From the IMG/VR virus record IMGVR_UViG_3300030620_000112, positions 1 to 60,404 of that record: a stretch of DNA of 60,404 bases. One strand, written 5' to 3'. The stretch comes from a virus (taxonomy: Duplodnaviria; Caudoviricetes). Every line of letters starts with the position of its first letter. Position 1 is the stretch's first letter. Below, piece by piece: positions 1 through 60,404 of the stretch. Both the position numbers and the translations under genes were made by a program. The notes beneath the pieces were generated by a model. It saw nothing but the letters and a program-made list of their open reading frames with translations, was not told the DNA's origin and did no database searches.

Positions 1-1
1 C

Positions 2-133
2 TGGGCTCAGGTCTGGGCTCAGGTCGGGGATCAGGTCTGGGATCAGGTCAGGGGTCAGGTCAGGGATCAGGTCTGGGATCAGGTCGGGGATCAGGTCAGG
101 GATCAGGTCAGGGATCAGGTCGGGGCTCAGTGG
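2..133 (+). repeat. 12-nt tandem repeat (DGG GNT CAG GTC), ~11 units, coding [WGR][DAG]QV
   Basis: Directly visible: tgggctcaggtc, ggggatcaggtc, tgggatcaggtc, agggatcaggtc... Confidence 0.95.
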
Positions 134-802
134 CATCGAGGGCTGGTGTACGGCGAGTGGTCCGTCTACTGGTCGGCTTGGCAGACGTTCCTGCGGCACG
201 TCGGCGTCTCGCTGGCGGCAGGGCTGGCGGCGCGGGCTGACGCGCTGGCCGACACGGCCACCACGGGTGGCTGGTGGTGGGCGTGGCAGGGTCTGGTGAT
301 CGCGTGCGAACGCCACGACCGGCTCACCCGAGACAACAGCGGCCGCCTCCACAACGAACAGGGGCCTGCGGCCGGCTGGGCGGACGGCTGGGAGTTCTGG
401 TGCTGGCACGGGCTGCGTGTCCCCCGGTGGGTCGTCGAGACGCCGACCGTCGAAGCGATCCAGGCCGAACCGAACACCGAGATCCGCCGAGCGGCGATCG
501 AGTCGTACGGCTGGGACCGCTGGATCAGCCATCTCGGGCTCACCCCGATCGACGTCGCCGCCGATCCGGGCAACCCCGGACACATGCTCGAACTGTTCGA
601 GCTGCCAGACGACCAGCAGCCGTTCGATGTGCGGGTGCGGCTGCTGCTGATGCACAACGCGTCGCTGGACCGTGACGGCAGCCGACGCCGGTTCGCCGAG
701 ACGGTTCCTGCCGACATGCCGGACGCTCTGTCGGCCGCGGCTTGGCAATGGGGCGACGACATGACCCCGGATCTTTACAAGACCATGCAACGCGCAACCT
801 GA
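2..802 (+). CDS. DUF6745-like protein, 5' end outside window; N-terminal xxQV tetrapeptide repeats
   Basis: Frame is open from position 2 (WAQVWAQVGDQV...). C-terminal part has GWWW...CER...GRLHNEQGPA..WADGW...WHG and N.E.RR..IE..GW, typical of DUF6745 proteins. Confidence 0.75.
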   Translation, partial: WAQVWAQVGDQVWDQVRGQVRDQVWDQVGDQVRDQVRDQVGAQWHRGLVYGEWSVYWSAWQTFLRHVGVSLAAGLAARADALADTATTGGWWWAWQGLVIACERHDRLTRDNSGRLHNEQGPAAGWADGWEFWCWHGLRVPRWVVETPTVEAIQAEPNTEIRRAAIESYGWDRWISHLGLTPIDVAADPGNPGHMLELFELPDDQQPFDVRVRLLLMHNASLDRDGSRRRFAETVPADMPDALSAAAWQWGDDMTPDLYKTMQRAT

Positions 803-813
803 GGAGGACGCAC

Positions 814-1248
814 ATGGATTCTGCAACGATCACGTTTGATGAGGCTCTGGGCCGGCACGGCATCGGTCTGCCGGATGTCGACCTGTCGGGGGTCGAGGTG
901 CCGATGCTGACGGGGGTGCAGCGGCAGGGCGACGTGCTGATCGTCCCGGCCGGTCCGGCCCCGCCGGTGCTGCCGGACGGATGCCCGACGGTCCCCAAGC
1001 AGGGTGTGCGGGTTGTGCGGGGTGAGGCGACGGGCAACACGCACATGCTCGACGCGCTTGAAGGTCCGGTCGGCTGGCAGCCCGGCTCGGACGATCCGCT
1101 CTGCTACGGGACCGTCACGGTTCCGGAGGGTGCCGCGGCCCTGCTGGTCCACACGGACGAGCATGGCGCCAACGGGATCGGCCCGGGCGTGTACCGGCTG
1201 GTGGGCAAGCGGGAGCAGGCCGACGAGATGCGTCGGGTCGTGGACTGA
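814..1248 (+). CDS. conserved hypothetical protein, likely partner of the DUF6745-like protein
   Basis: RBS gaggagg then ATG814; motifs RQGDVLI, GEATGNTH, HTDEH, GVYR...RE. Confidence 0.7.
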   Translation: MDSATITFDEALGRHGIGLPDVDLSGVEVPMLTGVQRQGDVLIVPAGPAPPVLPDGCPTVPKQGVRVVRGEATGNTHMLDALEGPVGWQPGSDDPLCYGTVTVPEGAAALLVHTDEHGANGIGPGVYRLVGKREQADEMRRVVD

Positions 1249-1422
1249 GAACGCATAGTGAGCCGCCGCTACCGGACGTGGTCTTTGACCGACGAGGGCC
1301 GTGAGGCGCTCGTCGGTCGGGGCCTGTGCCGACGGTTGGGACGGTGGGGGTGCCGTTGCGGCCTGACGGCTGGATGCCCACCCATCTGCGTGGTCACAAC
1401 GATCGCGAGGAGAGGACCGAGA

Positions 1423-1599
1423 ATGAATCTGTCAACGATCACGATCGACCAAGACGAGGCGATCGAACAGCTGGGCCGCTACCGGCAGGCGGTCAAGGAC
1501 CACCCGGACGACACGCTGTACCGGTCGGTGGAGCGCGGACTGCGGTGGCTGGCCCGCACTGAGGTTGAGGGCCTGCTGCTTGCGGGGGAGCGGCGATGA
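1423..1599 (+). CDS. hypothetical protein
   Basis: RBS gaggagagg before ATG1423; ATGA overlap with next gene. Confidence 0.6.
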   Translation: MNLSTITIDQDEAIEQLGRYRQAVKDHPDDTLYRSVERGLRWLARTEVEGLLLAGERR

Positions 1600-1823
1600 C
1601 TGACCGGGCGAAGGCACTGCTGGTTCACCTGTCCGATGACCTGCGCCTCGGCGACGAGGTGACCGGAGCGGACCGTGTCATTGCCGCGATCGCGATGATC
1701 AAGGGCGTGGTCAAGGTCGAGCCGATGCTGGCCAACTTCGAGGACGTGATTGCACGCCAGCGGGTCGTCACCGAGTTCAAGGACCGGCTGTGGGCCGTTC
1801 TCGAAGAAGGCGGTTGGAGTTGA
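1596..1823 (+). CDS. hypothetical protein
   Basis: 4-nt overlaps on both sides. Confidence 0.65.
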   Translation: MTDRAKALLVHLSDDLRLGDEVTGADRVIAAIAMIKGVVKVEPMLANFEDVIARQRVVTEFKDRLWAVLEEGGWS

Positions 1824-2266
1824 GGACGGCAGCCCTTGCAGCCTGCGCGGTCGTGGCTCTGTCGGGAACGCCGGAGCCCAAGCCGCCCCCGACGCTGGTC
1901 GTCCAGCCGGACGTACGGGCTGTGATGGCCGCAGCCTTCGCATCCCGTCCGGTCGTGTCTGTCCGGTGGGCGGCCCCCGAGGTGTGGCTGGCAGTGGGGG
2001 CCTGCGAGTCGGGGGATTGGGTGGACGGAGTTCCACGGCCGGGCACCCACCGCTGGGACTACGGGGTCACGTTCTCGCACGGCGACATCTACGAGGGCGC
2101 GTTCAACTTCCATCCGCAGACGTGGGACGCCTATCGTGATGAGAGCATGCCGGACCATGCCGGCGAAGCGACTCCGCGAGAGCAAGTGATCGTCGCTGAG
2201 CGCGTCCTGTCGGCTCAGGGTTGGGAAGCATGGCCCACATGCAGCCGAATGCTCGGTCTGCGATGA
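1820..2266 (+). CDS. secreted resuscitation-promoting-factor (Rpf)-like lytic transglycosylase
   Basis: W..V..CESG (catalytic Glu), Y.G.FNF...TW.AY, A..AT..EQV.VAERVL..QGW.AWP.CS match the Rpf core; hydrophobic N-terminus from TTG1820 (TTGA overlap). Confidence 0.85.
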   Translation: MRTAALAACAVVALSGTPEPKPPPTLVVQPDVRAVMAAAFASRPVVSVRWAAPEVWLAVGACESGDWVDGVPRPGTHRWDYGVTFSHGDIYEGAFNFHPQTWDAYRDESMPDHAGEATPREQVIVAERVLSAQGWEAWPTCSRMLGLR

Positions 2267-2613
2267 CTGGTCAGGAGATCCTTCGTGTCGGGCTGTCGCT
2301 GCCGTGCATGGTCCCGGTCCGGCCCGGCACCCCGGACGCGACCGGTCAGGTCGGGACTGAACGCACCGAGACGTGCCGCGTGGATGCATGGTGGGTCGTC
2401 GGGCGGGCGATGATGTGCTCACACCACCTGCGGGAGGTGTTGGGCGGCGAACGGTTCGACGAGATCGTCTCAGGGCTCGAGTCGGGCCATGTGGTGACGT
2501 TGCACCCGCGCGAGACACTGCCGTGGGGCGAGCAGCACCGCTACGGGCCGGGCCACCTGCCCGAGTGGCATCCGCTGGCTTCCATCGAGAACGTCTCGGA
2601 GGAAGTACGCTAG
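2263..2613 (+). CDS. hypothetical protein
   Basis: ATGA overlap with Rpf-like gene. Confidence 0.55.
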   Translation: MTGQEILRVGLSLPCMVPVRPGTPDATGQVGTERTETCRVDAWWVVGRAMMCSHHLREVLGGERFDEIVSGLESGHVVTLHPRETLPWGEQHRYGPGHLPEWHPLASIENVSEEVR

Positions 2614-2891
2614 TTTCAGGCGAGATCGAGGAGACGGCAGTGGCAGGGGACAGGCGGCGAATCACCGCGGATGTTGACAAGGCTGATCACGAGCGCCTCA
2701 AGGACGTCGTCTACGCCGCACAGCGCCGAGGTCATGCGCGGGTCACGGTGACGTCGGCAACAGGGTTGGGTATCCGTCTGGCGGCCGAGCATCTCGCCTG
2801 CAAGATCGGGTTCGACAGTCTCGATGACGTCCCGAAACGACGAGGGTCGATCAAACAAGGACGCCCCCCCAACGAGGATCAGGACGGCTGA
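2614..2891 (+). CDS. possible small DNA-binding protein (ribbon-helix-helix-like); start uncertain
   Basis: 3' part of ORF 2373..2891 (RRRITADVD...HERLKD...GSIKQGRPP) looks protein-like; no clear start codon. Confidence 0.35.
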
Positions 2892-3026
2892 CACGGCGCT
2901 CAGGTCGCCCACACGGCGACTTTCCGCCCCAGCCCTCCCTCTAACCCTTCCGGCTGCTCCGCCGACTTGGGCGTACGATGACCAGACCCGGACGGGCAAC
3001 GGTTGCTGTCAACTTCCAAGTCCTGT

Positions 3027-3172
3027 CCGCGCGGCCCCGCGCCGAGCCCGGTACTTCCTTTCCCGGGCCGTCAACGCGGGGCCGCACCCCTCCCCGCTCA
3101 CCCGCACAACTACTTGACTTCCGATGGTGGGTCGGCTAGAATGGGACTAGACAGCAACCCGAAAGGAACACC
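3027..3172 (+). promoter_or_regulatory. GC hairpin + ACAACTAC + SigA-type promoter + leader/RBS (module copy 1)
   Basis: TTGACT 3114-3119, 17-bp spacer, TAGAAT 3137-3142; gcggccccgcg...cgcggggccgc stem upstream; gaaagga RBS. Confidence 0.8.
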
Positions 3173-3364
3173 GTGAACATGCAGAAGATCAGGGCACAGA
3201 TCGTCCACCTCGCCGCCACCCTCCCCGACGACATCAAGCGCGGCTGGGTCGACCCGGAAGCAGCCGAGTGGGCGCAGATGGCCGAGGACGCCATGAACGG
3301 CGGACAGACCGAGGACGCGATCGAGTACCTGCGCCGGATCGACGAGGTGCTGGCATGGTTGTGA
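3173..3364 (+). CDS. hypothetical protein, first gene after promoter
   Basis: Strong RBS; GTGA overlap with next gene. Confidence 0.7.
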   Translation: MNMQKIRAQIVHLAATLPDDIKRGWVDPEAAEWAQMAEDAMNGGQTEDAIEYLRRIDEVLAWL

Positions 3365-3687
3365 CCAAGCGCGCCCCCGACGATGAGGCCATGCTCGCCG
3401 CCTACCGCGATGGCCGACTTGACCTCGATGACCTCGAGTCGTTCGGGTTTCCGGTCGTGTTCTGCGAAAGTTGCGGTGAGCACCACGTTCCGCAGGATCT
3501 CACCGACGTCGAGTATGACCGAGGGCCGGCCGCACAGTTCGTTGACAGGCAGGTCGGACGCCCCTTGCGTCCGCGTGTCGTGACCCAGTCGTGGTGCGGT
3601 CGCTGCATCGAACGTGAGTATCAGGCGGCAGGGGAGAAGCCTGAGGTCGACCGTTGGTATGACGGCGAGGGGGACCCGGGATGGTGA
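3361..3687 (+). CDS. hypothetical protein with two CxxC pairs
   Basis: CESC and CGRC; 4-nt overlaps. Confidence 0.6.
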   Translation: MTKRAPDDEAMLAAYRDGRLDLDDLESFGFPVVFCESCGEHHVPQDLTDVEYDRGPAAQFVDRQVGRPLRPRVVTQSWCGRCIEREYQAAGEKPEVDRWYDGEGDPGW

Positions 3688-4013
3688 CGCCGGCGGGTGC
3701 TGACATGACAGGCCTGACGCTTGAGACTGTCCAGCGGATCGCCGCACAGATGCCGCTCGGCGTGTTCAACCGGAAGGTCAAGTGGCGCAGAAGCCGCGCG
3801 ACCCACGGCGCCTACGTCGCGTACCTCGACGGCTACAAGATCGGCACCGTGTGGCGCGACCGGGACGGAGACTGGACCGGTGCAGCGACTCCCCCCGGGA
3901 ACTCGTTCGACGCCTGCGATGACCACCACCACTGGGGTGTCTCCCGGTCGTTGGCACTGCGCGCCTCGCTCCGCGTCCAAGCATCGCAACCACAACGAAA
4001 GGAAGCGCGATGA
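3684..4013 (+). CDS. hypothetical protein
   Basis: Overlap-coupled ORF. Confidence 0.55.
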   Translation: MTPAGADMTGLTLETVQRIAAQMPLGVFNRKVKWRRSRATHGAYVAYLDGYKIGTVWRDRDGDWTGAATPPGNSFDACDDHHHWGVSRSLALRASLRVQASQPQRKEAR

Positions 4014-4528
4014 CCGAGTTCCTGACGTTCGACACGTTCGAGGAGATGCAGGAGCACCTCGCGTCGCTCGAGCAGGCAGCCAACGACCGGACCACCGACG
4101 ACCAGAAGTCGATGGAACCGCCGTGCTGGTGGATCAACCCCCAACCCGGCATCGGCCTGATCATCTTCGGGGAGTCGTGGACGCTCGACGAGGTCGACCG
4201 GCGCAACCGGGAGTCGTACGGCCATCCGCTCGACCCCGAGGAGGAAGAAGAAGCCGACTGGTCTCACCGGTCGATGACCGATTCGTACGGGCGCGGCTAC
4301 CTGTTCGGGAAGGCGTTCTCGCTGGCGTGCCCGGACGGCGAGTTGGGCTCTACCCACCGGAGCGAGATGATCGAGATCAGCCGGGAGCAGTTCGAGCATG
4401 CCCGGAGCCACGGTTGGGAGCCGGCCGCGATCGACGCCGACCGTCCGATGCATGGGGCGTTCAACGTCGACGACGACCGGAAGATCGACGGACGTTGGCT
4501 TCGAGACAAGGTGGAGGGACTGGCATGA
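4010..4528 (+). CDS. hypothetical phage protein
   Basis: RBS gaaagga; ATGA overlaps; GYLFGKAFS.ACP.GELG.TH motif. Confidence 0.7.
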   Translation: MTEFLTFDTFEEMQEHLASLEQAANDRTTDDQKSMEPPCWWINPQPGIGLIIFGESWTLDEVDRRNRESYGHPLDPEEEEEADWSHRSMTDSYGRGYLFGKAFSLACPDGELGSTHRSEMIEISREQFEHARSHGWEPAAIDADRPMHGAFNVDDDRKIDGRWLRDKVEGLA

Positions 4529-4863
4529 CCAAGACGTTGGCACGCAAGGTTTCGGACGGAGCACGGTTTCTCGACCGGGTACGGCCCGGCTGGTGGCGCA
4601 AGGTCCGCGTTCGTCGGCTCGAGATGACCAGTGGTGTCTATGAGCCGGGCCACCCGCGCTCATGTGGCTGTGTGTTGTCGCAGTTGGATGTGACAACACA
4701 CAGCGATGGTGACTACGAAGCGACGGTCGACACGATGCGTCTGACCGACCACGACGAGGACCGGCTCGGGTTCAACGTTTACGACGACGAGGCGTGGGAG
4801 GACTCGACTGAATGGAATGAGGCGTGGAGGGAGCAGGTTCGCCGCAGGAGGGCGCGGGCATGA
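4525..4863 (+). CDS. hypothetical phage protein
   Basis: ATG4525; GA.FLD...PGW...CVL.QL motif. Confidence 0.65.
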   Translation: MTKTLARKVSDGARFLDRVRPGWWRKVRVRRLEMTSGVYEPGHPRSCGCVLSQLDVTTHSDGDYEATVDTMRLTDHDEDRLGFNVYDDEAWEDSTEWNEAWREQVRRRRARA

Positions 4864-5252
4864 ATGACGGACCCGTCACCGTCGCTTTCCGGGTCGACCG
4901 GCAGAACCCGGGGCACACCTTCGCGTCGGTGTTCATCGGCAGGAACGTCGGAGCGCGAGGCCATTCCGGCCAGCTGACGATCCGCACCGACGAATGGAAC
5001 GAACTCGTCGAACGGCTGGGGCTGGACCCCGATGCCGGCCTGATCGAGATTCCGGTAGCCGCACCTGCGGAACGACGGGCGCTTGATGCGCTCCGGGAGG
5101 TGTACGACGATCTGTACCCGGTAGGCGCCCATCGTGACGATCAGTGGGGGTCTGCGTCGGACTATCTCGAGTGGATGGCTGGGATCGTTCTGAGCCTGTT
5201 TGGTCCGCGGCCGACGGATGACGGCGGCAACTACGTTCAACGCGGTCTGTGA
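4860..5252 (+). CDS. hypothetical protein
   Basis: ATGA overlap. Confidence 0.6.
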   Translation: MNDGPVTVAFRVDRQNPGHTFASVFIGRNVGARGHSGQLTIRTDEWNELVERLGLDPDAGLIEIPVAAPAERRALDALREVYDDLYPVGAHRDDQWGSASDYLEWMAGIVLSLFGPRPTDDGGNYVQRGL

Positions 5253-5493
5253 CCCGACTGAGATCGTGTGCCCGCAGTGTTTCACCGCGGCGTTGGAGGA
5301 GTGGATCGTGACCGAACTGGCGTCCCGGCCGGCACCGACCATGCCGGACAGGGAGACGCTGATTGGGCGGCTGAGGAACGGGCTGGAGGATGCGTGGGTC
5401 GAGGGCAATGAGCCGGTCAGTGAGGAGGCCATCGACACGCTGGCGGCGTACGTCATGGCCCTGCTGGTCGAACATGACTGGCGGCGATCGTGA
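5218..5493 (+). CDS. hypothetical protein
   Basis: ORF filling gap; GTGA overlap with next gene. Confidence 0.5.
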   Translation: MTAATTFNAVCDPTEIVCPQCFTAALEEWIVTELASRPAPTMPDRETLIGRLRNGLEDAWVEGNEPVSEEAIDTLAAYVMALLVEHDWRRS

Positions 5494-6239
5494 GGATTGT
5501 CGAACACGATGGCTGGCCGGGAGGCGTCTCTGACGGGTTCGCCGGCGTCTGTGCCGTCTGTGCCGTCAAGCCAGTGATCGACTACACGGTCAGCGACTTG
5601 GACTGGTTGCTCGTCCCAGAGAAGTACCGCCGCGACGTCGTGTGCCTCGGGTGCTTCTTCGAGATGGGCGGCAGGCCCAGGATGATCGAGCGCCTGATGG
5701 TGTCCACGCCGACCGAGACGCTGGAGATGGAACCAGCCCTGCTCTGGAAGTGGCGCCGCCCTGACCCGCTGGCCGAACTGGTGGCCGTGTCTGAGGAAGC
5801 CGGGCTGTACGAGAGCACGGCGGGAGCCAACCCGCTGCGCGACCAGGTGCCGCGCGGTCGCAGCACCGATGTGTTCCCAGATGTGAACGTGGACCCGGAG
5901 ACCATGCCGCCACCACTGATCCCGGAGCCTGCTTCACCGGCCTACAACCGGGACGAGTTGGTCGAGGCGTTCATCGAGGTCTACGACGAGGCCGCGCGCG
6001 TTGCGGCTCTGTCTGAACCCGTCGAGTTCCCGCGCCCCTCGTCGCTGGTCATGGCGCGTCACGCACGACTGAGGGCCGGGCTGCTTGCCACGTCGGAGCC
6101 TGCTTCACCGGCCTACGACAGGGACGAGGCGATGGCGGCAGTGCTCGACGTCTTGGAGGACGCTGACTCCCCGACGGAGCTGGTCGTGCTTGCCGAGCGC
6201 ATCGTTGACAGCCTCTGGGAAAGGTTCTCGCATGGGTAA
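5490..6239 (+). CDS. hypothetical mosaic protein with internal EPASPAY.RDE duplication
   Basis: 249-aa ORF; 23-bp exact repeat at 5923 and 6094. Confidence 0.6.
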   Translation: MRIVEHDGWPGGVSDGFAGVCAVCAVKPVIDYTVSDLDWLLVPEKYRRDVVCLGCFFEMGGRPRMIERLMVSTPTETLEMEPALLWKWRRPDPLAELVAVSEEAGLYESTAGANPLRDQVPRGRSTDVFPDVNVDPETMPPPLIPEPASPAYNRDELVEAFIEVYDEAARVAALSEPVEFPRPSSLVMARHARLRAGLLATSEPASPAYDRDEAMAAVLDVLEDADSPTELVVLAERIVDSLWERFSHG

Positions 6240-6720
6240 GCGAACCTACGCAGACATGACCTACGCCGAAATCATGCTGGGAGCGCGAGAGCGGATCTTG
6301 TCGAAGTGCTTGAATGTGGACGATCCTGATGCGTGCTGGGAGTTCACTGGCAACCGCGCGTGCTTTGGGCACGGGATGCTGTTCTTTCGTGGCGCTGCGA
6401 TGCACGCCTCAAGGGTCATGCTTGCCACATACGGCGCCCCGGTCGATGACTGCATGGTCTGTCACAGATGCGGGAATCCTCCGTGTTGCAACCCCAAGCA
6501 CCTGTACTTGGGGACCCAGCAGGACAACATGGACGACATGATCTCTCACGGCAACACGGTTGCGAAGTTGTCGAGCGAGCAGGTGCGGGCCATCCGGGAG
6601 CGGGCTGCCAGTGCCTCGAACGTCGTAGTCGCTGACGAGTTCGGGATCAGTTCGAGCCACGTCTCCAACATCGCCCTACGCAAGAACTGGGCACATGTCG
6701 AGGACTTGAACGATGCCTGA
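6232..6720 (+). CDS. HNH homing endonuclease with C-terminal HTH
   Basis: CWEFTG, VCHRCGNPPCCNPKHL..GT..DN..D, KLS.EQV..IR...A.EFGIS. Confidence 0.85.
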   Translation: MGKRTYADMTYAEIMLGARERILSKCLNVDDPDACWEFTGNRACFGHGMLFFRGAAMHASRVMLATYGAPVDDCMVCHRCGNPPCCNPKHLYLGTQQDNMDDMISHGNTVAKLSSEQVRAIRERAASASNVVVADEFGISSSHVSNIALRKNWAHVEDLNDA

Positions 6721-7522
6721 CTGCAACGACCTGACCGGAATCGTTGAGACGGTGGTTGTCCGTGACAACGACCCGGCCAAGAACGCCATGCTGAACAACC
6801 CGGCTCACTGGCGGCTGCTGCTCGTGACGGGTGGAATGCACGGTCCTGTCGAGTATGTGTTCGGTCGATTCATCACCGGGCTGGCTGCCCGGACAGCACC
6901 GGCCATGCCGGACAGAGAGCAAGTCGCTGAGGCGCTCAAGAAGGGCCATCGAGAGTGGGCGCGTGAGGATGATTCCGGTTCTCCTCAAGGGCGACAGGTC
7001 GTGGAGATTCTGGCCCTGCTCCGCAAGCATGGCTGGCAGCGTCCGGCGGAGCCGTGCCGCCACGTCAAGCCGGGACGCAATCAGTTCTATCGAATCGTGA
7101 CGGGTGACGCTTGGCCGCACCACACGGCCAACGACTCACAGAAGGTGGATGCCATTCTCGCCTTGCTGGACGACTTGCCTGTGGCTCTGTCCCGCGACGA
7201 AATGGCAGAGATCATGTTCGAGCATCACAAGATCGGCAAGGGCGCGATCAGTGACCGCACGCTGCGCATTGAAGTCGAGGGGTTGGCCGATGCACTGGTC
7301 GAGGCACAGAAAGGAGAACAGGTGAAGGGCATCGTTGACATCCTTGAAGACATGCGCCGCTACGAGATGGAGCGCGCCGAGGAGGGGATGGTTCCGTGCC
7401 CGATGGCCTGCCACGGTTTCGGGGTCTGCTCGGAGTGCCACGACACGGGCTGGGTCTACGCGCCGCTGGTTGCTGCTGCGCTGGTCGAGGCAGCCCGCAA
7501 GCAGGAGGACGAAGATGAGTGA
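6713..7522 (+). CDS. hypothetical protein
   Basis: 269-aa ORF with C-terminal Cys cluster. Confidence 0.55.
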   Translation: MPDCNDLTGIVETVVVRDNDPAKNAMLNNPAHWRLLLVTGGMHGPVEYVFGRFITGLAARTAPAMPDREQVAEALKKGHREWAREDDSGSPQGRQVVEILALLRKHGWQRPAEPCRHVKPGRNQFYRIVTGDAWPHHTANDSQKVDAILALLDDLPVALSRDEMAEIMFEHHKIGKGAISDRTLRIEVEGLADALVEAQKGEQVKGIVDILEDMRRYEMERAEEGMVPCPMACHGFGVCSECHDTGWVYAPLVAAALVEAARKQEDEDE

Positions 7523-7736
7523 GTGCGACGGCTTGTGTGTGACCGCATATGACGTGGGGGTTCTGGGATATCCGGACGCAGTCGCCTACCCGCATCCCGG
7601 CTGCCCGGTCCACGCTCCCGACCGGGTGTGCGAATGTGGCATGGCTGACCGCTGCTTGAGCCCTACACACGGTCAAGTGACGTACGACGAGGCGCTGACG
7701 ATCCGTCACTCGCAAGACCGAGGAGCACGCGAATGA
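7515..7736 (+). CDS. small Cys/His-rich hypothetical protein
   Basis: RBS ggagg; overlap-coupled. Confidence 0.55.
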   Translation: MSECDGLCVTAYDVGVLGYPDAVAYPHPGCPVHAPDRVCECGMADRCLSPTHGQVTYDEALTIRHSQDRGARE

Positions 7737-8227
7737 CTGAGCCCACACCTGACCCGACGTTGTCCGACGCCGCACTCGACGCCATTGAGGCGAGGGTGGA
7801 GGCGTGGGCACGAGGCGATTACCGAGGCAACCAACTGCCATTGGAGGACGTCCCTGCTCTCATCGCTGCTCTGCGGCAGGCCCGATCCCGTCTTGACCAC
7901 GCACAGAACCTGCCCTCAGGAGAGCATCCTTCCGAATGCATCCATGGCGAACATCCGGACGCACCGCAAGTGGTCGTCAACGTCCGGGCAGACCTGTCGC
8001 ACACCGGCCGGTCGCGCGACAAGACGATCCGGGTCGATTCCTGCATCGCTGATCTGGTCGAGAGGCTGTATCCGCTGACGGCTGCATCATGCTGTGGGCA
8101 CGGTCAGGATGTGGGTCGGATCATGCTTGATGATGGCCGCTGGCTGCTCGTGGTGTATCCGCCGATTCCTGAGATGTTTCGACCGGCAGGGGCGTGGGGG
8201 TTCAAAGGGCAGAACGACGATGACTGA
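7733..8227 (+). CDS. hypothetical protein
   Basis: VDSCIA.LV..L..T..SCCGHG motif seen in phage proteins. Confidence 0.65.
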   Translation: MTEPTPDPTLSDAALDAIEARVEAWARGDYRGNQLPLEDVPALIAALRQARSRLDHAQNLPSGEHPSECIHGEHPDAPQVVVNVRADLSHTGRSRDKTIRVDSCIADLVERLYPLTAASCCGHGQDVGRIMLDDGRWLLVVYPPIPEMFRPAGAWGFKGQNDDD

Positions 8228-8561
8228 CGTGGCGGTGTTGGAGATGGGGCTGTTGCGGATGCACTGCCCCGGTTGTGGCGAGGACCATCAGGTTCCGGTG
8301 GACACCACCAGCGGGCCGAATGATTGGACGTGGAACGGATCGCTGACCGCTCCGACGCTGACGCCCTCGATCCTCGTCCACTCGCACTGGACACTCGATG
8401 ATGCCGAGCGGAGGATCGAAACGCCCCGCTGCCACTCGTATGTCCGTGATGGGAAGTGGGAGTACCTCGGAGACTGCACTCACGAGTTCGCGGGCGAGAC
8501 ACTGGCGCTCCCTCCCATCCACCCAGAGCCCACCGACGACAAGGACACCTCTAATGACTGA
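8220..8561 (+). CDS. DUF6527-like protein
   Basis: CPGCG..H, W.WNG....PTLTPSILV, RCHSYV.DG...YL.DCTH. Confidence 0.75.
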   Translation: MTDVAVLEMGLLRMHCPGCGEDHQVPVDTTSGPNDWTWNGSLTAPTLTPSILVHSHWTLDDAERRIETPRCHSYVRDGKWEYLGDCTHEFAGETLALPPIHPEPTDDKDTSND

Positions 8562-8709
8562 GCCCACATCCGACCCGACGCTGACCGATCGGTTGCGACG
8601 CTGGGCTGATGACACGCTGATGCTGCCAGCCCATCCTGCGCAGGTCGGTCGAGTGGGCCGAGGCCGCCTCGCCTCGGAGGTGGCTGCAGAGATGAGAATG
8701 GGGGCGTGA
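8554..8709 (+). CDS. small hypothetical protein
   Basis: Starts MTEPTSDPTL, like gene 7733. Confidence 0.45.
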   Translation: MTEPTSDPTLTDRLRRWADDTLMLPAHPAQVGRVGRGRLASEVAAEMRMGA

Positions 8710-9290
8710 TCGAACAGCCGTCCCTGTTTTCTGACGACCGCCCCGACCCGGCACCTAGGATGGGGGCGGCACCGTCGGAGAGAGACCTGTTGTTCGACGC
8801 GGAGACCCACGACTGGCTGCGCCGCTACATCGCCCGGGCACCGTGGACGTTCGCCAAGACGATGCCATGGGCGCCTCACGAATACACGGTCCGGGGTCAG
8901 ACGCCACGCCGTGACTTCGAGAAGTTCGCACAGGCGATCCGCGTCCACGGCAGGCTCGGACGGTGGGGTGCCAACTACGTGCACCACTACCTTGACGTCG
9001 ACGGCCACCAGTATTGGACGATGGGCTGGCCGGTGGTTGAGACCACGATCATCAACCGGCAGGAGCTCGAGCGCAGCGACGTCCGCTGGCTCGACGACAC
9101 GTCCGAGGGCTGGGGCCGCCGCGACCGGTGGGTGATCGAGCAGTGGGCTGCCGGCACCCACCCCAAGGGGCCACCGGCCATCGCCTGCCATTCCTGTCAG
9201 GCCACCGACGGGTTCGCTGTCCAGTGGGAGGACGTCCCATGGTTCGCCTGCCGAGCCTGCGGCGTCATCGAGCGAGCCCGCTTGCCCTGA
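8706..9290 (+). CDS. hypothetical protein
   Basis: WTFAKTMP..PHEY...YWTMG.....TIINR motif; C-terminal CxxC pairs. Confidence 0.7.
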   Translation: MIEQPSLFSDDRPDPAPRMGAAPSERDLLFDAETHDWLRRYIARAPWTFAKTMPWAPHEYTVRGQTPRRDFEKFAQAIRVHGRLGRWGANYVHHYLDVDGHQYWTMGWPVVETTIINRQELERSDVRWLDDTSEGWGRRDRWVIEQWAAGTHPKGPPAIACHSCQATDGFAVQWEDVPWFACRACGVIERARLP

Positions 9291-9298
9291 TCGCAACC

Positions 9299-9384
9299 AA
9301 ATCGCCTGTAACGGCCGCGACCTCCGCCCCATATGCCGGCCTTCCGACGCGCCGAACACGGCTCAGACACGATCTGGGCGCGAT
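9299..9384 (+). repeat. dispersed ~85-bp intergenic element, copy A
   Basis: ATCGCCT(9301)..AACGGCCGC..CCCATAT..CTCAG..GATCTGGGCGCGA(9371). Confidence 0.75.
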
Positions 9385-9401
9385 TGAGGCTGACTCGGGC
9401 G

Positions 9402-10208
9402 CTAGTTGGCTGACCGGGACTGCAGGATGGCGACCAACTGGGCTGCGGGGTTCTTCCCCAGCGCCGTCCGGATCAGGCTGGCCTCCGCCCCGGTGAAGGT
9501 CAGCGACAGCCGGTAGATCCCGGTCGCCTCACGCCGGATCGCCTCCCGCTCCGCCGGAGATGCTGCCGCAGCCAACTGGCTCTCCCGCTCACGCAGGGCA
9601 GTCAAGGCGGCCGGTGTCGCAGCCGTCATGGTCTGTTCCCCGCGCGACCCGGTGAACTCCGATGCCTCGGTCGTCGTCCGCTCATCGAGCCTGCCGCTGG
9701 CTGGCTCCCATGCCTCCGAGAACTCGTCGCCGGCCTGCAACTGCGGCGCAGGGATGTCGTCCAAGATCCGCTCGAGGTCACGGTCCGACAGGATCAGGCT
9801 GTCCGCCGCCCACTCGAGCGCCCCCAACTTCTCCAAGTCCCGGAAGATCGCCGCCGTCAACTCGACGTCCTCCTCCCCACGCGCCCGGTTGTGACGCAGC
9901 GTGGCGATCCGCGCCTGCTCCGGAGACATGTCGACGAACGCCACGGGCACCGTCTCCATCCCCATGTGTGACGCAGCCCGCCAACGATGCTCACCGTCCA
10001 CGATCGTCCGGGACGAACGGATCGCGATGATCGGCTGGGTGAACCCGTCCTCCTCGATCGACTTGACCAGCATCTCGAAGTGCCGGTCGTCCTGACGGTT
10101 CGGGTTGTAGTCGTTCGCGTTGATCGAATCGATCGGCACGTACTCGATCGACAGCCGCTCGAGCGACTTCGCCGTCTTGGCGACCTTCCTGCTGCCCTTG
10201 TCAGCCAT
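9402..10208 (-). CDS. ParB/Srx N-terminal domain protein (IbrB-like), paralog 2
   Basis: NDYNPN, L..SI.EDGFTQPI, IVDGEHRW, ATLRHNRARG. Confidence 0.85.
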   Translation of the reverse strand: MADKGSRKVAKTAKSLERLSIEYVPIDSINANDYNPNRQDDRHFEMLVKSIEEDGFTQPIIAIRSSRTIVDGEHRWRAASHMGMETVPVAFVDMSPEQARIATLRHNRARGEEDVELTAAIFRDLEKLGALEWAADSLILSDRDLERILDDIPAPQLQAGDEFSEAWEPASGRLDERTTTEASEFTGSRGEQTMTAATPAALTALRERESQLAAAASPAEREAIRREATGIYRLSLTFTGAEASLIRTALGKNPAAQLVAILQSRSAN

Positions 10209-10884
10209 CCTGCCTCTCCGGTTGTCCTGCGCCGCCCTCGACGAGCCGGTCGATGGTCACCGCCATCCGGCGGGGGTTCAACTCCATCCCGACGAACGTC
10301 CTTCCTGCCGCGTGTGCGGACACCGCAGTCAATCCACGACCCGCACAAGGGTCGAACCACGTCGCCGCATCGACATCCCCGATCACCGCAGCCGGCGTGT
10401 CCTCGTCATCCAGCCCGGTCAGGTCCAACACGGGCGCGGGCCCGAACGAACCGAGCAGACACGGCTGCTTGCGGTAGTAGGTGATCTGCCACTGTTGAGC
10501 AAGCGGATGGCCGTGTGCCTCGCAAGCCTCCACCATCACGTCGTACGGGCCACCCTCCGCCCGGCCCACCACCGTCCCCTCGATGAACCAAGGGCCGGTG
10601 GGGCACACGACCGCGAGCGTCGAGGTCAGGTCGTAGCAGAACTGACGCCACCGCTCGGCGGGGCTTCCGGCCGCCTTGGGCAGGCTGGCCTTGGTGCGGA
10701 ACGACGCCTCGTTGCCAGAGTTCCACGGCGGGTCGACGTACACCGCGTCAGCCGCGAACGGGAACCGTCCGGCGTCAGTGTCGTGCAGGTCGTCGCACAG
10801 CAGCCGGTGTGGACCGACCGACCACAGGTCGCCGGGCCGGACTTCCCATCGGTCGCCCGCATCGCCGTACGACCAGTCAGCCAC
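10201..10884 (-). CDS. N6-adenine/N4-cytosine-type DNA methyltransferase (beta-like motif order)
   Basis: GDLW..G.HRLLC.D; catalytic YVDPPW precedes SAM motif FDPCAGRG...GMEL; GTG10884 overlaps upstream stop. Confidence 0.75.
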   Translation of the reverse strand: MADWSYGDAGDRWEVRPGDLWSVGPHRLLCDDLHDTDAGRFPFAADAVYVDPPWNSGNEASFRTKASLPKAAGSPAERWRQFCYDLTSTLAVVCPTGPWFIEGTVVGRAEGGPYDVMVEACEAHGHPLAQQWQITYYRKQPCLLGSFGPAPVLDLTGLDDEDTPAAVIGDVDAATWFDPCAGRGLTAVSAHAAGRTFVGMELNPRRMAVTIDRLVEGGAGQPERQDG

Positions 10885-11596
10885 GCGACCACTCGGAAAG
10901 GATCGTGATGAGCGCTTCTGCGGGACGACGCCCAAGAGCCTGCTTGACAAGGGTGGCCTCCTCGCCATGGAAGGACAGTTCAAGTCGGAACATCCCGGCC
11001 GCCTCCTGCTGCGACTGCGCCCAGTCGGCCTCGGTCTGGCCTGACGCCAACTTCGCCTCCAACTCGCGCTGCGCCTGCAACGCTGCCGCGGACAGGGCCG
11101 AGTCCACCGTGGCGCCATCCTCCGACGAACCGATCGACTCGGTCTCGTCGAGGAACGCGACCTCGCGCAGCATCGCGTCCAACTCGACCTGATCCAGTTT
11201 CAACTCGTCCACCGCCCAGTCCACTGCCCCCAACCTCTCGAGGTCACGAAGCACCGCAGCCGCCATCAGGTAGTCCTCCTCCCCACGGGCCCGGTTGTGA
11301 CGCAACGTGGCGATCCGGGCCTGCTCGGGAGTCATGTCGACGAACACGACTGGGACCTCGGTGATCCCCAACTCGTTTGCTGCGAGCCACCGGTGCTCGC
11401 CGTCGACGATCTGGTTCGACTCGCGCAGCACCACGATCGGCTGGGTGAACCCGTCGGTCCGCATCGACCGCAGCAGCAGGTCGAAGTGGTGCGGGTCCTG
11501 CCGGTTGTTGTTGTATTCGTTGGGTTGCACCGAATCGGTCGGCACGTATTCGACGGTCAACTTCTCGAGCGTCGCGAGGTTCTTCTCAACAGCCAT
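10877..11596 (-). CDS. ParB/Srx N-terminal domain protein (IbrB-like), paralog 1
   Basis: PNEYN.N, DGFTQPI, IVDGEHRW, ATLRHNRARG; RBS gaggaag. Confidence 0.85.
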   Translation of the reverse strand: MAVEKNLATLEKLTVEYVPTDSVQPNEYNNNRQDPHHFDLLLRSMRTDGFTQPIVVLRESNQIVDGEHRWLAANELGITEVPVVFVDMTPEQARIATLRHNRARGEEDYLMAAAVLRDLERLGAVDWAVDELKLDQVELDAMLREVAFLDETESIGSSEDGATVDSALSAAALQAQRELEAKLASGQTEADWAQSQQEAAGMFRLELSFHGEEATLVKQALGRRPAEALITILSEWSRG

Positions 11597-11606
11597 CAGG
11601 GCTTCC

Positions 11607-12884
11607 TCACCATGTTGGAGGGCCGTTCCAGTTCCCGGCCCCTTCACGGAAGAACTCGGGCTCCACTGCCGCACCGGCCAACTGGCCCTTCATCCCGAAC
11701 GGGTCGCCGTTGTAGTAGTTCTTGGCGATGTTCGCCCACGACGAGTGGTAGCCAAGGCACTGGGCGCACGATGCCGAGTCCGGTAGTGGATGTGACGAGT
11801 GGTGTGCGTGACGTGACAGGGCACGATCCACGATCAGCCGGACCCGCTCGTACAGCCACGCCGGCACCTTGTCGGGGTCGAGCATCTCCCGCTCGACCGC
11901 CTGCTGCCATGTTTCCCCGTCACGCTTCAACAGCGACACGGCCCGCTTCCCGAACTTGGCTGCCGTCCGTAGCCCTTCGATCCTGTTGCACACCTTCGAC
12001 CACCACTGCGGCCACGCCTGCGACGCCATCTTCAACTTTCCGATCGACGCAGCGTTCAACGTCGGTGGACCGACCCGCTGGTCCTTCGCCGCAATCCCCA
12101 TCCGTGCCATCACGTCGTAGGAGTGGTTGTAGTCGAGGTCGTGCTCCTTGATGAACCGCCACACGTCCGAGGTGGTCCAGTCGTAGATCGGCCGGCACTT
12201 GTAGCCGCCCCACTCGGTCGGCGCCTTGGTGATGTAGCCCTCGGACGACAGCAGCCCCATGTAGCGGGCCCGAGACTCCTCGACCCGCAATCCCATGCAG
12301 GTCATCAACCGTGCCCGCGGAGTGTCACGCCCCTCCTCCGTCCTGATCCGCTTGAGGATCTCGTCGCGCGTCAGGTCGTCCCAGTCGTCCCAGCCGACCA
12401 GCCCACCCAACGGCAGCGTGTCCACCGACGAGATGTAACCGATGTGCTGGGCAGGAACCCGGAACGCCTCGAGCCCCGGCAGTTGCGGCTCGTCCCCGTG
12501 ACCCGGATACGACCGCACCCACCGATCCTCGCACAGTGGATCGAACGTCCACCAGTACGGCTCGAACCGGTTGAACGCGTTCACGATCGGCTGCCCGGCG
12601 ATCATCCACTGGAACCTGACCTCGTCGGTCCGTTCGGCCACCCGCCGCAGATACTCGAATGTCCCCGGATACATCACCTCCTCGTCCCGCATCACCACGT
12701 CCACCGGTAGCCGGCCGGCGTCACGGGCAGCGAGGATTGCCATCTCCATCACGCAGGTCGAGTCCTTGCCCCCCGAGATCGACACGCCGATCCGATCGCC
12801 CCGCTCGTACAGCGTGAACAACCGGTCGTAGGCGGCCGTGAACACGTCCAGACCCATCGGCCGCCGAGACTTGCTGCCGCTCAC
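11607..12884 (-). CDS. PAPS-reductase/PP-loop family protein (IbrA/DUF3440-like)
   Basis: SISGGKDS PP-loop, RDEE, GLR.EES..R, PIYDW...DVW, YN..YD, QRVGPP. Confidence 0.85.
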   Translation of the reverse strand: MSGSKSRRPMGLDVFTAAYDRLFTLYERGDRIGVSISGGKDSTCVMEMAILAARDAGRLPVDVVMRDEEVMYPGTFEYLRRVAERTDEVRFQWMIAGQPIVNAFNRFEPYWWTFDPLCEDRWVRSYPGHGDEPQLPGLEAFRVPAQHIGYISSVDTLPLGGLVGWDDWDDLTRDEILKRIRTEEGRDTPRARLMTCMGLRVEESRARYMGLLSSEGYITKAPTEWGGYKCRPIYDWTTSDVWRFIKEHDLDYNHSYDVMARMGIAAKDQRVGPPTLNAASIGKLKMASQAWPQWWSKVCNRIEGLRTAAKFGKRAVSLLKRDGETWQQAVEREMLDPDKVPAWLYERVRLIVDRALSRHAHHSSHPLPDSASCAQCLGYHSSWANIAKNYYNGDPFGMKGQLAGAAVEPEFFREGAGNWNGPPTW

Positions 12885-13501
12885 ACCCACTCCGACCACA
12901 GGTAATCGGCCGGCCCATCCTCAGACACCAGACCCCCCTCGAAGAACGCACAGACGCGATCTGGAAGCGATCCTGCCCCCTCCCACGCGGCCGCCTCCAC
13001 GTCCTCGAGCGTCCACGGCACCGTGAACCCCTTGACATCAGGGTCGACGGCGGTGCCCGGGGCCGTCCGATGCAGCGTCACCAGCCTGCCGCACCCCGAC
13101 TCCCTGAACCGCCGGAAGAACCCGACCAGATCCTCGCCGTCAAGATGGTTGACCACCGACCACAAGCACACCGCCAACACCCCCGGTTCACCCGCGGGCC
13201 ACGGCTCCAACGCATCCGCGACCATCAACGACCTGCCCGGATGCTTGGACAACGCACGACCCACCATCCCCGACGACAGGTCGAACCCGTGATACCGATG
13301 CCCGTTCAACGACCCCGAATCCAACAGCCACCCAGTCCCACATCCCACATCCAACACCGCCCCAAACCCGTCAAGCAGCGGGCCCAGCAACCCCAACACC
13401 AGCCGGTCCTCCCCAACCGTCGCCACCCGCCCCGCATAATCAAGGTCATACGACGCAGCCCACAAGTCATACGACGCAGCCACCCGACGACGATCAACCA
13501 T
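12881..13501 (-). CDS. class I SAM-dependent methyltransferase
   Basis: YD.WA.SYD, VLDVGCGTG, GFDLS.GM. Confidence 0.8.
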   Translation of the reverse strand: MVDRRRVAASYDLWAASYDLDYAGRVATVGEDRLVLGLLGPLLDGFGAVLDVGCGTGWLLDSGSLNGHRYHGFDLSSGMVGRALSKHPGRSLMVADALEPWPAGEPGVLAVCLWSVVNHLDGEDLVGFFRRFRESGCGRLVTLHRTAPGTAVDPDVKGFTVPWTLEDVEAAAWEGAGSLPDRVCAFFEGGLVSEDGPADYLWSEWV

Positions 13502-13580
13502 GACCACAAACCTACCCGCCCACCCCAACCACCCACCGCTACCCTCCGATGGACCCGACACCCCATGGAGCGCCAACCAC

Positions 13581-14078
13581 ATGACCGAAGGCGTCCGAGG
13601 AGCCGGCCCCCAGACAACCCGAGCGACCTATAGCCCCGAGGGGATGCTGCAAGGAGCCCACGGCCGGCAGGTGTTCGACGACGATGTGGGCTACCTGCGT
13701 TGCACGGCCGACTCAAAGCAGACCGGGGATCGTTGCAAGCGGCGTATCGCGGCAGGGTTCATCACCTGTGTGATGCACGGGTCTGGGACGAGGGCGGCGA
13801 TCAGAGCTGCCCGGCTGCGGCTGGTGTCGCTGCTCGAGCCGGCGTTGGCGCAGCACGCTCGCATCCTTGCCCGGTCTGACGTGTCGGACAATGATCGGCT
13901 TCGCGCGATCCAGATGGTGTATGACCGGGTTGGCCTTCCTCCGGGTATCGAGGTCACCTTCGAGGACGCACGGGAGATGCTGCACGACCGGGTTGAGGAA
14001 CTACTGACGAAGCGGGATGGTGGCGAGACGGCACGGCTGCCTGCGATGGCGCGTCCGCCGGCAGCCTCGGTCAACTGA
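13581..14078 (+). CDS. putative terminase small subunit
   Basis: RC.A.SK.TG.RC.......C.MHG zinc-finger motif; directly upstream of TerL; start uncertain. Confidence 0.6.
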   Translation: MTEGVRGAGPQTTRATYSPEGMLQGAHGRQVFDDDVGYLRCTADSKQTGDRCKRRIAAGFITCVMHGSGTRAAIRAARLRLVSLLEPALAQHARILARSDVSDNDRLRAIQMVYDRVGLPPGIEVTFEDAREMLHDRVEELLTKRDGGETARLPAMARPPAASVN

Positions 14079-14084
14079 CCTGCG

Positions 14085-17000
14085 ATGGTTCGGACCCGGC
14101 TCGACGAGGATGTGCTGGGCGGCACGGCTGTCGATGATGTCCGGCAGATGCTCGACACTTTGACGGATGACGAGATCCACGACCTGCTGGACTCGGCGTC
14201 CCCGAAGGAACTGCTGCTGATCGAGGCTGCGCTGGCCGACCCCACCGCCGGCCTCGATCGGTACTGGCATGACCCGATGGGGCTGCTGGACGTGGTCCTT
14301 GACTGGGGTGGTGACCGTCCCACCGACTACCAGATCGAATGCCTGCGCCGACTGGCCACCAACAAGCGCCTCGCTGTCCGAGGACCCCACGGATTGGGGA
14401 AGGATCTGGACGTCGACACGCGGCTGCCGACCCCGGACGGGTGGACGACGATGGGCGACGTCGGAGCCGGCGACGTTCTCCTCGATGAGAATGGGGTCGC
14501 GACACGGGTCGTGTATGCCGAGACGCCTCGCGTCCGTAGAGCCTTCCGGGTCACCTTCGCGGATGGGACATCGGTGGTGGCAGGCGCCGGTCACCTCTGG
14601 TCTGCGGTCGACGTCAACAACCGACCCAAGCAGAGCAGGCACGACGCCGCTGGACGCCGACAGAGCATCCCTGTAGACGACTGGCGTGACCATTGGGATG
14701 CCTGCCGTATCCGCGAGACGCGGGAACTGGCCGAGACGCTCCGCACCCGCGGGGGACAGTTGAGGTGGAGAGTCCCGACCTGCAGGCCGCTGGATCTGAA
14801 ACCTGTCGACCTGCCGATTGACCCGTACCTACTTGGCCTCTGGCTAGGAGACGGCACGACCACGTCCGGGCGCATCACGATGTCCGAGAGCGACTACGAC
14901 GGGATCGCCGACAGGATCGGCCCTCACAGGCCCTACAAGCAGCGAACCAACCGGACCGGGGACTTTCTCCCGACAGGACTACAGGCTGCACTACGCGAAA
15001 CGGGGCTGCTCGGACACAAGCACATCCCGGACGTCTATCTCAGGTCGTCGATCGAACAGCGCCGAGAACTTGTCCGCGGCCTCTGGGACTCCGACGGCTA
15101 CCGCCAAGATGGTGGGTCGGACGAGTTGACCACGACCGATCCGCTGCTGCGCGACGGGATCGTCGAGTTGCTGCACACCCTCGGCCTGTCGGTTCGGGTG
15201 TCCGAGTCGCGAGCGAAACTGTATGGGCGAGACTGCGGGCCACGCTGGCGTATCGGCGTCCGGTTTGACTTCGACCCCTATCACCTCCCCCGCTACGACT
15301 GGACTCCTCGAGGCGGTCAGGCTTCTCGGCACACCCAACGCACGATCGTTGCGGTCGAGCCGGTTGGGGACCGCTGGACCCGTTGTATCGCTGTCGACTC
15401 ACCGAGGCGCCTGTTTCTCGCAAGTGATGCGATGATCCCTACCCACAACACTTCGATCGCCTCATGGACGATCCTGTGGTTCGCGATCACCCGTGAAGCG
15501 GCACGGATCGACTGGAAGATTCTCACGACCGCATCGGTGTACCGGCAGCTGTCGCACTTCCTGTGGCCCGAGGTCCACAAGTGGGCTCGCCGCATCCGCT
15601 GGGCCGAGATCGGCCGGCGCCCGTGGGCGGCGACGGAACTCCTGCAGGCCGGACTCAACCTCGCCTACGGCACCGCCATCCCCATCGCCTCGTCCGACCC
15701 GGCCAAGGCCGAGGGGGCGCACGCCCGCCAACTGCTGTTCGTCTACGACGAGGCCAAGGCGATCCCCCCGGAGATGTTCGACGCGACGGAGGGGGCGTTC
15801 TCGGGCGAGAAGATGGAAGGGTCGGAGGCGTACGCGCTGGCCATCTCTACCCCCGGCGACCCGATCGGACGGTTCTACGACATCCACCGGTCCAAGCCCG
15901 GCTACGAAGACTGGGACGTCCGTCACGTCACCCTCGAGGAGGCGATCGACGCCGGCCGCATCTCCCCAGCGTGGGTCGTCCAGCGCAAGCGGCAGTGGGG
16001 CGAGACCTCCGCCCTGTTCATCAACAGGGTCCTCGGCGACTTCGCCGATGCATCGGAAGACACGGCGATCCCGCTGCGCTGGGTCGAGGCAGCCGTCGAA
16101 CGATGGGAGGAACGACGGGCCCGCGCAGCCGTCCGCGAATGGGACTTCGGCCCCATGACCTGCGTCGGCATCGACGTCGCCTACTGCGTGGATGAACAGA
16201 CCGAGGCGTTGACCTCGGCAGGATGGAAGCGGCATGACCAACTCGTCGATGGCGAGCCGATCCTGACGTTGAATCACCACACGGGGTTGGCCGAATGGCA
16301 GCCGCTCACTTCGGTCCATCGGTTTGCCGGAGTCCCGGAGCGCCGGATGCTTTCGATCGAGCAGCATGGGCACTCGTCGTTGACCACGCTCAACCATCGT
16401 TGGCCTGTGATCGGTGAGTACGGCCGGTCTAAGTATCGGGAGCGACGCTGGACCACGTCGGGGCGACTGCAGTTCCGGGAGCAGATCATCCGTACGGCCC
16501 CGGTCATCAACCTGCCAGAGACCCCCAAGTTCTCCGATGCGCTGGTCGAGTTGGTCGCGTGGTTCTACACCGAGGGCAACGTGCCGCGGCTGCGCTCTGG
16601 CGACCTCGCAGCAGGGGCGGTTCTCTACCAGTCCGAGCGGGCCAACCCCGCCTATTGTGATCGGATTCGTGCGTGTCTGACGACCCTGTTTGGCCCCGCG
16701 GTCGAGACGATGCGCTCGCTGGATCGGCCGGCGTGGCGTGAGGCCTACTACTCGCCCCCCAAGCGTGAGTGGCACCTGAACAAGTGGGCGGCGGCCGTCG
16801 TGCGTGAGCACGCGCCGGGCTTCGACAAGATCGTGCGACCCGAGTTCATCGCGTCACTGACACGCGCTCAACTGCAACTGTTCGTCGACACCTCGATCGA
16901 CGCGGATGGGACTCGCGCCGGTCACGGGGTCGAGTTCTCTCAGAAGATCCCCGAGCGCCTTGACGCCCTGCAGATGGCGGTCACGCTCCTCGGGCAGACC

Positions 17001-17798
17001 GCGACAACCGGGGGTCGGGGATCCGGCGGGGTTCACCTGTTGTCGATCAGCACGTCGCCGCGGCATCGGGTTGCGGGGCTCATGCGGGCTCGTCGTCAAG
17101 TGGTTGCCCATGATGGGATGGTGTGGTGTCCCAAGACTCCGAACCGCTCGTGGATGGCACGCCGCAACGGCAAGACGTTCTTCACCGGTAACACCGGCGC
17201 GGACGACACGACTTTCGCGACCCGCCACGGCGACGCGATCCTGACCCTTGACCGTCGTCACGGGCTGGTGACCACCCAGACCACCCAGATCGCCCGGTCG
17301 CTGCTCGATGCGGCCGGCGAGGACGCCTACGCGATCGTCGACGTGATCGGCATCGGCGCCGGAGTCGTCGACCAACTGCGGCAGGCCGGCCACAAGGTCG
17401 GCGCGTTCAACGCCGGTGAACGAACCGACCGCACTGACGTGTCCGGCGAACTCGGGTTCCTGAACAAGCGTTCTGCGTCATGGTGGAGCCTCCGCGAACT
17501 CCTCGACCCGGATAGAGACGGCGGCTCCCAGATCGCACTTCCTCCCGATGACCTGCTCCTCGGCGAGTTGACTGCACCCGGCTGGACCGTGTCTGCCCGG
17601 GGCGACATCGTCATCGAGTCCAAGGACGAGGTGAAGCGTCGGCTGGGGCGATCGACTGACGCGGCCGACGCTGTTGTCATGGCGTTCTGGCCCGAAGCGC
17701 CGGTCCCCAAGATTGCGACCATCACTGCACCGACCGACTCCGCTGGTCTACTCTCGGGCGGCGGCGGGCTGGCGGCGCTCCGGCGTGGCGGCAGGTGA
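14085..17798 (+). CDS. terL: terminase large subunit with two inteins (mature ~552 aa)
   Basis: Walker A GPHGLGK|T, Walker B VYDEA, STP coupling motif, nuclease GIDVA and D.ADA. Confidence 0.9.
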   Translation: MVRTRLDEDVLGGTAVDDVRQMLDTLTDDEIHDLLDSASPKELLLIEAALADPTAGLDRYWHDPMGLLDVVLDWGGDRPTDYQIECLRRLATNKRLAVRGPHGLGKDLDVDTRLPTPDGWTTMGDVGAGDVLLDENGVATRVVYAETPRVRRAFRVTFADGTSVVAGAGHLWSAVDVNNRPKQSRHDAAGRRQSIPVDDWRDHWDACRIRETRELAETLRTRGGQLRWRVPTCRPLDLKPVDLPIDPYLLGLWLGDGTTTSGRITMSESDYDGIADRIGPHRPYKQRTNRTGDFLPTGLQAALRETGLLGHKHIPDVYLRSSIEQRRELVRGLWDSDGYRQDGGSDELTTTDPLLRDGIVELLHTLGLSVRVSESRAKLYGRDCGPRWRIGVRFDFDPYHLPRYDWTPRGGQASRHTQRTIVAVEPVGDRWTRCIAVDSPRRLFLASDAMIPTHNTSIASWTILWFAITREAARIDWKILTTASVYRQLSHFLWPEVHKWARRIRWAEIGRRPWAATELLQAGLNLAYGTAIPIASSDPAKAEGAHARQLLFVYDEAKAIPPEMFDATEGAFSGEKMEGSEAYALAISTPGDPIGRFYDIHRSKPGYEDWDVRHVTLEEAIDAGRISPAWVVQRKRQWGETSALFINRVLGDFADASEDTAIPLRWVEAAVERWEERRARAAVREWDFGPMTCVGIDVAYCVDEQTEALTSAGWKRHDQLVDGEPILTLNHHTGLAEWQPLTSVHRFAGVPERRMLSIEQHGHSSLTTLNHRWPVIGEYGRSKYRERRWTTSGRLQFREQIIRTAPVINLPETPKFSDALVELVAWFYTEGNVPRLRSGDLAAGAVLYQSERANPAYCDRIRACLTTLFGPAVETMRSLDRPAWREAYYSPPKREWHLNKWAAAVVREHAPGFDKIVRPEFIASLTRAQLQLFVDTSIDADGTRAGHGVEFSQKIPERLDALQMAVTLLGQTATTGGRGSGGVHLLSISTSPRHRVAGLMRARRQVVAHDGMVWCPKTPNRSWMARRNGKTFFTGNTGADDTTFATRHGDAILTLDRRHGLVTTQTTQIARSLLDAAGEDAYAIVDVIGIGAGVVDQLRQAGHKVGAFNAGERTDRTDVSGELGFLNKRSASWWSLRELLDPDRDGGSQIALPPDDLLLGELTAPGWTVSARGDIVIESKDEVKRRLGRSTDAADAVVMAFWPEAPVPKIATITAPTDSAGLLSGGGGLAALRRGGR
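14403..15449 (+). mobile_element. class 3-type intein with LAGLIDADG endonuclease in TerL P-loop (349 aa)
   Basis: Starts DLDVDTRLPTPDGW, block B GHLW, LVRGLWDSDG, block F TRCIAV, ends PTHN|T. Confidence 0.85.
16185..17192 (+). mobile_element. class 1 intein with LAGLIDADG-like domain in TerL nuclease domain (336 aa)
   Basis: Starts CVDEQTEALT..GW, block B TLNHRW, SIDADG, VWCP.T, ends FTGN|T. Confidence 0.85.
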
Positions 17799-17808
17799 CA
17801 GGAGCATC

Positions 17809-18090
17809 ATGCGTGATCTCGTGGTCCGTATCCGCGGCATCGACTCGATCCGGGGGCCGGCACGGCTGCTGATCGACGAGGCGACCGAGCGGGCGTGGGC
17901 GTTCACCGCGAAGGGTCCGCCGGTTGCGACGTTCACTCTGCGTAGGGGGGATGGTCCGCGTTCGGCGGGGCAGTCGCAGGACGGCAGTGTCATCTGGCGT
18001 CGCACGTCGGTCGGGTGCGGCTGGGGGATGGCCAAGTGCCGGGTCAAGACCTCCGAGTTGCAGGCGTACGTCACCGCTGATGTGACATGA
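17809..18090 (+). CDS. hypothetical protein
   Basis: RBS aggag then ATG17809. Confidence 0.55.
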   Translation: MRDLVVRIRGIDSIRGPARLLIDEATERAWAFTAKGPPVATFTLRRGDGPRSAGQSQDGSVIWRRTSVGCGWGMAKCRVKTSELQAYVTADVT

Positions 18091-18314
18091 TTCTGCGCTG
18101 CACCGCGCGCTGGTCGGGCGAGACCCCGTGGACGTACGGGGAACAGTCTGCCGAGTGCGACCAGTATGGCGGGGAGGACGACGATCACGATCAGAGGTTC
18201 GACCTCGCCGGCGGGAGCCTGATCCCGGTGCACACCGCCACCCTGCACATGGGAGACTCGTACGAAGTCGAGGTTTGGTGGACCGACGAGTCGCCGGACG
18301 CCAGTCATGGCTGA
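18087..18314 (+). CDS. hypothetical protein
   Basis: ATGA overlap. Confidence 0.5.
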   Translation: MILRCTARWSGETPWTYGEQSAECDQYGGEDDDHDQRFDLAGGSLIPVHTATLHMGDSYEVEVWWTDESPDASHG

Positions 18315-18612
18315 CGCGCTCGCGCTCGCACTGCTCATCGGCGCTGCCGGGTTCCGGTTGTGGCGGCTGGTCTGGTGGGACGATGTCCCGTGGATGCGGC
18401 TGCTCCACCGGCTACGTGCCGTCTGGGAGCACGCTGATGACGGGTGGCGTGCGACGCTGGCCACCTTCGTCGTCTGTGCGTGGTGTTTCGGCCTCGCCGT
18501 GACTGCGGTCGTGTGGGCGCTGACTTGGGGGCTGGCAGGGATGCCGCTGCCCGGCCTCGTGCTCCCCTCGGCCGCAGTCGTTACCGTTGGCCTTGACCGG
18601 CTGCTGGACTGA
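18307..18612 (+). CDS. membrane protein (DUF1360-like)
   Basis: FRLWRLV..D, C.WC, hydrophobic helices; lies upstream of portal. Confidence 0.65.
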   Translation: MADALALALLIGAAGFRLWRLVWWDDVPWMRLLHRLRAVWEHADDGWRATLATFVVCAWCFGLAVTAVVWALTWGLAGMPLPGLVLPSAAVVTVGLDRLLD

Positions 18613-18614
18613 CC

Positions 18615-20870
18615 GTGCCCGACGTCGCCTCACAGGCCACCATCGCCGATGCGCGACAGAACCGGTCGCTGATCGGACGTCAGCAGCGGGCGTGGCGTTA
18701 CTACGGGCTTCCCAAGGAGAACACGCACAGCAGCGGTGACGTCGACGGCATGTCAGCTGCGATCGGCGAGGTCCGATACGTCGTCGGTTGGATGGCCGAG
18801 CAGATGTCGCGGCTGCGTTGGCTGGTCACCATCAACGGCGAAGACTCTTGGTCGGTGGTCACGCCCGACGGGGAGGAGATCTCGACCGCCGACGTAGACG
18901 ACGACGGTGAGGCATTCGAGGATCAGGCTGCAGCGTCGCAACAGCTGCTGCGGATCGTGGGATGGGACGACGAGACTGTCCGGCAGATCACCACCAACCT
19001 GTTCGTGGCCGGAGCACTCGACTACGTCGCCGATCCCGGGCCCGGAGGATCGGACCAGCCCGACCCGGACATGTGGCAGGTCGTGTCGACCATCCGCCCT
19101 GACCGGGAGAAGATCCTCAAACGGGCCCTGTTCTCGGTGAAGGGCCTGTGGCCGCACGCCGCGGACCCGAACGAACCCGACGCCCCACTGTTCGGGGTGC
19201 TGGACGTGTGTGCCACAATCGAGTGGCTGTCGAAGCTGTCGTGGTCCCAGTCGGCCAACCGTGTTGCGATGAACGGCTGGCTGGCGGTGGCGGACGGGCT
19301 CGAGTTCGGCGACGGCGGCGACTTCTACGTGCGGATGAACCAGATCACACGGGCGATCATGCGTGACCCGATGATGGGTGCGTCGCCTGCGGTCCTGCGG
19401 GGCGCCAAGGAACTGACCGAGCCGGGCGCCGGCGGCGGCCCGAAGGGGATGTCCTACCTGATCCCCAACCGGCCGTACGACGCGACGATCGACCGTCGCC
19501 TCCAGCACGCCATCCAGCGGCTCGCCTACGGACTGCCGATCCCGCCCGAGATCCTGCTCGGAATGACCGCCACCAACCGGGCCGTGGCGTATCAGGTCGA
19601 GGAGAGTTCGTACCGTGCCCACGTCGAACCTCCGGCGCAGCTGGTGTCTCGCGTGGCCGAAGGGGCGCTGGCGAAGGTCTTGCCGAGTGTCGGCGAGATC
19701 CTCGTCGAACCGGACCCGACGCTGCTGCTGGCGCGTCGACATTCGGTCGCCGACGTCAAGGACGGCTGGCAGATGGGGCTGATCGGGGCGCGGTTCGCCC
19801 GCGAAGTGCTCGGGGTCCCGGAGGATGCGGCCCCGACGCAGGAGGATCTGGTCCTGCTGGCGTTCATCCGGTCGCTGACCGGGCAGGTCCCGCGCGAACA
19901 GGACCCCGCCTCCCGGGCGGGCAACGAGGCGGTGCAGGCATCCGTGTTCCTGCACCCCCTCGTGGGCCGGTCGGGCGCGCCCAACGGCGACGGTGCGGGC
20001 CGACCTGAGGCGGTGTCTGCCGCATCGGCGGTGGAGGGCGATCTGGATGATCTGGGCAGGACGCTCGCGGAGGTCGACTTTCAGGTCCGCTCCGAGTTGA
20101 ACGGTGCGGCGGCGATGGCGGTCGAGCGTGCCCGCGACCGGATCGGGGCGGCTGCGCGGAGCCGACGTGACCTGCGGGACGAGATCCCGTCGGACGTCCC
20201 GAACGGCGAGGTTGCAGCGACCGTCGGGATGCAGCTGCTCCGCGACGTGGGGGTGGATGTCGATCAGGTGGTTGCCGACGCTATGGAGCCTCTGGCGGAC
20301 TGGTGGACTGGCCGGCTCGGGACGGCTCAGGAGTCGTTGACGGCCCTGTTCGGTCAAGGGGCGGACGCCCCGGTCGTGGAGCCCGACTGGGATGAGACGG
20401 ACCTGACTGCGTCACGGGACATGCTCGTGTCCGGGCTGATCGCGCAGACGATCGGACAGGCTGAACAGAAGCATCCGCCCGGCCCTGACCCGGACCTGCT
20501 GCGGTCGGTGATGGCGGTCGCCGGCGGTGAGCATGACGGCGCCATCGTCGCGGCGCTCACTCCCGCAGGCTGGACGCCGACCCCGGCGGCACCCGGCGGA
20601 CTTGGCGTCGGGGTCAAGACGATGCAGGCGTTGAAGGACAACGGCATCGTCCACACCGGCTGGCGGTGGCTGTGGAGACCGGGCGTGTTGGGGGGAGAGT
20701 TCGAACCGCACCGTTCGCTGGGTGGGACCTTCCATCCTCTCGATGGCATCCCGACCCCGACTGGATATGCGCCCGGGATGCCGAACGCGCCATGCATGTG
20801 CGACCTGCAGCCGGTGCTGCGGCGTGCCTCGGGCGTGTTCGCCCCGCAGCAGGTGGCGGCCGGTGCCTGA
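18615..20870 (+). CDS. portal protein with C-terminal MuF-like extension
   Basis: Position after TerL; AW.YY..IGEVRY...W, R.A.GL.IPPE.LLG...N motifs; C-terminal W.W..H..L.G...C.C. Confidence 0.75.
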   Translation: MPDVASQATIADARQNRSLIGRQQRAWRYYGLPKENTHSSGDVDGMSAAIGEVRYVVGWMAEQMSRLRWLVTINGEDSWSVVTPDGEEISTADVDDDGEAFEDQAAASQQLLRIVGWDDETVRQITTNLFVAGALDYVADPGPGGSDQPDPDMWQVVSTIRPDREKILKRALFSVKGLWPHAADPNEPDAPLFGVLDVCATIEWLSKLSWSQSANRVAMNGWLAVADGLEFGDGGDFYVRMNQITRAIMRDPMMGASPAVLRGAKELTEPGAGGGPKGMSYLIPNRPYDATIDRRLQHAIQRLAYGLPIPPEILLGMTATNRAVAYQVEESSYRAHVEPPAQLVSRVAEGALAKVLPSVGEILVEPDPTLLLARRHSVADVKDGWQMGLIGARFAREVLGVPEDAAPTQEDLVLLAFIRSLTGQVPREQDPASRAGNEAVQASVFLHPLVGRSGAPNGDGAGRPEAVSAASAVEGDLDDLGRTLAEVDFQVRSELNGAAAMAVERARDRIGAAARSRRDLRDEIPSDVPNGEVAATVGMQLLRDVGVDVDQVVADAMEPLADWWTGRLGTAQESLTALFGQGADAPVVEPDWDETDLTASRDMLVSGLIAQTIGQAEQKHPPGPDPDLLRSVMAVAGGEHDGAIVAALTPAGWTPTPAAPGGLGVGVKTMQALKDNGIVHTGWRWLWRPGVLGGEFEPHRSLGGTFHPLDGIPTPTGYAPGMPNAPCMCDLQPVLRRASGVFAPQQVAAGA

Positions 20871-20954
20871 ACGCCGGCGTGGCGCCGGCGTTCACAGCGT
20901 CGATCTGGTCCGGTGGATCGAGGCCAACTACCGTCCCTTCAAGGAGGATGAACA

Positions 20955-21401
20955 ATGACAGATTGGGTAGTGCTAGTGCGCGAGCGCATTCCGGACGGAT
21001 GGAGGATCGGCGACGCTGACGGGCTCGTTTACGCAACGGCCGTCGGTCACCCACAGGTTGGCGTTTCGGTTTCTCTGCATCAGCCGTATTTGCGGGTGGA
21101 TGCCGCCAAATCGTTGGCGGCATCCATGATCGAGATTTTCGCCGACGAGAACTCCAGCGATTGGTCGTCTCCGGTAGTGACAAGCCAGAATGGAGGGTGG
21201 CAATGCTTCGATGAGGATGGGCTGGTTGCGACCGCGTTCATTGCGGGGCCGGATCAGATCGCCCTCTACATCCATCAGCGGGGTCATCTGAGCGGGGACC
21301 GTGCGTGCGCCGTCGCTGAGATGCTGGCCGCCGTCTGCGCGGCCGTAATGCTCGCGTATGAGGTCAACCGTCTCTACAGAGTGCCGAAGGTCGCCGCATG
21401 A
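20955..21401 (+). CDS. hypothetical protein
   Basis: RBS aaggagg. Confidence 0.55.
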   Translation: MTDWVVLVRERIPDGWRIGDADGLVYATAVGHPQVGVSVSLHQPYLRVDAAKSLAASMIEIFADENSSDWSSPVVTSQNGGWQCFDEDGLVATAFIAGPDQIALYIHQRGHLSGDRACAVAEMLAAVCAAVMLAYEVNRLYRVPKVAA

Positions 21402-21838
21402 CGGCTACATGGGGGCAGAACAGCGAGGCGCTTGAACGCATCGAGTCGATCTTGGAGGACGTCAAAGACGCTGTCACCGGCGCGACGCCACAGGCCCTGA
21501 TGACCGGCCCACGACGGTTCGTTCTCGACCGACGGTCCGACCCGACCGGCATCTCCGGGACTGGCGTGGTCGCCGAAGGAGTCGAGTTCTCCGACGGGGT
21601 GGTGGCGCTGCGATGGCTGGTGCCTGCCGGGAACCTCGGCGCCGGCGACCCGACGTCGGTGGTGTTCCACGACAACGGCGTCGGGTCGGTCTACAAGATT
21701 CACGGGCATGGCGGGCAGACCGAGGTCGTATGGCTTGACGAGGTTGTCTTGAAGCGGTGCGAACCGGTCCCGTGCGGCGAGCCGGTTGAGGCCACGTTTG
21801 CGGGGCCCACGAACCTGACAGGGCCGCGCAATGGGTGA
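21398..21838 (+). CDS. conserved actinophage hypothetical protein
   Basis: RRF.L.R..D.TG.SGTG.VAEGV.F.DG...LRW...HGHGG.T motif. Confidence 0.7.
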   Translation: MTATWGQNSEALERIESILEDVKDAVTGATPQALMTGPRRFVLDRRSDPTGISGTGVVAEGVEFSDGVVALRWLVPAGNLGAGDPTSVVFHDNGVGSVYKIHGHGGQTEVVWLDEVVLKRCEPVPCGEPVEATFAGPTNLTGPRNG

Positions 21839-21853
21839 CTGCTGTGACCTGCC

Positions 21854-23857
21854 GTGACGTCTGTGACGGTTTCGATGCCGTGCCACGGGGGCACGCTTGA
21901 CACGCTGGCGGAGGCGGCCGGTTCGGTGCTGGCACAGACCCACGAGGAGATTGAACTCGTGGTCACCAACGACGGCGGCGATCCGGCCGCGGTTCGGACG
22001 GCGCTTGGGGCGGCCCTTGACGACGGGCGTGTCGTGGTCGTCGATGTGCCGGTCTCAGCCGGCCGCTATGCCGCCGACGCCGCGGTGCTGGCCGACTGCG
22101 ACACCGACTGGTTCTGTGTCCACGACGCCGATGACCGGTCCGACCCGGGCCGGATCGAGCGGATGCTTGCGGCAGCGACCGACGGGGTCGAGGCGCTGAT
22201 CGGCGGGTACACGTCCCATCGGATCAACGGGTCCACGAACCTGCGCAGACCCCAGCCGAGTCAGGTGACCGACCAGCGGCTGGGGCATGTCACCCAGCAG
22301 TGCTGCATCATCTGGCGCACCGAAGCGCTCCGTCGCATCGGTGGGCCGCATCCGGGCTGGCGGTTCGCATGGGACACGATGCTGATCGGCCTCACGATCC
22401 GGCATCTGCGATGGGCGGCTGTCGATGACTACGGCTACCACCACATGCAGCGGCGTGGGAGCCTGTCGGTGGCGTCACCGTCTGGGATGCAGTCCCAACC
22501 GCGCAGGCAGGCGATCAACGTCCGGTCGCGGCTGTGGCGGGCAACCGCAGGGATGCAGGCCGAGGAAACGGGCGTGTGGCTGCTGGCTCAGCCGCCGCCG
22601 CAGACGGCCGGGGTCGCCCCAAGCCGTGGGGAAGCGGTCAAGGCGGCCCCGGCCCTCGGACCGCGCCGGCTCGTGGTGGTGACGAGGGTCGGCTGCCGGT
22701 TCGGGACCGGACAGGTCCCCAGCGAAGAACGGGTCCGCTGGTGGGCGCGCCTCGCCTCGGAGGTTGCTGCCGGCGGCATCCCGGAGCAGGCCCGGTGGGT
22801 GTGGACCACCGCACCGGAACATCTCGAACTCGTCCGGACGCTGGCTCCCGAGACGGCGACGGTCATGCCGCAGGACACCCGCGAGATCCCCAATGTCGCC
22901 GGTGGCAGGTTCACGGTGGTCCGCTGCGACGCGGATGACCGCTGGTTTCCGGGGGCGCTCGACGTCGAGATGCTCACGTCGCTTCTGCCCCGCACCGCGG
23001 TCGCCTACCCGTGTGGGCGCCAGATCGACCTCGACTCGGGGGTCGGCCGGGCGCTGGACTACCGGGGCCATCACCTGCCGCCGTTCCTTGCGGTCACGCA
23101 GGATCAGAGGGCGATGATGCTCGACGTCGGCGGCCAGCACACCGAAGTTGGCAGGGGACGCAACGTCCGGCAGATCCTCGAGCCGTCTTGGCTGCAGCTG
23201 GTCGGCGGATGGAACACGGCGAACCGGCCCAACAAGTTCGGCCGAGACGACCGCTGGCCCGTCAACCAGATCATGAAAGAAGCGTCGATGACCAACGACA
23301 TGCTGGCGTTCGAGGGCGAACTGGACCGGCTCGCCGCCAGACACGGCACCGACAAGGGCTCGGCCCCCGGCAGGGGCCTGTTCCCGAAGCGGTACACGCG
23401 GATCTACGAGGCCCTGCTTGCCCCGAGACGTGACGAGCCGTTGCGGCTGCTCGAGTTGGGGGTGCAGGCGGGGTCGTCGATCCGCATGTGGCTGGACTAC
23501 CTGCCGGACGCGAAGGTTGCCGGTGTTGACATCAAGCCGGTTCCGAACCAGTTGAAGCAGGCGCCGGGTCGGTTGCGGTACCGGCACTTTCAGGGCGAGC
23601 AGGCTGACCCGAAGGTGCTCGGTGCTGCGCTGGACTGGCTGGGCGGCGAGGCCGACGTGGTTGTCGACGACTGTTCCCACAGGCACGCCGATCATGTCGC
23701 CTCCCACGGAATCCTTTGGCCGAGGCTCGCCGCCGGAGGCTTCTACGCCTGCGAGGATCTACACGCAGCCCCAGCCAGCGTGGATTGGCTGAAAGACTTG
23801 GGCGCCGAGTTCCACGCGGAGGACCGGCTCGCGATCCTGCACAAGCCTTCCGGCTAG
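21854..23857 (+). CDS. multidomain protein: GT2 glycosyltransferase + second GT-like domain + SAM O-methyltransferase
   Basis: VTVSMP..SVLAQT..VTNDG..HDADD (GT-A); middle RCDADD; C-terminal HGTDK, LLELGV..G.S...W...GVDI, VVDDCSH, GGFY..ED. Confidence 0.8.
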   Translation: MTSVTVSMPCHGGTLDTLAEAAGSVLAQTHEEIELVVTNDGGDPAAVRTALGAALDDGRVVVVDVPVSAGRYAADAAVLADCDTDWFCVHDADDRSDPGRIERMLAAATDGVEALIGGYTSHRINGSTNLRRPQPSQVTDQRLGHVTQQCCIIWRTEALRRIGGPHPGWRFAWDTMLIGLTIRHLRWAAVDDYGYHHMQRRGSLSVASPSGMQSQPRRQAINVRSRLWRATAGMQAEETGVWLLAQPPPQTAGVAPSRGEAVKAAPALGPRRLVVVTRVGCRFGTGQVPSEERVRWWARLASEVAAGGIPEQARWVWTTAPEHLELVRTLAPETATVMPQDTREIPNVAGGRFTVVRCDADDRWFPGALDVEMLTSLLPRTAVAYPCGRQIDLDSGVGRALDYRGHHLPPFLAVTQDQRAMMLDVGGQHTEVGRGRNVRQILEPSWLQLVGGWNTANRPNKFGRDDRWPVNQIMKEASMTNDMLAFEGELDRLAARHGTDKGSAPGRGLFPKRYTRIYEALLAPRRDEPLRLLELGVQAGSSIRMWLDYLPDAKVAGVDIKPVPNQLKQAPGRLRYRHFQGEQADPKVLGAALDWLGGEADVVVDDCSHRHADHVASHGILWPRLAAGGFYACEDLHAAPASVDWLKDLGAEFHAEDRLAILHKPSG

Positions 23858-23918
23858 GATGGGTGCAGCCCGCGACGCTTGCACGTCCGGGCTGCCGACC
23901 GACTTCTGGAGAGTCGAT

Positions 23919-24515
23919 ATGCCGAAGCGTACGTGTTCCATCGACGGGTGCGGACGGATCGTGACCGCCCGCGGGTGGTGTCGCAGACACTACGAACGGT
24001 GGCGGAGCCACGGCGACCCGATCACGCTGGTCACGGCGCCCCGGGGTGCGTTGCCCGCATTCATCCGAACGGTGTTTGACGGCACTGCCCCGCACGAACC
24101 AAACGGCTGCGTGCTGTGGCCGTTCGGCATCGCAGGGTCCGGCTACCCGTTGGTCGAGTGGGAAGGCGAGAAGCGGACCGTCGGTCATCTCGTGCTGGAA
24201 CACTTCGCTGGTCCGCGCCCGTCCGACAGGCACACGATGGGCCACGCCCCACATGAGGTCTGCGGGAACCGGCACTGTGTCGCGCCCGAGCACTTGTCGT
24301 GGCAGACTTACGCGGAGAACCTGCGTCAGGCAGCCGACGTCGACAGGACGATAAGCGGGGAGCGTCATCATGCAGCGCGGATCAGCGACGATCAGGTGCG
24401 AGACGCGGTCAGGCGAGTTCAGGCCGGAGACCATCCTCGTAGTGTTGCAGAATCCCTCGGGGTCTCGATCACGTCGATCTACGATTGGTCCAGCGGCAAG
24501 CGCCGAGCCGTGTGA
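23919..24515 (+). CDS. HNH homing endonuclease
   Basis: CSIDGC..ARGWC..HY.RW..HGDP zinc finger; C.LWP, H..CGN..CV.P.HL.W.T..EN; C-terminal HTH. Confidence 0.85.
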   Translation: MPKRTCSIDGCGRIVTARGWCRRHYERWRSHGDPITLVTAPRGALPAFIRTVFDGTAPHEPNGCVLWPFGIAGSGYPLVEWEGEKRTVGHLVLEHFAGPRPSDRHTMGHAPHEVCGNRHCVAPEHLSWQTYAENLRQAADVDRTISGERHHAARISDDQVRDAVRRVQAGDHPRSVAESLGVSITSIYDWSSGKRRAV

Positions 24516-24619
24516 TCCATGCGACGCCTGCGTCGGTCGACTGGTTGAAGGGTCTTGGCGCTACGTTTGAGGCCGAGGACCGCCTCGCGATCCTGCACAA
24601 GGAGCAGCAGCATGAGTGA
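24515..24619 (+). pseudogene. orphaned duplicate 3' end of the GT/methyltransferase gene
   Basis: Reads IHATPASVDWLKGLGATFEAEDRLAILHKEQQHE* versus LHAAPASVDWLKDLGAEFHAEDRLAILHKPSG* at 23759-23857. Confidence 0.85.
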
Positions 24620-25073
24620 CGAGACCAACGGACACGAGGGCGTCGAGGATCAGGGTGTGGGTGGTACGGACGTCTACCCGGACGCCGAGTTCACGACCGG
24701 CGCAGGCCTCGGTGAGCACGACGACGACCCGTGGCTGGGAGGGCTACCCGACGACGGGGAAACCGAGGTCGAGGTGGACGTCTCGATCCCGCGCCTGACC
24801 GTGGCGGAGTTCCGGGATGCCGGGTTTCTGCAGGAGGCCAATCGGCTGTTCTTCCACCCCCGCGGTCTTGCGCTGGAGGTTTCGGAGCAGACCGACGAGG
24901 ACGTCGTGTTCTTCACCGGGGCGGTGTGGGACTACCGCGACGACCCGGAAGGCGTGGTCTACGGGCCGGGGATCATCGACCCGGACAAGATCGCACGGGT
25001 CGCCGACGAGCGTCGCCGGCATGTCGACGCACGCAAGGAACTGTTCGGGTCCGAGGTCCAACCGCCCGAGTGA
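24612..25073 (+). CDS. hypothetical phage protein
   Basis: EFR..G.LQE.NR.FFHP.GLAL, WDYRDDPEG. Confidence 0.7.
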   Translation: MSDETNGHEGVEDQGVGGTDVYPDAEFTTGAGLGEHDDDPWLGGLPDDGETEVEVDVSIPRLTVAEFRDAGFLQEANRLFFHPRGLALEVSEQTDEDVVFFTGAVWDYRDDPEGVVYGPGIIDPDKIARVADERRRHVDARKELFGSEVQPPE

Positions 25074-25080
25074 TCTCCAC

Positions 25081-25168
25081 CAGATCGCCTGAGAGCGGCG
25101 CAGGCTGGCGCCCATATGCCGGCCCCCGGACCTCCCGCATGTCCCGGCAGGCGAGGTCTGGTCGCGAT
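25081..25168 (+). repeat. dispersed ~85-bp element, copy B
   Basis: ATCGCCT(25084)..CCCATATGCCGGCC..GGTCTGGTCGCGA(25155). Confidence 0.7.
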
Positions 25169-25759
25169 CCTGCGGGTTCTGAGGCGGGCAGGCTGCTGGT
25201 GACGGGGACCGGTCGGTGTGGAACCCACACGGTCGCCAAGGCCCTCACCGACGCCGGGCTGCCGTGTGGCCATGAGACGGCCGTGACCCAACATGGTGTC
25301 AAGGCCAATGGATGGCGAGCCGAATCCTCATGGGTCGCGACCCTGCACCTGCCCGTCCCCGACTGCTGGACGGTGCTGCTGGTGCGGCATCCGGCGAGGG
25401 TTGTCGCCTCACTGGCACAACTGCGACGGCAGGTCAACCGCAATGAGGGGTTCGATGACAGAGACCCCGGCGGGCTGCGTGCCCGATGGTCGCCTGCGAG
25501 TTGGTCGCTGGAGATGCGTCTGGCAGCGTTCTGGGTCGGCTGCAACCGGGAAGCGGCGGTCCATGCCGACGAGATCGCCCGGATCGAGGACCTCGACGTC
25601 GACATCCTGACGGGCTGGTCACGGAAGGTCGGCGGCCCCGACGTCACCGTCATGCCCGCCCCGCAGCACGTCCACAACCCGCCGCCGATCGACTGGGACT
25701 ATCTGTCGAAGGTCCCGGGCTTCGAGTCGGCAGCCCGACAGTTCGGCTACCAGCCATGA
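25139..25759 (+). CDS. sulfotransferase-like P-loop protein
   Basis: LLVTGTGRCGT (5'-PSB-like), CGHE, LLVRHP..VVASL (3'-PB-like), RIEDL; start uncertain. Confidence 0.65.
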   Translation: MSRQARSGRDPAGSEAGRLLVTGTGRCGTHTVAKALTDAGLPCGHETAVTQHGVKANGWRAESSWVATLHLPVPDCWTVLLVRHPARVVASLAQLRRQVNRNEGFDDRDPGGLRARWSPASWSLEMRLAAFWVGCNREAAVHADEIARIEDLDVDILTGWSRKVGGPDVTVMPAPQHVHNPPPIDWDYLSKVPGFESAARQFGYQP

Positions 25760-26457
25760 CATGCCCACGGTGCGCCGGCGATGGCCTGCATGTCGCGGTC
25801 GTGCACGATCAGCGTCGCCCTGACAGTTGGGTCGAGCAGATCGAGGAACGGCTCGGACACGTCCACGTCAACCTCGAACGAGGCAAGGGACGCTGGGACA
25901 CCCACCGCATGGCGCTCGAGGCCGGCTCCGCGTCCGGTGCACCGACGATGCTGATGCTGCAGGACGATGCCGTCGTCCCCGAACGTGGCCTGCGCGAGAC
26001 ACTGGAGGCCATCGGCGAACTGGCTGGTGCTCAACCCGTCTCGCTGTACGTGGGTGGCCTGCGACCGAGGGAACTGCTCGTCCGACGGGCAGTCGATTCG
26101 ACGCCGGACGGGACGCTGCTGCGGGGTCCGGGCCCGTGGTGGGCGGTCGGGCTGCTGCTGCCGACCGGGAACCTGCTTGACCTGCTCCCGATCGCCGACC
26201 GGGCACCGACCCCGAACGTGGACCACAAGTTGGAGCGGGCCTACCGCCGCTCGGGGCTGCACTGCCTCTACACGATCCCGTCGCTGGTCGACCACAGGCC
26301 CGAAGCCGAGAACCCGTCGATGATCCGCGGGAGGGCAGGCGACCGCAGGGCCCACCGGTTCGTCGGCCATGACGCCTCCGGGCTCGACTGGACCGTCGGC
26401 GGGTCGATCACGCGTGGTCCGACGGTGGACACGACGGCGAAGGCGCAGGTACGGTGA
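25756..26457 (+). CDS. GT-A fold glycosyltransferase
   Basis: LMLQDDA (DxD-like), SLY.G, WAVG, PSLVDH, as in actinophage glycosyltransferases. Confidence 0.7.
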   Translation: MTCPRCAGDGLHVAVVHDQRRPDSWVEQIEERLGHVHVNLERGKGRWDTHRMALEAGSASGAPTMLMLQDDAVVPERGLRETLEAIGELAGAQPVSLYVGGLRPRELLVRRAVDSTPDGTLLRGPGPWWAVGLLLPTGNLLDLLPIADRAPTPNVDHKLERAYRRSGLHCLYTIPSLVDHRPEAENPSMIRGRAGDRRAHRFVGHDASGLDWTVGGSITRGPTVDTTAKAQVR

Positions 26458-26529
26458 CGGGACGCAGCGTGTGAACCACCTGCGACGGGCGTGGATCGCC
26501 GGACAACCGCACTGTCCACGGAGGCCGCC

Positions 26530-28743
26530 ATGCCCGCCACTGCCATCCATGAACCACAGGTCGACGCGGCCGCGCTCTACGACGCGCTGGACGCGGCCAA
26601 GCAGGGGTCGTGGCGCGAACTGGCATCGCAGCTGGCTATCCCTCACTCGACGTTCTCGAGGTTGAGGGGCGGCAATGCGCCGGAGTCGTTTGGCCGGGTG
26701 ATGCAGCTGGTCCGCTTTCTCGACGCCGACGTCGATGACTTCCTCACCGGGTGCGGTTGCGAAGACTGCGACGATTGCGGCGAGGCCACGGTCACCGATC
26801 TGGTGGTGGTTGGCGCCACTGACCTGACCATCGCCGACCGGGACACGGCGTGGGATGGACCGGGCGCCTCGTCACGCGTGTTCGACTTCTGCACCGACGA
26901 GGATGGCGAGGTCGACGTGGCCTGCATGTCGCAGGCGTTCCTGTGGCGCACCGACGACGAGGACGGCACCGCCCGGGCCCACTACAAGCTCGGGTATGTC
27001 GACGTGATCGACGGAGAACTGCAGATCGTCCCGCGGGGCGCGGCGGCTGCGGCGGCACGCATCGACCAGACCGACCTGCCGTCCGAGGACGACCGTGACC
27101 GGGTCGCTGCCCGCCTCTGCTCGGTGTACGAGGCGATCCAAGCCGAGATCGACGACTGGCCTGACTGCCCGCTCTCCGAGGACGGCGCCACGCTCGGGCT
27201 GTTGCAGGGCGAACCCAACGTTGACGGCACCGTCGACCCGGTGCCGGTCGAGGGGCCGGTCGTGTTCGAGGGCATGTGGACCGGAGACCTGCGGTCCTTC
27301 CCCCTCAACGTGTTCACGTGGGAGTCGACCGTCCCGGTGCCGATCATTCTCGACCTCGTGGACGGCGACCACACCGGCCGGACCATCGGGATGGTCACCG
27401 CGTTCGAGCGTCAGGTCGACGGCGACACGGCCTCGATCGTCGCCACCGCCGGTGAACTGTCGGGCTCGTCCGACCCGGACACGCAGGCCGCGGTCCTCCG
27501 GGCGGTCGAACTCCTCAAGGACGGCGCGGTCGGCGTGTCGATCCGCTGGGACTTCGACCCCGAAGACTTCGACGGCCTCACCCCCGAAGACATCGACGAG
27601 ATGGAGTGGGAGGAGTTCGAGGAGATGCTGTCGGACGCGTCGCTGCGCATCCGCCATGTTGCGATCGTCGACACGGCGGCGTTCGCGGCAGCGAAGTTGT
27701 CGATCACCGGGACGCTGGCGCTGGCGGCGGCTTCGAGTGTCCCTGCGCTGCCGGCACCTCACTTCGGGCAGTGGAAGGCGAAGGGGCTGCAGCCGCTGAC
27801 CGTCGACCTCGACGGCCGGGTGTGGGGGATCGTGGCCCCGTCGGGAGCCTGTCACCGCTCGGACCTGTCCGGTTTCAAGGGCTGCTACCTGTATCCGGGC
27901 GAGGCGGACTCGAGCCTGTCCCAGTTCCACACGAAGCAGGCGTGGCTGGACGACGGACGTCTGGTCCGCGTGGGAACCTTGACGTTCGAGGGCCTTCACG
28001 CGGTGCGGACCGGTTCCCGGTGGGGTTCGGTGGAGGAGATGCAGCGGCACCGTGAGGACTCCACGTCGGTGTTTGCGCTGGTCCGTGCGTGGCCGACCCC
28101 GTACGGGCTGGCCGTGTCGGGCACTGTCGTCGACGGGCTGACGCGCCAGCAGGTGATGCAGGCGATCGGGTGTGGCGCCAGCGTGGAGATGTGGCGCAAC
28201 CGGACGGTCGGTGTCCATCTCGCTCCGACCGAGGCGTGGGCTGTGGCTGCTTCGGCTGGGGAGGGGCTGGCCGAGGGGGAGGTCATCGAGTTCACCACCG
28301 GCGTGAAGTTGGAGGCCGGCGAAGGTGTCGAGGAGGCGGTGGCGGACGAGGCCAACGCGGAGGCGACGTTCTTCACGGCCGGCGCGTCGAGTGGGAGCGC
28401 GACGGATGTTCGGGTCGAGGCGATCGAACGTTCCCTGTCCCGGATCGAGCGGGCGCTGGCTGACCTGCTCATCGACCGGATGGCTGCGGCGATCCCGGAG
28501 CCGCCGGCCTTGCAGGTTGACGACCCGGAAGATGGGCCGGAGGAGGAACCTGCTGCCGGGCCGGACGCAGACGAACCAGCGGGCGAGCCGTCTGCGTCCG
28601 GCGACGACCCGGATGATGGGCCTGAGACGGCTGAGCCCGAACCGGACCCGGAGCCTGACGGCGGCAACCACGATGAACCGGGCGACCCAGCCGACGTGCC
28701 GGCAGACCCTCCGCCTGTCGAGGAACCGGCCACGGACGCCTGA
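26530..28743 (+). CDS. capsid maturation protease/scaffold-type protein with N-terminal XRE-like HTH
   Basis: Lies between portal and capsid; EG..TGD.R, GVSI, IVDT.AF, PLTV..DGRVWG..A....CH; acidic Pro-rich tail. Confidence 0.6.
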   Translation: MPATAIHEPQVDAAALYDALDAAKQGSWRELASQLAIPHSTFSRLRGGNAPESFGRVMQLVRFLDADVDDFLTGCGCEDCDDCGEATVTDLVVVGATDLTIADRDTAWDGPGASSRVFDFCTDEDGEVDVACMSQAFLWRTDDEDGTARAHYKLGYVDVIDGELQIVPRGAAAAAARIDQTDLPSEDDRDRVAARLCSVYEAIQAEIDDWPDCPLSEDGATLGLLQGEPNVDGTVDPVPVEGPVVFEGMWTGDLRSFPLNVFTWESTVPVPIILDLVDGDHTGRTIGMVTAFERQVDGDTASIVATAGELSGSSDPDTQAAVLRAVELLKDGAVGVSIRWDFDPEDFDGLTPEDIDEMEWEEFEEMLSDASLRIRHVAIVDTAAFAAAKLSITGTLALAAASSVPALPAPHFGQWKAKGLQPLTVDLDGRVWGIVAPSGACHRSDLSGFKGCYLYPGEADSSLSQFHTKQAWLDDGRLVRVGTLTFEGLHAVRTGSRWGSVEEMQRHREDSTSVFALVRAWPTPYGLAVSGTVVDGLTRQQVMQAIGCGASVEMWRNRTVGVHLAPTEAWAVAASAGEGLAEGEVIEFTTGVKLEAGEGVEEAVADEANAEATFFTAGASSGSATDVRVEAIERSLSRIERALADLLIDRMAAAIPEPPALQVDDPEDGPEEEPAAGPDADEPAGEPSASGDDPDDGPETAEPEPDPEPDGGNHDEPGDPADVPADPPPVEEPATDA

Positions 28744-28802
28744 CTGCCGGGGACGCGATCAAGCGGCTACGGTGATCTGACTCCGGGGTGAGCAGCCTCG
28801 GA

Positions 28803-28924
28803 CCGCGCGGCCCCGTCGGACTACGGCTCTGGCGGGGCCGCGCCGTGGCCACACAACTACTTGACTTCCGGCTCCAGATCGGTTATACTGAGGGGAGACA
28901 GCAACCCTCAGAAAGGAAGATCCG
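28803..28924 (+). promoter_or_regulatory. GC hairpin + ACAACTAC + SigA-type promoter + leader/RBS (module copy 2)
   Basis: TTGACT 28861-28866, 17 bp, TATACT 28884-28889; shares CACAACTACTTGACTTCCG and AGACAGCAACCC..GAAAGGAA with copy 1. Confidence 0.85.
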
Positions 28925-29026
28925 ATGGGACTGCCGATGCACTGGGACAACAACAGGTGGGGGCTGATCTGCGACGGCCATTACGAGCAGGCCAAGCGCG
29001 AGTGGGGCGAACGGAGGGTGTCGTGA
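28925..29026 (+). CDS. 33-aa small protein (below ORF-track cutoff)
   Basis: RBS gaaagga, MGLPMHWDNNRWGLICDGHYEQAKREWGERRVS*, GTGA overlap with ASCH gene. Confidence 0.55.
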   Translation: MGLPMHWDNNRWGLICDGHYEQAKREWGERRVS

Positions 29027-29619
29027 CGGACACCTTCGCCATCACCGACAAGCAGCCGTGGGCGGACTTGATCATGGCCGGTGCGAAGCCGGTGGAGAAC
29101 AGGTCGTGGCCGGTGCCGTCCACCCTGCCGATCCTGTTTCGGTGCAACCCGTGTGGGGCAGAGCGGGTCGAACCCCACGGACAGTTCAACGCTGTCCATG
29201 ACTGCACGCCGCAGGGAACCTTCTGGCGGGTCGGGGTCGCGCCGTTCCGGCTGGGCATTCACGCCGGCAAGCAACGCGACGACGCCGCAGAGTGGTTGGC
29301 GTGGCGCGAGCGTGCCGTGGCGACTGGGAAGAATGGCGCGACCTACGGCGCGCTGCTCGGGTTCGTAACCGTCACCGGCTGCCATCACGCCGACGAGTGT
29401 GTCGAGGTTCGGCACCCTCTCGGGGTTGGCGCGCTCGGGACCGCGACCGTCCGCCACTGCTCTGAGTGGGCCGAGTCCGACTGCTTCCACTGGACGCTCG
29501 CCGACCCGGAGCCGCTGGACGCGCCGATCCCGATGAAGGGCAAGCAGCGGTTGTGGCGACTTCCCGACGGGGTCGAGCCTGAACGAGTTCTGACCCATCG
29601 ACAGAGGAGAATGGGATGA
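29023..29619 (+). CDS. ASCH domain protein
   Basis: QPWA.LI..G.K.VENR.W, IHAGK, GA.LG.V, W.L....L..PIP.KG.Q.LW. Confidence 0.8.
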   Translation: MTDTFAITDKQPWADLIMAGAKPVENRSWPVPSTLPILFRCNPCGAERVEPHGQFNAVHDCTPQGTFWRVGVAPFRLGIHAGKQRDDAAEWLAWRERAVATGKNGATYGALLGFVTVTGCHHADECVEVRHPLGVGALGTATVRHCSEWAESDCFHWTLADPEPLDAPIPMKGKQRLWRLPDGVEPERVLTHRQRRMG

Positions 29620-29840
29620 GCAACATCACCGAGATCGAGTTGCCGTCGGGTGCGACCTGCCGGATCGACGAGGACCTGTTGACTGTCAGGGCCGAACGTG
29701 ACGGCGTCGTCAAGTGGTGGGCGTACGAGGACCCGGCACGTCTTGACGTGGCGTTGGGTTGGGCAGCCGAGTTCCTTGGCCTGTCCAACCTGCAGTCACC
29801 GGACCTGCAGGTCCTCCTCGAGCACGCGGACGTGCGGTGA
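29616..29840 (+). CDS. hypothetical protein
   Basis: RBS gaggag; overlap-coupled. Confidence 0.55.
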   Translation: MSNITEIELPSGATCRIDEDLLTVRAERDGVVKWWAYEDPARLDVALGWAAEFLGLSNLQSPDLQVLLEHADVR

Positions 29841-30064
29841 CCGACATGCTGCCCGAGATCCCCGCCGCATCCTTGACCTGCGGGCTGGCCGAGTCGTGGT
29901 GCCGTTGCACGCTGGACCACGGTCATGCTGGACCGCACGAGTGCGATGCTGGATGTGGCGGGTCGTGGTCGTACGACGACCGGGGCGCGTTCGTGGTGGT
30001 GCGTTTCCCGTCGGGCGAGGGTGGGCTGCCGCGCCTGCTCGGCGGGTTCTCGACGTGGGAATGA
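29837..30064 (+). CDS. small Cys/His-rich protein
   Basis: C.L..GH.G.H.C motif. Confidence 0.55.
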   Translation: MTDMLPEIPAASLTCGLAESWCRCTLDHGHAGPHECDAGCGGSWSYDDRGAFVVVRFPSGEGGLPRLLGGFSTWE

Positions 30065-30065
30065 C

Positions 30066-30155
30066 CTCAGAGCCGATCTAACGGCCGCAACCGCAGCCCT
30101 ATACCTGACCCTCCCGAACCCCGGTACGGCCCCTCACACGCGACCTCAACGCGAC
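30066..30155 (+). repeat. dispersed ~85-bp element, degenerate copy C
   Basis: AACGGCCGC(30080)..CCCTATAC..CTCAC..GACCTCAACGCGA, same spacing as A and D. Confidence 0.55.
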
Positions 30156-30291
30156 CCTACGGCCCCCAGCATTCACATCACCCCTGTTGCGTCTCCTCTG
30201 CGCTGCCTGTACGGTTCGCCCCAGACCCGGCGTGCATCGCCGGCGACTGGCGTGGATCGCCACCCGCATCCCAATGCAGGAGGCGTCCACG

Positions 30292-31878
30292 ATGGACCCG
30301 CTCGAAGTCATCGCTCGACTCAACCCCGCAGAGGGTTCCGACGTCGAGCCGCCCACCCTCGATGAGTTGACGGCCGCGCGCGACGACCTCGCACGCCAGC
30401 TGCATGCGCTCAGGCGCGACGGGGTCACCGACCTCGAAGCGCTGCAGTCGCTGCAGTCGGCATACGCGACGGCGGTCGCGGCGATCGAGGAGATCGAGGC
30501 ATCCCAGCGGACGCTGGGCCAACAGGTCGACGATCTGCTTGCCGGTGTCCCGGACCCGGACGCACCAGCAACCCCGCCGGCCGGCGTGCCTGCCGATCCG
30601 GATGGCGGTGAGCCGACGGCTCCTGCGCGGGTGCTCAGCGTCCGTGAGGCGGCCGCCCGCCTCGGGTTGACGGCCACCGCAACCTCGGCGCCGGAGGACT
30701 TGGCCCGCACCGACTATCGGGTCATGGTCGGCGACTCCCCACGCGACGACCTGACGTGGCATGACCTCGCACACTCGTTTGCGTCGTCTGCCCGCGGGTT
30801 GAAGAACGGTCGTGAGCGGGTGGCACGCATCGAGACCAAGTTCGCGCAGGAGCGGACCCTGCCGGGCAACATCGGCGACAACACCCGGATCGTCGACGAC
30901 ATCGTCCGCCCCGAGGCGGTCGCGTCAGCCGGCGGCTGTTGCGCGCTGCCGACCCCGATCTACGAGAACCCGGTCCTGACCTCGGCTGCCCGGCCGATCC
31001 GCGACTCGGTGACCTCGTTCGGGACCGACCGTGGCGTCGTCCAGTTCTTCCCGGCGATCTGCATCCCCGACTCGGGGGCGGACATCTGGACCTGCGAGGA
31101 CGATGCGGCCGTCGATCCGGAGAACGAGGCGACGTGGAAGGTGTGCCTCGAGGTTGAGTGTGAGGATTCCCAGACGGTCGACGTCAACGGCGTCTACCGC
31201 TGTCTGGAGATCGGCAACTTCCAGCGGCAGTTCTCTCCCGAGCAGTGGGAGGGCGCGATCCGTGCGGTCACCGGCCTGCAGGCACGTCGTGCCGAAGCCC
31301 AGCTGTTCACGGCGATGCGGGAAGGGACTGCGTCGCTGCACACCGGTGCGGCGTTCGGGTCGATCTACACCAACCTGCTCAACAACGTCGGGCTGGCTGC
31401 GGCACAGATCCGTCAGGACCAGCGTTACGTCGGCGTCGAACTGCACCTGTGGCTGGCCGAGTGGGTGCTGGCGGCGATCGCCACCGACGCCCGCAACCGC
31501 CGCTACGGCACCGCGGACATGGTCGAGAACACCTCAGAGATGGTCGCGACCGCTCTGGCGAACGAGGGCGTCAACGTGACGTACTCGATCGACGTGGACA
31601 CGATCCTCGCCGGCGACCAGCTGTCGGGCCCGCTCGAGGACTACCCGGCGATGGCGTCGGCTGTGCTGGCGGCCGAGGGACAGTTCACGTTCCTCGACGG
31701 TGGCACGTTCGACCTCGGCACCGAGATCCGCGACCACGACCTGAACCGTCAGAACAAGGTCGCGGCGTTCGCCGAGTCGTTCGAGGGCCTGCTGTCTCGT
31801 GGCTGCGGGTCCAAGTCGCTGGACATCCCGGTCGAGATCTGCGACACGACCAGCGGCTGCGTGGCCGCGACGTCCTGA
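30292..31878 (+). CDS. major capsid protein
   Basis: RBS aggagg; N-terminal coiled coil, A.GGCC..P..Y, GN...F.PE, G.F..LDGG..DLG..RD..LN.QN....F.E.FEG. Confidence 0.8.
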   Translation: MDPLEVIARLNPAEGSDVEPPTLDELTAARDDLARQLHALRRDGVTDLEALQSLQSAYATAVAAIEEIEASQRTLGQQVDDLLAGVPDPDAPATPPAGVPADPDGGEPTAPARVLSVREAAARLGLTATATSAPEDLARTDYRVMVGDSPRDDLTWHDLAHSFASSARGLKNGRERVARIETKFAQERTLPGNIGDNTRIVDDIVRPEAVASAGGCCALPTPIYENPVLTSAARPIRDSVTSFGTDRGVVQFFPAICIPDSGADIWTCEDDAAVDPENEATWKVCLEVECEDSQTVDVNGVYRCLEIGNFQRQFSPEQWEGAIRAVTGLQARRAEAQLFTAMREGTASLHTGAAFGSIYTNLLNNVGLAAAQIRQDQRYVGVELHLWLAEWVLAAIATDARNRRYGTADMVENTSEMVATALANEGVNVTYSIDVDTILAGDQLSGPLEDYPAMASAVLAAEGQFTFLDGGTFDLGTEIRDHDLNRQNKVAAFAESFEGLLSRGCGSKSLDIPVEICDTTSGCVAATS

Positions 31879-31911
31879 CAGACCGCGTGACCCGGAGAAG
31901 GGACGGCACGG

Positions 31912-32679
31912 ATGCCTGAGGCGACACTCCCGCGTACTGCGGAGGTCGACCAGTCTCGCCGCGCCCCCGGCGGGCTGCTGGCCCGTGCCGTCCCCCCTCC
32001 CGACGACTGGCAGCGCGGCCTCGTGTTCCCGTTCTACGGGTGCGGGGAACCGGTCGTCACCGATGGGTGTGTCACGTCCACAGACGAGCCGCACCGCCCG
32101 ACGGTCGCGGCCTTCCGGCCCTTCCAGATCAGGCAGGGGTCGTCCTGTTCGATGCTGTCGCGGGTCGAGGTCACAGACCATGCGCTGGGGCGCCTTGACG
32201 CCACGACCGAGTGGGCGTTGGGAAACCAGTTGGCCACCGGCACTGCCGGGGTCGGGGCGGCGTCGCTGGCAGATGCGACGTCGCTGGGGACGTTCACGTC
32301 GATCGTGGAGGGTGTCGCCGCGCTGATGCAGGCTGCGGCGGACGCCGGGTTCGGGATGCCGATCTGGCTGCACGCCCCCTACGGTGCGATCCCGGTCCTG
32401 TCCGCGTTCCGTCTGGTCGTCGACGACATGCTCGGCGGGGTGGCCCAGTGGGTGTTCTCGCCCGGATACCCGCAGATCGGCGGGCCGGACGAGGTGCGGA
32501 TCTGGGCGACCTCGACGGTGTGGGCAGCGGTCGACGTGTCGCAGGAGATGACCAACCCCGAGCGGCGCCAGAACACCGCCGAGGCGTGGGCGCAGCGCGC
32601 CGGCATTGTCGCATTCGACACGTGCGTGAACCTGTCAGCGGATGTTCCGACGCGGGGATGCCCGCCAGAGTCCTCGTAG
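31912..32679 (+). CDS. capsid-associated/decoration protein
   Basis: Directly after MCP; P.GLL....W..G..F motif. Confidence 0.55.
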   Translation: MPEATLPRTAEVDQSRRAPGGLLARAVPPPDDWQRGLVFPFYGCGEPVVTDGCVTSTDEPHRPTVAAFRPFQIRQGSSCSMLSRVEVTDHALGRLDATTEWALGNQLATGTAGVGAASLADATSLGTFTSIVEGVAALMQAAADAGFGMPIWLHAPYGAIPVLSAFRLVVDDMLGGVAQWVFSPGYPQIGGPDEVRIWATSTVWAAVDVSQEMTNPERRQNTAEAWAQRAGIVAFDTCVNLSADVPTRGCPPESS

Positions 32680-32690
32680 GAGGCTGAACC

Positions 32691-33374
32691 ATGACCCTGT
32701 GTGTCCTTCCGTCAACGTTCGAGACGTTCCGGATCACGCTCGTCGACGAATGCGGGGTGCCGATTCCGGGCCCCAATGCATGGGTCGAGGACTGTGTCGT
32801 GTCGGTCGGTGGTACCCCCAACATCCAGCAGGGGCAGGACATCGACTTCCGGCGTGCCAACGGCTCGTCCTGCGGCTACCTGCGTGGCCGGCCGTCCAAG
32901 CGTGGCCGGGACATGTCGATCAACTTCTGGAACCTGTCGCCCACGGCGCTGGCGCTGATGACCGGCGACAGTGTCATCGTCGACGAGGACATGGAGGAGA
33001 TCGGCTGGCAGGAATGCACCGACTCGATCGGCCGGTTCGCGCTCGAGGCGTGGCAGAACGTGCTGGCCGAGGACTGCCCGGAGGGCGTGGAGGGGACGTG
33101 GATCTACTGGCTGTGGCCGTGGATCGACAATGCCGTGTTCAACCCGCCCAACCCGATCGCCGACGTCGCATGGCAGCTGCAGGTCGAGGGCAACACCCGC
33201 ACCGGTTCGGGGTGGGGTCAGGGTCCTTGGGATGTCCGGCTGACCTCCGACACGGTCCTGCCGGCGCCGCTGCCCGCCCCCGGTGTCGGCTCGAAGTGCT
33301 TCGCGGTGCCGCTGATCACCAACCTCGCCCCGCCGGAGGCGACCTGTGCGGCCGTGACGGTGCCCGGCTCCTGA
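32691..33374 (+). CDS. major tail protein
   Basis: RIT.VD.CG, ANG..C, FALE.W, Y.LWPW, W.QGPW.V. Confidence 0.7.
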   Translation: MTLCVLPSTFETFRITLVDECGVPIPGPNAWVEDCVVSVGGTPNIQQGQDIDFRRANGSSCGYLRGRPSKRGRDMSINFWNLSPTALALMTGDSVIVDEDMEEIGWQECTDSIGRFALEAWQNVLAEDCPEGVEGTWIYWLWPWIDNAVFNPPNPIADVAWQLQVEGNTRTGSGWGQGPWDVRLTSDTVLPAPLPAPGVGSKCFAVPLITNLAPPEATCAAVTVPGS

Positions 33375-33392
33375 TCGTCATGGAGGCCCGCT

Positions 33393-34133
33393 GTGGTGCT
33401 AGTCGCTCCCTGTGCCCCGTGGGTCACGGTCGACGAGTTCAAGGAAGCCAACTGCTGTGACCTTCCCGACGGCGTCACTGACGCGCTGATCCTGCAGGCC
33501 CTCGAGGCGACCACGCACCTGCTGTGGGCCCGATCGGGACGCCGGTACGGTTCGTGCCCGGTCGAGGTCCGGCCGTGGCGCACCAGATGTAGCCCGCGCC
33601 ACACCTGCCGGCCGTGTTCGTGCTCCCGTCCGTGCGAAGTGTCGATCTACTTGGACGGCACCTACATCGCTGACATTGACGAGGTCGTGGTCGACGGGGA
33701 GGTGGTGGACGAGTCGGCCTACGTGCTTGTCCGCCCTGACCGCCTTGTCCGCCTTGATGGGGCCTGCTGGCCGGCGTGCCCGGACCTGTCGCGGGAGGGT
33801 GACGGGTTCTCTGTGGTTGCTCGTGCAGGCATTCCTGTCGACTCTGGCGGGCTGCTGGCGACCGAGTCGTGGGCGTGCGAGCTGGCCAAGGCCTGTATCC
33901 CCGGATGCGACTGCCGGCTGCCGTCGAACGTGGTGATGAAGGTCCGGCAGGGCACCACCATCAGGTTCAAGGACCTCGTAGACCTGTTCGCCGAGGGGCT
34001 GACGGGCATCGACGAGGTCGACCTGTGGCTGTCTTCGGTGAACCCGGGCGGGAGCATCCTGATGCCGGCTGCGGTGTGGTCGCCTGACCTTGATCCGGAG
34101 CCTCTGCGGGTGCATGTGCCGGGGGGGTCCTGA
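33393..34133 (+). CDS. head-to-tail adaptor
   Basis: AT..LW..SGR.YG.C...RP, L.R.DG..WP.C, CRLP.....RQG, TGI.EVD.W...NP. Confidence 0.7.
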   Translation: MVLVAPCAPWVTVDEFKEANCCDLPDGVTDALILQALEATTHLLWARSGRRYGSCPVEVRPWRTRCSPRHTCRPCSCSRPCEVSIYLDGTYIADIDEVVVDGEVVDESAYVLVRPDRLVRLDGACWPACPDLSREGDGFSVVARAGIPVDSGGLLATESWACELAKACIPGCDCRLPSNVVMKVRQGTTIRFKDLVDLFAEGLTGIDEVDLWLSSVNPGGSILMPAAVWSPDLDPEPLRVHVPGGS

Positions 34134-34309
34134 TGCCGCACGTCTGCCTGCCGCCTCGGCTGGCCGGGCTTGGCGGGGTCGGGCATCCGCCGGACCCGCA
34201 GGCCATCGACGGGGGTGCACCGGACACCGTCCTGTTCGCCTCGTCGATCGACGGAGGCGCTCCTGACACGGCGACGTTCTTCAACGACATCGACGGAGGG
34301 ACACTCTGA
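34133..34309 (+). CDS. 58-aa protein with three IDGG motifs (below ORF-track cutoff)
   Basis: TGATG coupling at both ends; IDGGAPDT twice plus IDGGTL. Confidence 0.6.
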   Translation: MPHVCLPPRLAGLGGVGHPPDPQAIDGGAPDTVLFASSIDGGAPDTATFFNDIDGGTL

Positions 34310-34878
34310 TGGTGACACGCATACAGGTACGTCGCGGCACGGCTGCACAGTGGGCGTCTGCCAACCCGGTCCTGACGGCAGGAGAACCCGGCTTCGAGAT
34401 CAACACGGGCCTGTCGAAGTGGGGTGACGGGGTCAACAACTACAACGACCTGCCCTACTTCACTCCTGCCCCGTCCGTACTGGGTGCGGCGTCGTTTACC
34501 GGCGGGTCTGCCACCACGATCACCACGACCGGAAACACCGAGTTGACGGCGCTGGCCAAGACCATCGAGGTTGGTCCGGTCCGTCCGGTCGCGGTCCACT
34601 TCTTCACCCTCATCCAGATGTTCACGGCCGCCGCGTCGGTCATCATCAAGGTGTGGGACGGGGCGGTCGGCGGGACCGAGGTCGCAGGCTTCCAGACGGG
34701 TGCGCTGGCCGTCAATGCGTCGGCGTCGCTGGGCGGCAGCCTGTCGGCATCCCCGGCCCTGTCCACCGGCACCCACACGATGCGGGTTTCGGGCTCGTTG
34801 AGCACGATCACGGGAGGGCCGTCCGGTGTGGTCGGGATCACCGGCCTGCGGACTGAGGTCCGCTACGTGGAGGAGTGA
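34309..34878 (+). CDS. Mtd/hyaluronidase N-terminal domain structural protein
   Basis: IQVRRGTAAQW.SANPVL..GE.G.E..T...K.GDG...YN.LPY. Confidence 0.8.
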   Translation: MVTRIQVRRGTAAQWASANPVLTAGEPGFEINTGLSKWGDGVNNYNDLPYFTPAPSVLGAASFTGGSATTITTTGNTELTALAKTIEVGPVRPVAVHFFTLIQMFTAAASVIIKVWDGAVGGTEVAGFQTGALAVNASASLGGSLSASPALSTGTHTMRVSGSLSTITGGPSGVVGITGLRTEVRYVEE

Positions 34879-35612
34879 TGCCGCAGCGCGTCATGGTCCG
34901 TTCACGGCTGGAGACCGGCGGCTACAGCCCGTCCGAGGCGCATTACCGTCTTCTTGCCCGCACGTGGCGGTCCGGCGGCCGGCTCGTGCTGGTCGGCCAC
35001 GGGATCGGCGGCACGGCAGCGTCGATCGGGGACGCCTACACCCTGTTCCCTCCGCTGGTCCGGCTGTTCGAGCGGATCGCCAACGCCGGGATGGTGGTCA
35101 TCACCCCTGATGGCGGCGGCACCGAACAGTGGATGAACGCCACGGCAGTCGGCGCCCTCCATGCCGCAGTCGGCTGGTCCGCGACGACGTTCGGGACGAC
35201 CTCTGCGGTCGGGCTGGGCGTGTCGATGGGCAACGGCGCCCTGTTCCGGTTGCAGGACGACCACGGTGACCTCGAGGCGATCTGCGGGCTGATCCCGCTG
35301 TCCGACAGCGACGATGTCTATGACAACGACCGGGGCGGAAATGCCGCGAGCCTCGATGCGGCGTTCGCCGGCGACTACACGACCAACGGTGCTGCGTTCA
35401 ACCCGCTCGTGCTGGCACCCGGCGTGACGGTGCCGTGGCAGGCGTGGTACGGCTCGGCCGACACCACCGTCATCGCCTCGACGGTGGAGGCGCTGGCCGC
35501 AGCCCACGCAGCAACAACCGACCTGCACGAGGTCGACGGTGGCGGGCACGGCAACACGACGTTCGACGGGATCGACCCGGACACATTGATCGACTTTCTG
35601 GCGTCCGCATGA
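34875..35612 (+). CDS. alpha/beta hydrolase
   Basis: HG oxyanion motif, GVSMG nucleophile, G..D, GH. Confidence 0.75.
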   Translation: MMPQRVMVRSRLETGGYSPSEAHYRLLARTWRSGGRLVLVGHGIGGTAASIGDAYTLFPPLVRLFERIANAGMVVITPDGGGTEQWMNATAVGALHAAVGWSATTFGTTSAVGLGVSMGNGALFRLQDDHGDLEAICGLIPLSDSDDVYDNDRGGNAASLDAAFAGDYTTNGAAFNPLVLAPGVTVPWQAWYGSADTTVIASTVEALAAAHAATTDLHEVDGGGHGNTTFDGIDPDTLIDFLASA

Positions 35613-36100
35613 ACGCCGAACAGATGATGACCGACGTTCAGCTGTCCGCAGCCCGGATGTGGCCGCGCGTACACCGCTGGCTGGACTGGGACGAAACCCG
35701 AGCCGCCGCCATGTACGGGCTGGCCAAAGCGATCAGCACACACAAGGACGGCAAGGGCCGGACGCTGCGATCGTGGGCACGCAAGAAGATGGAAGGCCAG
35801 ATCTTCGACGAGATGCGGACCAAGATCGGCCGCAGACCGCTCACCTTCCGGCCCATCCTCGAACAGCTCCCGGAGCAGGTCGAGCAGGACGATCCGCCGT
35901 TCGAGGACCGGGTGGTGGACTTCGAGCTGGCCGTGACGATCCTGCGCAGGCTCAAATCGCGCGATCGCAGGATTCTTGCCGCCCGGTTCCTGTGGGGCTG
36001 GACCACCGAGGAGATCCGTGTGTGGCTCGGATTCGACAGTGCTCAGCAGGTGTTCAACGCGACAAACTACGCCCTGCACAATGCCCGCAAGGCGGCCTGA
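35609..36100 (+). CDS. sigma-70-like / HTH transcription factor
   Basis: GL.KA......G..L..WA...M.G.I.D.MR (region 2-like); L..L..RDR.IL..RF..G.T.EEI...LG (region 4). Confidence 0.65.
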   Translation: MNAEQMMTDVQLSAARMWPRVHRWLDWDETRAAAMYGLAKAISTHKDGKGRTLRSWARKKMEGQIFDEMRTKIGRRPLTFRPILEQLPEQVEQDDPPFEDRVVDFELAVTILRRLKSRDRRILAARFLWGWTTEEIRVWLGFDSAQQVFNATNYALHNARKAA

Positions 36101-36101
36101 C

Positions 36102-36626
36102 GTGGACGACGACCTAATCAGTGTGGCGCTGGATGTCCTCCTCGCCTGCGTATGCGAGGCCCTCAACGATGCGGACGATTCGTGCCCGTGCGCGGTTCAC
36201 CAGACTGCGGGTGCTCCGCTGTGGGACCGATGCTGCGACTCGTGCTCAGGGGACGGACAGCCCAAGGGGCAGCTGTCCGGCCATCTCGTCTCCTCGTTCC
36301 CGTACGAGCCTTGGCCGACCCGGGTTGTCCCGCGGGACCCGTGCCGACATCCCCAGTGGGCCGCGGATGTCGCGATCGTGCTGGCCCGGTGCCTTCCGGA
36401 GATGGACTCTCGAGGCCGAGACCCGTCGGTCGAGGCGCTGGACGCGGCGGGGAAGCGGGCCAACCGGGAGGCCGAGCTGATCCGCAAGACGCTGACGTGC
36501 TGCCCGACGTTTCGGGTGGCGGTGACACAGGTGCAGCCCTCGGCCGTCCAAGGATGCGTCGGGATAGACGTACGGCTGCTGGTCGACCTTGCCGACCGAA
36601 GCCTTCGTCTGCTGGCGGGTTCCTGA
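36102..36626 (+). CDS. putative tail terminator/neck protein, Cys-rich
   Basis: Position; coupled to gp10-like gene. Confidence 0.5.
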   Translation: MDDDLISVALDVLLACVCEALNDADDSCPCAVHQTAGAPLWDRCCDSCSGDGQPKGQLSGHLVSSFPYEPWPTRVVPRDPCRHPQWAADVAIVLARCLPEMDSRGRDPSVEALDAAGKRANREAELIRKTLTCCPTFRVAVTQVQPSAVQGCVGIDVRLLVDLADRSLRLLAGS

Positions 36627-37042
36627 TGCCGTCCTCGGTCCGCTTCGAACTCGAGCCCAACGTGGAGGCGACGATCCTGCGTCGCGGGGGTGACGTGGAC
36701 GGCGACATGCTGCGCCGTGCCGAGCGTGTCGCCGGGCAGGCAAGGCGGAATGCCCCGGCGTCGTCAGGGAACCTGCGGGACTCGATCGTCGTGCGACAGT
36801 CGCGCAGCGGCGGCGGCCAGTTCCAGTCCGGCTGGGATGTCGTCGCCGAGGCGCCGTACGCCATCTACGTCCACGAGGGGCGTCGTGCGGGCTCGAGGAT
36901 GCCCCCGTCGGCTCCGATCGCAGCATGGATGCGACGTGAGGGGATCGACCCGTCGGCCGAGTTCCCGATCAGACGTGCCATCGCGCAACGCAGGATCGAA
37001 GGAAGGCCTTTCCTGCGGGATGCGCTCACCGAGGCCATATAG
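36626..37042 (+). CDS. HK97 gp10-like tail-completion protein
   Basis: AP..SG.LR.SI, YA.YVHEG, RPFL..AL. Confidence 0.8.
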   Translation: MPSSVRFELEPNVEATILRRGGDVDGDMLRRAERVAGQARRNAPASSGNLRDSIVVRQSRSGGGQFQSGWDVVAEAPYAIYVHEGRRAGSRMPPSAPIAAWMRREGIDPSAEFPIRRAIAQRRIEGRPFLRDALTEAI

Positions 37043-37151
37043 ATGTGGACGACTGCCCCGGCCACTGCACCCATCCCCTCGACGGCGCGGCCCCCTGCGT
37101 CGGCGGTGGCCGGGGCGCTACCTTGCGGCTGTGCCGTCGAGGAGGACATGC

Positions 37152-37484
37152 ATGGCGAAGATCAACATCCCGGTCGACAGCGACCCGGTCGACGCGGAGG
37201 TCGGCGACCTGCTGCTCTACTTCAAGCCGCCGTCGCAGGTGGATGCCGAGACGCTGCTGGCGGCGTTCGACGTCCTGCCCGACACCCGGCCCGACGCCGG
37301 GGATCGCAACGGCCTGTCCGAGATGTTCAAGGCCAACCGGGAGTTCCTTGCCCGGCTGGCCAACGACGAGGACACGGCCGAAGCCTGCCGGTCTGCGAAG
37401 TTGCCGACGACCGTGGTTGGCACGCTCATCAACGATCTGAATGGGATCTACACGGGACGCCCTACTGGCTCGCCGCCCGCCTGA
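37152..37484 (+). CDS. tail assembly chaperone
   Basis: RBS gaggagg; ends YTGRPT; upstream of tape measure. Confidence 0.7.
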   Translation: MAKINIPVDSDPVDAEVGDLLLYFKPPSQVDAETLLAAFDVLPDTRPDAGDRNGLSEMFKANREFLARLANDEDTAEACRSAKLPTTVVGTLINDLNGIYTGRPTGSPPA

Positions 37485-37819
37485 TCTGGGCTGCGGTTGG
37501 CGATCCGGCAGGGTTCCACTCGTTCGAGGGCTCGCTCGCGCTTGAGGGGGTGGACTGGCGTCGCTGGTCCGCCTCCCAGTTCTGCTCCGCGATCGAGCAC
37601 ACGCTCGAGACCGAAGAGGTCCGAAAGGCGTTGGAGGCGCTGAGCCCGAAAACGTCGGTGCAGCAGCGACGTCAGACCGCAGACATGACGCTGCGGATGT
37701 TCCGGGACCGTCTCCACAAGCCCCCCGTGGGGGCTGACCCCCAGCCGCCGCAGCCGACCACGATGGCCCAGTTGCAGGCGGCAGCACGGCAGGCGGCCCG
37801 CGAATGGAGTGACGGATGA
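37152..37819 (+). CDS. tail assembly chaperone, -1 frameshifted long form (shift near 37454-37466)
   Basis: -1 frame continues PYWLAARLIW... to stop 37819, which overlaps the tape measure ATG. Confidence 0.6.
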
Positions 37820-40800
37820 GCTCCGGTGATGTCGTTGGTCGTGCAAAGATCGTCATCGACCCGGACGCGTCCCAGTTCGGCCCTCGGCTGCGTCAGGAGA
37901 TGCAGCAGCCGCTGTCGCAGGCGGCCACGGCTGCGTCACAGGCTGCCGTGCAGATCGGCCAGAACCTCCAGCGGGTCGGCCAGTCCGCCCAGCAGGTGGG
38001 ACGGACGATGTCGGTCGGGCTCACCCTGCCGATCGTGGCGTTCGGGACGCAGGCCGTCCGTGCGTTCAACACGTTCGAGTCGAACCTTGCGCAGATCGTC
38101 GGTCTGGTGGGCATCGCTGCCGACGAGGTCGAGCAGATGGGTGTCGCAGCCCGGGACATGGCCGTCGAGTTCGGGCGTGGTGCAGCCGAAGCGTCCGAGG
38201 CGCTGTTCTTCATCACTTCGGCCGGCCTGCGGGGCCAGCAGGCGACGGAGGCGCTGGAGGTCTCCCTGCGGGCGGCTGCCGTCGGTCTTGGTGACACCGC
38301 CACGATTGCCGACGCGGTCACTTCGGCGGTCAACGCCTACTCAGCGTCAGGCCTGACGGCCACACGGGCCACCGACATCCTCACCGCGGCGGTTCGTGAA
38401 GGAAAGCTCGAGGCCGAGGCGATCGCACCGGTGCTCGGCCGCATTCTGCCGACCGCATCTGCGCTTGGGATCTCGTTCGAGCAGGTCGCAGGACAGCTGG
38501 CTGCCTTCTCCCGCACCGGCGTGGACGCCGCTCAGGGCGCGACCACCCTCATCGGGATCATGTCGACGCTGCTCAAGCCATCCGGCGACGCAGCAGAGGT
38601 CCTCGGTGCCGCCGGGCTGAGCATGGCGGAACTTCGGGAACAGGCTGCCGGGCCGGGCGGCCTGATCGGGGTGATGCGCCTGCTCGCAGACACGTTCGCG
38701 GGCAACGACGAGGCGCTGGCCCGCGTGTTCCCCAACGTCGAAGCCCTGCGCGGCATCATGAACGTGCTGGCGCAGGATGCCGGGACGGTCGACTCGGTCC
38801 TGCAGGGTGTCGCCGACTCCGCCGGTGCGCTCGACAAGGCCTTCGAGGCGACAGCACAGACCGCCCAGTTCCAGATGGATCAGGCGCTCGCGTCGGTACA
38901 GGATTCGTTCATCGAGATCGGCGCTGTGGTCGGCCCGTTCGCCGCCGACGTGCTCACGGCGCTGGCCGACGGGTTCGCGACGCTGGCCGACGTGTTCGGG
39001 TCGCTGCCAGAGCCGGTGCAGGAGTTCGTGGTTGCCATGGCCGCGGTGGCTGCGGTGGCCGGCCCGGTGCTGGTGGTCGCAGGGTCGATCGCCCGGGCGA
39101 TGGGGGCGCTGGCGCTCGCGTTTCCCGGCGCCGCATCCGCGTTCGCGGCGTTTCGGACCGGAGCGGCCAGGACGGTCACCTCGTTTGGGGCTGTCGCGGT
39201 TGCTGCCGCCGCGGTGTCCGAGGAGGTCGGCAAGGCGGCCGCGGCCATGCTCGGGTTCCCCACGGACCTCGACATCGACGCGGCACTGTCAGACCTGACG
39301 GCGGTCGCCGACGGGGCGCAGGCCACCACCGACGAGCTGAACCGTCTGGCCGGGGCAGCCGACGTCCTGCTGGACCCGTCCGGGTTCGAGCAGGACGTCG
39401 TGAGGCTCGGACGTGCCATCGGGTTCATCCCGTTCGTCGAGGACCCGTTCGACAAGTTCCGTGCAGGATTTGAGGCGGTCGACCAGCAGCTGGCTGCGCT
39501 CGTGTCGTCGGGTGACGTCGAGACCGCACAGGAGCAGTTCCGTCAGTTCGCCACCCGTGTCTCGTTTGTCGGGGTGTCGGCCAACGACCTCGTCAGAGAG
39601 TTCTCCAACTACCGGCGCGAGCTGGGACGTGTCGTCGCAGACTCGGGCGAGTTCATCGACGCCACGGCGGGGCTCGGCACGTCCATGCAGGATGTTCTGG
39701 ACCTGCTGGCGAACCCCGAGCCGGGAACCGAAGGGCTGCTGGGCGCGCTCGAGGCGCTCGCTGACGCGTTCGGCGAGGACATCGACGCAGGCCGGCTGGC
39801 GCGCGCCTTCGACGTGGTGCTTGACCCGTCAGGATTCGAGACGCTGCTGCTGGGGGCCAGCGAGCTTCTGGGGCTGCTGCCCGGCGTGTCATCGGAGGAC
39901 GACGAGGCACGTGCGCAGTTCGAGGCGCTCGACCGGGTGATGCTCCAGCTGGTGCAGGCCGGGGGTGGCGCCGCCGTCGATGCGTTCCTTCGAAGCCTTG
40001 CCGAGCTGGCCCCCGGCGACGTGACGTTCGGGACGCTGCTGGCCCAGTTGCCACAGACCTCGACGGCCTTTGATGATCTGGGCGTGTCCGGGTCACAGGC
40101 GGCCTCTGGAATCGGCGACGCCAACGACGCGCTGGCTGCCACCCGCGAGGCCGCGAGCGCGGCGGTCACCTCCCTGACCGAGTACGAGACCAAGCTAAAC
40201 GAAATCGCAGATCCGATCGCCGGGTTCATCGGCGCACAAGCCGATCTGCGCGAGGCGATCGAGGCTGCTGTCACGGGCGGTATCACGGCCGAGGAGGCCG
40301 CTGAACTGGCGGTCGCCGCCGGGAACCTGCTCGGTGCCGCCGAACGTGCCGCCGAGACCGGGGCCGACACGGAGCGGATCGTCGCCAACGCGTTCCGGCT
40401 GATCGCCGAGACGTTCCCCGAGTTCGAAGGGCTGCTCGGCCTGATCCCGCAGGTCAACACCGAGTTCGGCAACACTGTCGACACGGCCGACCAGCTCGTC
40501 GACCAGAGCCGGCTCGTCAACGCAGAGTTGCGCAACGCGGTCCTCAACCTCGGCGAGATCGACGCCCTCGAGCCGACCATCGACCTCGAGGCTGCCGCAG
40601 TCAACAATGAGATCCGTGAGGTGCAGCGGCGCATCGAGGAACTGTCGCAGGAGATCACGCTGGGCGCACGCGGTGAGGCGGCCGAACGAGAGATCGAACG
40701 GCTCCAGCTGCGACTGGACATGCTGCGAGGCGAGGTCGAGATCACCATCCCGTTCCAGCAGCCGACCGCGCAGGCCCGTGCGCTGGCCGCCGAGCTCGAG

Positions 40801-41265
40801 TCGATCTTCGCAGGGATCGTCATCCCGGGGACGCCGACGGTCACGTCGGATCTTGACGCGATCCGGGCCCTGCTCGGCGGTGGCGTTCAGGCGGCGCATG
40901 GCGGCCTGTTCACCGAGGCGACGAGGGCGCTCGTTGGCGAGGCCGGACCGGAACTGGTGCTGCCGTTGACCCGGCCGGCCAGAGTGGCCGAACTGCTGGC
41001 GCAGGCCCAGTCTGCCGGGCTGCTGTCTCTGGAGTCTCTCGCCCGCAACGGGCTTGTGCTGGCCCCGTCGTTCGAGGGCGACACGATCGCGGGTCCGCCT
41101 GCGATGCTGCAGCCGGCCTCGGTCCTGTCGCCTGCGCAGCAGGTCGACCGCAGCCTGAGCCTGACGGTCAACGCGACCGGGGAGGTCAGCCGCCGTCGAG
41201 CCCGCCGTATCGCGTCGGAGATGTCCGACTACGTGTGGCTCCACACCGGAGACGTCCTCGCATGA
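37816..41265 (+). CDS. tape measure protein
   Basis: 1149 aa, Ala-rich, GLTLPI, TP901-like core, C-terminal A.GG.....A.VGEAGPE.V.PL. Confidence 0.9.
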   Translation: MSSGDVVGRAKIVIDPDASQFGPRLRQEMQQPLSQAATAASQAAVQIGQNLQRVGQSAQQVGRTMSVGLTLPIVAFGTQAVRAFNTFESNLAQIVGLVGIAADEVEQMGVAARDMAVEFGRGAAEASEALFFITSAGLRGQQATEALEVSLRAAAVGLGDTATIADAVTSAVNAYSASGLTATRATDILTAAVREGKLEAEAIAPVLGRILPTASALGISFEQVAGQLAAFSRTGVDAAQGATTLIGIMSTLLKPSGDAAEVLGAAGLSMAELREQAAGPGGLIGVMRLLADTFAGNDEALARVFPNVEALRGIMNVLAQDAGTVDSVLQGVADSAGALDKAFEATAQTAQFQMDQALASVQDSFIEIGAVVGPFAADVLTALADGFATLADVFGSLPEPVQEFVVAMAAVAAVAGPVLVVAGSIARAMGALALAFPGAASAFAAFRTGAARTVTSFGAVAVAAAAVSEEVGKAAAAMLGFPTDLDIDAALSDLTAVADGAQATTDELNRLAGAADVLLDPSGFEQDVVRLGRAIGFIPFVEDPFDKFRAGFEAVDQQLAALVSSGDVETAQEQFRQFATRVSFVGVSANDLVREFSNYRRELGRVVADSGEFIDATAGLGTSMQDVLDLLANPEPGTEGLLGALEALADAFGEDIDAGRLARAFDVVLDPSGFETLLLGASELLGLLPGVSSEDDEARAQFEALDRVMLQLVQAGGGAAVDAFLRSLAELAPGDVTFGTLLAQLPQTSTAFDDLGVSGSQAASGIGDANDALAATREAASAAVTSLTEYETKLNEIADPIAGFIGAQADLREAIEAAVTGGITAEEAAELAVAAGNLLGAAERAAETGADTERIVANAFRLIAETFPEFEGLLGLIPQVNTEFGNTVDTADQLVDQSRLVNAELRNAVLNLGEIDALEPTIDLEAAAVNNEIREVQRRIEELSQEITLGARGEAAEREIERLQLRLDMLRGEVEITIPFQQPTAQARALAAELESIFAGIVIPGTPTVTSDLDAIRALLGGGVQAAHGGLFTEATRALVGEAGPELVLPLTRPARVAELLAQAQSAGLLSLESLARNGLVLAPSFEGDTIAGPPAMLQPASVLSPAQQVDRSLSLTVNATGEVSRRRARRIASEMSDYVWLHTGDVLA

Positions 41266-41349
41266 GATCGCCTCCAACGGCCGCAGCCTCGCACCCATAT
41301 CCCAACCCTCGGGGGAGCGGAACTACGCTCAGGCGCGATCTGGGCGCGA
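41265..41349 (+). repeat. dispersed ~85-bp element, copy D
   Basis: ATCGCCT(41267)..AACGGCCGC..CCCATAT..CTCAG..GATCTGGGCGCGA(41337). Confidence 0.75.
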
Positions 41350-41364
41350 ACGGGGGGCTCTGGC

Positions 41365-41880
41365 ATGGCTGACATCAACGAATGCCCCGAAGCCTGCGGT
41401 GTCGGGCTTGATCTGCCACAGGCCGGGACGTTCGAGTCGGTCGTGGTCGACAATGGCACCGACTCGGCCAACCTCGTCGGCCCGGCATGGCAGGTGACCG
41501 ACTGGTCGCCGATCAAAGGGTGGGCGACCCGTGGCCGTGACCTGCTGGTCCCCGGTGAGGACGGGGTGCTGCAGCGCGGCCGGATGACCGACAAGATGGA
41601 TGCGGCGCTGCGGATGGTGTTCACCGGCGAGGTCGACCGGTCCGGGGCCTCCTACTCGCCCCTGACCGTCTGCGCCGGCATCGAGTTGAATCGCCGCGAC
41701 TTCCTCGCACTCGCCGTTGTCCCCGGGCCGTCACGGACGCTCACGGTCACGTGGATGGACGGGGTCGCGGTCGGGCCGGTCCCCATGTCGGTCGAACCGC
41801 TCGAATGGCAGGACGAGGAGACGTTCGGTCGCGCCCGCGCCGTGTGGCGGATCACGCTGCCGGACGGCCCGCCGGCCTGA
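41365..41880 (+). CDS. distal tail/minor tail protein
   Basis: Position after TMP; RG.D..VPG.DG motif. Confidence 0.6.
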   Translation: MADINECPEACGVGLDLPQAGTFESVVVDNGTDSANLVGPAWQVTDWSPIKGWATRGRDLLVPGEDGVLQRGRMTDKMDAALRMVFTGEVDRSGASYSPLTVCAGIELNRRDFLALAVVPGPSRTLTVTWMDGVAVGPVPMSVEPLEWQDEETFGRARAVWRITLPDGPPA

Positions 41881-41881
41881 C

Positions 41882-43852
41882 ATGGGGATCACCGCCAAGG
41901 TTTACACTCGCGCCGACCTCGTCACCCCGGTCGTCACGGTCACCGACGGCATCCTCGGTGGAGGCTGGACCGACGAGGACAACGAGGTCGGCTTCGGCGA
42001 ACTGCGGCTCGCCTACGACCACCCTGACATCGGCGCGTTCGTCGAGACCCGGCTGGTCGTGGTCGGCGACGATCTGGTCGGCGACGAGTATGCGTTCGAG
42101 ATCCGGCTCACCGAAGTCGACCGGATGCAGGAGGACGAGGAAGCCGGCCAGTTCTGGGTCATCTCCGGCGACGGCGCCGCGCTCGCGCTGGGCACCTCGA
42201 ACGTCGGTGGTGCGGTCGTGTTTCCCGGCTGCGGAGACCACGAGGCGTTCCAGTCGGGCGTTCGCCAGTTCGGCTGGATGGACTGCTGCTGCTTCGACCA
42301 CTCCGGCTGGACGTCTCCTCCGACGCTCGACCACGTCCAGTCCAACCCGGACCCTCCGTGGAAGGCGACCAAGCCGACGGACTGGCCGGACGGTCTCGCG
42401 CATCGCATCGGCTGCAACTCTCCGACACAGACGACTGCCGGCGTCGACGAGGTCCAGACGGTCGACCTTGGAGACTCGATCTCCTCCGGCTTCTACACCC
42501 TCTCGTTTCGCGGCCAGACCACCGCGGACATCGTCTCGCCGTGGGACCTCGCACAGGTTGCGACGCGCCTCGAGGCGCTGTCCACCATCACCGACGTCAC
42601 GGTGGCCGGATCGATCACTGACTACACGGTCACGTTCCTCGACCCCGGGGAGCAGGACGTCCCGATCATGGTCCTCGACCACTCGACGCTGAACCACCCG
42701 CCCCAGAACGGCAGCGTGGCCGAGACTACGAAGGGGGCGCCCGGCACCTACGCGACAGCCGCAGGCTGCTGCTACTTCTACAAGTCGTTCACGACCACGA
42801 CCGAACAGGATCTGGTGCTGTTCTACAACCTCTCCAAGATCGGAGAGATCTGGATCGACGGGGTCGAGGTTGCACGCCAGTCATCCCCGGCACAGTCCAA
42901 GCAGACGCAGAATGTGACGCTGACCCTGCCGGCCGGAGACCACTGCATCACCGCACGAGTCTGCAAGTCGTCGTCCTCGGGACTGTCATGGTTCATGGCC
43001 ACGCTCGCTCGAGCAACCATCAACGATGACGGGTCCGTCGTCCTCGGCGCCGTCGTCGTACGCACCGACTCGTCATGGTCGGTGCTCGGAACCTCGTTCG
43101 GGGCCACCCCACCGGGCATGACGATCGGTGCGATCTACGAATGCCTCGTCAACGAGTCGCAGGCGCTGCAGACCGGCACCGGCAACGTCCCAGACCTCCC
43201 CGGCGTCACGCTCGGGTTCGACGCTGTCAACGACTCGGGCGGTGTGCCGTGGGCCAACGAATACGTGTGGGGGGTGCGGATCGGCACCGGCCTGCTCGAC
43301 GTGCTCCAGCAGTTGGCCCAACTGGACCAGTCGCACTGGCGGGTGCAGCATTCGCCGCTGCTGCAGATCGACATCTGGCAGAACCGCGGCACCGACCTGT
43401 CCGGCACGGTGGTCTACACCGAGGCCAACCGTCCCGGGGGCATCCTCGAAACGCTCCCAACCGGCAGGGCCCCGATCGCCACGTCGCTGCTCGTCGAGAC
43501 GCAGGAGGGCACCGCAGTTGCGTCCCAGCAGGCCGGCCTCGACGCCTACGGGTCTCGACGGATCGGCGTGGCTGTCGGGACCTCACCGACCTTCGAGGGC
43601 CTGTCGGGGTTCGCGACCCGGACGCTGGCCGACCATGCCCGCGAAGTGTGGGGTCAGCCGCTGCGGACCTGGGGACCCGCAGGCCTGCGGCCGTACGCTG
43701 ACTTCGACATCGACGACCTGATCACCGCACCCGACGAGGACGGCGTCGCTCGGGTCTACCGTGTCGTCGGGATCACCGTCGCGCTGGACGACTCACCGGA
43801 GGCGCTGACCGGCCTGATCTTCGCTGTCGCGCTGCAGGACTTGCCATCATGA
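41882..43852 (+). CDS. minor tail (hub/Tal-like) protein
   Basis: Position, size, beta-rich inserted domains (EVQTV, PA14-like WIDG). Confidence 0.6.
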   Translation: MGITAKVYTRADLVTPVVTVTDGILGGGWTDEDNEVGFGELRLAYDHPDIGAFVETRLVVVGDDLVGDEYAFEIRLTEVDRMQEDEEAGQFWVISGDGAALALGTSNVGGAVVFPGCGDHEAFQSGVRQFGWMDCCCFDHSGWTSPPTLDHVQSNPDPPWKATKPTDWPDGLAHRIGCNSPTQTTAGVDEVQTVDLGDSISSGFYTLSFRGQTTADIVSPWDLAQVATRLEALSTITDVTVAGSITDYTVTFLDPGEQDVPIMVLDHSTLNHPPQNGSVAETTKGAPGTYATAAGCCYFYKSFTTTTEQDLVLFYNLSKIGEIWIDGVEVARQSSPAQSKQTQNVTLTLPAGDHCITARVCKSSSSGLSWFMATLARATINDDGSVVLGAVVVRTDSSWSVLGTSFGATPPGMTIGAIYECLVNESQALQTGTGNVPDLPGVTLGFDAVNDSGGVPWANEYVWGVRIGTGLLDVLQQLAQLDQSHWRVQHSPLLQIDIWQNRGTDLSGTVVYTEANRPGGILETLPTGRAPIATSLLVETQEGTAVASQQAGLDAYGSRRIGVAVGTSPTFEGLSGFATRTLADHAREVWGQPLRTWGPAGLRPYADFDIDDLITAPDEDGVARVYRVVGITVALDDSPEALTGLIFAVALQDLPS

Positions 43853-45159
43853 GCGACTCTGGCGACCTTGATCGGCTTGTTCGGCGGGCACGCCAATCCC
43901 GCCGCTGGGAAACCGCCACGTTCCCGCAGGCCGGGGGAGGAACGCTGCACTATCCGGCGCCGCCGACTCTGACCGGCAAGCCGACCACCGGTGGTGGGGA
44001 ACTCACCATCGGTCATCCGCCGATCGGCGCACGCCTCCGCCTCTCCGGTAGTTCGCACGTAGGGCCCGGAGGGGAGGTCGTGCCATTCGACACGATTGTG
44101 GCGGACGTTGCATGGCTCGATCCTCCGGTGACGCCGGCCGTCGAGTGGATTCATCCGTGGGATGCGATCTATGGCCTCGAGCTGTGGGGCGCCTACGACG
44201 ACCCGTTCAACGATGCTGCCTTCCCGGGCGGGGGGACGTGGCAACTCCTGCTCGACGGGTTGGCGGTCGACGCATGGCCGAACACGATCACCGCACAGAC
44301 CCGAGGACGCCGTTGGTGGCCTGACCACATTGAGTACGACGCGGCAGCCGGGCAGATGGGATCGCTCAGGCTCACGCACGCATCAGCGTCGGGCGAGAGC
44401 ATCGACTGGGTGGCCAACATCACCAGCAAGGAACCGCTGCGTGAGATTGTGCCGTCGTGTGAGGTCGTCGTCGCCGGAAAGAATCCGCTTGGATGGTGGA
44501 AGTTCGACGAGACGTCGGGATCGACTGCGTTCGACTCGTCCGGGAACGGGTTTGACCTGTCGATCGCCGCCAGCAACGTAACCGTCGGGCAGCCGTCGTT
44601 CTGCTGCGGGGACGGGTCCTACGACTTCGCTGGGGTGCAGGGGATCAACTCCAACTGGGTCGGATCGGGCACGAACGCCTTCGACTTCGAAGGGACGCCG
44701 TCATTTTCGGCCGCGATCTGGGTCGACCTCGACGCGGCCGGCGCGGACCAGCATCTGGTCGGAACCCAATTCTTCGATGCCAACTGGGGCGGATGGGGCC
44801 TGACAGTCCAGACCGGCAACATCTGGCGGTTCGCCCGCTCCTCCGGCGGAACCATCTCCGTCGACAACCTCAACGTGTCTGGCAGCGTCGGCCCGACCAA
44901 CTCGGTCGGGATACCGCGACTGATCGTCGGGACCTACGACGGCGCCGACATGCGCATGTACGTCGACGGCATCCTGAAGGGGACGCTCGCCTCAACCCGC
45001 AACGTCGCCGACTCCGCCCTGTTCTCCATCGGCGAGGCCCGGACCTCGGTCGTTTCCCAGAACCCGCTCAACGGGCAGGTGTGTGACTGTCAGGTGTACG
45101 ACTACGCGCTCTCCCCGACCGACGTCGAAGAACTCTACGACGCAGGAACCGAAGGCTGA
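43849..45159 (+). CDS. minor tail protein with LamG/concanavalin-like domain
   Basis: WWKFDE.SG..A.DSSGNG, FS...WV, VGTYDG....YVDG, G......YD.ALS..V..LY. Confidence 0.8.
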   Translation: MSDSGDLDRLVRRARQSRRWETATFPQAGGGTLHYPAPPTLTGKPTTGGGELTIGHPPIGARLRLSGSSHVGPGGEVVPFDTIVADVAWLDPPVTPAVEWIHPWDAIYGLELWGAYDDPFNDAAFPGGGTWQLLLDGLAVDAWPNTITAQTRGRRWWPDHIEYDAAAGQMGSLRLTHASASGESIDWVANITSKEPLREIVPSCEVVVAGKNPLGWWKFDETSGSTAFDSSGNGFDLSIAASNVTVGQPSFCCGDGSYDFAGVQGINSNWVGSGTNAFDFEGTPSFSAAIWVDLDAAGADQHLVGTQFFDANWGGWGLTVQTGNIWRFARSSGGTISVDNLNVSGSVGPTNSVGIPRLIVGTYDGADMRMYVDGILKGTLASTRNVADSALFSIGEARTSVVSQNPLNGQVCDCQVYDYALSPTDVEELYDAGTEG

Positions 45160-46349
45160 TGTGGATTCCAGAAGAACTCCGGTTCCTCCTCGACGTCGAC
45201 CCGATCCTGACCCCGGCCCCGTTCGATGTGCTCACGTTCGATCCGACGCTCATGGCATGGACCGCACTTGCACCGTCAGGCGGCGCCTCACTTGATGTCG
45301 ACGACGATGGCTCGCCAGTCGCGTCGAACGTCGGGACCCTCAACTTTGGGGCTGGCCTGACAGCGACTGACGACGGTGGCGGGCAGGTCACCATCGACGC
45401 GACCGGCGGCGGGGTCGGGCCGACCGGCCCGTGGCTGCTGGACGACGTGGCCGACTCGCTGACCGACGAGCCGATGTTCCTTGCCGACCTGACCGATGTG
45501 GATGGCGGCGGTCCCGGCACCGCCACGTTCACGTCGCGGGAGACGCTCCCGGTCCCGGCCGACGCCACCATCACCGCCATCGCTGTCCTGTCGAACGAGG
45601 CCCGCACGGCCGGGACGTTGACGGTCGAGTTGACGGTCAACGGCGTCGGGTCAGGGCTGACAGCGGCGCTGGACGGCACCAACACTGAATGCGACACAGG
45701 GACCGGGTCGGTCGCGGTTGTGGCGTGTGACGAGATCGGGGTGACGGTCACGACCGACGGATCATGGACGCCGACGACGGCAGACATCACCGTCATGCTC
45801 CAGTTGGGGGCGTCCGCCGGAGGCGGGCTGACGCTCATAGATGAAGTCGAGCTGGGTTCGGACGGCCTCATCGAGTTCACCGGCATTCCTTCGACCTTTG
45901 AAACGCTGATGGTTGAAGGGAACGTACGGGCAGCTCAGACGTCCGGTGGGGTGCTCCAATGGGTCTGCCGGTTCGGGGACGGCTCGTTCGACACCGGCTC
46001 CAACTATGCGTGGATGCGCACCGGGACCGGCAACGCTTCCCTCAACGACTCGTCCGGCTCCGACACGGCCGCAGTGATCGCGGCCATCCCTTCCGACAGC
46101 GAAGGGGCCGGACAGTTCGCCTCGGTCCGGCTGCTCATCCCCGGATATGCCGACATCAGCAGACACCGCAACGCCATCAGCGAATATGCGGGCATCTACA
46201 CGTCCAACCGTCGGGCCGGACAATGTTCGGGAACATGGCGCAACACCGCCGACCCGATTTCCCGCCTCCAGTTCGGCTCCAACGTGTCGGGCGGGTCGCT
46301 TCAGGACCTTAATGCCGGGTCGGTTCTTCGCCTTTACGGCCTCGTATGA
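45159..46349 (+). CDS. tail fibre/receptor-binding protein
   Basis: Gly/Thr-rich; C-terminal I.F..IP.TF..L...G...LYG domain. Confidence 0.65.
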   Translation: MWIPEELRFLLDVDPILTPAPFDVLTFDPTLMAWTALAPSGGASLDVDDDGSPVASNVGTLNFGAGLTATDDGGGQVTIDATGGGVGPTGPWLLDDVADSLTDEPMFLADLTDVDGGGPGTATFTSRETLPVPADATITAIAVLSNEARTAGTLTVELTVNGVGSGLTAALDGTNTECDTGTGSVAVVACDEIGVTVTTDGSWTPTTADITVMLQLGASAGGGLTLIDEVELGSDGLIEFTGIPSTFETLMVEGNVRAAQTSGGVLQWVCRFGDGSFDTGSNYAWMRTGTGNASLNDSSGSDTAAVIAAIPSDSEGAGQFASVRLLIPGYADISRHRNAISEYAGIYTSNRRAGQCSGTWRNTADPISRLQFGSNVSGGSLQDLNAGSVLRLYGLV

Positions 46350-46418
46350 GACAGCCGCTGGTGGTTTCCCTGCCGGGCGTCCCCGATCCCGTACCCTGCC
46401 GTCGACTGGAGGTCGCGT

Positions 46419-46772
46419 ATGTCTGCCATCCTCGGTTCCGCCAAGGCTCTGGTCCCGGTCCTGTTCGCTGCCGCCATCGCCGCCCTCGAACAGCTCGGCG
46501 TCAGCATCGACTGGGTGACCGCCACCCTCACCAAGTCCTCGCGGCCGCCATACGCCAGCGTCGAAACCGCCCGACGACCTCCGGAAACGGCGCGGACAGC
46601 GCCACGGACAGCCCAACAGAGCCGGCCCGGACAGCGACCACGGACAGTCGAGACGGCGCCTCCAGAAACGGCCACGAACACGCACCTACCCCCGCCGAAT
46701 CGCTGTCCGCAGATTCCGACGGACAGCCACGGACAGCCGCCCCAGTCAACGCGGACAGTCCCGCGTCACTAG
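46419..46772 (+). CDS. membrane-anchored protein with low-complexity tail (uncertain)
   Basis: RBS ggagg; N-terminal hydrophobic helix; tail overlaps CGGACAG repeats. Confidence 0.4.
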   Translation: MSAILGSAKALVPVLFAAAIAALEQLGVSIDWVTATLTKSSRPPYASVETARRPPETARTAPRTAQQSRPGQRPRTVETAPPETATNTHLPPPNRCPQIPTDSHGQPPQSTRTVPRH

Positions 46773-46782
46773 ACGCGGACAG
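46593..46782. repeat. cluster of CGGACAG heptamers (8 forward, 1 inverted)
   Basis: Forward at 46593, 46605, 46628, 46641, 46720, 46730, 46752, 46776; CTGTCCG at 46703. Confidence 0.9.
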
Positions 46783-46985
46783 TCCGCAGACCAAACGGAT
46801 TCACGAAGACCTCACACCCCAGCAGATCGAGACAACCCACCACCGCCGCGAAGGTCTGTCGCGCGTAGGCGGCCAACCACGGCATCCCGATCCGGCACGC
46901 CCTGCGGGTCCTCCTGCCTGATCCTCGCGCGGTCCGTCGCGACCACCTACCCTCGTTTCGACCACAGTTGACCGGGGAGGCCATC

Positions 46986-47264
46986 GTGGAGGCAGTACCG
47001 ACCATCGGGCTCGCAGCCCTCGTCATGAAGTTCACCGACCTCGTGCATCAAGTGCGTGCCGGCGAACTTGCCAAGGCCGTGACACAGATCGCCGTGTGGG
47101 TGTTCGGGGCGCTTGCGGTGGCGCTGTTCGTCCAGACCGACTTCGCCGCAGGAGTTGAGGCCGGCGGTGTCGCACTGGCCGAGCTGAACCTGTGGTCGCA
47201 GGTCGTCGTCGGCATCTCGGCCGCGTCGATCGGCTCGGTGGTTCACGACACGCTCGGCCGTTGA
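46986..47264 (+). CDS. holin-like membrane protein
   Basis: RBS ggggagg; 2-3 hydrophobic helices. Confidence 0.6.
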   Translation: MEAVPTIGLAALVMKFTDLVHQVRAGELAKAVTQIAVWVFGALAVALFVQTDFAAGVEAGGVALAELNLWSQVVVGISAASIGSVVHDTLGR

Positions 47265-47283
47265 CCGCGCCGGACAGGTCTGC

Positions 47284-47529
47284 ATGATGGACCTCGCCGC
47301 CGTCTCTCAGATCGTCGGCGGCGGCGTCGGCGTCGGCACGATGCTGCTGGTGCTGGTGATGCTGGTCCGCGGCGACCTCGTCCCGGGCTCGACCCACCGG
47401 GAGTTGCGTGAGGACTCACGCCACCACTACAGCCGCATCAAGGAAGACCGCGACTACTGGCGTGACACGGCGATGGAAGCCCTCAACGCGCTGGGCGCAA
47501 CCGTCGGCAGGAGGGAGGGCGGTGTCTGA
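47284..47529 (+). CDS. membrane protein (lysis-associated)
   Basis: TM helix, RG.LVP..TH......RD.WR motif. Confidence 0.65.
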   Translation: MMDLAAVSQIVGGGVGVGTMLLVLVMLVRGDLVPGSTHRELREDSRHHYSRIKEDRDYWRDTAMEALNALGATVGRREGGV

Positions 47530-47737
47530 ACGTGACGGGGTCGTCCCCATCTATGACCATGAGGACGACACGACCCCGCAGGAGGTCCGCCGTCAGGTCG
47601 ACGAGGTGCTGACGCTGTTGAAGATTCAGGCGGGGGTGGTGCGCCACAAGCCGCGTGTCGCCATGACCGGCGAGGAGTTGCGCCGCAGGGTCGCGATGCT
47701 TGCCCAGCAGGCCGCGACGATCCGGGAGCAGCGATGA
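47522..47737 (+). CDS. hypothetical protein
   Basis: RBS ggaggg; overlap-coupled. Confidence 0.5.
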   Translation: MSERDGVVPIYDHEDDTTPQEVRRQVDEVLTLLKIQAGVVRHKPRVAMTGEELRRRVAMLAQQAATIREQR

Positions 47738-48084
47738 TGTGGACGGTGCTGACGTGGGGTCTGGTGGCGCTTCCTGCCGTGGGGATGCTGGCGCTGCTGG
47801 CCGACATTGCGGACGCACGGCGTGACCTGCATCTCGTGCGTGAGGAGGGTCTTGTCGGGTCGGTGCAGGAGGAACAGGCCAAGCACAACTTCCGGGCGCA
47901 GGCGTCGCGGGCCGCGGTACTGACGGTCATCGGCCTGATGGCGCTGCTCCAGTTGGTTGACGTGTTGACCGGCGAGTGGCTGGCCGCACTGATCTACGTC
48001 ATCACGATCATCCTCGTCGCGGATTCGTGGCGGGCACGGCTTGCCCGCAAGAAGATGATCCGGCTGATGTACCGGGGCGGTTGA
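47734..48084 (+). CDS. membrane protein
   Basis: Three hydrophobic segments. Confidence 0.6.
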   Translation: MMWTVLTWGLVALPAVGMLALLADIADARRDLHLVREEGLVGSVQEEQAKHNFRAQASRAAVLTVIGLMALLQLVDVLTGEWLAALIYVITIILVADSWRARLARKKMIRLMYRGG

Positions 48085-48085
48085 C

Positions 48086-48844
48086 GTGGCGACGGTCGAG
48101 GCAGAACTCAAACGTCGGGATGCTGCGCTCGCGCTGGTCGACTGGCTGCTCGCCGCCGACGCCGAGAACACTGCAACCGGCCTGTCCGACCCGGTCGTCG
48201 AGTACGGGCTGCGTGCCCGGCTGCAGACGCTGATCGACTCGGGCATCGAGGTCTCAAACCTGACCGGCCTCGCAACGGAGGCGACCCTCGCGGCGGTCGA
48301 GACTGCGTTGGGGCCGCTGGCGACCGAGGCGACCCTGCAGGCGGTCGGGATCGCGTTGACGGGTCTGTCAACCGAGGCGACGCTGGCGTTGGTCCTTGCC
48401 GAGTTGCAGGGCGGCATCGCCGTCGACGAGCCGGTCACGGTCGATGGTGCGGTGGGTGTCTCCAACTTTCCGGCGACGTTCCCCGACGGTCACACCCAGC
48501 CGCTCACCGACGTCCAGTTGCGCGCGGACCCGGTGGACGTCGAGGATGACTATGACCTGTCCGAGTACGAGGTCGACCAGATCGGCGCGGATGCCGTGCT
48601 GACGTTCACGTTCACCGGCCCGCAGCAGTTGGTGTGGGTTGATGTCGATCCGGTGTCCCCGTCTGACACGACCAACTACCGGGCACGGACAACCGTCGAC
48701 GGGTCGGCTCCGACCGCGACCCGCGGATGGGTCTGCCGTGCCGGGCAGGGCACGCCCATCCCGGTGCCCATGACCGGCAATGACGTGCTCGTATGGGCAC
48801 CGACCGGCACGGTCGTCGCCGTGCAGGGAGCCTCGAGGCTGTAG
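48086..48844 (+). CDS. putative virion fibre protein with L[AS]TEATL repeats
   Basis: LATEATL twice, LSTEATL, V.VSNFP, PLTD.QLRA. Confidence 0.55.
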   Translation: MATVEAELKRRDAALALVDWLLAADAENTATGLSDPVVEYGLRARLQTLIDSGIEVSNLTGLATEATLAAVETALGPLATEATLQAVGIALTGLSTEATLALVLAELQGGIAVDEPVTVDGAVGVSNFPATFPDGHTQPLTDVQLRADPVDVEDDYDLSEYEVDQIGADAVLTFTFTGPQQLVWVDVDPVSPSDTTNYRARTTVDGSAPTATRGWVCRAGQGTPIPVPMTGNDVLVWAPTGTVVAVQGASRL

Positions 48845-48853
48845 GAGGCGACG

Positions 48854-50242
48854 ATGCCACGCTGGTTCCCGGTCGTCTCGCGCCGCACCATCACGACCGG
48901 CGGGGGCGTCGTCCAGATCCCGTTCGAGGATTCGTTCGCGCTCGACGACACCCTGTCGGCCGAACTGGGGCCGGTCAACACCGAGGACACGATCGACCTC
49001 GCCGACATGCTGGTCGTGTCGGTGTTCAACGCGCAGGACATGATCGGGCTGACCGACGATCTCGCGGCGATCAGCGGACTCGTCGCGCTGGACACGATCG
49101 ACCTCGGCGACGTGATCGCGTTCGGGGACGGGCAGATCAACGCGGGCGACACGATCGATCTGTCCGACATGCTCGTCGTGTCCACCTTCGACGCGCAGGA
49201 CTCGCTGGCGATCTCGGACGAGCCCGACGGCAACTGGACAATCGACGCCGACCCGCCCGACTCGTTCGCCCTGCCCGACGACATGGCGGCGCTGGACACC
49301 GACCTTGCCGACACGGTCGATCTGACAGACGACCCGGTGATCGGGCCGCTCACCGTCGAGGAGACGCTTGCGTTCGCCGACGAGTTCAACGCGGACAGTG
49401 TCGACCTCGGCGACAGCATCGACATCGCTGACCGGATCGCAGACCTCGCCACGACGGCCGATGATGCGCTGGCGATCTCCGGAGCGCTGGCGCAGACGAC
49501 CTCGACGGCCGATGACTCGCTGGCGATCGCCGACGCGATGGGGGACGTGTCCGGGTTGGAGGTGGCGGACTCGTTCACCGTCGCCGACGTGGCCGACGCG
49601 GATCTGACCTCGGACATCCCCGAGTCGTTGTCGATCGCCGACCAGTTGGCTGCGGTCGGGCTCGTGTATGCCGAGTCGCTGGCCGCCGCCGCCGCTCACG
49701 CCAATGCCGATCTCAACAACGCCCGTATGTTCCCGAACGTGGTCGTCTCGAACAGCGGATGGGTCAATCCCAACAACCTGATCGACACGAACCTGTCGAC
49801 GTTCACGTCCCTGTCCGCAACCTCGTCGGGGACGCTCGGGACAGGCGGTACGCAGAACACGACCAACGGGACCATCGTCGTGTCGTGCCCGAACGTCACG
49901 ATCGAGTTGCCCGACATCGACATCGTTCAACTCAACTGGTCCGTCACCGTGGCGACCACGGGCGTACAACTGACCGCCGGGCAGTGCAACATCAACTACC
50001 AGTATTCGCTGGATGATGGAGGATCGTGGACGACGTTCTTCGCGCAGACTGCACAGAACCAGTCGACCAGCAGCCTGAACATCACCGGCGCTGTCGGCGA
50101 CGACTGGACCAAGATCAACCAACTCCGGTTCCGTGCAACCGGGTCGGTACTTTCTGGAACTGGTCTGCTGCCCGTATCGACCACCGCCCAGTTCCACTAC
50201 GCGCTGTGCGACATCTTCGCGAACGGGATTCCGGGCACATGA
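48854..50242 (+). CDS. acidic repeat structural/fibre protein
   Basis: RBS aggagg; many D[ST]hxhxD repeats; C-terminal YSLDDG.SW domain. Confidence 0.6.
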   Translation: MPRWFPVVSRRTITTGGGVVQIPFEDSFALDDTLSAELGPVNTEDTIDLADMLVVSVFNAQDMIGLTDDLAAISGLVALDTIDLGDVIAFGDGQINAGDTIDLSDMLVVSTFDAQDSLAISDEPDGNWTIDADPPDSFALPDDMAALDTDLADTVDLTDDPVIGPLTVEETLAFADEFNADSVDLGDSIDIADRIADLATTADDALAISGALAQTTSTADDSLAIADAMGDVSGLEVADSFTVADVADADLTSDIPESLSIADQLAAVGLVYAESLAAAAAHANADLNNARMFPNVVVSNSGWVNPNNLIDTNLSTFTSLSATSSGTLGTGGTQNTTNGTIVVSCPNVTIELPDIDIVQLNWSVTVATTGVQLTAGQCNINYQYSLDDGGSWTTFFAQTAQNQSTSSLNITGAVGDDWTKINQLRFRATGSVLSGTGLLPVSTTAQFHYALCDIFANGIPGT

Positions 50243-50799
50243 TCGCCGCCGCAGGCCTGCTCGCGTGGGCCGCCGCCAATGACCTCGACCAGCGGCGAGA
50301 CACGACCAAGGCGGAGTTCTGCCTGCTTGCCTCGGCGGTCGGGCTGCCGCTCATCGTGCAGATCTCCGACCCACTCATCGCAGCGCAGGCCCACCTGTTC
50401 CAACCTGCGCTTCCTCGACCGGCTGACACGAGCCTGCCGGCTGGACACTTCGAGACGCCGTGGACGTTGGCTGCCCTCAACGGGCAGGACTACCCAGCCA
50501 TCCTGCAGCCCGATGACCATCCGATCATCGCCGCCCACCGGGTGTTCTGGTCGACTGGTTTCGGTGACAGCCCGAAGCGGATGCCGCAAGCCGCCACGAC
50601 CCTCCGCGGACATCTTGCAAACTCCACTGACGCTGACGAGATCGGTCTGCTGCTGCTGGGGCTCTACTGCTGCCGAGACAAGATCAAGGTGACTGACACT
50701 GCGTGGCTGGATCAGGCGTTGCCGGAGACCTTGGCGTGGGCGACCTACCACCCGCACCTTGTTGCGGCGCTGCTTATCGCTCGTCTGGCAGATGTATGA
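50239..50799 (+). CDS. hypothetical protein
   Basis: ATGA overlap. Confidence 0.5.
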   Translation: MIAAAGLLAWAAANDLDQRRDTTKAEFCLLASAVGLPLIVQISDPLIAAQAHLFQPALPRPADTSLPAGHFETPWTLAALNGQDYPAILQPDDHPIIAAHRVFWSTGFGDSPKRMPQAATTLRGHLANSTDADEIGLLLLGLYCCRDKIKVTDTAWLDQALPETLAWATYHPHLVAALLIARLADV

Positions 50800-51055
50800 C
50801 CTATCATGTTCGCGAGAAAGGGAGGCGGTTGTGAAGGCGAATGCAGCGTTGGCATGGGGTGGCCCCTCCCCCGGCAACGCCGGACCGGGCGACGCAGTCG
50901 ACCCCGACGGCATCCCTCCGCTGACGCTGGCCCGATGGCAGGCCATGAACGCGGTCGTGGCCGACAGCGACGTTGGCATCCCCCTGACCAACAGCGACGA
51001 GGTGCTCACCGTCACCGACTCGGTCACGGTCGACGACGAGGGGGAGCCGGAATGA
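50792..51055 (+). CDS. hypothetical protein
   Basis: Overlap-coupled; acidic tail. Confidence 0.45.
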   Translation: MYDLSCSREREAVVKANAALAWGGPSPGNAGPGDAVDPDGIPPLTLARWQAMNAVVADSDVGIPLTNSDEVLTVTDSVTVDDEGEPE

Positions 51056-51723
51056 GCGCGCTGACGATGATCAAGCGGGACGGCCTGCGGATCGGTGGTG
51101 CTGCGACCGCGGCGGCGCTCACCATCCCACGCAAGGATCTCGACAAGGTCATCATCCGCGGCGTGTCGTACCGGCCGTCGGTGGCCCACCCGGCCCCGGG
51201 CCAGCCGCTCGTGGTCGCCTCGCGGTTCAAGGACTTCGATGGTGCAGGCGTGGCGCTGGTTGTCCCCGACCTCGATCTCGATCAGGCGACTGTCGTGTTC
51301 GGGGGGCGGCACAACGCGTTCGTCAATCAAGGGCTGCAGCGGGTTCTCGATTCGGCGTACGGCGATCTGGTCGCCGACCGGATCACCCACATCGGCCTGT
51401 CCGCCGACGACCAGACGGTCACGGCGGCGACCACCTCGCTTGACCCGGCCGGCGGTGCGACCGGCACCTCGATCAAGACCACGGCCAACACGGGCCGGGT
51501 CAACCAGACCGTCCACGCCGACCAGACGTGGACGCAGGCGGACGTATCGTGGGCCATCCGCAAGATCGGCCTGCTCACCGGCTCGGCGGCGACCGACGTC
51601 GCCAACATCATCGGCGGCTCGGGCGGTGCGTCCCCGTACGACGAACCGTTCACCATAGACCTGACCTCGATTGCGACGTGGAGTCTGACTATGGGAATCG
51701 ACGTGCAGGCCACCGCCACTTAG
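51052..51723 (+). CDS. putative virion structural protein (fibre-base-like)
   Basis: HN.FVN.G...L......ITHIGL, I..IGL motifs. Confidence 0.55.
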   Translation: MSALTMIKRDGLRIGGAATAAALTIPRKDLDKVIIRGVSYRPSVAHPAPGQPLVVASRFKDFDGAGVALVVPDLDLDQATVVFGGRHNAFVNQGLQRVLDSAYGDLVADRITHIGLSADDQTVTAATTSLDPAGGATGTSIKTTANTGRVNQTVHADQTWTQADVSWAIRKIGLLTGSAATDVANIIGGSGGASPYDEPFTIDLTSIATWSLTMGIDVQATAT

Positions 51724-51768
51724 ATGCAATTGTAGGATACGATCGGCTCCTACACAGAGGAACTGATT

Positions 51769-52416
51769 GTGGATGTCAGGCAATGCAGCCATCCTGACGG
51801 GTGTAAAAGAACGGTTGAATCCAGAGGGCTGTGCCTCATGCATTACATGCGCCTCCGGAGAACCGGCGAGTTGGGGCCGGTCGGATCAACTAGGGGAACG
51901 AATCACGGGCAATGCATCCATCCTGATGGGTGCGAAAGATCGGCACGCACTCGGGGCTGGTGCACCATGCATTACCAGAGGATTTACAAGGCGGGAGACC
52001 CCGGACCAGCGAAAGCCATGAAGCGCCGGCGAACTGCGTATAAGGATGCCCCTCCCGGATTTTGGGTCTGCTGCGAATGTGGGGAGACGAAGGCGCTCGA
52101 TCAATTTCACCGGGGCTCGAATCGAACTGGGAGGCAGTCGGCTTGCAAGGATTGCCAATCTCTCCAGAACCTTGCGCGCATAATCGGCATCCCCGTCGCA
52201 GAGTTGAGAGGATTTCGTGACTCGCAGCCGCAGCACTGCGCGATCTGTGCCACAACGACGGACCTCGTCATTGACCACGACCATGACACGGGGAGGCTTC
52301 GTGGCGTACTGTGCCGCAGACACAACTCAGGGATCGGCATGTTTGACCATGACCCGGATCTTCTGCGGACAGCGGCAGACTGGTTGGGGATAGATGTCAC
52401 GGCATCGGCTACTTGA
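51769..52416 (+). CDS. endonuclease VII-family homing nuclease with N-terminal zinc-finger repeats
   Basis: C..GC.R...RG.C.MHY twice; CAIC....L.IDHDH.TG..RG.LC...N.G.G; lower GC. Confidence 0.85.
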   Translation: MDVRQCSHPDGCKRTVESRGLCLMHYMRLRRTGELGPVGSTRGTNHGQCIHPDGCERSARTRGWCTMHYQRIYKAGDPGPAKAMKRRRTAYKDAPPGFWVCCECGETKALDQFHRGSNRTGRQSACKDCQSLQNLARIIGIPVAELRGFRDSQPQHCAICATTTDLVIDHDHDTGRLRGVLCRRHNSGIGMFDHDPDLLRTAADWLGIDVTASAT

Positions 52417-52429
52417 TCGGGGGACACGC

Positions 52430-52630
52430 ATGACTGACGAGGACCGGGTCACCGACTCCGAGGGTGAGGCCCTCGATCCGCTTGTCCTGTACGAGCGCGG
52501 GGAGTGGCCTGACCTCGACGCTCCCGGGACCGAGAACGCGTCTGACGAGGACGGTGCGGTCGAGGACATCGACGTCGACGCGCTGTTCGACGATCCGGGA
52601 GAGGTCGTCCCCGAGGAGGAGTTGCAGTGA
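52430..52630 (+). CDS. small acidic hypothetical protein
   Basis: GTGA overlap with lysin. Confidence 0.45.
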   Translation: MTDEDRVTDSEGEALDPLVLYERGEWPDLDAPGTENASDEDGAVEDIDVDALFDDPGEVVPEEELQ

Positions 52631-53301
52631 GCGCCTACAGCTGGGGCGCGTACACGGCTGGCCGGACCTGCACCGGCACGGCGCGACCGGGGCCGAAGAA
52701 CCTGCTGGCCTACACCATGCGCCGGTTCCCGTACACGTCCAGTCTTGGAGTGTGCTCATGCCGACCACCCAGTGAGCACGCCGAGTGCCGGGCGGTGGAC
52801 ATCAGGATTCCGACCAAGTCGAACGGCGACGCACGCGCCGACCTCGGCGACCCGATCGTCGAGCTGCTTGGCCCGCACGGCCGCCGACTGGGCCTGTCGA
52901 ACCTGATCTACGATGAAACGATCTACAGCCAGGTGTCCCCGGACGGTCGGCCGTACACCGGCGACCACGATCACAAGGACCACATCCACGCCGGCTTCAC
53001 CGTGGCCGGTGCCGACAACCTGACGATGGCGACGCTGATCGCTGTGCTCGGACCTGCCGAGCCCGGTCAAGGAGGAGACGACATGGAACTGATCGAGGGC
53101 ATTCAGCGGGCGCTCAACGCGGCCGGGTTCAAGGGTGCCGACGGCAAGGTGCTCGCCGAGGACGGAGTCTGGGGGGCCAACACCGAGCACGCCTTCATGG
53201 CCATGTGCAAGGACGCTCGTTCCGACACGGGCGGTGTCACGCTGGCGCAGGGTGATGCCCGCTGGGTACAGCAGGGCAGCCACACGATCGCGTTGAAGTG
53301 A
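52627..53301 (+). CDS. endolysin: Zn-peptidase (M15-like) domain + peptidoglycan-binding domain
   Basis: SEH...RA.D, H..HIH; IQ.ALN..G......DG.WG..T. Confidence 0.7.
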   Translation: MSAYSWGAYTAGRTCTGTARPGPKNLLAYTMRRFPYTSSLGVCSCRPPSEHAECRAVDIRIPTKSNGDARADLGDPIVELLGPHGRRLGLSNLIYDETIYSQVSPDGRPYTGDHDHKDHIHAGFTVAGADNLTMATLIAVLGPAEPGQGGDDMELIEGIQRALNAAGFKGADGKVLAEDGVWGANTEHAFMAMCKDARSDTGGVTLAQGDARWVQQGSHTIALK

Positions 53302-53305
53302 CGTC

Positions 53306-53539
53306 GTGGGCTCGGTGAATCAGGTGGTCCTCGTCGGTGACTTTGTCGATGCCACCATTGGCCCGACACGCGAGGTGTCCGGGACTGTCGCGTCGGCGGG
53401 GGTTGCCGGAGCCGCCTCGGTCACCGTGAGGGTCGGGGGCCTGACGGCTTCGAGGCTGTCCGGGGTGCTGGGTGGCATCGCAGTCACTGGTGCTGTCGGA
53501 CCTGTCGCGCTCCACGGGGAGGTCGACTGCGGTGTCTGA
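53306..53539 (+). CDS. hypothetical protein
   Basis: Gly/Val-rich ORF. Confidence 0.4.
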   Translation: MGSVNQVVLVGDFVDATIGPTREVSGTVASAGVAGAASVTVRVGGLTASRLSGVLGGIAVTGAVGPVALHGEVDCGV

Positions 53540-53855
53540 TGTCACGCTTGCTCGAGGGGACACGCTGGTGTTGACCTGCACCGTCTCGGGTATCCCGTCG
53601 GGCAGCGCGATCGACGCGGCACGCATTGTCATCGGGGACGTGCTCGATGTCGATTCGGATGACCCTCAGGTCGTGGTGGTCGACAACATCGTGACCGCGA
53701 CCGTTTCGGCTTCCGTCACCGACACGTGGCCGTCGCGCTCCTACCCGATGGAGATCAAGGTCAAACTGGACGACGTGCAGGCCACGGTCGGCCGGGTGTT
53801 TGTCGGCCGTCTGCGCCTGCTGCCTTCCCTCATCGGCGATGACGTCCCGGCGTGA
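53532..53855 (+). CDS. hypothetical protein (Ig/BppU-like)
   Basis: RGDT..L......Y..EI..........G motif. Confidence 0.5.
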   Translation: MSDVTLARGDTLVLTCTVSGIPSGSAIDAARIVIGDVLDVDSDDPQVVVVDNIVTATVSASVTDTWPSRSYPMEIKVKLDDVQATVGRVFVGRLRLLPSLIGDDVPA

Positions 53856-54005
53856 GAACGTTCATGTTCGTGGCGGCAGGGATGGCGGCGGGGGCGCTTG
53901 TCGGCGTGGCGGTTGCGGAGGTTGCGTTCCGCCTCGAACGGCTTCTCAGACACCGGCGGAAACCCCTGTAGTTGCGGTAGACTCTGGGGACGGAAGGAAG
54001 CCGGC

Positions 54006-54905
54006 ATGATCGCTGACACCGTGCTGCCGGGGCGTCTGCCGCGCATCGGGACGATCTCGACCGGGTATGGGAAGGCCGCCACCTCCCAGAAGGGCAGCGA
54101 ATACAGCCAGCCCAACCGGGCCAAGACGCTGGTGCTGCACACCAACGACGCAGATGCGGCGGCGGCGGCCGTGGCCGAGTTCGGCGGCGCCGTCCTCGAG
54201 GACTCTCCGACGTGGGCCTACGACGTTGTCACCGCAGTCCGTGAGTTCCGCGTGTGGGTGATGATGTCGGGGTTCCGGCAGCACCTGGAACTGTGGCGGG
54301 CGGGCTCGTGCGAACGTCGCTGTGACGGCGTGACGATGTCGATGGTCGCAGGCAACCGCGAGACGGGGCCGTGCCTGTGCGCAGACCAACCCGAGCGGGC
54401 GTGTTCTCCCACCACCGTCCTGCCGGTCCTGCTCGACCTCGACCTCGACCGCGTCGCGACATGGGAGGTCCGTTCGACCGGATGGGGCACCGCCGCCAAC
54501 GTCAAGGGGACGATGCAGTCGCTGTCGGGGGCGTTGGGGATGGTGCCCTGCATCCTCGGGATGAAGGACCGTGACACCCGGGACCGAAGCGGGCAGGTGC
54601 GGGCGGTCACCGACATGACCCTGATCCCGGCCCTGTCGCTGGCGGCGCTGACGGCCGGGCCACGCCAGATCGAGGCGCCCGCCGCTGACGTCGAGCTGGT
54701 CGCCGGCGCGGACCGTGATGACGGGCGTGTCGGGCTGCTGGCCGAGTGGGCGCAGTTGCGGCCGATGATCGACCAGCGGCTGCGTGACGTGCTGGCTGAC
54801 GACTGGCGCAAGGCCGGGTTCGACACGGGCGCGATCGAGGAGTTGACGACCGGCCAGTTGGCTGGGTGGCTGGACACGGTCCGTGCCCGGCTGCCGAGTG
54901 CATGA
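54006..54905 (+). CDS. recombination directionality factor-like protein (phiC31 gp3-like)
   Basis: G.I..G, RRCDG, PC.C, C.PTT.L.V.L, W...S.GW..A. Confidence 0.7.
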   Translation: MIADTVLPGRLPRIGTISTGYGKAATSQKGSEYSQPNRAKTLVLHTNDADAAAAAVAEFGGAVLEDSPTWAYDVVTAVREFRVWVMMSGFRQHLELWRAGSCERRCDGVTMSMVAGNRETGPCLCADQPERACSPTTVLPVLLDLDLDRVATWEVRSTGWGTAANVKGTMQSLSGALGMVPCILGMKDRDTRDRSGQVRAVTDMTLIPALSLAALTAGPRQIEAPAADVELVAGADRDDGRVGLLAEWAQLRPMIDQRLRDVLADDWRKAGFDTGAIEELTTGQLAGWLDTVRARLPSA

Positions 54906-54941
54906 CCCTGTCTGTTCTCGTAGGGTTTCGCACTCGGCCCT

Positions 54942-55030
54942 CAGATCGCCTGAGAGGCGCGCACCCCCCCTACCCCACGGAGGTACGGGTGACGCCCGAA
55001 CGGCCCGTAGACGGCGTCTCAGTGCGGCTA
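54942..55030 (+). repeat. dispersed element, degenerate copy E
   Basis: CAGATCGCCTGAGAG identical to start of copy B; later blocks weak. Confidence 0.45.
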
Positions 55031-55045
55031 CGGGGCAGGTAGGGT

Positions 55046-55118
55046 TTGACGTCGGCCCTACGATCTGGCTAGGCTTGCCAAAGAGCGAACCCCCGCCGTT
55101 TCCGGGCGAGGGTTCGCG
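55046..55118 (+). promoter_or_regulatory. putative promoter and hairpin upstream of replication initiator
   Basis: TTGACG 55046-55051, 18 bp, TAGGCT 55070-55075; gcgaaccc...gggttcgc stem. Confidence 0.55.
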
Positions 55119-55202
55119 AAGTCCGCGTTAGGGCGCGGCGCTAGCAGACAGGCTAGCCCCTTCCCCCTCCCTATCGCACGGTGCAGCGGGAGTTTGTGGA
55201 GG

Positions 55203-55946
55203 ATGGCAGCATCGGTGATCGCCCTCGTAGCGGCCCATCAGTTCGGATCCTCGGCGAAGAAGGCCGTGATGATGTGCCTTGCGCAGCACGCCGATGGCGA
55301 CACGGCATCCACCTTCGTCGGACAGACCACCATCGCCTGCGAGACTGAATACAGCGAGCGCACCATTCAGCGCACCCTCGCTGAACTTGAGGAAGACGGC
55401 CTGATCCGGCGGCAGCCACGAATGCGGTCTAGTGGCAGGGGCCGCACCTCGGACCTCACGACCATTGTTGCATCGGCGGTAAAAGCGCGCCCAAGGTGCC
55501 GCCCGTATGTCCCCGAGGACCAACCGGCCACAGGTTCGGGGTGGTCCGACCAACCCGACACTGACGCCGGACCAACCCGACACTGGCTCCCGGACCAACC
55601 CGACACAGTTGCCGGGGAACCGTCAGTAGAACCGAAAGAGAGAGAGAAGTCGGGCGGGCGTGGTTCACGGGTCGACCCGGACTTCAAGCCTTCACCCGAG
55701 ACGGAACTCATCAAGAAGCACGGGCTGTCGGATGGCTACGTGCAGACGGAGTTGGAGAAGTTCATCGACTACTGGCTTGGGGTGTCGGGGGCGAAGGGAG
55801 TCAAGCGGGATTGGCAGGCCACATGGCGCAACTGGCTCAGGAACTCCGTCAAGTTCTCGGGAGCAAAGTCAAGCAGTCAGGTACGATCAGGTGGGAGGCC
55901 GTCGGTCCCTGACTGGGATCGGTCCGAACCATCGGGATACTGGTGA
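55203..55946 (+). CDS. replication initiator (N-terminal winged HTH)
   Basis: K.V...LA.HAD, TIA.....SERT..R....LE..GLI.R; C-terminal F.DYW....K.DW.ATWRNW. Confidence 0.8.
   Translation: MAASVIALVAAHQFGSSAKKAVMMCLAQHADGDTASTFVGQTTIACETEYSERTIQRTLAELEEDGLIRRQPRMRSSGRGRTSDLTTIVASAVKARPRCRPYVPEDQPATGSGWSDQPDTDAGPTRHWLPDQPDTVAGEPSVEPKEREKSGGRGSRVDPDFKPSPETELIKKHGLSDGYVQTELEKFIDYWLGVSGAKGVKRDWQATWRNWLRNSVKFSGAKSSSQVRSGGRPSVPDWDRSEPSGYW
55518..55606 (+). repeat. iterons GACCAACCCGACAC (putative origin inside initiator gene)
   Basis: Exact copies at 55548, 55570, 55593; variant at 55518; degenerate inverted copy ~55533-55546. Confidence 0.8.
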
Positions 55947-57544
55947 GCGACGACGTGCAGGGCCTTGTAGCCGAGATCATGGACATCGCCGCCCGCAAGT
56001 GGCGGGCGATCGTCGGCTCGCTCTACGCCGACGCGAGTTGGGACAGCATCGACGGGGTGGCCTCCGACGCCATCCGCCGGTGGGTCGACGGCGCCATGAA
56101 CGCCAACGTCCTCATCGTGGGCCCTACCGGCTCCGGCAAGCAGCAGCCGGTCAGCGAGCCTGTTCTCACCCCGTCGGGCTGGCGACCGATCGGGGATCTT
56201 GCGCCCGGCGATTCCGTGATCGGCGCCGATGGGCTCGCCACCAAGGTCCGGTCCGTGCATCCGCAGCAGACCCGGGAGGTGTGGCGTGTCGAGTTCTCTG
56301 ACGGGAGTTGGACACGGTGCGGCCCCGAGCATCTCTGGTCGGTTACTTACTGGGGACGCGGGCCCGGACCGCACGGGGTACGGCCTCATGTCCGCAAGTT
56401 CGCCACGTTTACGACGGACGCGATTCGCCGACGCGGCTTAAACGTGGGGCGGACGTCACGCGCGAAGTTCTCTATCCCGCTGACGAAGCCGGTCGTGTAC
56501 GAACCACAAGGCCATCTGCCGGTCGACCCCTACACGCTGGGTGTCATCCTCGGCGACGGCCATATCACCGAGAGGGGATATGTGGGCCTCACCACCGATG
56601 AGGAGATCCTCGGGAGACTGGGTGTCGAAGGGTCTCGCACGTCGCATCCGAGTGATGGCATTGGTGTTCTCAACACGAACGTGTGGGAGGCCGCACTTGT
56701 AGCCATGGGGCTCGCTGGGAAACTATCCCACGAGAAGTTCGTGCCAGAGCCTTACCTCCACGCAGCACCAGACCAGCGGCGAGATCTCCTCGCTGGTTTG
56801 CTGGACACCGACGGGCACGCCAGCCGCGCCGGGGGTGTCGAGTTCACCAGCACGTCGGCCGATCTGGCGTTCGCGGTCCAAGAGTTGACCCAGTCTCTCG
56901 GGGGGGTTGTGCGGTCGCGGGCAGGGCGTGTCACGAAGTACCCGGGCCCTGACGGGGTCAAGCGAGATGGCCGCATGTCGTGGCGTGTAAACGTCAAACT
57001 GGACGATCAGCCGTTTAGGCTCGCCCGGAAGGCCGAGGCGTGGGTGGGCCCCACCAAGTATCCGGTCGCCCGTCACATCAGAAGCATCGATCGGGTCGAC
57101 GACGAGGACAGCGTCTGTATCTCGGTTGAGGCGGTGGATGGCCTCTACCTGACGCGCGGTTTCGTCGTCACACACAACACCTACACGGCAGTCGCGATGC
57201 TCCGCGAGGCGATGAACGCCGGCGCGACCGTCGGGATGGTCACCGCCGTCAACCTGTTCGCGTCGCTGCGCCCGTCCGGGGAACCGCTGCCGTTCAGGCC
57301 GGACCGCATCCACGTGCTGTGCATCGACGACCTCGGCGTCGAGAAGCCGTCCGACTGGACCGACGAGACCCTCGACTGGCTGGTCAACGAACGGCACGTC
57401 CAGATGAAGCCGACGATCATCACCACCAACCTCGACCCGGTCGGGCTCGAGCGGCACCTCGGACTGCGGGTGTGGTCGCGCCTGTGCCGCGACGCCATCA
57501 AGATCAAGATGACGGGCGAGGATCGCCGGCGGGCCCGGGCATGA
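55943..57544 (+). CDS. DnaC/IstB-like AAA+ helicase loader with intein (mature ~187 aa)
   Basis: GPTGSGK|T Walker A, LCIDDLG.E, R......TIITTN, R..SRL. Confidence 0.85.
   Translation: MSDDVQGLVAEIMDIAARKWRAIVGSLYADASWDSIDGVASDAIRRWVDGAMNANVLIVGPTGSGKQQPVSEPVLTPSGWRPIGDLAPGDSVIGADGLATKVRSVHPQQTREVWRVEFSDGSWTRCGPEHLWSVTYWGRGPGPHGVRPHVRKFATFTTDAIRRRGLNVGRTSRAKFSIPLTKPVVYEPQGHLPVDPYTLGVILGDGHITERGYVGLTTDEEILGRLGVEGSRTSHPSDGIGVLNTNVWEAALVAMGLAGKLSHEKFVPEPYLHAAPDQRRDLLAGLLDTDGHASRAGGVEFTSTSADLAFAVQELTQSLGGVVRSRAGRVTKYPGPDGVKRDGRMSWRVNVKLDDQPFRLARKAEAWVGPTKYPVARHIRSIDRVDDEDSVCISVEAVDGLYLTRGFVVTHNTYTAVAMLREAMNAGATVGMVTAVNLFASLRPSGEPLPFRPDRIHVLCIDDLGVEKPSDWTDETLDWLVNERHVQMKPTIITTNLDPVGLERHLGLRVWSRLCRDAIKIKMTGEDRRRARA
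56141..57178 (+). mobile_element. class 3-type intein with LAGLIDADG endonuclease (346 aa)
   Basis: Starts QQPVSEPVLTPSGW, EHLW, LLAGLLDTDG, SVCISV, ends VTHN|T. Confidence 0.9.
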
Positions 57545-57837
57545 CGGCCCCTCACCGGCAGGACGACGTCGCGTTCAGATGGTTCAGGTCATGGTCGCAG
57601 ATGCATCAGGGCGCAGAGCACTACTACGCCGAGCCGGTCCACATGCGCGGCTCCGAGTCGATCACTGCCGCCCGGGAAGCGCACGGCCGCGACGTCGCCG
57701 GCCAGTGGGTCAAGCCCGGCATGATCCGCCCTCACGTCTCCGCGCTGCACGTCCAGCGCGGGACCTACCTGCTCGACGAGGAGTTGGCTCGGGCCCAGTT
57801 CCTCGTCGAGGTCGGGGTGCAGGAGCGCTTCCACTGA
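57541..57837 (+). CDS. hypothetical protein
   Basis: ATGA overlap. Confidence 0.45.
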   Translation: MTAPHRQDDVAFRWFRSWSQMHQGAEHYYAEPVHMRGSESITAAREAHGRDVAGQWVKPGMIRPHVSALHVQRGTYLLDEELARAQFLVEVGVQERFH

Positions 57838-57891
57838 TTGACGACCACCCAACCCAGCCACTAATCTCATGTAGTTGTTGAAAGGAAGATC
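57838..57891 (+). promoter_or_regulatory. putative promoter with inverted ACAACTAC motif
   Basis: TTGACG 57838-57843, 18 bp, TAATCT 57862-57867, GTAGTTGT 57871-57878, gaaagga RBS. Confidence 0.6.
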
Positions 57892-58284
57892 GTGCGGATG
57901 GCGATAGCCGTCGTCGGGCAGGTGGCAGGCCAGCGGACCCACGTCGTAGCGCAGACCTCCGAGGGTGACCCGGTCCTGCTGGTCCCCGAACCCGACAACC
58001 CCCATGATCCGTTCGCTGTCGCCGTCTACACGGCACCGGCCGGGGCGCTCCGCCATCCGGTCGTGTTCTCGGCCGACGATGACCTCGGAAAGTTCGGGTT
58101 CGTCCACGACGAGGACCGGCTGCTCCTCATGGACCGGCAGGCCGGCTACATCAGCCGGACGCTCGCGGCACGGATGATGATGCCACCGACCGGGATGGTC
58201 GGCCGGGTGTCGCAGGTCCGGTTCACGCCGGACACGAAGGAACGGATCGGATTCGACGTCGAGGTTGAGACGGTGCTGCTGTGA
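57892..58284 (+). CDS. HIRAN domain protein
   Basis: L.PEPDNPHD..AVAV, GYI.R..A. Confidence 0.8.
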   Translation: MRMAIAVVGQVAGQRTHVVAQTSEGDPVLLVPEPDNPHDPFAVAVYTAPAGALRHPVVFSADDDLGKFGFVHDEDRLLLMDRQAGYISRTLAARMMMPPTGMVGRVSQVRFTPDTKERIGFDVEVETVLL

Positions 58285-58829
58285 CCGACGTGAACTGGGC
58301 GGACGCCGCCTGCGCTGACGATCAGGATTCGGACCGATGGTTCCCGACGTCATCGTCGGACGTCGACGTCCTCCGCGAGATCTGCCGGGGATGCCCGATC
58401 GTCCGAGGTTGCTTCGACGCGGCCATGCTCGAGGGGCCACAGTCCGGGATGCGCGGAGGACTGTCGGCACGGCAGCGGCAACGCATCCGGGCGGGGAAGA
58501 CGACCTACGAACACGAGTGGGAACGGTTCGAGCAGCGCCGCCTCCGGCCGCCCCGACCTGTCGCTGCGGCTCGCGAGTATGCGACGGACGACGACTGGAA
58601 GTTGGCACGACAGATCATCCGGGACGTAGCGCAACGGCACGACACGACACCGTCCCGGGTTCGCGGCCGCGACGGCAGATCGACGTCGGCCGTCCGTGCC
58701 GAGGCGATGGCCCGGGTCTACCGGGAAACGCGCCTGTCCTACCCGCAGGTCGGAGAACTGTTCGACTGCCGCGACCACACGACGGTCATGTCGGCTGTCA
58801 GACGCCACGACGAAAGGAAGGCAGCATGA
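58281..58829 (+). CDS. WhiB-family Fe-S regulator fused to DnaA domain IV-like HTH
   Basis: W...AC...D..WFP, IC..CP....C, G..GG.S..QR; then S.PQ.G..F..RDHTTVM.A.R. Confidence 0.8.
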   Translation: MTDVNWADAACADDQDSDRWFPTSSSDVDVLREICRGCPIVRGCFDAAMLEGPQSGMRGGLSARQRQRIRAGKTTYEHEWERFEQRRLRPPRPVAAAREYATDDDWKLARQIIRDVAQRHDTTPSRVRGRDGRSTSAVRAEAMARVYRETRLSYPQVGELFDCRDHTTVMSAVRRHDERKAA

Positions 58830-59248
58830 GGACCTCCACCGAGGTCTGCCGAGAGGTCGGCATCAGCTATCGGCAGTTGAACCACTGGACGACTCGAGGA
58901 TGGGTCAGGTCGACGACTGGAGAACCGAGCCCGGGGCCGGGGAACCCGCGCGGATGGTCGGCCGTCGACGTCGATGCCGTCCGACTGTTCGCAGTCCTCT
59001 CGGAGACGGCGCTCAGCCACGAGGAAGCGGCCGATGCCGTCGAGGCGTGGAGGCGTGCAGGACACCCGCCGTCGGGATGGGTCGGCAAGATCGACCACCG
59101 GCTCGGCTGCCACGCCACCATTCCGCACGACGCCCAGACGGTCGCCGCAGTGCGGCTGTCGTCGTTCGGGCCGGCAAAGTCGTTTCGCTGGCGCACCAAC
59201 GGCAGCAGCCCAGAGCGGCATGATGATGACATGGGGGTCGAACGTTGA
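58826..59248 (+). CDS. MerR-like HTH protein
   Basis: EVC..VGISYRQL..W...G......G.G..R.W...D. Confidence 0.75.
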   Translation: MRTSTEVCREVGISYRQLNHWTTRGWVRSTTGEPSPGPGNPRGWSAVDVDAVRLFAVLSETALSHEEAADAVEAWRRAGHPPSGWVGKIDHRLGCHATIPHDAQTVAAVRLSSFGPAKSFRWRTNGSSPERHDDDMGVER

Positions 59249-59919
59249 CGGCCCTCGAACCGATCGGCCGCCTTGCCGGACTCCCGGCCGATGTCGCCGA
59301 CGCGGTGGACCGCGTGGCGCATATCGCCGCGATGAAGGCGTGGCTCGTCGACGTCGAGCAGCCGGTCCGTGACTGGCTCAACGTCAAGGCAGACGAGATC
59401 GAGAAGGCCACCGGCGGCGCATTCAACGTGCCTGTCGCCGGGGTGGGACGCGCCCTGCGGACCGACCCGCCACCGAAACCCGTCGTCACCGACCATGAGG
59501 CCCTCGGACGCTGGATCGTCGCACGCCACGGCCACGACCCGGACGAGTGGGAGCCGGCGCTCGAGAACGGCGCCGTGGACAGACGTGATGTCGCGACCGT
59601 CGACTCGGCCCACCTGCTGACGTTCCTCGCCCGGTTTGCTGCTGCCGGCGACGACCCGGGCGAGGTGGCCTCCGCAGCGGTCACGCTGGCGGGTGCGGTC
59701 ACGGTCGAGGAGACGTGGTACGTCGACCCCGGCTACCTCGACGTGTTCAAGGTCGCAGGCGACCGGCTGGTCGACCGTGACACCGGCGAGGTCGTCCCGG
59801 GCGTGGAAGTCCGCAGGGGCCAACGCACCTTGACGGTGACGCCGGACAAGAGACGGAAGGCGGAACTGATTCAACAGTTGGAGCGGATGCTCGCACCGAA
59901 CGACCGAGAACTGATGTAG
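59245..59919 (+). CDS. hypothetical protein (possible Gam/Gp157-like)
   Basis: TGEVVPGV motif; TTGA overlap. Confidence 0.5.
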   Translation: MTALEPIGRLAGLPADVADAVDRVAHIAAMKAWLVDVEQPVRDWLNVKADEIEKATGGAFNVPVAGVGRALRTDPPPKPVVTDHEALGRWIVARHGHDPDEWEPALENGAVDRRDVATVDSAHLLTFLARFAAAGDDPGEVASAAVTLAGAVTVEETWYVDPGYLDVFKVAGDRLVDRDTGEVVPGVEVRRGQRTLTVTPDKRRKAELIQQLERMLAPNDRELM

Positions 59920-59951
59920 ATTGCAGGTGCCGTCGAGGACAGGAGAAAAGG

Positions 59952-60263
59952 ATGGCGCAGAAACTGCCCCGGTTTGAGGGCAAGACCGTCGAGGCCGGAA
60001 GCCTCGCCTACTCCGGATCGGTCGACGACTCGGACATGGTCCTGCACGTGGGCGACGAGGTCACCCAGATCGTGAAGGGCCGCGTCACCGGGGTGGCCCA
60101 CAAGCAGAACCAGTTCGGCGTGATGAAGCGGGTCCACTCGATCGCCATCGACTTCACGATGGAGGCCGACAAGGTGACCGAGAAGCGGATCAACAAGGAG
60201 CACAGGCGGATGCTGGACGAGGCAGAAGGCCAGACGTCGATGGACGAGGCGATCGAGGAGTGA
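59952..60263 (+). CDS. hypothetical protein
   Basis: RBS aggagaaagg. Confidence 0.6.
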   Translation: MAQKLPRFEGKTVEAGSLAYSGSVDDSDMVLHVGDEVTQIVKGRVTGVAHKQNQFGVMKRVHSIAIDFTMEADKVTEKRINKEHRRMLDEAEGQTSMDEAIEE

Positions 60264-60404
60264 GCAACACCACGATCCTCGGCCCGGCATCCGACCATGC
60301 TTGTGTGCGGTGCGGACGCCGGGCCGAGTCGTGTGCATGGGAGGCTCTCCCGTGAAGCGTTCGTCGATGCCGACCATCCGGCAACTCAGATGGGACGAGG
60401 AGCC

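Follow-up and report, generated by a model that had tools for sequence, protein, structure and literature searches.

Layout of the duplicated gene end and the HNH gene

The window, a 60,404-nucleotide stretch of DNA from a soil phage, contains a glycosyltransferase/methyltransferase gene whose last 29 codons are present twice (23759-23845 and 24515-24601), and the two gene-end copies bracket an intact I-HmuI-like HNH endonuclease gene (Table 1). The copies align over the 29 codons without gaps (24 of 29 residues and 60 of 87 bases identical) and are spaced by 756 bases, or 3 x 252, placing them in register. The 60 bases 5′ of copy A and the 60 bases 5′ of copy B are unrelated. A tblastn search with the orphan peptide recovered the other copy with an E-value of about 1e-11 (small database), and self-BLAST of the window returned a 27-base patch common to both copies (E 5e-5); the duplication is not due to chance. 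The first base of copy B is the last base of the TGA that terminates the HNH gene (24513-24515), and its first codon, ATC (Ile), spans the HNH/orphan junction. At its far end, the stop of copy B shares bases with the start codon of the downstream gene (ATGAGTGA, ATG at 24612). A preliminary description of this DNA had reported the last 30 or so codons duplicated around an HNH gene (with the coordinates and peptides of Table 1), the orphan beginning at the last base of the HNH stop codon, 24515, and its stop overlapping the next ATG; sequence, open reading frames and alignment bear out all three. Copy B is presumably untranslated. Copy A, the copy linked to the endonuclease, is presumed to be the imported end, and copy B the displaced resident end.

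Table 1. Positions of the genes, gene-end copies and signals at the locus
Feature	Position	Strand	Description
Host gene	21854..23857	+	667-aa glycosyltransferase (family 2)/middle region/class I methyltransferase fusion ending in copy A
Copy A (translated 3′ end)	23759-23857	+	32 codons + TAG; reads LHAAPASVDWLKDLGAEFHAEDRLAILHKPSG before the stop; continuous with the 667-aa ORF 21854-23857
Mobile unit as proposed	about 23759-24514	+	756 bases: 3′ end of ~30 codons, 61-base spacer with hairpin, HNH gene
GC-rich hairpin	23865..23895	+	12 pairs, one bulge, 6-base loop; just 3′ of host gene stop
GGAGAG Shine-Dalgarno-like site	23908..23913	+	5 bases 5′ of HNH ATG; predicted from sequence and fold
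HNH endonuclease gene	23919..24515	+	198 aa + TGA; N-terminal Cys/His motif, HNH, predicted C-terminal helix-turn-helix
Copy B (orphan 3′ end)	24515-24619	+	34 codons + TGA; reads IHATPASVDWLKGLGATFEAEDRLAILHKEQQHE before the stop; out of frame with HNH gene
AAGGAG Shine-Dalgarno site	24599..24604	+	7 bases 5′ of ATG 24612; predicted from the standard Shine-Dalgarno consensus
Downstream gene	24612..25073	+	153 aa; start overlaps orphan stop

The host protein matches Pfam Glycos_transf_2 over residues 6-134 (E 1.1e-15) and Methyltransf_24 over residues 533-635 (26.2 bits, with a cut-off of 26.3), and a PHROG methyltransferase match was found at 1.2e-20. In an AF2 model of its last 185 residues (pLDDT 91), copy A corresponds to model residues 154-185 (block pLDDT 91-98), which form a helix plus the two final β-strands of the methyltransferase fold. 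As modeled, copy A completes this fold, so the host gene remains whole. This speaks against removal of the insert after transcription or translation, by a group I or II intron, an intein or ribosomal bypass, in which case the orphan would be the real protein end. The 756-base offset is divisible by three and would keep the frame without 23759-24514, and phages of this group carry an intein-like element elsewhere; however, a search of 23000-25300 against Rfam intron families at E up to 1 gave no matches (the sole Rfam match being an unrelated sRNA, E 0.54), the host ORF terminates in TAG, the HNH gene lies in a different frame with its own Shine-Dalgarno site and ATG, and the boundaries lack intein block residues. 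Removal of this kind is extremely improbable.

The HNH protein matched 11 HNH or endonuclease families in PHROG (best 1.6e-14) and has matches in 276 phage records, 62 of which cover at least 80% of the protein. Full-length phage relatives annotated as HNH endonucleases are 28-33% identical, and their alignments begin at residue 3-6, supporting the start at 23919. In an alignment of four sequences (this HNH, two annotated phage HNH endonucleases and the second HNH of the window), His109, Asn117 and Asn134, with Cys115, Cys120 and His125, are invariant, and by this comparison the HNH catalytic motif is intact. That second gene, with HNH_3 and helix-turn-helix regions, lies at 6232-6720. A family profile matches I-HmuI (PDB entry 1u3e) with an E-value of 6e-4, spanning the HNH motif and the C-terminal helix-turn-helix; judged by profile, I-HmuI is the closest solved relative, with remote sequence similarity. 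I-HmuI is an intron-encoded HNH nicking endonuclease of Bacillus phage SPO1 and sits inside a group I intron, unlike the phage cassette, in which no intron was detected. Pfam HNH_3 scored 16.2 bits on the HNH protein, below its cut-off of 24.8, and HTH_Tnp_1 and HTH_23 gave weak matches at residues 174-211 (E 0.003-0.009), also below their cut-offs. The AF2 model of the protein is poor (pLDDT 54), with helices at 157-191, and a phmmer search of the PDB returned nothing meaningful. Neither the HNH protein nor the downstream protein matches an NCBIfam family. The GC3 of the HNH gene is 0.77, compared with 0.84-0.86 in neighboring genes. Together, PHROG, Rfam, the motif alignment and the profile agree with the earlier claim of an intron-less HNH endonuclease: the gene is free-standing, in neither an intron nor an intein.

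The RNA fold of 23846-23935, which includes the GC-rich hairpin, has a predicted energy of -38.8 kcal/mol (z -2.16 relative to shuffles). No T run follows the hairpin, nor was it picked up in the scan for terminators. Half of the GGAGAG site ahead of the HNH gene lies within a predicted 6-pair hairpin (23900-23916). The preliminary description had proposed TAGGAT as a possible -10 box for the HNH gene; this finds no support in a sigma-70-type scan of 23400-24900, which returned 0 promoter-like and 0 terminator-like sites. Its suggestion of a link between the orphan and the next gene fared better: the orphan holds that gene's AAGGAG site, built from its Lys-Glu codons, and overlaps its start, as a native junction would. 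The downstream protein matches PHROG 3954 (unknown function, 5.8e-6), with 75 related loci in viral contigs.

Divergence and family resemblance of the two gene ends

Of codons 1-20, 14 differ synonymously between the copies and 5 non-synonymously, with 26 of 60 bases changed, while codons 21-29 contain a single synonymous difference, with 26 of 27 bases identical and a longest identical run of 18. That the first halves differ at synonymous sites and the ends are near-identical, as had been noticed at the outset, is thus confirmed (26/60 versus 1/27 bases differing; Fisher P 1e-4 for the difference in identity). Within the first 20 codons, a boundary set after the data had been seen, just 1 of the 14 degenerate codons that encode the same residue is spelled alike. 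The expected number is 6.6 under phage codon usage (P 6e-4 with genome usage and 4e-4 with local usage) and 4.25 under uniform usage (P 0.038). Over all 29 codons, 9 of 23 such codons are identical, which is not unusual.

The first 20 codons have a pS above 1 (saturated) and a pN of 0.23, and the 34 orphan codons contain neither stops nor indels. When 26 changes were placed at random in the first 60 bases, five or fewer residue changes resulted in 0 of 20000 trials. The synonymous bias of the divergence and the outcome of the random placements indicate that the two ends were coding sequences evolving in different genomes. Both copies have been shaped by protein-level selection. These figures weigh on duplication in place, whether through a long target-site duplication at HNH insertion or through replication slippage, followed by divergence within the genome. 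Direct repeats bracketing the insert and the 26/27 identity of the last 27 bases are what such an origin would leave, but an untranslated orphan should drift at all codon positions, in conflict with the observed pS and pN and with 34 codons free of stops and indels. Synonymous-codon identity is, in addition, below the level of independent sequences, which divergence from a shared ancestor cannot give, and duplication in place is very unlikely.

The 26/27 identity of the final block is also not predicted by a simple 'foreign allele' model, which needs either an extra gene-conversion event or a conserved block. The GC3 of the 20-codon segments is 0.75 and 0.70, versus 0.85 in the gene body. Neither is exceptional for windows of that size, as 23% of equal-sized windows have at most 15 of 20 G/C-ending codons and 12% have at most 14.

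The family of the host C-terminus was compared through 15 homologues, which are relatives with 32-62% identity and not empty alleles of this phage, so that their tails leave the question of the native end undecided. A Pro occurs within three residues after the last strand in 8 of the 15, as in copy A (...HKPSG), and none ends like the orphan (...HKEQQHE); family ends are commonly K/R-P. The nearest protein homologues of the host are P0002 (57-59% identical) and P0019 (46%). P0002, which is cut at a contig end, finishes in ...LHKP, like copy A. From these sequences, a copy-A-type end could be ancestral for this gene. Over the 29 positions, P0002 matches copy A at 22 and copy B at 20 (counted from alignments), a comparison with this outgroup that fails to decide which end is native. 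At each of 4 of the 5 differing positions, the orphan's residue is shared by 2-3 of the 15 natural homologues, and the position of its junction-spanning Ile is Leu in 13 of 15 homologues and Ile in none. The preliminary description had called the endonuclease-linked end 'recoded'. The synonymous excess near the insertion point agrees with this, but the end looks like a natural family allele and not a purpose-made recoding. Against phage records, tblastn of the host protein found four Mycobacterium phage records, 37% identical in the methyltransferase domain only.

Relatives of the locus

The sole close relative found is a 42,810-base contig, present in the viral as well as the metagenome collection, in which the cassette is identical. 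From 23744, which is 15 bases to the left of the duplication, to 25272, the window and this relative do not differ; the 430 bases preceding this block contain 11 differences. This pattern is only suggestive, since 21900-23313 is likewise free of differences. Blocks of 0% and about 12% divergence alternate between the two sequences, giving a mosaic. The relative has an intein-like insert that is absent from the window, indicating that endonuclease elements move in this phage group.

Such mosaicism also suits a passive recombination scar, left by one illegitimate crossover between related co-infecting phages, with the nuclease uninvolved and its target not this gene. The left parent would have contributed the ...HKPSG end and an ordinary intergenic HNH gene, and the right parent everything from the middle of the gene end onward, yielding the same final layout. 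Relatives of this HNH do occupy intergenic positions in other phages, and the family-typical K-P tail of copy A would then be native to the left parent. A random crossover, however, does not predict the synonymous excess near the junction, nor a junction exactly at the HNH stop codon whose other side falls in a conserved coding segment, in register. We regard a scar of this type as rather unlikely.

An HNH-free close relative was not found among viral, metagenome and genome contigs, phage records or protein collections, so that the polarity of the ends (which is native) and mobility itself are putative. Megablast of the locus against phage records gave 0 matches. In viral contigs, the host protein query retrieved one locus only, that of the near-identical relative, and at the loci retrieved with the downstream protein (75) and the HNH protein (3) the host gene was adjacent in none but the relative. 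Metagenome contigs gave no match beyond the 42,810-base relative, genome contigs gave none, and the 27-base block was found in the relative only. In a search of the methyltransferase family, for which the best 80 of 255 relatives were considered, the best besides the close relative was 49% identical, and this HNH was absent from the 79 others among those 80. A search with the orphan peptide against longer proteins produced three candidates, none of which scored, and is weak evidence.

In four sequencing runs, no joint across the cassette was seen. One run from another soil study, X3, covered 22997-23681 and 24809-24959 at low depth, with nothing between. This gap was rejected as evidence for an empty allele, as no contig joins across it and it is a hole in coverage. 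Run X4 showed some depth over the HNH gene. In one contig from the source sample, 17 letters that match neither copy lead into the orphan exactly where the 27-base block begins.

A proposed gene-end-replacing cassette and related systems

The most probable explanation is that a homing-endonuclease cassette brought with it a diverged natural allele of the 3′ end of the gene, displacing the resident end. The cassette would comprise a diverged methyltransferase 3′ end, the spacer with its hairpin, and the HNH gene with its own ribosome-binding site. Alleles lacking the HNH would be nicked or cut by the nuclease close to the ...CED|L(I)HAT... junction and repaired against an HNH-positive genome, from which the cassette would be copied, with the left arm pairing in the gene body and the right arm in the orphan and downstream gene. 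When the cassette first inserted, an illegitimate join may have attached its right end. The chimeric gene would escape as a target, its old site being interrupted and 13 of the first 30 bases past the junction being different. Pushed downstream, the resident end would remain there owing to the recency of the event and to the role of its last bases in translation of the next gene. Two details would be added by this locus: synonymous differences that exceed chance near the junction and are gone 60 bases further on, and an orphan retained partly through carrying the ribosome-binding site of the next gene.

It is possible, if unlikely, that the arrangement is a natural 'cleave-and-rescue' drive in a phage, with a spelling selected for unlikeness to the target. 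Near the putative cut site the copies differ at almost every synonymous position, beyond what unrelated codings would give, and on this reading the dissimilar spelling would confer immunity to the nuclease and stop the flanking repeats from recombining. The identical 27-base block would be a conserved recombination arm common to several alleles of the population, and a crossover within it might swap gene ends, or pop the nuclease out to leave an immune, nuclease-free allele. Were this so, the gene end would be a site of hypervariability comparable to the 3′ part of yeast FBA1. Engineered 'cleave-and-rescue' or 'home-and-rescue' drives link a nuclease to a recoded, uncuttable copy of the target gene, and are synthetic, Cas9-based and used in insects. 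Unlike these, the phage arrangement is natural, and its rescue function putative.

Homing endonucleases are usually said to avoid harm by hiding in introns or inteins or by sitting between genes. Returning to the gene-end-replacing cassette, it would represent a third route, in which the element lands in coding sequence and brings a replacement for the part it severs. Fungal mitochondria and yeast provide documented cases of this route; the portions of the phage literature searched contained no description of it, and the layout seems undescribed for phages. If general, it would regularly give rise to chimeric phage genes and orphaned gene ends, as well as to local hypervariability and annotation errors (small 'ORFs' that are displaced ends), and would offer natural models for rescue-type gene drives.

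In T4-like phages, intronless homing is known for the free-standing SegF, SegG and MobE, which spread by break repair with co-conversion of flanking markers, with regulation by upstream transcripts and hairpins (PMC2988022). As in those systems, the phage locus has a free-standing HNH gene (HNH or GIY-YIG in T4) adjoining a conserved gene; in T4 systems that gene is cut in endonuclease-free relatives. The T4 examples are intergenic or interrupt a gene whose two parts both remain functional (Aeh1 nrdA, T4 gene 60/39). A replacement gene end with an orphan is not described in this review of T4-like homing, where the word 'duplication' occurs 0 times (PMC2988022).

The WHO elements at the yeast aldolase gene FBA1 have a functional unit made of a nuclease gene and an upstream 3′ region that confers resistance; the downstream fragment is modeled as a homology arm, and strong divergence between alleles is confined to the sequence 3′ of the cut site (Coughlan et al. 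2020, eLife; PMC7282813). Cleavage and allele specificity have been demonstrated for WHO6. The phage locus resembles them in placing an endonuclease gene between a full-length target with a presumed element-borne 3′ end and a presumed displaced old 3′ fragment. In contrast to the I-HmuI-like HNH of the phage, WHO proteins are intein-like with zinc fingers and act in meiosis in a eukaryotic nucleus. WHO elements form a cluster, whereas the phage locus has one element and one orphan, and the phage orphan, unlike WHO fragments, also bears the ribosome-binding site of the next gene (PMC7282813).

The mORF 'gene hybrids' of fungal mitochondria have been reported in Allomyces macrogynus atp6 and in Glomus atp6, atp9, cox2 and nad3 (Beaudet et al. 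2013; PMC3630166), and partial C-terminal duplications of cob and atp6 adjoin LAGLIDADG/GIY-YIG ORFs (PMC6279837). Their order is that proposed for the phage, a foreign C-terminal end followed by the endonuclease ORF and the native C-terminal end, and the inserted end is expressed (PMC3630166). The mORF nucleases are LAGLIDADG or GIY-YIG enzymes of organellar genomes, in some cases as in-frame fusions with the host gene (PMC3630166, PMC6279837). By analogy, the phage cassette would work like mORF and WHO elements while standing outside their protein families, its nuclease being an HNH enzyme. The native end of mORF hybrids was identified through HNH-free relatives, of which none was found for the phage locus (PMC3630166). 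The two ends of Glomus atp6 share 63.5% DNA and 91% protein identity, as compared with 69% of 87 bases and 83% of 29 residues for the phage copies (PMC3630166).

Duplicated ends of the host gene

The record under study (60,404 bases, 67% G+C) is a full IMG/VR virus record with a CheckV completeness of 77%. The host gene encodes an N-terminal family-2 glycosyltransferase domain (Pfam E 1.1e-15) and a C-terminal class I methyltransferase domain (PHROG methyltransferase, 1.2e-20; Methyltransf_24, 26.2 bits against a cut-off of 26.3). Its last codons (copy A) recur downstream as an orphan (copy B), the first base of which is the last base of the HNH ORF stop codon. This doubled gene end was already noted in the preliminary description, every sequence and coordinate detail of which was borne out. 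The copies align without gaps over 29 codons with 24 identical residues, a likeness far above chance as judged by tblastn, self-BLAST and random placement of changes. They end differently, copy A in PSG and copy B in EQQHE before the stop, and the 60 bases 5′ of each are unrelated.

When the last 185 residues of the host protein were modelled with AlphaFold (pLDDT 91, 8-sequence alignment), copy A coincided exactly with residues 154–185, comprising a helix and the final two β-strands. Since copy A supplies these elements, an unreplaced insertion at its start is predicted to remove the last helix and two strands; on this model, the host gene depends on having that segment.

Within the first 20 codons the copies differ at 26 of 60 bases. 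Synonymous change has reached saturation (pS above 1) against a pN of 0.23, and random placement of the 26 changes left as few residue changes in 0 of 20000 trials. Both ends have therefore evolved as coding sequence, which counts against a duplication made in place with subsequent decay of the untranslated copy, a very improbable origin. At four of the five differing positions the orphan's residue is also present in natural homologues (2–3 of 15 each). The fifth is the junction codon: the orphan encodes Ile, which is absent from all 15 homologues at this position, 13 of them having Leu. This suggests that the breakpoint lies inside the junction codon. That two phages were joined by one illegitimate crossover, the HNH gene being a bystander, is an unlikely account of the whole layout.

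The inserted nuclease gene

Features of the cassette locus and of the second HNH gene
Feature	Coordinates	Strand	Remarks
Second HNH_3 + helix-turn-helix endonuclease gene	6232–6720	+	Pfam HNH_3 26.3 bits, above cut-off
Host gene, 667 aa	21854–23857	+	Glycosyltransferase + methyltransferase ORF
Copy A, host gene's last 32 codons	23759–23857	+	Continuous with host ORF
Spacer, 61 bases	Between copy A and HNH ORF		12-pair GC-rich hairpin at 23865–23895
GGAGAG	5 bases before ATG 23919		Half inside small predicted hairpin
HNH endonuclease ORF, 198 aa	23919–24515	+	PHROG, phage relatives, motif, profile
Copy B, orphan	24515–24619	+	Recurs 756 bases downstream of copy A
Shine-Dalgarno AAGGAG	24599–24604	+	Orphan's Lys-Glu codons, 7 bases 5′ of next gene's ATG 24612

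The 198-residue protein matches 11 HNH or endonuclease families in PHROG (best 1.6e-14) and 276 phage records, with at least 80% of the protein covered in 62. Its full-length relatives are 28–33% identical and annotated as HNH endonucleases. Their alignments begin at residue 3–6 counted from 23919, supporting this start; ATG 23859 is disfavoured on the same grounds. H109, N117, N134 and the flanking cysteines do not vary when the protein is aligned with two phage relatives and the second HNH of the window, and a four-sequence profile matches I-HmuI (PDB entry 1u3e, E 6e-4) over the HNH motif and C-terminal helix-turn-helix. Pfam HNH_3 falls below threshold for this protein. Judged from these residues, the nuclease motif is intact. 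The GC3 of the gene (0.77) is lower than that of its neighbors (0.84–0.86).

A search of 23000–25300 against Rfam (E up to 1) detected no intron; TAG closes the host ORF, and the HNH gene lies in another frame. The insert is thus not an intron or intein, in agreement with its earlier description as intron-less, and its removal at the RNA or protein level is extremely unlikely. The promoter previously proposed at TAGGAT found no support, a sigma-70-type scan of 23400–24900 returning 0 promoter-like sites.

The second HNH protein is 23–26% identical to the one encoded at 23919–24515. The start of its gene overlaps the end of ORF 5490–6239, which contains an internal 35-base repeat (5923–5957 and 6094–6128, 94% identical) encoding EPASPAY(N/D)RDE twice. 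Two adjoining stretches at 51778–52002 (+) resemble the Cys/His-rich N-terminal motif of the cassette's HNH protein (52–54% over 26–31 residues, E 2e-4 and 0.003), and this motif is also repeated in loci L079 and L080.

Probable replacement of the gene end

The cassette probably replaces the 3′ end of its target gene, in the way reported for WHO elements of yeast and mobile ORFs of mitochondria. In passages on the former, the unit is a nuclease gene with an upstream, resistance-conferring 3′ target end, copied by break repair (PMC7282813); a comparable 3′-end-replacing mechanism is described in passages on the latter, the mORF gene hybrids (PMC3630166). By analogy, what moves here would be the nuclease gene together with the 3′ target end upstream of it, which would confer resistance. 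If an allele lacking the endonuclease were broken, perhaps near ...CED/LHA..., repair would copy this unit, displacing the resident 3′ end downstream as a fragment and leaving a presumably immune chimeric allele; the polarity, i.e., which end is native, would follow from the same reading. The arrangement works alike in these systems, whereas the nuclease here is HNH, another family, and the phage cassette is an analogue of WHO elements and mORF gene hybrids rather than a member of their protein families.

Among phage elements, Seg and Mob, the free-standing endonucleases of T4-like phages, come closest. However, these sit between genes or split genes, in contrast to the copied gene end and orphan seen here. 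In a review of T4 homing endonucleases, the word "duplication" has 0 occurrences (PMC2988022), and displaced gene ends are absent from passages on duplications, remnants and C-terminal ends in recent papers on phage HEGs. In outline, the cassette is probably a phage, HNH-type case of known homing elements that replace a gene's end, and a further phage example of a layout for which the open-access phage literature searched yielded no description. It adds two testable details, synonymous over-dispersion near the junction and a shared 27-base block.

With a 20-codon boundary picked after the data were seen, only 1 of the 14 degenerate codons that specify one and the same residue in the two copies is identical. 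The expectation is 6.6 under phage codon usage (34 ORFs, 13,283 codons; P 6e-4), again 6.6 under local usage (P 4e-4), and 4.25 if usage is uniform (P 0.038); over all 29 codons, identity is unremarkable (9/23). Codon identity in the first 20 codons is below the level predicted by independence. Rare codons make up 6 of the 20 in either copy, at differing positions (background 13%; as many as 6 occur in 6.8% of 20-codon windows). Of the last 27 bases, 26 are identical (Fisher P 1e-4 vs. the first 60). This block is not predicted by the end-replacement model, and could represent a short gene conversion between the copies or a conserved recombination arm; crossing over within it would remove the nuclease, and the allele left behind would be immune.

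Homologues, relatives, and polarity

Pro occurs within three residues after the last strand in 8 of 15 homologues, as in copy A, and the nearest more distant homologue (P0002, 57–59%, cut at a contig end) terminates in ...LHKP; an end resembling ...HKEQQHE occurs in 0 of 15. Copy A thus looks like a normal natural allele of the family and not an artificial-looking recoding; the term "recoded" used previously is backed statistically by the surplus of synonymous differences close to the junction. The A-type end may be the older one for the host gene. The orphan's stop overlaps the start of the next gene (ATGAGTGA). Given the AAGGAG motif and this overlap, a usual junction type in this genome (e.g., 21398/21401 and 25756/25759), the orphan seems to belong natively with the downstream gene, and its last bases appear to remain in use as a putative ribosome-binding site.

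Viral and metagenome collections yielded only one close relative, a 42,810-base contig with the same content in both. It carries an identical cassette, with 0 differences over 23744–25272; the 430 bases on the left of this block hold 11, ending at 23742–23743, 16 bases before the duplication. A recent cassette exchange with a short left-hand conversion tract would fit this edge; the pattern is only suggestive, because 21900–23313 is also identical to the relative. On the right, the otherwise 98–100% identical relative diverges by ~12% over 25273–26250, a patch covering ORFs 25139–25759 and 25756–26457, both without a Pfam family. As both flanking blocks are identical, the alignment marks this patch as a mosaic exchange adjoining the locus.

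No HNH-free allele or donor was found in viral, metagenome and genome contigs, phage records or protein collections. Part of the locus is present in nine sequencing runs, and no contig joins across the cassette in the four runs examined. Run X3 has coverage on both sides and none inside, at a depth of 2–4, a hole that is evidence of nothing. In X2, the run of the source's own sample, one contig fits the window from 24574, the exact start of the orphan's 27-base block. Its 17 preceding letters match neither copy and are open in the orphan's frame (F-E-P-L-T-L, then EDRL...); the contig may represent a third allele of this gene end, with the block in common.

The relative also carries a 792-base in-frame insert (locus L081, 1999–2792) in the 751-residue ORF 18615–20870, at window position 19604–19608. 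Its first residue is Cys, a LAGLIDADG-like motif lies within it, and HN followed by Ser marks its end; these motifs suggest an intein that carries a homing endonuclease. The window has the empty allele (...QVEE/SSYRAH...), indicating that endonuclease elements are polymorphic in this phage group.

Two further repeats occur in the window. Paralogous ORFs 9402–10208 (−) and 10877–11674 (−) flank ORF 10201–11118 (−) and share a 73-base stretch at 93% identity (9867–9939 and 11273–11345); their IVDGEHRW motif presumably recalls ParB-like nucleases. At the record's left end (1–130), a ~60-base unit is repeated in tandem, 7–70 and 67–130 being 92% identical by self-BLAST.
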